A stretch of DNA of 32,000 nt, taken from positions 3,030,001 through 3,062,000 of the forward strand of contig NZ_LN885086.1 of assembly GCF_001458695.1 (NCBI RefSeq). The letters are read 5' to 3'. The position numbers were made by a program, and so were the translations under genes. This DNA comes from Candidatus Nitrospira inopinata (GTDB taxonomy: Bacteria > Nitrospirota > Nitrospiria > Nitrospirales > Nitrospiraceae). The notes under the pieces are model-generated. The model saw only the letters and a list, made by a program, of their open reading frames with translations, was not told the origin of the DNA and searched no databases. Shown one piece after another: positions 1 through 32,000 of the stretch. Within the stretch, counting starts at the first letter, position 1, and every line of letters begins with the position of its first letter.

Positions 1-525
1 CGCCAGTCTCTCGCCCATCGTCCGTTCCTCATCCGGCGAGACGGTCAGCGCCGGAACCATCGGCTCTCCGTTCAGCCCCAGCGGTTTGAGCAGGTTCCAG
101 TAATAGGCGACTTGATGAACAGGTTTCCCAAGGTCCGGAACCGCGACCGGATCGGTCAGAAACATGGCGCGCCCATCGGTGGCATACCCGTATCGGCGCG
201 GGATGCCGGCCAGCCAGGTCAGAAACGCCGCTTCGAAGGCGTTTTGAAACAACACGGCCAGATCGAATCGGTGCCGGCGCAGAGTCTCGGCGAGCGCCCA
301 TTTTCCCGAAAGGCCGGCGTGCAGACGACGGTCGTCATAGAGGACGATCCGGTCCACGCCTGCGTCACCCGAGAACAGTTCCGCGACGGAGGGCTTCGCC
401 AGCACCGTCAGTTCCGCCTGAGGAAACAACGACCGGAGCCCGCGCAACGCAGGCTCGCACATGACGGCGTCGCCGATCCAATTCGGCGCCCGCGCGACAA
501 GCCGCTTGATCGATTCCCTACGCAC
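1..525 (-). CDS. Glycosyltransferase family 9 (ADP-heptose:LPS heptosyltransferase-like), N-terminal part; C-terminus lies outside the window
   Basis: Hand translation of the minus strand in the frame ending at base 1. It starts at GTG 525-523 and reads VRRESIKRLVARAPNWIGDAVMCEPALRGLRSLFPQAELTVLAKPSVAELF...AFEAAFLTWLAGIPRRYGYA...HQVAYYWNLLKPLGL. This is the N-terminal pattern of RfaF/RfaC-type heptosyltransferases. The GTG overlaps the lpxK stop by 8 nt. It is absent from the ORF track because it has no stop inside the window. Confidence 0.75.
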   Translation of the reverse strand, partial: MRRESIKRLVARAPNWIGDAVMCEPALRGLRSLFPQAELTVLAKPSVAELFSGDAGVDRIVLYDDRRLHAGLSGKWALAETLRRHRFDLAVLFQNAFEAAFLTWLAGIPRRYGYATDGRAMFLTDPVAVPDLGKPVHQVAYYWNLLKPLGLNGEPMVPALTVSPDEERTMGERLA

Positions 526-1600
526 CGGTCTCCCGTCTTATTCCTTTTTCTTCGAGAATCAGACGTCGCAGCCGCTCCAGCCCCCGGAGGATCTCCACGC
601 GAATCCGCAACGCCCACCAGGAGTCCTCCGGCTCAAGAAAGGGCGACAATTTCCCGGCATCTTTCTCCGTCGTCAGCACCAGCTCGGCGCCAGCGGCCTT
701 CGCCTCTGATCGAACCCGGCGGACATCATCCAAGCGATAGTGATGATGATCGCCGAAGATGGTCTCGCCGGCAATCGTCACACCTGCCGCCTCGGCCGAC
801 CGGCGGAACGATTGGCCGTTGCCGATGCCGCTCACCAGCCATGCTCGTTTCCCTTGGGCCCATTCGAGCGGCCGATTCCCATCACCCCGCGCCGATACCA
901 GCGACTCCGGCCTGAACGAAACCTCGATCTCGTCGTTGAAGGTGACGCCGGCTTTCCTCAGCCGCTGATGAACTGCCTCGACGTTTTCTCGCGAATCGGC
1001 CCTCGTGACGACCACCGCCGTCGCGCGAGCCAGCCCCTCCAGCGGCTCACGCAGACGACCGGCCGGCACCAGCGCGTCGAGCCCCGCCGCATCGGTCGCA
1101 TCGACCAAGACCACGTCAACGTCCCGATGAAGTCTCCGATGTTGAAATCCATCGTCCAAGACCACGCAATCCACCTTGTGCTGCGCCAAAACCCATCGGC
1201 CCACCTCTGTTCGGTCCGCCCCTACCGCCACAATCGCGGAGGGACATCGCTTGGCGATGAGAAACGGTTCATCGCCCGCCTCCGACGGCCCGGCCAGCAA
1301 CCGAACTCCATCGGAGACCAGCAACCGATCAGCTCCTTTCATCCGTTTATAGCCACGGCTCAACACGGCGACCTTCAGCCCCTCGGCTTGCAACCATTCC
1401 GTCAGCAAGATGACGACCGGCGTTTTGCCGGTTCCGCCGACGGTGAGATTGCCCACGCTCACGACCCTGCAGGGCAATCGGGACGGCGTCGCCCGGCCGA
1501 GTCGATACCACCAGCCGTGCGATCGCACGAGCAGGCCATAGAAAAACGCGGCCCATCGAAGCCACGTCCGGACCGGTTGTCCGGGCTGCAAGAGCGCCAT
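518..1600 (-). CDS. lpxK: Tetraacyldisaccharide 4'-kinase
   Basis: 360 aa ORF with an N-terminal hydrophobic segment followed by the LpxK P-loop VGNLTVGGTGKTP. It sits in a lipid A gene cluster. Confidence 0.9.
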   Translation of the reverse strand: MALLQPGQPVRTWLRWAAFFYGLLVRSHGWWYRLGRATPSRLPCRVVSVGNLTVGGTGKTPVVILLTEWLQAEGLKVAVLSRGYKRMKGADRLLVSDGVRLLAGPSEAGDEPFLIAKRCPSAIVAVGADRTEVGRWVLAQHKVDCVVLDDGFQHRRLHRDVDVVLVDATDAAGLDALVPAGRLREPLEGLARATAVVVTRADSRENVEAVHQRLRKAGVTFNDEIEVSFRPESLVSARGDGNRPLEWAQGKRAWLVSGIGNGQSFRRSAEAAGVTIAGETIFGDHHHYRLDDVRRVRSEAKAAGAELVLTTEKDAGKLSPFLEPEDSWWALRIRVEILRGLERLRRLILEEKGIRRETGA

Positions 1601-1773
1601 ATCAGCTCGGCGTCTCCCCGGCCATTACAACGCACCGACCGAGCGCCTGAAGGTCGCCGCGCACGTCCCTTCTTGGATTCATCTCCCTTGCCCACGTTCC
1701 GAGTGGCTTGACGACGTTCTCCTTCAACGAGCAACCGATACTCGACGTTTTGATGACTCCTTCGCCCTACAGG

Positions 1774-3090
1774 TCACGAAGGCCGGAGGGAACGGTGCGA
1801 TGTCTCTATGGCGTTGAAGCACGATTCGATCAAGTCCAGTGTTCGTTGCAGAGCGCCTTGATTGTCCGACACGACGCGCCGCGCGGCCCCTCCGACGCGC
1901 TCGCGGGCATGGGGATCGGCAAGCCATTCGCCGCACACACGCACCAATTCTTCCACGTCTCTTACACGCCGGCCTCCTCCCGCTTCTTCCAACATGGTCG
2001 CCACTTCCGCGCAATGATCGGTATAAGGTCCGAAAAGAACCGGTTTTCCCCAAGCCGCCGGCTCCAGCAAATTATGGCCCCCGACCGGCACCAAGGTACC
2101 GCCCACGAACGCCACCGTCGCTTCACGGTAGGCGCGGGCCAGCTCCCCCCTCGTATCCAAGATGACGACCCGTGGCCCCCGTCCCTTTTGTTCGATTCGG
2201 CTTTTCCGTTGAACCGTGAAACCGGCGTCGCGAATCATGGATTCGACCCGCTCCACCCGCTCGATATGTCGCGGCGCCAGCATCAACACGACCGATGGAT
2301 CCGCCTCGACAATCCGGCGATAGGCCGCGACGAGCATTTCCTCCTCGCCCGCGTGGGTGCTGCCGGCCAAGATCAGCCTGTCCGACTGATTCAATCCAAA
2401 GCGCCGTTCCGACGCCTCGCCGTCTTCCCCGGCTGGAAGCGGTTGATCGAACTTGATATTGCCGGTCGTATGCACGCGAGACGGATCGGCGCCCAGCGCG
2501 ACAATTCGTTGTCGATCCCGATCGGCTTGCATCAAACACAGGGTGATCGACCGGATAACGGATCGATAGAACGAGCGAACGGCGCCCCTATTTTGTCGAT
2601 CAAACGAGCGGGACGACAATCGGCCGTTCACCAGGATCGTCGGAATGCGCCGGTCGTTCAACGTCCAAAGCACGTTGGGCCACAACTCCGTTTCAACGAA
2701 CAGGTAGAGCGAAGGCCGCAGCCGATTCACCATGCCCGAGACCGCCCACGGAAAATCCAGCGGCGCGTACCGATGCTCCGCCACGCCGGCCAACCGTTGC
2801 TCGACCGCCTCGCGCCCGGTCTCCGTCACGGTCGTCACGATATAGCAAAGCTCCGGATGACGTTCCCGCAACGCCTTGACGAGCGGAGCGGCCGCGACCG
2901 CTTCTCCCAGCGACACCGCGTGCACCCAGACGACCGGTCGATCCCGTTGCTCTTTATCGGACGGATGGGCTTGCCAGCCCATTCTTTGGAGAAACCCTCG
3001 TCGGCATCGGGGCTTCGCCAACAGCAGGCCGACGACGATCGGCGTTGCGATCAAGAGACCGATGTTATAGAGAACGCGCCACATGACCAC
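1774..3090 (-). CDS. waaA: 3-deoxy-D-manno-octulosonic acid (Kdo) transferase
   Basis: 438 aa with an N-terminal TM helix and the VWVHAVSLGE signature of GT30 Kdo transferases. GTG start at 3090 has GAGGAG 9 nt upstream; an ATG at 3084 is an alternative start. Confidence 0.9.
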   Translation of the reverse strand: MVMWRVLYNIGLLIATPIVVGLLLAKPRCRRGFLQRMGWQAHPSDKEQRDRPVVWVHAVSLGEAVAAAPLVKALRERHPELCYIVTTVTETGREAVEQRLAGVAEHRYAPLDFPWAVSGMVNRLRPSLYLFVETELWPNVLWTLNDRRIPTILVNGRLSSRSFDRQNRGAVRSFYRSVIRSITLCLMQADRDRQRIVALGADPSRVHTTGNIKFDQPLPAGEDGEASERRFGLNQSDRLILAGSTHAGEEEMLVAAYRRIVEADPSVVLMLAPRHIERVERVESMIRDAGFTVQRKSRIEQKGRGPRVVILDTRGELARAYREATVAFVGGTLVPVGGHNLLEPAAWGKPVLFGPYTDHCAEVATMLEEAGGGRRVRDVEELVRVCGEWLADPHARERVGGAARRVVSDNQGALQRTLDLIESCFNAIETSHRSLRPS

Positions 3091-3119
3091 GCCGTTGCAC
3101 TCCTCGCCTCTCCGGCACC

Positions 3120-3871
3120 TCAGACACCCGTCGAAGAATGCTCCGAATCGCCCGGCCCAGACCGACGCCCGACGCCGGTCGTCGGACGCGACACCTCTTG
3201 CTCCGCTTGATCCGTCAGGCGATTAAGCGTCGCTTCCAGCTCCAAGCGAGCGGCTTCGAGCGCCGCGTCGTCCGCCTCGCGCGAAACCCACAGGGGCTCG
3301 CCATACAGAAACAGGCCTTTGGAGAAGGGGTACGGGACCATGTATCGATCCCAGCTCGCAAAGAGTTTTTTTTTGAACAGGCGAAGGCGAGGGGGATGAT
3401 CGGCAGGCCCGTCGCCTTGGCCAACTGAATCACCCCGAGCTTCGCCTGACAGCGAGGCCCTTTGGGACCATCAGGAGTCACGACCACGTCCCGGCCCGAT
3501 CGGCCCAGCTTGATCAACGCGCGAAGCGCGGCGGCGCCTCCGCGCGTGCTCGACCCTCGCACCGACTCATGGCCGAACCGGGCGATAATACGGGCGATGA
3601 TTTCTCCGTCTCCATGTTGGCTGATCAACACGTGAGACCCAGCCCCCCGGTAGCCCATCGGGATCATCAACTGTTGGGCGTGCCAAAAGGCGAGCACGAT
3701 GCGACGTCCTTCCCGGTACAGGGCATCGACCGTCTCATGGCCCCTGGTCTCGCAGCTCATGGTCCGGAACAGGATTCGGATCAAGGCGGCCGCGACCGGC
3801 GGCAACAGCGAACAGGCCGCCCACCGTCCCAGCCGCTTTCGGAGGCCGGTCTTCTTCTCTCCTTTCAACAC
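3120..3871 (-). CDS. DUF374 / lysophospholipid-acyltransferase-family protein, read in two frames (apparent frameshift in an A9 run at 3366-3374)
   Basis: ORF 3215-3871 carries the DUF374-like motifs FWHAQQL, SQHGDGE, RGSSTRGG and VTPDGPKGP, then degenerates after ...AFACSKK. The ORF in the other frame (3120-3341) reads MVPYPFSKGLFLYGEPLWVSREADDAALEAARLELEATLNRL, the expected C-terminus of this family. Adding one A to the run joins them as ...ACSKKKLFASWDRYMVPYPFSKG... Confidence 0.8.
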
Positions 3872-5634
3872 TCCGCCCTCATCATCCGTTCGTGCGCCGC
3901 CGCGTCCTGGAACTGCATGGTGTAAAGGCGATGGTACATCCCTCTCCGCCGCAACAGTTCCTCATGGGTCCCCATTTCCACGATCGAGCCGCGATCCAAC
4001 ACGACGATGCGATCCGCGTTTTGGACCGTCGAAAGCCGATGCGCGATGACTAACGTCGTGCGATTTTTCATCAAATTCGTCAAGGCCAGTTGCACCATCC
4101 GCTCGGATTCCGTATCCAAGGCCGACGTGGCTTCATCCAGAATCAACAGGGGCGGATCCCGCAGAATCGCCCGAGCGATCGCCAGCCGCTGCCGTTCGCC
4201 GCCCGACAATTTGACGCCCCGCTCGCCGATGACCGTATCGTAGCCTTGGGGAAGACGCAGGATGAAGTCGTGGGCATAGGCCGCCTTGGCCGCCTCTTCG
4301 ATCTCGGCCATCGTCGCATCCGTTCGTCCGAACGCCAGGTTGTTCCTCACGGTGTCGTCGAACAAGACGACGTCTTGGGAGACGATGCCGATCTTCGCGC
4401 GCAGCGACCGCAACTGGTAGTCAGCGAGCGGCCGGCCGTCCAGCAGAATCCGGCCGGCAGTCGGCTCATAAAATCTCGGCAACAAACTGATCAGCGTCGT
4501 TTTGCCGCTCCCGCTGCTTCCGACCAACGCCACCATCTCGCCGGCCTTGACCGACAGATCGATCCCGTTGAGAGCCGGCACGGCGTGGTCGTCGTAGCGC
4601 AGCGAGACGTCTTGAAACTCGAGGCCCCGATCGATTTTCTCCAACGGAACGGCGTCCTGCTCATGCAATCGCTCCGTGGGGAGATCCATGACGTCATAGA
4701 CCCGCTCGGCCGCCGCCAACGCCTGCTGAATGATGTTATTGGCTCCGGACAACTTGCGGATCGGCGTATAGGCCATCAGCATCGCCGCCATGAAGGAAAA
4801 CAAAGCGCCCGGCGTCATATCGCCGTGGATGACCAGATACCCGCCGTACCAAATGATTCCCGCCACTCCGATCACGCCGATCACTTCCATGTGCGACGAC
4901 CCGATCGACCACACTTGATTCGCCTTGAGCGTGGTCCCCAGGAACGCCCTGTTGTATTCCTTGAACCGCGCCGCTTCCGCGTCCTCGCGCCCGAACGCCT
5001 TGACCATTCGAATGCCGGCCAACGTCTCTTGCAACATCGACGACAGATCCCCCATCTGCTCTTGCCCGCTCGTCGCCAACCGCCGCAACCGCTTGCCGAC
5101 CCGCACCATCGTCACCGCCGACAGGGGAATGACGACGGCCGAGATGGCCGCCAACTTCCAGTTCTGATAGAAAATCACGGCCACCATGGCCAGAAACGTC
5201 AGGACATGCTGAAAAATATCCTTCAGCACGTTCGACGCCGCGCTCGCCATCAGGCCGACGTCATTGACCACCCGCGACACCAACCGTCCCGACGTGTTCG
5301 TGTCGTGAAACCCGACCGGCAGACGGACCAAATGCCGGACCAGTTCCTGCCTGATATCCGCGACGACGCGATTCGTCACATAGGCCATCAAATAGCCGAC
5401 GCCGTAGCTGAAAAGCGCCTTCAAGACCGCCACCCCCATCAAGGCCACGGGGAGAATCAGCCACAGGCGCTCGTTCTTTTCGATAAAGATCCCGTCCAGC
5501 ACCGGCTTCGCGAGCCACGCATAGACCCCGCTCAGCAGGGCGACCATGCCCGAACAGGCCAACGCCCCGATGAATCGGCCCCGATAGGGCTTCACGTAGC
5601 GCATGAGGCGCTTAAAACGATCTATGCCCGACAT
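3865..5634 (-). CDS. msbA: Lipid A export ABC transporter, fused permease/ATPase
   Basis: 589 aa with an N-terminal six-helix ABC exporter domain. Walker A GSSGSGKTT, ABC signature LSGGERQR, Walker B LLILDEATSALD. Located between lpxB and waaA. Confidence 0.9.
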   Translation of the reverse strand: MSGIDRFKRLMRYVKPYRGRFIGALACSGMVALLSGVYAWLAKPVLDGIFIEKNERLWLILPVALMGVAVLKALFSYGVGYLMAYVTNRVVADIRQELVRHLVRLPVGFHDTNTSGRLVSRVVNDVGLMASAASNVLKDIFQHVLTFLAMVAVIFYQNWKLAAISAVVIPLSAVTMVRVGKRLRRLATSGQEQMGDLSSMLQETLAGIRMVKAFGREDAEAARFKEYNRAFLGTTLKANQVWSIGSSHMEVIGVIGVAGIIWYGGYLVIHGDMTPGALFSFMAAMLMAYTPIRKLSGANNIIQQALAAAERVYDVMDLPTERLHEQDAVPLEKIDRGLEFQDVSLRYDDHAVPALNGIDLSVKAGEMVALVGSSGSGKTTLISLLPRFYEPTAGRILLDGRPLADYQLRSLRAKIGIVSQDVVLFDDTVRNNLAFGRTDATMAEIEEAAKAAYAHDFILRLPQGYDTVIGERGVKLSGGERQRLAIARAILRDPPLLILDEATSALDTESERMVQLALTNLMKNRTTLVIAHRLSTVQNADRIVVLDRGSIVEMGTHEELLRRRGMYHRLYTMQFQDAAAHERMMRAEC

Positions 5635-6752
5635 GACGCCAACACCACCTCCGCGGCCCTGAGCGACGCGCCGGGCTCGCCCAACGCCGCGCGCACCTTC
5701 GCCAAGCCGCGCTTCATTTCATCATAGGCGGATCGATCTTCCAAGAGGCGTCGGGCCTCCTCGTACAATCGCTGGCCGGTCGCATCCGATTGAATCAGCT
5801 CCGGCACGACGGTCCGCTCCGCGACCAAATTCACCAACCCGATCCATCGAACCCGGATGAGAAAAAACGCCAACCAGAACGTCAGCGCGCTGGTCCGATA
5901 CACCAAAATCAGCGGCGTGCCGATCACCGCGGCCTGAAGCGTCGCGGTTCCCGACGCGATCCACGCCAGATCCGCCGCCGCCATGACGTCACCGGCCCGT
6001 CCCTTGACGACCTGGACGGAAACCGAGCTTTTTTGCAGCAGGGACTGAAGCAGATGATCTTCGATCGTGGGAGCCTGCGCCAACAGAAACCGCGCACGAG
6101 GCTCCCGTTGAGCCAATTTTTCGGCGGCTTCGATCAGGACCGGCAAAAGCAGCTCCACTTCCCTCTTTCGGCTCCCCGGCAGCAGCGCGATGACCGGACC
6201 GTCAGGAGCCAAAGCGAACGACTTGCGAAGCTCTTCACGATCGTGCCGAAAGGCGACGGCGTCCAACAAGGGATGGCCGACGAACGTGCAGGGGATCTTG
6301 GCTTGATCATAAATGGCCTTTTCAAACGGCAGCACGACCAGCACGTGATCGACCCGCCGTTTGATCCAATGAATACGTCCCGGTCTCCAGGCCCAGACTT
6401 GCGGCGCGATATAGTAGAACACGCGCAGCCCCGCCGCCTTGGCGAAATAGGCGTACCGCAAGTTCAATCCCGGATGATCGATGAACACCACCGCGTCCCA
6501 GGGCTCCGACCTGAACAATCGACGAACCGCCCAAAAGCGCCGGAGGACCCCCAGCACCATGAGCGGGCCGACCATGCCGATCACGTCGAAACGGCCGGAC
6601 TCGCCCACCAATCGAACCCCGGCGTCCCTCATCGCCGCCCCCCCGATGCCCGCCAACACCACGTCGGGATCGCGCGCTCTCAACGCCTTGGCAAGATTCG
6701 CCCCGTGAAGATCGCCGGAGGCCTCGCCGGTCACGATGAGAATGCGCGGCAT
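5622..6752 (-). CDS. lpxB: Lipid-A-disaccharide synthase
   Basis: MPRILIVTGEASGDLHGANL is a typical LpxB N-terminus. The track ORF begins at a TTG (6794) 14 codons upstream, adding a non-conserved-looking extension, so I prefer the ATG at 6752. The stop overlaps the msbA start by 13 nt. Confidence 0.88.
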   Translation of the reverse strand: MPRILIVTGEASGDLHGANLAKALRARDPDVVLAGIGGAAMRDAGVRLVGESGRFDVIGMVGPLMVLGVLRRFWAVRRLFRSEPWDAVVFIDHPGLNLRYAYFAKAAGLRVFYYIAPQVWAWRPGRIHWIKRRVDHVLVVLPFEKAIYDQAKIPCTFVGHPLLDAVAFRHDREELRKSFALAPDGPVIALLPGSRKREVELLLPVLIEAAEKLAQREPRARFLLAQAPTIEDHLLQSLLQKSSVSVQVVKGRAGDVMAAADLAWIASGTATLQAAVIGTPLILVYRTSALTFWLAFFLIRVRWIGLVNLVAERTVVPELIQSDATGQRLYEEARRLLEDRSAYDEMKRGLAKVRAALGEPGASLRAAEVVLASCRA

Positions 6753-6958
6753 GACGTCACCGCCTGGTGCAGTTGCGCCCGATTCGTCGTTCAAGATGCG
6801 TGATACAGGACGACTGCCGAGTTCGGAGCTTCACGCCGCGGGTTTCTCATTCATGTTCGAAGATGAGGCTTCGAGCCGCTTGAAAGGCGAACGCCCAAAA
6901 CCGGAACCCCCTTAACCGGGCCCTTACCTGTAACTTCTTGGCCTGGACGAGATCCGCT

Positions 6959-7963
6959 TCATTTGCGGACGCCCGCCGCGTCTCCTATTCCGACGTCTCC
7001 TTCCGATGTCTCCCGTTCCTCCTGACGCCGGACGAACGACGCGATCGCCGCCAAGACCTGATGAGCAAGGGCCACCGCCGCGGCCCCGTCTTCTCCGGAC
7101 ACGACGGGGGAAGAGCCGTGTCTGATCGACCGAACAAACGATTCGAGCTGCAACTTCAGAGGCTCGTCGTCGCCTCCTTTGTATTCCTCGATCACAAATC
7201 CCGGTTTGCCCGCCGCCTCGCCGGATCGGCGTCCCACGATCCCTTGTCGGGATTGAAAATCGATCGACACGTAGCTGTCCCGCTGAAACAGGCGAAGCCG
7301 CCGCATCTTCGCAAACGACACCCGGCTGGCGGTGAGGTTCGCCACGCAACCGCTTTGAAATTGAATGCGGGCATTGGCGATGTCGATCGTGGGCGACAGG
7401 ACCGGCACGCCCGCGGCCCGCACCTCTTCGACCGGACCCGGCCGAAAGGACAGCACCAGGTCGAGGTCGTGGATCATCAAGTCCAGCACGACGTCGACGT
7501 CGGTTCCCCGTTCGCTGTAGGGACCGATCCGATGACCTTCGATGAACGCCGGCCGCCGAACGTACGGCCGCATCGTTTGCATGATGGGATTGAACCGTTC
7601 GCTGTGGCCGACCTGCAGCACACGTCCCTTCGCCTTGGCCAGCTCGACCAGCTCTTGCGCCTCGGCCAGTCGCGCGGCAAGGGGTTTTTCCACCAACACG
7701 TGCTTGCCCGCTTCAAGACAAGCCCGCGCCACCTCGTAATGCGCCGACGTCGGAACGGCCACACTGACCACGTCGACGCCCGGAAGAAGATCCGATACCG
7801 TTTCGAATACTCGCGCGCCGTGCCGGCTTGCGATCAACTCGGCTCTTCCACGGTCCCGATCCGTCACGCCGACGAGCGTCACGTCCGGCAGCGTCGCGTA
7901 CAACCGGGCATGGTGTTGACCCAAATGCCCGACGCCGACGACTCCCGCTCGCAATGTGGTCAT
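6959..7963 (-). CDS. Gfo/Idh/MocA-family NAD(P)-dependent oxidoreductase
   Basis: 334 aa with the N-terminal Rossmann motif AGVVGVGHLGQHH and an EKP motif (VLVEKPLA), as in Gfo/Idh/MocA enzymes. Embedded between lpxI and lpxB. Confidence 0.85.
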   Translation of the reverse strand: MTTLRAGVVGVGHLGQHHARLYATLPDVTLVGVTDRDRGRAELIASRHGARVFETVSDLLPGVDVVSVAVPTSAHYEVARACLEAGKHVLVEKPLAARLAEAQELVELAKAKGRVLQVGHSERFNPIMQTMRPYVRRPAFIEGHRIGPYSERGTDVDVVLDLMIHDLDLVLSFRPGPVEEVRAAGVPVLSPTIDIANARIQFQSGCVANLTASRVSFAKMRRLRLFQRDSYVSIDFQSRQGIVGRRSGEAAGKPGFVIEEYKGGDDEPLKLQLESFVRSIRHGSSPVVSGEDGAAAVALAHQVLAAIASFVRRQEERETSEGDVGIGDAAGVRK

Positions 7964-8057
7964 ATTCCCGTTCGCTCACGAGACGAGCGCGCCTCGAACC
8001 ACGCCGCTTGCCATGGAAACCTGAACTGCCCGTTCGACCGGACGCCCGCCCCCTGTT

Positions 8058-8909
8058 TCATGCCTCGCGCTCGACGTCGCCGGCCGCCACACCGATGACC
8101 GCAATCCTGGCCCGTTCCGCTTGACGCACAAGCTCGTCCCGATCCAACACCACCGTCCGACCCGGTTCGACCGCCAGCACGGCCGCCTTGACCGATGCCA
8201 TGACCTCGATCGTCCGGGGCCCGACCGCCGGCAGGTCGAAACGCAAGTCCTGCTGCGGCTTGCTGCGTTTGATCACCACGGCTCCTTCTTTCGCCAGCTC
8301 CCCGCCCCGTTTGATCGCCCCGTCGGTTCCCTCGACCGCTTCCACCGCCACGACCACCCGATCCTTGACCACGACGCATTGGCCGATATCGAGGCGCCCG
8401 ACCTCTTTGGCGATTTCCCACCCGTACCGGATGTCGTTCCACTCCTTCTTGTTGGGACGGCGGGACGTCAGCGGGCCTTCCTCGACCAGAATCCCCTGCA
8501 AGCCGAACGTGGACTCACAAATGGAAATGCCTTCCCGCTCCAATTCGGCGGCGATTTCCCGAAGGATGTCGTCGTCCTTCCACAACGTCAGCCGAGCCGC
8601 CAACGCCAACGCACGAAAATCCGGGCGCACGGTACTGTACACATGAGTCTTCCTGATCCCGCCCAACATCACCGCCTGTCGAATGGCGTCCCCCTTGAAA
8701 GCGTTGATCAGCTTATTGAGCTGTCCGATCTTGATCCAATGGATTCGATCGACGTGCCGTTCCAGTTCCGGCTCCGTTTCGCCCTCGTGCGCCACCGCGG
8801 AGACGAACAAGCCCATCTTTTTGGCGTTGTCCGCGAAAATGATCGGAAACCGGCCGTTGCCCGCGATCAAACCGATGCGGCCGTCTTGCACTGGCATCGA
8901 TGCGGTCAT
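8058..8909 (-). CDS. lpxI: UDP-2,3-diacylglucosamine diphosphatase LpxI (DUF1009)
   Basis: 283 aa with RIGLIAGNGRFP near the N-terminus and AVEAVEGTDGAIKRGG, resembling the LpxI/DUF1009 family. It sits immediately downstream of lpxA, as in other lpxI-type clusters. Confidence 0.8.
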   Translation of the reverse strand: MTASMPVQDGRIGLIAGNGRFPIIFADNAKKMGLFVSAVAHEGETEPELERHVDRIHWIKIGQLNKLINAFKGDAIRQAVMLGGIRKTHVYSTVRPDFRALALAARLTLWKDDDILREIAAELEREGISICESTFGLQGILVEEGPLTSRRPNKKEWNDIRYGWEIAKEVGRLDIGQCVVVKDRVVVAVEAVEGTDGAIKRGGELAKEGAVVIKRSKPQQDLRFDLPAVGPRTIEVMASVKAAVLAVEPGRTVVLDRDELVRQAERARIAVIGVAAGDVEREA

Positions 8910-8921
8910 ATCGGAATCGTC

Positions 8922-9740
8922 TCACCCCTCTTGATCGAACTCGAGGTCCAAATCGACGTTCACCACGCGTGAGATGCCGCGCTTGGTGCCTTCCATGAAC
9001 GTCAGGATTTTGGCCACGTCCGGATGGCCCTTGAACTCTTTCTTGGCCAGGCGCATCGCCTCGGCGATGCGATGTCCTTCCCGAAAAAGGAGATCGAACG
9101 CTTTCCTGAGCACGGCGATGCGCTCCATCGAAAAACCGTGCCGCTGCAATCCGACCGTATTGGGCCCGTAGAGATGCGCCCGATAGCCGCCGGCCGCCCG
9201 CATGAAGGGGGGCACGTCCTGCCCGATGGCGCAACAGCCGCCGACCATTGCGTATTCGCCGACCCGAACGTATTGATGAATGCCCGTCAGGCCGCCGATG
9301 ATCGCGTAATCGTCGATCGTGATATGTCCGGCCAGACTGGCCGCGTTGGCCATGATGAGATGGTTACCGAGCCGGCAATCGTGCGCCACGTGAACGTAGG
9401 CCATCAAGACGTTGCGTGAACCGATCGACGTGACCCCTCCCCCTTGCACCGTCGCCCGGTTCACCGTCACGTACTCGCGGATCACGTTGTCGTCGCCGAT
9501 CACGACCTTGGTTGGTTCCCCTCGGTACCCCAGATGCTGCGGAGGACCGCCGATCGAGGCGAACGGATGCACCACGTTTCGCTCTCCGATCTCGGTCCAC
9601 CCGTCGACCGAGACGTGGGACAAGAGTCGCGTCCCTTTGCCGATCGTGACGTGCTCGCCGATGATGCAATAGGGACCGATTTCGGCGTCATCGGCGAGAT
9701 TCGCTTTGGGATGGACAATCGCCGTTGGATGAATTTTCAC
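8922..9740 (-). CDS. lpxA: Acyl-ACP:UDP-N-acetylglucosamine O-acyltransferase
   Basis: Left-handed beta-helix hexapeptide repeats from VKIHPTAIVHPKANLADDAEIGPYCIIGEHVTIG onward. GTG at 9740 is preceded by GGAGG 6 nt upstream. An ATG at 9767 is an alternative; the 374-aa track ORF reaching 10046 overlaps fabZ and is an artefact. Confidence 0.9.
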   Translation of the reverse strand: MKIHPTAIVHPKANLADDAEIGPYCIIGEHVTIGKGTRLLSHVSVDGWTEIGERNVVHPFASIGGPPQHLGYRGEPTKVVIGDDNVIREYVTVNRATVQGGGVTSIGSRNVLMAYVHVAHDCRLGNHLIMANAASLAGHITIDDYAIIGGLTGIHQYVRVGEYAMVGGCCAIGQDVPPFMRAAGGYRAHLYGPNTVGLQRHGFSMERIAVLRKAFDLLFREGHRIAEAMRLAKKEFKGHPDVAKILTFMEGTKRGISRVVNVDLDLEFDQEG

Positions 9741-9817
9741 TCCTGACCTCCGTGATGAGTGCTTCATGATGGGCAATGGGCCGGAATCCGGATGAGCGCC
9801 CGGTGACTCACCACGTC

Positions 9818-10279
9818 TCATTTGCCGCTCTTTGCCGCCTCTTTGTCCTCGGCCACCATGGCCGTGACGACCGCTTCGCACACCATTTCGTCGTCGACGT
9901 ACGCCTTCCCCTGCATTTTCCAAAAGGGCGGGCGTTTTTTGAGTACCTCGATTTCGAACCGCAATTGATCGCCGGGCACGACCGGTTTTCTGAATTTCGC
10001 TTCGTCGATGCCGGTCATGTACATGACCGGTCTGCCGGAGGACCATCCGGACTTGAACACCAAGACCCCGCCCGCCTGCGCCATCGCTTCGATGATCAAC
10101 ACCCCCGGCATGACCGGTCGTCCGGGGAAGTGCCCTTGAAAGAACGGCTCGTTGACCGTGACGTTTTTGATCGCGATCACCCGCGTGCCGGGCTCCAGTT
10201 CCTTGACGCGATCGACCAGCAAGAAGGGATAGCGGTGCGGAAGGAACCCCTGAATTTCGACTTGTTCGACCTTACCCAT
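9818..10279 (-). CDS. fabZ: 3-hydroxyacyl-ACP dehydratase
   Basis: 153 aa with LPHRYPFLLVDRV and FFQGHFPGRPVMPGVL signatures. GAGGAGG RBS upstream of the ATG. Confidence 0.95.
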   Translation of the reverse strand: MGKVEQVEIQGFLPHRYPFLLVDRVKELEPGTRVIAIKNVTVNEPFFQGHFPGRPVMPGVLIIEAMAQAGGVLVFKSGWSSGRPVMYMTGIDEAKFRKPVVPGDQLRFEIEVLKKRPPFWKMQGKAYVDDEMVCEAVVTAMVAEDKEAAKSGK

Positions 10280-10324
10280 CGGCGCTGCCTCCTCATTCGG
10301 GCGGTTGTCACACCCCGTTATGCG

Positions 10325-10864
10325 TTAATGATTCTGCCGATCGAACTCCTTGATGACCAGATCGGTGACGTCCAACGTCGGCTTGTGATAGAGCACGATG
10401 CGAAAGAGCGCCTCATTGCCCTTGTCGAGAATGGCCGTATAGCCCTCTTTTTGGGCGACCGCCTTCGCCGCCTCCGCGATCTTCTTCCCATACTCCTCGA
10501 CCATGCTGCGCTGTTTCTCCTGAATCTCGCGATTGAAATCCTGGATTCGTCGGTCATAGGCCGCCAGCTTGCTTTGAAACAGCTCCTGCTTTTCCTGCCT
10601 GGCGGTCTCGCTGAGCTTGCCGTTCGGATCTTCCAACGCCTGCTGAAGCTCTTTGAGCTCCTGTTCGTCGCCGTCGATGATTTTCTGCCTGGTCATGGAG
10701 TAACTTCGAACGCTGTCCAACGCGGCCTTGCCCGCTTTGGACTTTTCCATGACGGCCTGCGTGTCCATGACGCCGACCTTCGCCGACGAAGCGGCGTGGC
10801 CCCACGAAATCGAAACCGCCGTCATGAAGATCCCCGCTATCGCGACGATGCCCGCTTTTTTCAT
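10325..10864 (-). CDS. OmpH/Skp-family periplasmic chaperone (Sec signal peptide)
   Basis: MKKAGIVAIAGIFMTAVSISWGHA signal peptide followed by a K/E/Q-rich coiled-coil body, positioned downstream of bamA. I prefer the ATG at 10864 (GGAGG 8 nt upstream) over the track GTG at 10879. Confidence 0.8.
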   Translation of the reverse strand: MKKAGIVAIAGIFMTAVSISWGHAASSAKVGVMDTQAVMEKSKAGKAALDSVRSYSMTRQKIIDGDEQELKELQQALEDPNGKLSETARQEKQELFQSKLAAYDRRIQDFNREIQEKQRSMVEEYGKKIAEAAKAVAQKEGYTAILDKGNEALFRIVLYHKPTLDVTDLVIKEFDRQNH

Positions 10865-10884
10865 CTTCCGTACCTCCACCGACG

Positions 10885-11451
10885 CTACGGATACTCCCGA
10901 TTGAATTCCTCGATCACCAGGCCCGATATATCGAGCGCGTCATCGTGATAGAGCGTCGGGCCGCCCTTGCTTTTGTCCACAACGATTTGCAACCCCAGCC
11001 GCTTCCCGACTTTCCCCGCCACGAGTTCGACCTTGTCTCGAAAAGCTTCCAGCACGTCCTTCTGTTTTTCCTGTACTTCGCGATTCAGCTCCGCGGCCTT
11101 TTGCTGATAGTCTTGCAGACGTCGTCGGAACTGTTCTTCCCGCTCCCGTCTGGCCGCCGGACTCAGCACGCTGGATTGCTTGACCAAATCCTCTTCCATC
11201 CGGCGCAATTCTTTTTCCTCCAGCTCCATCAGCGCCTGGCGGCTTTTGGAAAACGAGAGCAGATTGTCCTTGGCTTTCTTTCCCGCATTGGTCCGTTCGA
11301 ACACCCGCTGCGCGTCGACGACGCCGATTCTGCCGTCGATCCTCCGCTCGACCTTCAGCCAGGACGAGCTGCACCCCGACGTCAACAGCGCCGCCGCCAG
11401 CGTCGCGCCCGCCGTCCACCTGCCCGCCTGCTCAAACCAGCAGCGATTCAT
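10885..11451 (-). CDS. OmpH/Skp-family protein, probable lipoprotein
   Basis: 188 aa with a lipobox-like LLTSGC after a hydrophobic N-terminus, then a coiled-coil K/E/Q/R-rich body parallel to the neighbouring paralog. Confidence 0.72.
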   Translation of the reverse strand: MNRCWFEQAGRWTAGATLAAALLTSGCSSSWLKVERRIDGRIGVVDAQRVFERTNAGKKAKDNLLSFSKSRQALMELEEKELRRMEEDLVKQSSVLSPAARREREEQFRRRLQDYQQKAAELNREVQEKQKDVLEAFRDKVELVAGKVGKRLGLQIVVDKSKGGPTLYHDDALDISGLVIEEFNREYP

Positions 11452-11490
11452 CCCTTTGCCATCCCCCGCGTTGTGCGCCGGCCGGTTTCG

Positions 11491-13815
11491 TCAGAAAATC
11501 GATCCGATCGTAAACTCAAAGACACCCCCCCGCTCTCCGGGCCGAGGGTCGAGATTGATGCCGTACGCCGCGCGCAAGGGGCCGAACGGCGAGATCCAGC
11601 GCCCCTCGAATCCGGCCGTTTTCCGGAGATCCAACGACAGCGCTTCGTTTTCATCGAATCCTTTTCCATAGTCGAAAAAGATCACGCCGTTCAACTTGGC
11701 CTCAGACGAGATCGTAAAGACCAAGTCAGCGTTGAAGATGATCTGCTTGGCGGCTCCGATCGTGGTGCGCGTCGTCGGCACCACGGGGCCCGCCCGTCCG
11801 AACACGAATCCCCTGACCGTATTGATGCCGCCGACGTAGAACCGCTCGCTGAGCGGGACCGGCTTGCCCTCGAACGGCCGAATCTCGCCGAACCGTCCCC
11901 GGAGCGACAACCTCATGTCGAAGGGAAGGGGGGTGACTTTGATCACGTCCGCGGTGTACTTGATGAAATTGTTGCTGCCGCCCATCCACGGCGTGCCCCA
12001 GTCGAACCCGCCCCCGATCCGCCAGCCAGACCGGGGATCAAGAAAGTAATCCCGCGTGTCGCGAAACGCGTGGATCCTGAATCCCGTTGTCGATTGACGA
12101 CCAAGTTGTTCGCAAATGTCGGGGCGCGATTCGCACACCCCCAACGCCGGGCTTCGGTAGTTGATCTCTTCGCCGAAGATACTGATGCTTCCCGTATTGT
12201 ATTCCGACAACCAGCGACCGAGCGTGATGCTTCCGCCGGTTCGGGATTCGAAAAACGACAGGAAGTTCGTCATGGTTCGATAGCCGTCGACTTGAAACGA
12301 CGTCAGCGAGTCGTTGAGGTACGGATTGCGGAACGTGATCGTGCCCATGCTTCTCCGCTGGCCGAGTTGCCCGCTGATGCGCCCCATGTAGCCGTAGCCG
12401 CCGATGTTCCCTTCGGTGATGTTGGCGATGGCCATCAACCGATCCAACGAGCTGAACCCGCCCCCGATGCTGAACTGGCCGGTCGGCTTCTCCTTGACCC
12501 GGACGTTCAGATCGACTTTATCGGGCGCCACCTTTTCGGGGAGAATTTCGACGGTCTCGAAGAAATTCAAGTTGTTCAGCCGTTGGAAACTCCGCTTGAG
12601 CGACGGGGTGTCGATCACGTCCTGCTCGTCCACCCGAATTTCCCTTCGGATGACGTTGTCGCGGGTTTTGTTGTTTCCGAAAATATTGATTTGGCGGATG
12701 CGCATCATCTCCCCTTCCTTCACGCTGAAGATGATGTTGACGGTCCGCTCCTGATCGTTTGGAATCACGTTGGGCGTGATCTCGGCGAACGAATAGCCCT
12801 TTCCCCCGTATTTGTCGGTCAGGCGGGTGATTTCATCGCGCAGTTTGGCGCGCTGAAAAATCTCGCCCTCTTTGATCATCATCCCCTCGCGCAGTTCGTC
12901 TTCTTCAAACACGGTATGCCCGCGAAAGCCCACCTGGGCCACGGTAAACGGCTCGCCCTCGAAGATGTTGAACGTGACGACGAACCATTGCTTGTCGTCG
13001 GTCAGTTCGACCGACGACAGACTGACTCTGGCGTTAAAGTAGCCCTTATTAAGCAGCACTTCCCTGATCCGTTCCACATCATTCGACAATTCCTCGCGCT
13101 TCAACACGCCGGCGTCCGAGATAAACGAGGGCAGCGCGAAGCGCGTGAAGATCCCGTACCATGGCACCCATTCGCGCGTGCTCAGCACCTTGAACAGCTC
13201 GTCCCTGGTCGTGGCGCGCAGTCCGTCGAACACCACACTTTTCACGCGCGCCTTTTTCCCTTCTTTGATGAAGAACGTCAGCCGTTTGCGCTCCTGATCC
13301 AACGTTTGGACGACCGGGACCACTTGGCAGTTGAAATATCCCTCTTTCTCGTACGCCGCCCGGATGCTCTCCGCGCTTTCCTTGACCTGTTGGAGATCGA
13401 GAAACGTCTGGCTTTTAATGACCGTTTTCTCCTTTAGCTTGTCGTCGCTCAGATGTTCGTTTCCATCGTACACGATCTCGGTGATAAAGGGTTTCTCCCG
13501 CACGACAAAGATCACGGCCGTCCCGTCCGTCACCGATTCGGTTTCGACCTGCACGTCCTCGAAGAACCCCGAATCGTACAAAATCTTGACCTGTCCGCGA
13601 ACGATCTCGGGTTCGTAGAAATCGCCGACCTTGAGCGTCAGACGGCCGAGGATGGCGGGGACTTCAATGCGCTTGTTTCCGCGAATCTCGATCGACTGCA
13701 CCCTGGAGCCGACGGTTTCGGAAACCGCTTCGCACCACGCGGACAGCGCGGAGCCCATCACAGCCAGGGTGATCAGCCATCGAATTTGTTTCAGGAAAGT
13801 CGTGGTCACCGACAA
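11491..13815 (-). CDS. bamA: Outer membrane protein assembly factor BamA
   Basis: 774 aa with a signal peptide and repeated POTRA-like modules (IEIRGNKRI..., VVFDGL..., VGFRGHTVF..., INIFGNNKT...). C-terminal beta-barrel ends in an aromatic residue (FEFTIGSIF). The start is TTG at 13815; a GTG at 13809 is possible. Confidence 0.95.
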   Translation of the reverse strand: MSVTTTFLKQIRWLITLAVMGSALSAWCEAVSETVGSRVQSIEIRGNKRIEVPAILGRLTLKVGDFYEPEIVRGQVKILYDSGFFEDVQVETESVTDGTAVIFVVREKPFITEIVYDGNEHLSDDKLKEKTVIKSQTFLDLQQVKESAESIRAAYEKEGYFNCQVVPVVQTLDQERKRLTFFIKEGKKARVKSVVFDGLRATTRDELFKVLSTREWVPWYGIFTRFALPSFISDAGVLKREELSNDVERIREVLLNKGYFNARVSLSSVELTDDKQWFVVTFNIFEGEPFTVAQVGFRGHTVFEEDELREGMMIKEGEIFQRAKLRDEITRLTDKYGGKGYSFAEITPNVIPNDQERTVNIIFSVKEGEMMRIRQINIFGNNKTRDNVIRREIRVDEQDVIDTPSLKRSFQRLNNLNFFETVEILPEKVAPDKVDLNVRVKEKPTGQFSIGGGFSSLDRLMAIANITEGNIGGYGYMGRISGQLGQRRSMGTITFRNPYLNDSLTSFQVDGYRTMTNFLSFFESRTGGSITLGRWLSEYNTGSISIFGEEINYRSPALGVCESRPDICEQLGRQSTTGFRIHAFRDTRDYFLDPRSGWRIGGGFDWGTPWMGGSNNFIKYTADVIKVTPLPFDMRLSLRGRFGEIRPFEGKPVPLSERFYVGGINTVRGFVFGRAGPVVPTTRTTIGAAKQIIFNADLVFTISSEAKLNGVIFFDYGKGFDENEALSLDLRKTAGFEGRWISPFGPLRAAYGINLDPRPGERGGVFEFTIGSIF

Positions 13816-14087
13816 GGATTCCGTTATCGAACGGCCGACACCGAAGACGATCCTCAGCGTTCTTCTCGATCATCAGAACAAAACGACGGGAACGTGAGCG
13901 TCCGCCGACGAGACAGGGCGGGCTCGTTCCAACTCCATACCCAAAAAAACTGTCGGATTATATTGATGCGTCCACCCATTGTAAAGGACTTGGTACCGAA
14001 TGCTCCTGAATTCGATGCGTCGATGGTTCCTCACGCGCGGTCGCGTCGTCTCGCGTTTCATCGGCCCGAACGCGAGTCGCCCTTTTC

Positions 14088-14116
14088 TTGACATCCCCTC
14101 CCCCATCACATAGTAT
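14088..14116 (+). promoter_or_regulatory. Near-consensus sigma-70-type promoter of galU (TTGACA-N17-TAGTAT)
   Basis: TTGACA at 14088-14093, a 17-nt spacer, and TAGTAT at 14111-14116. The galU ATG (14124) lies only 7 nt after the -10 element. Confidence 0.55.
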
Positions 14117-14123
14117 CCGCTGC

Positions 14124-15020
14124 ATGTCTCGCGTGGCCGTCAGAAAAGCCGTGCTCCCCGCAGCGGGCCTGGGCACTCGTTTCCTTCCCGCGACAAAGGC
14201 TTCACCCAAAGAAATGCTGCCGTTGGTGGACAAGCCCCTGATTCAATACGCGGTGGAAGAGGCGGTGGCATCGGGCATCGAGGACATCATCGTGATCACG
14301 GGTCGGGGCAAACGGGCGATCGAAGATCACTTCGATCGATCGGTCGAACTCGAAGAGAACCTGAAAGGAACGGGGAAAAGCCAAATTCTCCATCAAATTC
14401 GCCAGATTTCAACCCTCGCCAATTTCTGCTACGTGCGGCAGCAGGAAGCGCTGGGATTGGGCCACGCCGTCTTGTGCGCCCAACACTTGATCGGCGACGA
14501 GCCGTTTGCGGTGATTCTCGGCGATGAGATCATCGACGCCGAGGTGCCGGCGCTCGCGCAATTGATTCACGTCTACCGCAAACGCCAAGGCGCGGTGCTC
14601 GGTGTCCAGGAGGTATCCAAATCCGACGTCGGTCGATACGGCATCGTGACCCCCAAGCGGCTCGCCCAAGGGCTGTATCGGGTCGAAGACATGGTGGAAA
14701 AGCCGTCTCCCGCCGACGCGCCCTCCACACTGGCCGTGATCGGACGATATATTCTTCCCCCCGAGATTTTCCCCATCCTGCGAAAAACGCCCCCGGGAAA
14801 AAACGGAGAAATTCAGTTGACCGACGCGCTCAAAGAGCTGGGCAGGAAATCCCCGATGTTCGCGCATGAAATTCAGGGGCAGCGCCACGACGCCGGGGAC
14901 AAACTCGGATTTCTGATTGCGACCGTCGAGTTCGCGCTCAAGAACCCCTCGTTGGGCGCCGACTTTCGTGAATACCTGTTGTCCCGAACCCGCACGATGG
15001 TTCAGAACCGTCGCACATAA
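14124..15020 (+). CDS. galU: UTP--glucose-1-phosphate uridylyltransferase
   Basis: MSRVAVRKAVLPAAGLGTRFLPATKASPKEMLPLVDKPLIQY is the canonical GalU N-terminus. The track start at 14088 (TTG) falls inside the promoter -35 element and is rejected. Confidence 0.9.
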   Translation: MSRVAVRKAVLPAAGLGTRFLPATKASPKEMLPLVDKPLIQYAVEEAVASGIEDIIVITGRGKRAIEDHFDRSVELEENLKGTGKSQILHQIRQISTLANFCYVRQQEALGLGHAVLCAQHLIGDEPFAVILGDEIIDAEVPALAQLIHVYRKRQGAVLGVQEVSKSDVGRYGIVTPKRLAQGLYRVEDMVEKPSPADAPSTLAVIGRYILPPEIFPILRKTPPGKNGEIQLTDALKELGRKSPMFAHEIQGQRHDAGDKLGFLIATVEFALKNPSLGADFREYLLSRTRTMVQNRRT

Positions 15021-15101
15021 GGCCGCTCCGCCATCTTTTATGCCCGGGTCCGTCGAAGACGGCCGTCTTTAACCCGGGCGAACGCCAAGAAAGAGCGCAC
15101 A

Positions 15102-17588
15102 ATGAATGATCTGAACGAGCAAGAAATCCAGGTTCCCCAAAACATCGAAATTCCGGCGCAGCTCCCGCTCCTGCCGGTCCGCGACATCGTCGTCTTCCCC
15201 TACATGGTGCTCCCGCTTTTCGTCGGACGCGAAATGTCGATCAAGGCCATTGAGGCGGCCTTGGCCGGCAACCGCATGATCTTTCTCGCCACGCAAAAGG
15301 CCCTCGACGTCGAGAATCCTTCCCCCGACGACATCCATACGATCGGCACGGCGGGCATCATCATGCGGATGCTCAAGCTGCCCGACGAGCGGATCAAAAT
15401 CCTGGTCCAAGGGATCGCGAAAGGAAAGATCGTCAAATACATTCAGACGGATCCGTACTTCTCCGTTCGGATCGACAGACTGGCCGACGCGAAACCCGCG
15501 GCGACCGCGTTGGAGGCCGAAGCGGTCATGCGCACGGTCAAGGAACAGATCGAGCGTCTCGTCAGCCTCGGCAAAGCCCTGATTCCCGACGTCATGGTTG
15601 TGATCGAGAACCTCGAAGAGCCGGGGCGATTGGCCGATATGGTGGCGTCCAATCTCGGCCTGAAAGTCGATGTGACCCAGACCGTGCTGGAAGTGCTCGA
15701 CCCGATTCAACGTCTCCGCCGAGTCAGCGACATCCTCGCCAAAGAAATCGAAGTTCTGTCCATGCAGCAAAAAATCCAGGCGCAGGCGAAAGGCGAGATG
15801 GACAAGACCCAGCGCGAGTACTTCCTGCGCGAACAGCTCAAAGCGATACAAAAAGAACTGGGCGAATCGGACGAGCGGACGGAAGAAATCACCGAGTTCC
15901 GCAAACGGATCGCCGACGCCAAGATGCCCGAGAAGGTGCTCAAGGAAGCCGAAAAACAGCTCAAACGTTTGGAAAAAATGCACCCGGACACCGCCGAATC
16001 CGCCACGGTCCGTACCTATTTGGAATGGATGGTCGAACTGCCGTGGTCCAAACGGTCGAAAGACAACCTCGACCTGAGAGCCGCGGCCAAAGTGCTGAAC
16101 GAAGACCACTATGACCTGGAGAAGGTCAAGGAGCGGATTTTGGAGTACCTGGCCGTCCGCAAGCTCAAGGAGAAGATGAAGGGCCCCATTCTCTGTTTCG
16201 TCGGCCCGCCGGGCGTCGGAAAAACCTCGTTGGGCAAGTCGATCGCCCGCGCGCTGGGCCGGGAATTCGTCCGCATCAGTCTGGGCGGCGTCCGCGACGA
16301 AGCCGAAATTCGAGGACATCGCCGCACCTACGTCGGAGCGCTGCCGGGCCGCATCATCCAGGGATTGAAACAGGCCGGGACGGCCAATCCCGTGTTCATG
16401 CTGGACGAAGTCGATAAAGTTGGCATGGATTTCCGCGGCGACCCCTCCGCGGCCCTCCTTGAAGTATTGGACCCGGAACAAAACGCCTCTTTCACCGACC
16501 ATTACCTGGGCGTGCCCTTCGATTTGAGCGAGGTCATGTTCATCACCACGTCCAACTTGATCGATCCCATCCTCCCCGCTCTCCGCGACCGAATGGAGAT
16601 CATCGAAATCCCCGGCTACACGGAAGAGGAAAAGCTCGGCATCGCCCAGAAGTACTTGATCCCACGCCAATTGGAAGAACACGGAATCACGAGCGAACAT
16701 GTCCATGTCACCGAGCCCGCCATCAGGAAAATCATCTCGCACTACACGCGGGAAGCCGGCGTGCGAAACTTGGAACGCGAGATCGCCAACATCATGCGCA
16801 AGACGGCCAAAAAGGTCGCCGAAGGCAAGGGGCGGGGCTTCACGGTCGATCCGTCCAATCTGCACAAGTACCTCGGCGTTCCGAAACACGTGCCCGAGGC
16901 GGAACTGGAAAAAGACGAAGTCGGCGTGGCGACCGGCTTGGCTTGGACCGAAACGGGAGGAGACGTGCTTCACATCGAAGCCACCGTCATGAAAGGCAAG
17001 GGGCAGTTGACCCTGACGGGGCATCTGGGCGACGTCATGAAAGAGTCCGCGCAGGCGGCACTCAGTTACGTGCGATCCCGAGAAAAGACGCTGCACATCA
17101 ATCCGGATATGTTCGGCAAGCAAGACCTGCACATCCACGTGCCGGCCGGCGCGATCCCGAAAGACGGACCGTCGGCAGGCATCACGATGGCAACCGCCGT
17201 CGCGTCGGCTTTGTCGGGCATTCCCGTGCGGAGGGATCTCGCGATGACCGGAGAGATCACGTTACGGGGGCGCGTGCTGCCGGTCGGCGGGCTCAAGGAG
17301 AAAATTCTGGCCGCCAAGCGGGCCAGGCTGACGACGGTGATCCTGCCGCGGCGCAACCGGAAAGATCTGGAGGAGATTCCCAAACATCTTTTGAAAGGCA
17401 TCCGGATCTTATTCGTCGATACGATGGACGAGGTAATGAAGGTCGCGCTGGAGCGCAAAACCAAGACGGCGCCGAAGCCCAAGAAATCCTCGTCGTCTTC
17501 CTCAACGGCGACGCCTTCTCGGCCCAGCCACGTGGAGAAACGACGGCGGGAACGGAGCCGCGCGCCGGAACTGCCGGCCGTGTTATAA
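15102..17588 (+). CDS. lon: ATP-dependent Lon protease
   Basis: 828 aa with an N-terminal LON substrate domain ([23 protein letters not shown]), Walker [10 protein letters not shown], catalytic Ser in [12 protein letters not shown] and Lys in [13 protein letters not shown]. Confidence 0.95.
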
Positions 17589-17634
17589 AGTATCCGGACG
17601 ATTCATCGCCCCACTAACCCCACTCCGGCGACCC

Positions 17635-18681
17635 GTGGCTAGGCGGAAGGTTTCTTCCATCGCGGAATTTTCCTTGATCCGGGCGATCGCGCGCCGGTTT
17701 GCCGGACGCGCTCCGCGCCTTATCAAGGGAATCGGCGACGATGCCGCCGTCGTCGCGGCGAAAGAACCGTCGTGGTGGCACGTGACGACGGACCTGTTGG
17801 CGGAGGGCGTTCATTTTGATCTCAACACGGCCGACCCCGTCACGATCGGCTATCGCGCGGCCATGGCCAACCTCAGCGACATCGCCGCCATGGGAGCCGT
17901 TCCTCGCTACCTGCTGATGACGCTCGCGATTCCCCGTCGTTTCAAATCGGCGTCCGTTTTCGCGATCTACGACGGTCTCATGGAGGCCTGCCGTCTTCAC
18001 GACGTCGCGCTGATCGGCGGCGACACGTCGGCCTCCCGCGCCGGCTTGTTTCTCGGCATCACGCTCATCGGCGACACGGCCGCGGGCCGAGCTCTGTTTC
18101 GTCACGGAGCCGGCATCGGCGATTACATCTACGTGACGGGGACGTTGGGAGACTCTTTAGCGGGGTTCAGGTTGCTGAGCGAGCGCCGATCGCCCCGTTC
18201 GACGAACCGGCGCTCTCTTTCGCCGCCCGCGGCCGATCGTCGCCTCCTCATCGAGCGCCACCTCCGTCCGTCGGCCCGCGTGAAGGAAGGCCGATGGCTC
18301 AACCAGGAACGATTGGCAAGCGCCGCCATCGATCTGTCGGACGGCCTGTCCGGAGACCTTCGGCATATCTGTGAAGAAAGCGGCGTGGGAGCGGAAATCG
18401 ACGGCGACGCGCTCCCGATTTCGGCGTCCTGCCGAGCCTACGCGGAGAGCCGCCGCCTGTCGCCCGTTGATTTGGCGGTCGCGGGGGGTGAAGATTACGA
18501 GCTCTTGTTTACGGCTCCACCGCGAATGCACGCAACCATCGAGCGGCAGGCCCGCGCGAGAGGATTTCAGATCACCCGCATCGGCACTGTTCGACACCGG
18601 CGATTCGGGATTCGCATGAAAGACACCGACGGCATCACGCGGCCGATGCCCGTCACCAGCTACGAACACTTCTTCGCATGA
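17635..18681 (+). CDS. thiL: Thiamine-monophosphate kinase
   Basis: 348 aa with EFSLIRAI...GIGDDAAVV and the AIR-synthase-like/PurM fold pattern typical of ThiL. GTG start. Confidence 0.85.
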   Translation: MARRKVSSIAEFSLIRAIARRFAGRAPRLIKGIGDDAAVVAAKEPSWWHVTTDLLAEGVHFDLNTADPVTIGYRAAMANLSDIAAMGAVPRYLLMTLAIPRRFKSASVFAIYDGLMEACRLHDVALIGGDTSASRAGLFLGITLIGDTAAGRALFRHGAGIGDYIYVTGTLGDSLAGFRLLSERRSPRSTNRRSLSPPAADRRLLIERHLRPSARVKEGRWLNQERLASAAIDLSDGLSGDLRHICEESGVGAEIDGDALPISASCRAYAESRRLSPVDLAVAGGEDYELLFTAPPRMHATIERQARARGFQITRIGTVRHRRFGIRMKDTDGITRPMPVTSYEHFFA

Positions 18682-19193
18682 CGCCTCCGGACAAACAGAC
18701 CTCGACGCGCCGCGTCCGTTCTTTCAGGGCCTTGTTACGTCAGGTGCTTCGCCTTGAAGAGCCCCCGCAGCGGACCGCCCTCGCCTTCGCCGTGGGCGTG
18801 TTCATCGCGTTTTGCCCGGCGTACGGGCTCCACACGATCATGGCGATCCTGTGCGCGTGGCTTTTCGGTCTCAACGTGGTGGCGCTCTTGGCCGGCGCCT
18901 TCGTCAACAACCCGTGGACGATCGTGCCGATCCTGGGGGCGACCTATTGGACCGGCGCCCGGTTGTTGGGGCAGACGGAAATTCCGCCGCTGACGTGGAA
19001 CGATCTCAGTTTCGTGGGGATTTACACGCAGGTCGCGCCGTACCTGATTCCGTTCGTCGTCGGCGGAGTGGTCTTGAGCCTGATCGGGGCGCTCGTGTCG
19101 TACCCGCTGGCGTACGCGTTCATTCTCCGGTATCGCGCGACGCCCGACCGGGCGTCGCGCCCGTCGTTGCCGCCTTCAAACCAAGTGAGCTAA
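18678..19193 (+). CDS. DUF2062-family membrane protein
   Basis: 171 aa with three or four hydrophobic helices and the pattern AFAVGVFIAFCPAYGLH...NNPWTIVP, typical of DUF2062. ATGA overlap with the thiL stop. Confidence 0.7.
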   Translation: MTPPDKQTSTRRVRSFRALLRQVLRLEEPPQRTALAFAVGVFIAFCPAYGLHTIMAILCAWLFGLNVVALLAGAFVNNPWTIVPILGATYWTGARLLGQTEIPPLTWNDLSFVGIYTQVAPYLIPFVVGGVVLSLIGALVSYPLAYAFILRYRATPDRASRPSLPPSNQVS

Positions 19194-19205
19194 GATCGAT
19201 TCGTC

Positions 19206-20624
19206 ATGGATCATACCGACCGATCGAACGCTCCTTACGACGGATCGGCGCTCATCGCCGATCCCATCCACCGCTACCTCTCGTTCACCGTTCCCTATGC
19301 CGAGCCCGACCCCTCCGAGCGAACCGAGAAGGATTTGATCGATTCGCCGTGGGTCCAGCGGCTCCGATACATTTACCAGTTGCAGAGCGCGCGTTGGGTG
19401 TATCCGTCGGCCGAGCACAGCCGGTTCGTCCATTCTCTCGGCACCATGCACGTGGCCGGACGATTCGCCCGCCATCTCTATCCGTTTCTCAAAAAAGTCG
19501 TCCCGGACGTTCCCTCGGCCAACTACGTCGAAGAAGTGCTGCGCGTCACCGCCCTGGTTCACGACATCGGCCACGGCCCCTTTTGCCATTTCTTCGACGA
19601 GAACTATCTCCATCTTTTCGACCTGACCCACGAACGACTGGGACAGATCATCATCCGCGAGCATTTAGGGCCTATCATCAGAAAAATCCGCCGCAGCCCG
19701 TCCGGCCCCTTCGCCAAGGGGGAGGAGCTGGACCCGGATCAAATCGCGCATCTGATTCTCAAAGAAAAAAGCAAGGACAACTCCCGCCTTCCCCGCTGGC
19801 TCGATCTCCTGCAGCCCGTCATCTCCGGCGCCTACACGGGAGACAACCTCGATTATGTCCTGCGGGACTCCTACATGTGCGGAGTGGCCGTCGGTCCGGT
19901 CGACCTCACCAGGCTCATTCACTATACGATCATGACCGACAAAGGTTTCACGATCCATAAAACCGGCCTGCCGGCCCTTCAAATGTTTCTGAACACCCGC
20001 ATGTACCTCTACTCCAACGTGTATTTTCACCGCACGACCAGAGCCATTGACATTCACCTGCGCGACATCTTCGGCGAGACAATGAAACTCTTGTTTCCCT
20101 ACGATCCGCGCAAACACATGGACAAGTATCGGTCGCTCACGGATTGGTCCCTCCTGGAAGAAGTCCGATCCTGGCGACGCACCGGAGTCAAGGCCCGCCG
20201 AAGACTCGGCGAGGAATGGGGTCGGATCTTGGACCGGGACGTGAAGTGGAAAATGGCCTACAGCACGTCGCTCAAGGAAAAGGGAGAGGCGCGCGGCATG
20301 GCGTTTCCCGGCCACCGGCACTTCGCGCAGCAGATCGCCAAGGAGTTGCCGAAGGAGCTGCGGAACGTGGAGTTTCGCGTGGACATGGCCCCGCTTGATC
20401 CAAGGCCGGATCCCAAAGATCAACGCGGTCGTCCGCTGTATGTGTATGATCCGGGAACCAAGCAGGTGTCAACCGAACCTTTGGAGGAATTTCTGGATCT
20501 GTTGCCGACCAGGCTCGTCCAATTTCGGGTTTATTCACTCGATCATACCCACGACGCGGCGCTTTCCCGAGCGGCGGCGGCCGTCCTGAACAAGGCGCCG
20601 TCCAGCATCGAGTCCAGCTACTAG
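19206..20624 (+). CDS. HD-domain phosphohydrolase (COG1078 / SAMHD1-like dNTP triphosphohydrolase family)
   Basis: 472 aa with HSRFVHSLGTMHVA, ALVHDIGHGPFCHFFD and DNLDYVLRDSYMCGV motifs. Confidence 0.85.
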   Translation: MDHTDRSNAPYDGSALIADPIHRYLSFTVPYAEPDPSERTEKDLIDSPWVQRLRYIYQLQSARWVYPSAEHSRFVHSLGTMHVAGRFARHLYPFLKKVVPDVPSANYVEEVLRVTALVHDIGHGPFCHFFDENYLHLFDLTHERLGQIIIREHLGPIIRKIRRSPSGPFAKGEELDPDQIAHLILKEKSKDNSRLPRWLDLLQPVISGAYTGDNLDYVLRDSYMCGVAVGPVDLTRLIHYTIMTDKGFTIHKTGLPALQMFLNTRMYLYSNVYFHRTTRAIDIHLRDIFGETMKLLFPYDPRKHMDKYRSLTDWSLLEEVRSWRRTGVKARRRLGEEWGRILDRDVKWKMAYSTSLKEKGEARGMAFPGHRHFAQQIAKELPKELRNVEFRVDMAPLDPRPDPKDQRGRPLYVYDPGTKQVSTEPLEEFLDLLPTRLVQFRVYSLDHTHDAALSRAAAAVLNKAPSSIESSY

Positions 20625-20634
20625 CGCTCGCGGA

Positions 20635-21399
20635 TTACGCCGCCGCGTTGACCTGTCGATTCTTGAGCAACAGGGCCTTTCGCGTCTTCATCACGTTGCG
20701 CTGCTCCTTGGTCGGAAAATGGATTCCCCGTTTCGTGGCGGGGAATCGCGCTTCAAATCGCTCGATCACCGCCAGCGCGCCGGCTCCGTCTCCCGAGCGG
20801 GCCAAGAGCCTCGTCAAGCGAAGATAGGCTGGAACCAACAGGAGGAGATGGCGGATTTCCTTGGCCTCGTCGATGACGCACCGATAGCCGGAAACCGATA
20901 TGGCCTGGTTGATGCTTTCATAACAGACCGCCTCCAGCATGCGAACCACGACGCGATCCGTCTCGGCGCTGATGCTGGTTTCCCATTGTCCGTTCACCAA
21001 GGCGCGCAGCTCTTCCGCCGACAACTGGATCCAGCCCTTTTTGGCGTTGGCTCGAAGCCGGTGCACGACGGATCGCGCCTCCAACCATGCTCCATACAGC
21101 CCGACCAGCGCGCCGAGACAGGGAATCGGCCGTCGGCATTTTTCCGGCAACGGCGAAAACCCCTTTTTTACGATATAGGACGGCAGAAACACCCGCCCGT
21201 GCGCGGCCGAGCACACCTCGCACACGTCGTCGTCTTCCGGGACGACGTAGAGGTACATGCGGATACCGGAGCGATCGAAAATATCAATGGCCAGAATTCG
21301 TCCCGCCATGATCTGCATTTGATAGAACTGCCACACGACCAGCAGCCCCAGGATGGCCACCAGGTAGATCGTGACGTCGGGAAATTCGAGATCGAGCAT
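20635..21399 (-). CDS. Hypothetical membrane-anchored protein with a CxxC...CxxxxC motif
   Basis: 254 aa with an N-terminal TM helix (VTIYLVAILGLLVVWQFYQMQIM), then DDDVCEVCSAAHGRVF...PEKCRRPIPC, then a helical C-terminal region. I recognise no family. Confidence 0.6.
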   Translation of the reverse strand: MLDLEFPDVTIYLVAILGLLVVWQFYQMQIMAGRILAIDIFDRSGIRMYLYVVPEDDDVCEVCSAAHGRVFLPSYIVKKGFSPLPEKCRRPIPCLGALVGLYGAWLEARSVVHRLRANAKKGWIQLSAEELRALVNGQWETSISAETDRVVVRMLEAVCYESINQAISVSGYRCVIDEAKEIRHLLLLVPAYLRLTRLLARSGDGAGALAVIERFEARFPATKRGIHFPTKEQRNVMKTRKALLLKNRQVNAAA

Positions 21400-21820
21400 A
21401 GAGCCCCGGCTTCTGTTGCGGATCGCTGTCCGAGAATACCAGCCCTCTTTTCTCTCGCCTAGAAATTTTTGTTCCCGCGCTCGTTAAAGAACCGCCTTGT
21501 CTGATGAATTTTACCGAGCAAAAGCGATGCCCCTTTTGTGGGATCCTTTTCAGAAATTGGTTCAACCGTTCACTGTTTCAGCAAGCTCCCCTCTTTCGGC
21601 AAGGCAAAACCGGGAAAGTAGCGCAGGTTCTCGCGCGCCGCGCGCATCGCATCCACGTGCTCGGCAACGTCACTCCCGACTCTATCCCTGCGAGGAGGCA
21701 AGGCGCTTCCTTCACCCAGAGTCTCCGACAAAATTTTTCTTTGTATTTTCTCTGCGGAATTTGGTAGATAGTTGACCCGGCGCCTGCTTGACGAGTGGTG
21801 AGGGAGGGGGAGGTCCTATT

Positions 21821-21854
21821 CGCCGCACTCATCAAGTGCAGCGGTTTCTTTTCC
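21821..21854 (+). terminator. Terminator-like hairpin in the nirK upstream leader
   Basis: CGCCGCACT (21821-21829), loop CATCA, AGTGCAGCG (21835-21843): 8 of 9 pairs with one C/A mismatch. Followed by GTTTCTTTTCC, and ends 26 nt before the nirK ATG. Confidence 0.4.
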
Positions 21855-21879
21855 ATAAAAAATCCAAAGGGAGGCTACT

Positions 21880-22833
21880 ATGCAGAGGTTTCGTGTGCTC
21901 ACATTAACGCTCGGGCTTGGCGTCCTCTTCGGAGCCAGCGGATGTATCACGATGCCGGCATCTGCCGGGGCAAAGGTTCATGACGTCACGTTCACGGCGA
22001 CCGAATCGGAAATCGTCATCGACGGCAACGGGACGAAGTACAAGGCCTGGACGTTTAACGGTCAAATGCCGGGCCCGGTTGTTCGGGTCACGCAGGGCGA
22101 TACCGTCAACTTCACCTTGATCGGCCACAAGGACAACGCTTTTCCGCATTCAATGGACTTCCATGCGGCCGAGCTCGACTTCTTGAAAAACTACCACAAG
22201 ACGGTCGGACCGGGCGAGACACATAAATTCTCCTTCGTGGCGAAGAAACCCGGCGTGTTTTTCTACCATTGCGGCGCGAGCCCCATGATCCAGCACGTCG
22301 CCCGCGGCATGTTCGGCGCCATCATCGTCGACCCCAAAGATTCGAGCGTGTGGCCCAAAGCCGATCGAGAATTCGTGTTGGTGCAGTCCGAGCTGTGGAA
22401 GAATCCTGACAACGTCCAGGCCATGTTTGACCGGAAGTGGGACCATACGGTCTTCAACGGCGGCATCTTTAAATACCATCCGTTCTTTCCCGGCGGAGAA
22501 CCGCTGGAAGTCAAGGTCGGCGAGCGGGTACGAATCTACTTTGTGAACGCCGGCCCCAATGAATTCTCGGCGCTCCATCCCATCGCGGAAATCTGGGACG
22601 CCGTCTATGAAAGCGGCAATCCTTCAAACAAGTTCATCGGAGTTCAGACTTATGTCGTCGGGCCAGGCAGCGCGGCCACCTTCGACATGATCGCCGATGA
22701 GCCGGGAGCCTATCCCGTCGTGACCCACTCCTTGACCGGGGCCCTCCGGGGTGCCATCGCGGTGGTGGTCGCCAACAAGAATCCCAAGGACTATAAAGGT
22801 CAGTTGATGCCAAACACCCCTTGGAACCCGTAA
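21880..22833 (+). CDS. nirK: Copper-containing nitrite reductase (NO-forming), probable lipoprotein
   Basis: 317 aa with a lipobox-like signal LGVLFGASGC. Cu-ligand motifs: HSMDFHAAE (T1 His, catalytic Asp, T2 His), YHCGASPMIQHVARGM (T2 His, T1 Cys, His, Met), SALHPIAEIWDAVYESG (active-site His) and VVTHSL (third T2 His). AGGGAGG RBS. Confidence 0.88.
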   Translation: MQRFRVLTLTLGLGVLFGASGCITMPASAGAKVHDVTFTATESEIVIDGNGTKYKAWTFNGQMPGPVVRVTQGDTVNFTLIGHKDNAFPHSMDFHAAELDFLKNYHKTVGPGETHKFSFVAKKPGVFFYHCGASPMIQHVARGMFGAIIVDPKDSSVWPKADREFVLVQSELWKNPDNVQAMFDRKWDHTVFNGGIFKYHPFFPGGEPLEVKVGERVRIYFVNAGPNEFSALHPIAEIWDAVYESGNPSNKFIGVQTYVVGPGSAATFDMIADEPGAYPVVTHSLTGALRGAIAVVVANKNPKDYKGQLMPNTPWNP

Positions 22834-22891
22834 CCAGTGATCGGGGGAGAAAAATTCGTCAGTTCATCACTCACACAAAGGAGCAGACGAT

Positions 22892-23335
22892 ATGAAATGG
22901 AGCAAGAAAATAGTATGCGCGACCGTCGCGGCCGCATCTTTCTGGGCCTTTAGTGGCGCCGCATCTTATGCCGCGGAGCAATCGCTCTACGAGCGACTGG
23001 GCGGAGTGGGTGCCATCCAGGCCGTCGTCACCAAGTTCATCAACAACGTGGGAGGAGATGCTCGGATCAACGGCTATTTCAAAAACGCCGACCTGAAACA
23101 GCTCAACAAACACCTCGTGAATCAGGTTTGCCAAGCCACCGGCGGGCCTTGCACCTATGAAGGTCGGGATATGAAAACGACCCATAAGGGCATGAAAATA
23201 ACGACGGCCGCGTTCAACGCCCTGGTGGAAGATCTGGTTGCCGCATTGGATACCTTCAACGTGCCGGAGAAAGAAAAGGGTGAACTGCTCGCGATCCTGG
23301 GACCGATGAAAGCGGATATCGTCGAAGTCCCTTAA
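22892..23335 (+). CDS. Group-I truncated hemoglobin (trHbN-like) with N-terminal Sec-type signal peptide
   Basis: [27 protein letters not shown] then [22 protein letters not shown]...[26 protein letters not shown], which is colinear with 2-on-2 globins including the proximal His. AAGGAG RBS. Confidence 0.85.
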
Positions 23336-23382
23336 TAGGGGTAGGAGAGGGCTAAAAGCCATTTCGCTGGGTGGAAGTTCAT

Positions 23383-23412
23383 GGGGGCAAAACCTGAAGG
23401 GGTTTTGCCCCC
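23383..23412 (+). terminator. Hairpin downstream of the truncated hemoglobin gene
   Basis: GGGGGCAAAACC (23383-23394), loop TGAAGG, GGTTTTGCCCCC (23401-23412): a perfect 12-bp stem. The downstream T-tract is weak (TGTGAATTTCT). Confidence 0.5.
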
Positions 23413-23600
23413 TGTGAATTTCTGAACCGATCGTTTCATGAACCCCAAGCCGCCTCGATTTCATCGTTCCCTACGGAACACCAACCCTGCAACTTCAAAC
23501 AACATCGTGTTATCATAGGTGCGCGACCTGCGCCTCTAACCAAGCGGCGCAAAGAAGTGTCCGGTCATCACATGAGTAGTCATTATCAAGAGGAGGAGTC

Positions 23601-24059
23601 ATGAAAGGGAAGTATTGGGCCGTCGCAGCGTGCAGCCTCGTCACCGTCGCCTTGTGGAGTACAGTCAGTTGGTCAGGCCCCGAGTCCGACCCGTTGAAGC
23701 CGCGTGTCCCTGATGCCGAGCGAGGTGAGGCGCGAAAAATGAAAAGTCCCCTCACCGTGACACCGGACGTGCTCGCCAAGGGACAGGAGCTCTACGAGGG
23801 GAAAGGCACCTGCGCGAACTGTCACGGCCAGACCGGAGCCGGGGACGGGCCAGGGGGAATGTTGCTGACACCCGGTCCCCGCAACTTTACAAACTGTAAG
23901 TTCCACAAAAAACGGAACGATGGAGAGTTGTTCTGGGTCATCAAGAACGGAAGCCCGGGCACCGGCATGCCGGCTCTTGTGAAGGGAGGCATTCTGACCG
24001 AGGAAGAGGCATGGGCGATCGTCGCGTATGAGCGGACCTTCTGCAAGGACACGGAATAA
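23601..24059 (+). CDS. Secreted class-I c-type cytochrome
   Basis: 152 aa with a signal peptide (MKGKYWAVAACSLVTVALWSTVSWS), a single CANCH heme-binding motif and a distal Met in GSPGTGMPAL. GAGGAGG RBS. Confidence 0.85.
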   Translation: MKGKYWAVAACSLVTVALWSTVSWSGPESDPLKPRVPDAERGEARKMKSPLTVTPDVLAKGQELYEGKGTCANCHGQTGAGDGPGGMLLTPGPRNFTNCKFHKKRNDGELFWVIKNGSPGTGMPALVKGGILTEEEAWAIVAYERTFCKDTE

Positions 24060-24089
24060 CCGATAAAGAATTCTCGCGATCCCCCCAGC

Positions 24090-24130
24090 GAGCTGCCGGT
24101 CAACAATAGCGACCGGCAGCTCGTCTTTTT
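24090..24130 (+). terminator. Rho-independent terminator after the cytochrome c gene
   Basis: GAGCTGCCGGTC (24090-24101), 9-nt loop, GACCGGCAGCTC (24111-24122): a perfect 12-bp stem followed by GTCTTTTT. Confidence 0.8.
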
Positions 24131-24253
24131 GCCATCAGGAGATCGATCCCCTTCTCATGACGCGACCCCACACAATGTATCTCTCGGTTTAACCGGTCCT
24201 CTTTTTTCTTCAGAGAGAGAGGAGTAGGCTGTAGGGCACAGCCTCCGCAAGAC

Positions 24254-25615
24254 ATGAATCGGGGCAAGGATTGCGCAGTGAACTCTACGACTATCCTGCT
24301 CATCTCGGAGAATACCGACACCATACGGCTTCTTGAAACCACCGCTCCTGCGTCAAGCACCATCCTGACAGCCCTGACCATCGTCGACGGGATCCGTCTC
24401 TGGCAAGCAGCCGGCCCGACTTTGGTCATTTGCGAAGGAACTCCTCAGTCCGTTAAGCCGGTGCTGGACTTCGTGCGGCACACGGTCCCACCCGTCCCTG
24501 TTCTCGTCATCGGCGAGCGCCAGTCGATCAAAGACGCCGTCGATATCATGCGGGGCGGGGCGGCCGATTATCTTGCAAAACCGGTTTCCTGTGAAGAGCT
24601 GCAAACCGCCGTCTCTCGATTGCTTTCGCAATCGCTCGTCAATCTCCCATCTCCTCCGCAAGACCGCTTCGCCCAGATTGTCAGCATGTCTCCACAGATG
24701 AATTTAATCAAACAACTCGCGAAAGAAGTGGCCGCGACCGACGCGACCGTTCTGATTACCGGAGAAAGCGGAACCGGGAAGGAACTCTTCGCGCAGGCCA
24801 TCCATGCCGCAAGTTCCCGGGCAAGAGGGCCTCTGATCGCCCTTAATTGCGCCGGCATTCCCGAGCCGCTGTTGGAAGCGGAACTGTTCGGCTACCAGCA
24901 AGGAGCCTTCACCGACGCCAAACACTCCAAGCCGGGTCGTTTCCAACTGGCCGAGGGCGGCACCCTTTTTTTAGATGAAATCGGAGAGATGAGCGCGACG
25001 GCTCAAGCCAAACTCCTGCGCGTCCTGGAGGACCATGTCGTCGATCCCTTGGGAGCCACCAGAGGCCACCAGGTGGACATTCGCATCATCGCCGCGACAA
25101 ACGAAGATCTCCCGGCTCATATCAAAGCAGGACGGTTCCGACTTGATCTCTATTACCGGCTCAATGTCTATCAACTGCGCATCCCCCCCCTTCGCGAGCG
25201 ACCGGAGGATATTGAAGCCATTCTCATGGTCTTTCTGGAGCGAGCGCGAAGAGAACGGGGCTGTCCCATTCGGACAATCGCTCCCGACGCCTTGGCCCTG
25301 CTGAAACGTCACGACTGGCCAGGCAACGTTCGCGAGCTGCACAATGTGGTGGAATGGCTCACCATCACCTGTAAACATCCGACCATTCAGCCGGAACATC
25401 TTCCGCCATCAATTCGGGCCATGCCGGTTCAGAGCGGATCGCAGAGTGAACGCAGACATTCTCTCCTGGACCTAGGCCTGTCGCTCGAAGAGTTGGAAAA
25501 ACGACTGCTTGAAGAAGCGTTGGAAAGGGCGGGAGGCAATGTGTCGGAAGCCGCCCGTCTTTTGAAGATCAGTCGCAATACGCTTCGTTATCGAATGGCA
25601 AAGCACCGCCTTTGA
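24254..25615 (+). CDS. Sigma-54-dependent transcriptional activator (NtrC family) with atypical receiver domain
   Basis: 453 aa: a receiver-like N-terminus, an AAA+ core (Walker A GESGTGKE, GAFTDA loop, Walker B GGTLFLDEIGE, RLNVYQLRIPPLRERPEDI) and a C-terminal Fis-type HTH (GNVSEAARLLKISRNTLRYRM). A GTG at 24278 with AAGGA upstream is an alternative start. Confidence 0.9.
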   Translation: MNRGKDCAVNSTTILLISENTDTIRLLETTAPASSTILTALTIVDGIRLWQAAGPTLVICEGTPQSVKPVLDFVRHTVPPVPVLVIGERQSIKDAVDIMRGGAADYLAKPVSCEELQTAVSRLLSQSLVNLPSPPQDRFAQIVSMSPQMNLIKQLAKEVAATDATVLITGESGTGKELFAQAIHAASSRARGPLIALNCAGIPEPLLEAELFGYQQGAFTDAKHSKPGRFQLAEGGTLFLDEIGEMSATAQAKLLRVLEDHVVDPLGATRGHQVDIRIIAATNEDLPAHIKAGRFRLDLYYRLNVYQLRIPPLRERPEDIEAILMVFLERARRERGCPIRTIAPDALALLKRHDWPGNVRELHNVVEWLTITCKHPTIQPEHLPPSIRAMPVQSGSQSERRHSLLDLGLSLEELEKRLLEEALERAGGNVSEAARLLKISRNTLRYRMAKHRL

Positions 25616-25755
25616 TAAACGGCGAAGGTTAGATCGTCGTCAAGCGCATTGGGAAAGACATCTTACCATTTACCTTCCCTCCGACAAGTTTTTTCGGATC
25701 GACATCTTAAGTAAAAGCGAAGGCCTTCCGATAGAGCTAGGCACCAACTCTCTGG

Positions 25756-27039
25756 GTGATACCAATGCCCAAACGAACTATTCCAATTGCTCGCCTTAAG
25801 GTGGGCATGTACATCTCGGGGCTTGATCGCTCCTGGCTTCACACCCCGTTTCTCCGTCATAGTTTTCCGATCAAGAGCGAGCAGGAAATCGCGGCGTTGC
25901 GAAAATCCGGCGTCGCCACGGTCGTCATCGACACCGACTTGGGCAGGGACGTGCAGGATGAACACACGGCGTCCAAAACCGTTCCCCCTCCCCAACCAGA
26001 TCCTGCACCCCATGTCACCGACACCACCGCCGCTGACGACCAGCCCACCCAAGCCCCAAGGGAGGCGGAGCCTTTGCCGGCGCGACCGTCTCCCCTTCAA
26101 CTGGCCGCCCACTTCTCGGAAGCAAGGCAGCAGCGCGAGCAATGGCTTGCCCGGGCGAAGGCCCTTTTTGAAAAGACACGCGCAACGGATATCATCGAGG
26201 CTCGTGACGCTCAAGCCATTGTTGATGATGTCCTGAAAACCGTACTCGAGCGACAAGCCGCATGCCTCGCCGTCCTGGGTCTCGGACAACTTGATGCAAC
26301 CTTGCAAGAACATGGGCTTACCGTATGCACTCTCGCCCTCATTCTCGGTAAATCCCTCAATTTCTCAGACGACCGGCTGAACCAACTCGGCCTGGGGGCC
26401 CTGCTGCATGACATCGGTCTGACCAAACTGCCACGCCACATGATCAAACGATCAAAGACCATGACTCCCGCTCAACAGGCGCTCTATCAAACTCACACGG
26501 AAGAAGGCCTTAGAATCTTGCAAAAAAGCTGGCTTGCGGCACCAGATCTTCTCTTGATGATCAGCCATCACCATCAATTTGAAAAGCCGACCGAGACCGC
26601 CCCCGACTCGGCGTCCGACACCGACCCCGTCAACCTGATCAGCGTCATCGACCAATACGACGAACTCCTGAGCGGTCAAACAGGCCTCCCGCCCATGTCG
26701 TCGAGCCAAGCCTTGTCTCACCTCTATCAGCGCTCTCAGACTCACGCCGAATGGCGGACTCTTGTCTCATCGCTGATCAGGGTCATCGGCATCTATCCAC
26801 TGTACAGCGTCGTTTCCCTGACCAGTGACGAGGTGGGCGTCGTCGCCGCCATCACCCCAGGAAAGGCTCACCTGCCCTACCTGTATCTCTGTCGAGACAA
26901 ATTCCAGCGACCTTGCATTCCACCCAAACCGCTCGACTTAGCCCAAGAACCTGAAGGCAGCCGCCGGGTGAAAGAACTGCTGGATCCTCGGCGGTGCGGC
27001 GTCAATATCGAACAGGTGCTCGAACAGGCTGCGGCATGA
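25756..27039 (+). CDS. DUF3391 plus HD-GYP-like domain protein (GYP motif absent)
   Basis: The N-terminus IPIARLKVGMYISGLDRSWLHTPFL is typical of DUF3391. It is followed by a Pro/Thr/Asp-rich linker and an HD domain with LGALLHDIGLTKLP, ISHHHQFEK and VIDQYDELLSG. An ATG at 25765 is an alternative start. Confidence 0.8.
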   Translation: MIPMPKRTIPIARLKVGMYISGLDRSWLHTPFLRHSFPIKSEQEIAALRKSGVATVVIDTDLGRDVQDEHTASKTVPPPQPDPAPHVTDTTAADDQPTQAPREAEPLPARPSPLQLAAHFSEARQQREQWLARAKALFEKTRATDIIEARDAQAIVDDVLKTVLERQAACLAVLGLGQLDATLQEHGLTVCTLALILGKSLNFSDDRLNQLGLGALLHDIGLTKLPRHMIKRSKTMTPAQQALYQTHTEEGLRILQKSWLAAPDLLLMISHHHQFEKPTETAPDSASDTDPVNLISVIDQYDELLSGQTGLPPMSSSQALSHLYQRSQTHAEWRTLVSSLIRVIGIYPLYSVVSLTSDEVGVVAAITPGKAHLPYLYLCRDKFQRPCIPPKPLDLAQEPEGSRRVKELLDPRRCGVNIEQVLEQAAA

Positions 27040-28976
27040 CCATTCCTCTCCCCTCGACTCCTTTTCCTGATGATCTCCCTCACCGTCCCAACATCACCTG
27101 GCTACCGACCCATCACGACCTCTTTCTGGTCATGGAAGCTTCGGAAGACGCTCTCTTTGTCACGGACCAAGACGGCAGTATTCTCTTCCTCAATCCCGCC
27201 GCCCGGCGGTTGATCGGAAGCAATCAGAACGCATTAGGGTATAACCTGCACGACCTCTTTCACCGTGTTGCACGTCATGGGGAACCTAGCGAGGCGTGCC
27301 CTTTGCAGGTTGCCGTCTCTTCCGGGCAAGTCACCGTGCTGCCGCCTTACCGATGGACCAGGCCCGATGGCGCCGCTCTGGATCTGTCCGCCACCTACTG
27401 GCCTCGCCGAAAGGGGATGACCGTGATCGGAGCCCTGGCGGTGATGCACAATCTGACCGAGCAACAAGAAATGCAGCGGGACATTCAACGAGTCGCCCGT
27501 CTCGCCGAGGACGCCCCCAATCCCATTGCCGAATTCGACGAAAGCGGTACGATGCTCTACGCCAACACCGCCACGATCGAGTTGATGAACGCAGCCGGCA
27601 ACCACGGCGATTCTATCCTCTCGATCTTTCCACCCCAGCTTGAGCAAATCATCCTCTCGTGCCTCGATGGCAATCAGCCCAACGGACGGTACGAGCATGC
27701 TCTTGATCATATGGTGCTTGCCTGGACTTTTTTCCCCATCGGCGATCTCCGGCAGGTTCGAGCCTACGGAGTGGACATCACCGCCAGCGTGGCGCTCCGC
27801 AAGGCAAAGGAATCAGCCGAAGAATCGGCCAAAGCCAAGGGTCTCTTCCTCGCCACCATGAGCCATGAGCTGCGGACGCCGATGAACGGCGTCTTGGGTT
27901 GCACCAGGCTGCTGCAAGACACCGCCCTCACACCTCAGCAACAAGAATTGATCGTCACCATGCAACGGTCGGCCGAAGCCCTGCTCGCGTTGGTCAACGA
28001 CATCCTCGACTTCTCGAAAATCGAGGCGGGCAAGATGACGCTTGAAGTGGCCGACGTCGATCTCCGTTCGCTGGTCAAGGATGTGATTACACTGGTCTCG
28101 GAATTGGCCAGACAAAAGGGATTGACGCTGACAAGCGAGGTTCATGAAAACGTGCCTCCTCTCTTCCGTGGAGATCCGGTGCGGCTCAGACAGATTCTCC
28201 TCAATCTGGTCGGCAACGCCATTAAGTTCACCGAACGGGGGGAAGTCGGCATCACCGTCGGCATGGATCCGGCCTCCTCTCCAGAGGCGGAGCACGTCGT
28301 CATCAGGTGGACCATACAGGACACCGGCATCGGGATGACCAAAGAGCAATTGGACCGACTGTTTCAAGCCTATGTCCAAGCCGACGCTTCGATGACACGG
28401 CGCTTCGGCGGAACAGGCTTGGGCCTGATGATTTGCCGCCAACTCGTCACCATGATGGGCGGAACCATTTCCGTGGAGAGCGAGCCGGGGAAGGGAAGCA
28501 CCTTTACCTACACCACGAATCTGTTGCCGGCCATTCAGCGCACGACTCCAGTTTCTGCAGATATCGACTCGACCATTCAAACCGCAGCCTCACAACTGCC
28601 GCGGCGGATCTTGGTCGTTGACGACAACGAAATCAACCAGGTCGTTGCCTGCAAATTCCTTCAAAAACTCGGCTATCAAGTCGAGGTTGCGCGGAACGGA
28701 AACGACGCGATCGAATCATTGGCACGGGCCAACTATGACGCCGTCCTCATGGATTGCGAAATGCCCGTTATGGACGGATACGAAGCCGCGCGGTGTATCA
28801 GAAAAAAAGAGGCGGAACAGAGGTCTCTTCGTCTCCCCATCATCGCCATGACGGGAAACGTATCCGTTGAGGATGCCCGGCAATGCAAGGAAGCCGGCAT
28901 GGACGAGGTGGTCACCAAGCCGGTGTCGTTGACCTCCCTCCGGGCGGCTCTCGATCACTTGTTGCGCACCACTTAA
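27036..28976 (+). CDS. Cytoplasmic PAS-PAS hybrid sensor histidine kinase with C-terminal receiver
   Basis: No TM segment. It has two PAS-like regions, H-box MSHELRTPMNGV, N-box LLNLVGNAIKFT, G-boxes DTGIGM and GGTGLGLMICRQLV, and a receiver ILVVDDNEINQ...VLMDCEMPVMDG...KP. I prefer the start ATG at 27036, which overlaps the upstream stop as ATGA; the track start is 26994. Confidence 0.9.
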   Translation: MTIPLPSTPFPDDLPHRPNITWLPTHHDLFLVMEASEDALFVTDQDGSILFLNPAARRLIGSNQNALGYNLHDLFHRVARHGEPSEACPLQVAVSSGQVTVLPPYRWTRPDGAALDLSATYWPRRKGMTVIGALAVMHNLTEQQEMQRDIQRVARLAEDAPNPIAEFDESGTMLYANTATIELMNAAGNHGDSILSIFPPQLEQIILSCLDGNQPNGRYEHALDHMVLAWTFFPIGDLRQVRAYGVDITASVALRKAKESAEESAKAKGLFLATMSHELRTPMNGVLGCTRLLQDTALTPQQQELIVTMQRSAEALLALVNDILDFSKIEAGKMTLEVADVDLRSLVKDVITLVSELARQKGLTLTSEVHENVPPLFRGDPVRLRQILLNLVGNAIKFTERGEVGITVGMDPASSPEAEHVVIRWTIQDTGIGMTKEQLDRLFQAYVQADASMTRRFGGTGLGLMICRQLVTMMGGTISVESEPGKGSTFTYTTNLLPAIQRTTPVSADIDSTIQTAASQLPRRILVVDDNEINQVVACKFLQKLGYQVEVARNGNDAIESLARANYDAVLMDCEMPVMDGYEAARCIRKKEAEQRSLRLPIIAMTGNVSVEDARQCKEAGMDEVVTKPVSLTSLRAALDHLLRTT

Positions 28977-29575
28977 GTCGGCGCGAACTAATTGCTTGAA
29001 CAGAACTTTGGCACGCCATCTCTTCCGGTCATGACGTATGAGGCCTGATGTTTTTCAGCTCGATGAACGGCAGAGCGTGCCCGCCGATTGAATCTCCTTG
29101 CCATGGACACGCTCTGTTTCAGGTCAAAAATCTGGCGGGGATTTCGGATGTCGACTGGCCACCCTGCAGAATTATTAAGTTGGCGCCCCGCTCTTTCAGG
29201 AAAGGGGCAATCCGGCCACTGCCCTCGGCTCCCTGCGCAACCGCCTTCAAGATCATCATCCAGGTGGATTGAACAAACACTCCAGAGTCAACGGCAACGA
29301 GCATCCGCCATCCTTGAGAAAGAGTGAGCGTTCCCTCTCTTTTAACTTCTCTCTATCACACACGATCCAAGCTCATCCCTTCAAAAATGATAGAGGTGCG
29401 TTTCCGTAACATAAACCACAAAAGCAGGCGGGCAATCGACGGGAAGGATGAAGATGACTCCTTCGAAAAAGATAGCACCTCGGAGGGAAAACGGAACACG
29501 GGACACCATTCACCTGGCGTCACTTTTATCGGACTGCTTCGCAGTCTTTTCACTCACACTTAATCACGCTGACGT

Positions 29576-29677
29576 TCAGTACTGTTGGATGCCCAGCATG
29601 TTCGTAATCATTGCGACGATTCCAAAAACAACTCCCATGACAACGACCCCGTAAATCACCAACTTAATGTGGTCCAT
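29576..29677 (-). CDS. Candidate 33-aa hydrophobic single-TM peptide (below the ORF-track size cutoff)
   Basis: Hand translation gives MDHIKLVIYGVVVMGVVFGIVAMITNMLGIQQY then TGA. A perfect AGGAGG (29689-29684) lies 6 nt upstream of the ATG (29677-29675). Confidence 0.45.
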   Translation of the reverse strand: MDHIKLVIYGVVVMGVVFGIVAMITNMLGIQQY

Positions 29678-29743
29678 GTAACTCCTCCTTTGATGGTTGG
29701 GTAAAAAACTGGTGCCTTCAATACCATTGACGAAGCAAGAGTG

Positions 29744-29857
29744 TCAAGATTTTCGTTTTGACAACCGCCCTCTGATGAATCTCTTCTGTGTCCGTTCCAT
29801 GAAGCAATTGAAGCCGCCCTTTACTCTATCTCCAACAAAGATCTCCGCCATGGTCAT
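29744..29857 (-). CDS. Candidate 37-aa basic peptide ORF
   Basis: MTMAEIFVGDRVKGGFNCFMERTQKRFIRGRLSKRKS, the internal-ATG version of track ORF 29744-29938. GGAGG lies 8 nt upstream of the ATG. Coding status is uncertain. Confidence 0.25.
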   Translation of the reverse strand: MTMAEIFVGDRVKGGFNCFMERTQKRFIRGRLSKRKS

Positions 29858-30063
29858 GGGTACCCCCTCCGGGAGGGTGCGGAGTCGCTTACTAGCACCT
29901 CCCTCGCACACAAACCACGATCCCCTTAACCTCAGCAATCCGTCATCTCAAACTAAAGAATTTTCGAACGGTCTCAAAAGGGCGCTGTTGCACATACTCG
30001 CAGAGGAAGCCTTGTTTTTCAGAGCGTTGGTGTCAAATCGACAGACTTGCTTTTTACGGACGG

Positions 30064-30288
30064 CTAAAAAGTATCCATATCAATGACTTCTGTTGCCTCC
30101 CATAGGTTCTTCCACTCGGCTTCGGCCAGGGCTTTATCCCGATCGTCCTCCGTGTCGTCGCCGAACCGATGGGAAGATTGAGTCTCATGACTCACCGGTT
30201 GACTAGAGCCCTCTGAGGGGGACGTGTTATTCACAGAGAAGCGCGGCCGTTTGTTCTCCGGATCTAAATTGACAGGCATGTCGGTCAC
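30064..30288 (-). CDS. Hypothetical small acidic protein (about 71-74 aa)
   Basis: ORF MTDMPVNLDPENKRPRFSVNNTSPSEGSSQPVSHETQSSHRFGDDTEDDRDKALAEAEWKNLWEATEVIDMDTF. The N-terminus looks disordered and the C-terminus is a short amphipathic stretch. The RBS is weak and I recognise no family. Confidence 0.35.
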   Translation of the reverse strand: MTDMPVNLDPENKRPRFSVNNTSPSEGSSQPVSHETQSSHRFGDDTEDDRDKALAEAEWKNLWEATEVIDMDTF

Positions 30289-30398
30289 CCTTCATTCGTT
30301 TTTTCTTCCAGACCTCTTGGCGATTCGATTTGACGACTCGATCGATGGACGTCGATCGTACCTTACTTGCTCACCAAGCCGCGATTTTTTCGAAGCAA

Positions 30399-32000
30399 TC
30401 ATACCAGTTTCACCACCGTTACTCCATCGCCCCCTTCAGTCCGATCACCGGAGCGAAAACTCGCCACGTATGGAGAACCGCTCAGGTATTCGCGCAAGAC
30501 GGATTTGAGCCGACCCGTGCCATGGCCGTGGATGATGCGGAGAAAGGAGGCTTGGCCCAACACGGCACGATCCAATGCCGCGATGACTTGATCAAGCGCG
30601 TCGTCAGCCGCCTGTCCCCTCACGTCCACGACCGCGTCGGTATCGGCACTTGCCTCTAAACCAATCGGAACCTGCGGCCTCCGCCCCGTCGATGACATAG
30701 ATGACATATCTGAAGCCCCGCCATCGGTTTGACGCGAGAGACCGGTCAAGCCTGAGACGGCCGCCACTATCTCTCCATCCCCGACTTTGACGCGCACGCG
30801 CTTTTTCCCCTGCGGCGACTCAAGCAAACGCCCGATCATGCCCAGCCCGACGATTTCCACTGTATCACCGACCTTGAGCCGCTCGACCGGAATAGGCTCG
30901 CCAATCGGTGCAACCTCGCGTCTCACCCGCTCTTCTATCTCACTCAGCCGCTGCTTCGCTTCCTTCGCCTTGACGAGCTTCTGTTCCCGCTTGATGGCGT
31001 CGACCGTCGCCTGAACTTCCGCGCGCGCCCGCTGGAGATGCTCGCCCAGTTTTTTTCGCAGCCCCTTGCGGACCTCCCCTTCGGTCTGCTCCAGTTGTGC
31101 TTGCAGCGCCTTGGCTTCGGCCGCCGCCTGTTCGGATTCGACTCTCGCCCGTCTCGCCCGTTCGATCTCCTCGGCCAACTGCCGCTGTTTCAGTTGCAAG
31201 TCCGCCATCAACCGTTCGAGTCGCCGATCGTCTTGCCGCAATCGCCGCCGCGCATCGTTCAAAATCGCCTCATCCATGCCGAGCCGACCGGCAATCTCCA
31301 AAGCCGACGAGCTTCCCGGGATGCCCAGGAAGAGCCGATACGTCGGAGCCAGCCGTTCAACGTCGAATCCCACGCTGGCATTGGCGAACCCGGGCGTCGT
31401 CTGAGCCAACTCTTTGAGGAGTCCATAGTGCGTGGTCGCCACGACTTTCATACCCAAGGCCGCCAGACGACAGAGCACCGCTCCGGCCAGGGCCGCCCCC
31501 TCTTCGGGATCAGTCGAGGTCACCGGTTCATCCAGCAAAACCAACGATCTCGGCGCCTGCGGCTCAAGGCTCTCGCCATGCTTACCCCTCTCGGACAGAA
31601 GCTCGACGATCTGCAGGATATGAGCGGAGAAGCTGGAGAGGTCACGGCTGATATCCTGCGCGTCTCCGATGTCGGCATGACACTCCGTGAACAGAGCCAT
31701 CTCGGATTCCGGCGCGCACGGCAAGTGGAGCCCGGCCCGCGCCATCAGCGAATAGAGGCCGACGATTTTGAGCGTAACGGTTTTGCCGCCGGTGTTGGGA
31801 CCCGAAATGACGAGAACTCGAACCGTCTCGTCCGCGATGATGTCGTTCGGCACCACTTCCTCTCTGGCGACCATGAGCAGGGGATGCCGCGCTTGTTTCA
31901 ACACGACACGCCCCTCGGCGTTGAGTGCGACCGGGCTGCATTTCAATCGACGACTCAATCCGGCTTTTGCTTGGATACAGTCCCACTCGGCGAGCCGCTC
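30399..32000 (-). CDS. mutS2: Endonuclease MutS2 (C-terminal about 530 aa; N-terminus outside the window)
   Basis: RHPLL motif, Walker A ISGPNTGGKTV, Walker B LVLLDEP, a long coiled-coil and a C-terminal Smr domain (VDVRGQAADDALDQV...LRIIHGHGTGRLKSVLREYL). The frame stays open to base 32000, so the track TTG start at 31958 is not the real start. Confidence 0.9.
   Translation of the reverse strand, partial: ERLAEWDCIQAKAGLSRRLKCSPVALNAEGRVVLKQARHPLLMVAREEVVPNDIIADETVRVLVISGPNTGGKTVTLKIVGLYSLMARAGLHLPCAPESEMALFTECHADIGDAQDISRDLSSFSAHILQIVELLSERGKHGESLEPQAPRSLVLLDEPVTSTDPEEGAALAGAVLCRLAALGMKVVATTHYGLLKELAQTTPGFANASVGFDVERLAPTYRLFLGIPGSSSALEIAGRLGMDEAILNDARRRLRQDDRRLERLMADLQLKQRQLAEEIERARRARVESEQAAAEAKALQAQLEQTEGEVRKGLRKKLGEHLQRARAEVQATVDAIKREQKLVKAKEAKQRLSEIEERVRREVAPIGEPIPVERLKVGDTVEIVGLGMIGRLLESPQGKKRVRVKVGDGEIVAAVSGLTGLSRQTDGGASDMSSMSSTGRRPQVPIGLEASADTDAVVDVRGQAADDALDQVIAALDRAVLGQASFLRIIHGHGTGRLKSVLREYLSGSPYVASFRSGDRTEGGDGVTVVKLV

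Follow-up and report, generated by a model that had tools for sequence, protein, structure and literature searches.

The closest solved relative of the Nitrospira NirK described here is that of Nitrosomonas europaea (PDB 4KNS), another nitrifier, whose nirK also clusters with c-type cytochrome genes (ncgABC-nirK), in another order, with other partners (the multicopper oxidase ncgA, ncgB and ncgC) and without a known globin. Neisseria AniA (PDB 1KBV), a more distant homologue (E 2.6e-46), is an outer-membrane lipoprotein NirK and provides the precedent of a copper nitrite reductase held by a lipid anchor; unlike the Nitrospira nirK, it has no globin alongside. Among truncated haemoglobins, HbN of Mycobacterium tuberculosis and trHbN of Tetrahymena, both of the TrHbN-1 (NO dioxygenase) type, are cytoplasmic or cell-associated and are not known to carry a Sec signal. 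The TrHbN-1 pocket has a network of Tyr B10, Gln E11 and Gln or Leu E7, which, according to the title of Igarashi et al. (2011) as cited in PMC11904497, is critical in the Tetrahymena protein both to keep bound O2 stable and to detoxify NO. TrHbN-2 proteins are defined by hydrophobic residues at B10, E7, E11 and G8 and preferably Phe at CD1, and low O2 affinity is predicted for them; the only member studied, SbHbN of Shewanella benthica, is incapable of reversible O2 binding and reacts with peroxides in a chemistry that requires Tyr CD1, with a suggested role in ROS balance (PMC11904497). Cable bacteria offer a precedent of a truncated haemoglobin that is predicted to be periplasmic and to work with c-type cytochromes, although there a pentahaem cytochrome and the truncated haemoglobin form a fusion, a proposed periplasmic O2 reductase from another lineage with no NirK (PMC11976967).

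Here, we analysed a stretch of 32,000 nucleotides from Candidatus Nitrospira inopinata (referred to as the window). The organism is a comammox organism, i.e. a complete nitrifier, and the plus strand of the window holds a trio of genes followed by a regulator gene:

21880..22833, plus strand: nirK, precursor of a copper-containing nitrite reductase, lipoprotein type with lipobox Cys22, CUQ68118.1 (Pfam, PDB alignment, conserved lipobox)
22892..23335, plus strand: predicted exported truncated haemoglobin (group N, TrHbN-2 type), CUQ68119.1 (Pfam, PDB, AlphaFold, residue alignment)
23601..24059, plus strand: predicted exported mono-haem class I cytochrome c, relative of cytochrome 579 (Pfam PF13442 and PF00034, NF033864)
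24254..25615, plus strand: sigma-54-dependent activator in syntenic position, receiver domain degenerate (Pfam matches)

An earlier interpretation made from the DNA letters (the sequence-only reading) had placed three consecutive genes here, and its coordinates proved exact; the products have 317, 147 and 152 amino acids. Each of the three genes is preceded by a Shine-Dalgarno sequence. The export signals claimed for all three products were borne out by sequence rules, conservation pattern and hydropathy, with a lipobox cysteine predicted in NirK and n-h-c signal peptides with small residues at -3/-1 in the globin and the cytochrome c; no twin-arginine motif was detected in any of the three proteins. 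N. inopinata has a single nirK, and NirK is its second most abundant protein in proteomics; the organism makes and then consumes NO, with an NO level about tenfold below that of AOB, and possesses neither an NO reductase nor nitrosocyanin (Kits et al., 2019, PMC6478695). Questions raised in the literature are the role of NirK in nitrite-oxidising and comammox Nitrospira and the enzyme that removes or oxidises NO in comammox (PMC6606698, PMC6478695). We found no paper describing a nirK-globin-cytochrome c cluster, in line with the earlier remark of being unaware of a characterised system of this composition, and in the literature found the predicted exported globin beside Nitrospira nirK goes unmentioned in the context of NirK or NO. 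We tentatively interpret the locus, with a confidence somewhat short of even, as a clade-conserved periplasmic nitric-oxide-handling cluster of Nitrospira in which the globin would bind, buffer or scavenge NO.

NirK contains the Pfam domains Cu-oxidase_3 and Cu-oxidase_2, corresponding to two cupredoxin domains, and aligns over its full length to solved NirKs, with 4kns as the top PDB match (E 4.8e-103, 348 bits). Its score against TIGR02376 (201.8 bits) lies under the equivalog cut-off of 296.3; this model under-scores the clade, and the 4kns match supports the predicted NirK function. The T1Cu ligands (H90, C131, H139, M144) and T2Cu ligands (H95, H130, H283) agree residue for residue with 4kns and 3wi9 in the alignment, and the catalytic pair, Asp93 in H-S-M-D-F-H and His233 in L-H-P-I, is present in the alignment to solved NirKs, so that the complete set of copper ligands and catalytic residues read from the sequence was confirmed for the predicted enzyme. 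The lipobox LFGASG-C22 is kept in homologues, which upholds the predicted lipoprotein type and sets the protein apart from N. europaea NirK.

The globin, which begins 58 bp past nirK, scores 61 bits against PF01152, and its top PDB matches are group 1 truncated haemoglobins. An AlphaFold model computed from a 41-sequence alignment (pLDDT 87.8; a run with 20 close homologues reached pLDDT 51 and was set aside) superimposes on M. tuberculosis HbN with an rmsd of 0.8 Å across 116 residues. In a Foldseek search with this model, the top 25 matches were all group-N truncated haemoglobins, the best of them with an rmsd of 0.8-1.1 Å. The modelled globin thus has the 2-on-2 helical fold of this group, and its earlier description as trHbN-like holds. 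It shares this fold with HbN and Tetrahymena trHbN at 31-32% identity, together with His F8 (His98) and, as judged by eye, Phe B9, Phe CD1 and Val G8.

The distal pocket differs. In an ungapped alignment to Tetrahymena trHbN it is fully apolar, with Ile50 (B10), Leu71 (E7) and Leu75 (E11), whereas HbN and Tetrahymena trHbN have Tyr B10 and Gln E11, with Gln E7 in addition in Tetrahymena. The TrHbN-1 network is hence missing, and the comparison with M. tuberculosis HbN made in the sequence-only reading fails at the pocket although the folds are alike. Together with Val112 (G8) and Phe63 (CD1), these residues assign the globin by sequence to TrHbN-2, and the apolar residues at B10, E7 and E11 are retained among Nitrospira homologues. 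Further residues of note are Cys80 (E16) and Cys87. His74 (E10) could be a candidate for bis-His coordination in the N. inopinata globin; a bis-histidyl hexacoordination resembling that of cyanobacterial GlbN was rejected as a conserved feature, position E10 being Leu in many orthologues.

The globin signal comprises a positive N-terminus, a hydrophobic core and the sequence SYA|AE, which delimits a predicted signal peptide of about residues 1-27; there is no alternative start ahead of residue 39. Identity among homologues is 44% in residues 1-28 vs 83% in the mature part. We sampled 41 single-domain members of the exported-globin subfamily and found a predicted export signal in all but one (22 of the lipobox and 18 of the signal-peptidase-I type). 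None of the 41 has Tyr at B10, 40 have Leu at E11, all have His at F8 and 37 contain both cysteines. Across 348 globin domains, His F8 is found in 323 and Cys87 never occurs without Cys80 (both in 109, Cys80 alone in 19). By these sequence features, the globin falls into a large and uncharacterised set of TrHbN-2 proteins that are putatively exported and have two covarying cysteines.

The best PDB match of the exported-subfamily profile is SbHbN (PDB 7TT9, 8UGZ, 8TLS; E 4.8e-31), which aligns to the globin model with a TM-score of 0.94 and has in common with it the hydrophobic B10, E7 and E11 residues and a Cys at E16. In contrast to the window globin with its export signal, Phe CD1 and Cys80/Cys87 pair, the SbHbN chain in the PDB begins at the globin domain, with no presequence in the alignment, and carries Tyr CD1, His B13 and, at the EF-loop position, Gln58 and no Cys. 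SbHbN also has no known linkage to nirK, whereas the window globin adjoins it.

We scanned 86 related loci, in which the full-order loci come mostly from one-genome-per-species Nitrospira representatives. The order nirK-globin-cytochrome c-sigma-54 activator was found in 34 of the 86, with the activator downstream in 33 of these 34, and a nirK-globin pair without the cytochrome c in four more. With 34 related loci sharing this gene order, a chance arrangement is rejected. The neighbourhood is therefore conserved, as the sequence-only reading had proposed to check, throughout a large Nitrospira clade; conservation does not extend to more distant Nitrospirales, in which nirK stands in a crp/fnr-nirK arrangement and the globin is absent, nor to the most divergent globins, at 33-64% identity, whose 44 loci, a single one of them in Nitrospira, show no nirK within 6 kb. 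As some Nitrospirales carry nirK without an adjacent globin, NirK does not need the globin. At the loci scanned from other phyla, no member of this globin subfamily stands beside nirK.

The neighbours of these other globins bear on a different function. In the Thiobacillus group, two neighbour families, at 8 loci each, resemble an ECF sigma factor and a ChrR-type anti-sigma factor, and therefore the core role of the globin family may be in general envelope oxidative stress. A paralogous lipoprotein globin in other Nitrospira likewise sits without nirK, after a CHASE3 histidine kinase and a sigma-54 response regulator. The globin of the cluster might then act on peroxides or ROS, as suggested by the peroxide reactivity and proposed ROS balance of SbHbN, and would either have been recruited to a place beside nirK to protect the abundant copper enzyme or merely be co-regulated with it, with NO not a substrate. 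Since the peroxide chemistry of SbHbN needs Tyr CD1 (PMC11904497) and the window globin has Phe63 at this position, and since the tight coupling to nirK across 32 loci, described below, argues for a NirK-related role, we consider this quite unlikely.

The transcriptional organisation was examined by folding and by alignment of the non-coding stretches:

21730..21799, plus strand: conserved block 5' of nirK, read from sequence as promoter/operator (15-sequence upstream alignment)
22834..22891, plus strand: 58-nt spacer between nirK and the globin gene, terminator-free and containing the Shine-Dalgarno sequence AGGAG (folding, comparative spacing)
23377..23419, plus strand: strong hairpin 3' of the globin gene, U tail weak (-30.5 kcal/mol, z -6.3)
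23487..23516, plus strand: promoter-like element of the cytochrome c gene, CTGCAA-N18-TATCAT with TG at 23508-23509, i.e. a putative extended -10 (intergenic alignment)
24088..24124, plus strand: predicted intrinsic terminator 3' of the cytochrome c gene, with UCUUUUU after a 14-bp stem (-29.3 kcal/mol, z -6.7)

The block 5' of nirK is the best-conserved non-coding stretch in the alignment of 15 Nitrospira nirK upstream regions and contains an A/T-rich stretch, a -35-like TTGTAT (21741-21746), an extended -10-like TGG-TAGATA (21762-21770) and two copies of TTGAC separated by N11 (21772-21776, 21788-21792). A sigma-70 scan upstream of nirK gave no match at threshold. A structured 5' UTR or riboswitch ahead of nirK was rejected (fold z +0.18, no Rfam match at E up to 1). 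No sigma-54 consensus (TGGCAC-N5-TTGC-like) was detected upstream of nirK, the globin gene or the cytochrome c gene in the window, and the motif TGGTAYRYATTGTGC, which lies 220-250 nt 5' of nirK in 12 other Nitrospira loci, is missing there. The activator is tied to the cluster through its conserved position only, and its predicted phospho-acceptor site reads LVICEG, with Glu or Cys instead of Asp; as to sigma-54 control of the cluster by this activator, we take no position, with no sigma-54 site in the window.

Folding of the nirK-globin spacer gave a z of -0.2, therefore no significant structure, and the spacer length stays within 49-68 nt across 32 loci. On this basis nirK and the globin gene are likely co-transcribed, as had been proposed. 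The short fixed spacer and the synteny over many species also argue against an adjacency devoid of functional meaning. For a low-affinity periplasmic O2 buffer or carrier, the cluster offers no evident O2 consumer in that compartment, and SbHbN shows no reversible O2 binding (PMC11904497); the two possibilities taken together are very improbable. The hairpin behind the globin gene is kept in 17 loci despite differing sequence in the globin-cytochrome c intergenic alignment and probably serves to terminate the nirK-globin transcript in part or to stabilise its 3' end. Downstream of it, TCGTGTTATCAT is the best-conserved block of the same alignment. A conserved hairpin and a promoter-like element thus separate the globin and cytochrome c genes, which speaks against a single three-gene operon; the cytochrome c gene, syntenic as it is, probably gives a separate transcript. 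With the cytochrome c gene behind the hairpin and under a putative conserved promoter of its own, only nirK-globin looks like an operon.

The cytochrome c contains one CxxCH motif (C71-A-N-C74-H75) and a distal Met123, invariant in 32 homologues, and its signal sequence is comparable to that of the globin. A mono-haem cytochrome flanked by hairpins, near 23383 and 24090, had been predicted, and both hairpins indeed fold strongly. An extra Cys99/Cys148 pair is likewise invariant in all 32 homologues compared, because of which an oxidising compartment fits the protein. Against the model of Leptospirillum cytochrome 579 (NF033864) it scores 130.4 bits (E 5.8e-38) with an equivalog cut-off of 280, and by this sequence measure is a relative, not an equivalog, of cytochrome 579. 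It also matches a Kuenenia cytochrome (PDB 6H5L chain B, E 5.3e-17), which belongs to an NO-binding cytochrome c complex and has two cytochrome domains, whereas the window protein is mono-haem.

In the NO-handling cluster that we favour, the nirK and globin genes would be co-transcribed and their products located beyond the cytoplasmic membrane, where both would function. The cytochrome c may serve as one-electron partner of NirK, either as a donor when nitrite is reduced to NO or as an acceptor with NirK reversed. The globin would acquire haem b in the periplasm and be stapled by the predicted Cys80-Cys87 disulfide. It should hold O2 poorly because it is without the Tyr B10/Gln E11 network that stabilises O2, and its likely role would be to bind the NO that NirK and, in comammox, HAO as well release nearby; free NO might thereby be buffered or scavenged and periplasmic metalloenzymes protected, while any turnover of the globin-bound NO, whether with O2 to nitrate or via a ferric nitrosyl to nitrite, would be secondary. 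By analogy, the globin would in function stand closer to periplasmic cytochrome c' than to M. tuberculosis HbN. In denitrifiers, cytochrome c' (CycP), a haem protein of the periplasm whose distal pocket is hydrophobic, is regarded as an NO buffer. The working analogy concerns the periplasm, the apolar, O2-disfavouring pocket and the co-occurrence with nitrite reduction, but the folds are unrelated, cytochrome c' being a four-helix bundle with c-type haem that has no sequence or structural homology to the globin. The extracytoplasmic NO-buffering module of the sequence-only reading is in this respect retained; its analogy to HbN-type NO dioxygenation is not.

In a model that follows that reading, the globin would be a periplasmic NO dioxygenase (Fe(II)O2 + NO to nitrate), re-reduced by the cytochrome c, and would detoxify NO made by NirK. 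The globin does have the group-N truncated haemoglobin fold with an intact proximal His, shares its predicted compartment with the NO producer and adjoins a potential reductant. Its apolar pocket does not exclude NO dioxygenation, and any oxy-haem reacts fast with NO, as is textbook knowledge. N. inopinata, furthermore, consumes NO aerobically and without an NO reductase (PMC6478695). Yet the hydrogen-bond network of Tyr B10 and Gln at E7-E11, called critical for Tetrahymena trHbN in the title of Igarashi et al. (2011) as cited in PMC11904497, is missing, and the low O2 affinity predicted for TrHbN-2 and the lack of reversible O2 binding by SbHbN (PMC11904497) point the same way. The cytochrome c, moreover, is probably a transcription unit of its own and is missing at the four nirK-globin loci, and reducing power would be wasted in an energy-limited nitrifier. 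We consider the dioxygenase unlikely. A nitrite to NO to nitrate shunt, which had been suggested as well, does not stand as catabolism, since for each nitrite O2 and two electrons would be spent, while NXR gains two; such a shunt would be sensible only for detoxification or regulation.

The electrons might instead flow in the opposite direction. NirK running in reverse and/or the ferric globin, via a ferric nitrosyl, could turn periplasmic NO into nitrite and pass the electron to the cytochrome c, with the globin capturing and concentrating HAO-derived NO. The lipoprotein NirK, the exported TrHbN-2 globin and a high-potential cytochrome c would then constitute the missing periplasmic NO oxidoreductase (NOO) step of complete ammonia oxidation in Nitrospira, with the cytochrome c feeding the electron into the respiratory chain, and disulfide-stapled exported TrHbN-2 globins would at large be an unrecognised and widespread class of NO-binding proteins outside the cytoplasm. 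The NOO of comammox is unassigned and nitrosocyanin is absent (PMC6478695), a NirK ranked second in abundance under oxic ammonia oxidation fits a main-flux enzyme better than a regulator, the apolar pocket is suited to NO binding and the cytochrome c is akin to the high-potential cytochrome 579 of Nitrospirota. However, Kits et al. describe the kinetics of reverse NirK as unfavourable (PMC6478695), the cluster occurs in more than 30 one-per-species Nitrospira genomes, and the cytochrome c is probably not co-transcribed with nirK-globin. We therefore regard this proposal as distinctly improbable.

For the NO-handling cluster, the sole and highly expressed nirK of N. inopinata is likely co-transcribed with the gene of an overlooked, predicted exported haem protein, which makes the globin a concrete candidate for the tight control of free NO in this organism, a control that bears on the NO and N2O emissions of nitrification. 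Many globins of TrHbN-2, a clade with one studied member, are predicted to be exported and carry the conserved cysteine pair. As a minor observation, the gene of the paralogous Nitrospira globin has a sigma-70-like promoter.

The three genes of the cluster lie on the + strand at the coordinates that the sequence-only reading had given, and the layout is as follows:

21730-21799, conserved block of ~70 nt upstream of nirK (alignment of 15 Nitrospira species)
21880-22833, + strand, nirK, 317 aa, Shine-Dalgarno sequence upstream
22892-23335, + strand, globin gene, 147 aa, Shine-Dalgarno sequence upstream
23377-23419, hairpin, -30.5 kcal/mol, z -6.3 versus shuffled controls
23601-24059, + strand, cytochrome c gene, 152 aa, Shine-Dalgarno sequence upstream
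24088-24124, hairpin, -29.3 kcal/mol, z -6.7 versus shuffled controls, followed by a U run

A family profile scan identified multicopper-oxidase cupredoxin domains in NirK, which scored 201.8 bits against the NirK model TIGR02376, under the model cut-off of 296.3. The nearest solved structure is PDB 4kns (E 4.8e-103), the NirK of Nitrosomonas europaea. Alignment to 4kns and to Geobacillus NirK (3wi9) showed that the type 1 copper ligands (H90, C131, H139, M144), the type 2 copper ligands (H95, H130, H283) and the catalytic residues Asp93 and His233 are identical in both, and the N-terminus closes with a lipobox (LFGASG-C22) that homologues retain, as expected for the lipoprotein-type NirK with intact copper and catalytic residues described earlier. 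Its accession, CUQ68118.1, immediately precedes that of the globin, CUQ68119.1. CUQ68118.1 is the only NirK encoded by N. inopinata and ranks second in protein abundance during oxic growth on ammonia (Kits et al., 2019, PMC6478695). Mundinger et al. (2019, PMC6606698) state that what NirK does in nitrite-oxidising Nitrospira has yet to be determined. The cytochrome c is of class I with a single CANCH motif and Met123, and matched the Leptospirillum cytochrome 579 model NF033864 as a relative (130 bits, under the cut-off of 280) as well as the Kuenenia cytochrome 6h5l_B.

All three N-termini carry positive charge ahead of a hydrophobic stretch, and a twin-arginine motif was absent from each. 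In the globin, the small-x-small cleavage motif reads SYA-AE in the window and SFA-AD or SFA-AE in other homologues (cleavage at the hyphen). Identity among 19 Nitrospira homologues is 44% over residues 1-28 and 83% over the mature part, and the AlphaFold model is confident (about 97) from residue 31 on and disordered N-terminal to it. No alternative start codon was found ahead of residue 39, and a start there would delete the conserved SLYERLGG helix. An export signal is present in 40 of the 41 single-domain subfamily globins (22 lipobox, 18 signal-peptidase-I type). The extra Cys99/Cys148 pair of the cytochrome c is kept in 32/32 homologues compared across both positions; this pair and Cys80/Cys87 of the globin fit an oxidising compartment. 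Export of all three proteins, as previously proposed, is strongly predicted from the NirK lipobox, the globin cleavage site and the charged and hydrophobic N-termini.

The globin sequence exactly matches CUQ68119.1/WP_062487190.1, annotated 'group I truncated hemoglobin [Candidatus Nitrospira inopinata]', which places the window in this comammox bacterium; the protein belongs to Bac_globin PF01152 (61 bits) and has group 1 (N) truncated haemoglobins as all of its top solved relatives. Group N splits into TrHbN-1, with Tyr B10, Gln E7/E11 and a high O2 affinity suiting enzymatic activity, and TrHbN-2, whose first studied member, Shewanella benthica TrHbN (SbHbN), does not combine reversibly with O2 (PMC11904497). 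Aligned without gaps to Tetrahymena trHbN (Tyr25 B10, Gln46 E7, Gln50 E11, His73 F8), the globin carries Ile50 (B10), Leu71 (E7), Leu75 (E11) and His98 (F8) at the pocket positions. Nitrospira orthologues keep this pattern; conservation does not extend to His74 at E10, where many of them have Leu. A HMMER scan covering 1.84 billion representatives returned 5017 relatives. Among 348 globin domains from the best 150 of these, the commonest pattern combined Leu E7 and Leu E11 with an aliphatic B10 residue (Val in 72, Leu in 45 and Ile in 22 domains), and Cys87 never occurred without Cys80 (both in 109, Cys80 alone in 19), the counterpart of Cys80 in SbHbN being its Cys at E16 (PMC11904497). Tyr at B10 occurs in none of the 41 single-domain members, the profile of this set matched SbHbN best (E 4.8e-31), and the AlphaFold model from the 41-sequence alignment (pLDDT 87.8) gave a TM of 0.94 with SbHbN and superimposed on 116 residues of M. 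tuberculosis HbN at 0.8 A. Pocket residues, subfamily profile and fold therefore identify the globin as a genuine TrHbN-2 member of the group-N truncated haemoglobins, and M. tuberculosis HbN, the model chosen in the sequence-only reading, does not apply. A 'TrHb1' appears among the nitrosative-stress proteins of a comammox comparative-genomics preprint, with no context given (10.1101/138586). In the 50%-identity library, giant proteins with 2-12 tandem TrHbN-like domains account for many of the closest relatives (among P0121-P0159 of the homologue search), for example P0122 (1882 aa, 12 globin stretches) and P0132 (1386 aa, 9).

Synteny was assessed by tblastn of the window proteins on 86 loci, 80 of them from a one-genome-per-GTDB-species scan.

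Gene contexts of related loci (L numbers are locus handles)
nirK-globin-cytochrome c: 34 loci, 33 also with the sigma-54 activator; NirK 80-99%, globin 69-97% identical
nirK-globin only: 4 loci (L037-L040); NirK 71-75% identical
nirK absent, lipoprotein globin paralogue following a sigma-54 regulator: 5 loci (L032-L036)
most distant globins, nirK absent within 6 kb: 44 loci (L043-L086); globin 33-64% identical
globin and start of the cytochrome c gene only: L006 (1,250 bp)

A comparison starting from NirK added three more distant Nitrospirales (L087-L089, NirK 67-73% identical, including Nitrospira sp. Kam-Ns4a). In all three, globin and cytochrome c genes were absent downstream of nirK and a crp/fnr-type regulator gene lies directly upstream, so the regulatory wiring of nirK varies between clades; one of them also has an Rrf2-family regulator and a DUF2061 gene. 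The nirK-globin linkage is thus real and conserved, with the full order in 34 loci, but confined to one clade, being found neither in these three Nitrospirales nor in L043-L086. The latter come from Thiobacillus, Acidobacteriota, Bacteroidota, Planctomycetota and others, plus one Nitrospira-named locus (L070). In the Thiobacillus group (L043, L046, L047, L050, L054, L056 and others) two neighbour families recur, in 8 loci each; the one representative scanned of the first is an ECF sigma factor and that of the second a ChrR-type (Cupin_7) anti-sigma factor, a pairing that typifies envelope stress regulons of the oxidative or singlet-oxygen kind. Such contexts in other phyla speak for the globin as a general envelope oxidative-stress protein, a reading that we consider quite unlikely. 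The paralogue of L032-L036 is a lipoprotein-type TrHbN-2 (MTRTSIMLAAALFMTVGC..., e.g. L033:1885-6378) located 3' of a CHASE3-HAMP histidine kinase and receiver/sigma-54 activator pair, with its own TTGACA-N17-CATATA promoter; in L033 the CHASE3 histidine kinase lies ahead of the regulator. In Nitrospira sp. SG-bin2 this paralogue (L032) occurs alongside a nirK-linked globin (L039).

The nirK-globin spacer, 58 nt in the window and 49-68 nt across 32 loci, showed no significant structure (z -0.2), in line with the earlier proposal of co-transcription. The hairpins said to flank the mono-haem cytochrome c gene are both present and far stronger than shuffled sequence. Across 17 aligned loci, the globin-cytochrome c intergenic region keeps the hairpin position while its sequence varies, and a nearly invariant TCGTGTTATCAT ~85 nt upstream of the cytochrome c start reads as a putative extended -10 element. 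The block upstream of nirK offers a plausible candidate UP/-35/extended -10 arrangement, and two TTGAC copies 11 nt apart, just 3' of the putative -10, may be an operator for some regulator. Short unstructured spacer, intergenic hairpin and promoter-like elements point to three likely transcription units: nirK-globin, cytochrome c and sigma-54 activator.

N. inopinata produces and then consumes NO, keeping it about tenfold below the level in ammonia-oxidising bacteria, lacks NO reductases and nitrosocyanin, and has an unknown NO-oxidising enzyme according to Kits et al. (2019, PMC6478695), who do not mention a haemoglobin. In the mechanism we propose, NirK and globin would be produced together and act outside the cytoplasmic membrane, with the cytochrome c as one-electron partner of NirK; the globin would take up haem b in the periplasm, stapled by its disulfide, and, because the polar distal residues are missing, would hold O2 poorly and probably bind NO. 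A probable NO binder with an apolar pocket beside NirK favours periplasmic NO buffering or scavenging, a role we assign tentatively and for which cytochrome c' may be a functional analogue. Buffering of NO outside the cytoplasm is thereby retained from the sequence-only reading and its HbN-type dioxygenase is not: a true NO dioxygenase is unlikely, as the O2-stabilising network is missing from the globin. An O2 buffer, or a meaningless adjacency, is highly improbable. The high abundance of NirK and the lack of a known comammox enzyme for this step make an energy-conserving NO-oxidising module appealing, and we nevertheless rate it very unlikely. The suggested nitrite to NO to nitrate shunt would not be catabolic, because each nitrite would cost it one O2 and two electrons, against the two electrons that nitrite oxidoreductase gains. 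The earlier observation is confirmed and its interpretation partly supported. Each component is of a known kind; the combination of an abundant lipoprotein NirK, a likely co-transcribed, predicted exported TrHbN-2 globin and an adjoining cytochrome 579-like cytochrome c is a conserved one in Nitrospira and, to judge from our literature search, undescribed. The search found no paper on the cluster or on globin export, in keeping with the earlier remark that no system of this composition was characterised, and the cluster offers a concrete candidate for how a key nitrifier controls NO.

The interval from the HD-domain gene to nirK contains a 254-aa ORF (20635-21399, - strand), found only in four of the closest relatives (L009-L012) and with no family match except a weak phage SPP1 gp7-like one (E 0.0036). 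In 12 Nitrospira loci a sigma-54-like motif, TGGTAYRYATTGTGC, occurs 220-250 nt ahead of nirK (positions include L004:4776, L015:4745, L019:4742, L020:4751, L024:4746, L028:4763, L029:4758, L030:4732, L031:4735, L042:540); N. inopinata and the relatives nearest to it lack the motif. Three loci carry a similar TGGTATTATRTSTGC ~90 nt ahead of the cytochrome c gene; the window has TGTTATCATAGGTGC at the aligned position and has lost the GG. The sigma-54 activator (24254-25615) has a degenerate receiver domain, with SEN in the acidic pocket and LVICEG at the expected phospho-acceptor position, and may work without phosphorylation. Downstream, a DUF3391 and HD-GYP protein (25756-27039), probably a c-di-GMP phosphodiesterase, overlaps by 46 nt the frame of a PAS-HisKA-HATPase-receiver hybrid kinase (26994-28976). 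HD-GYP homologues follow the cluster in several other Nitrospira loci too, and the two genes beyond the cluster hint at a signalling link.
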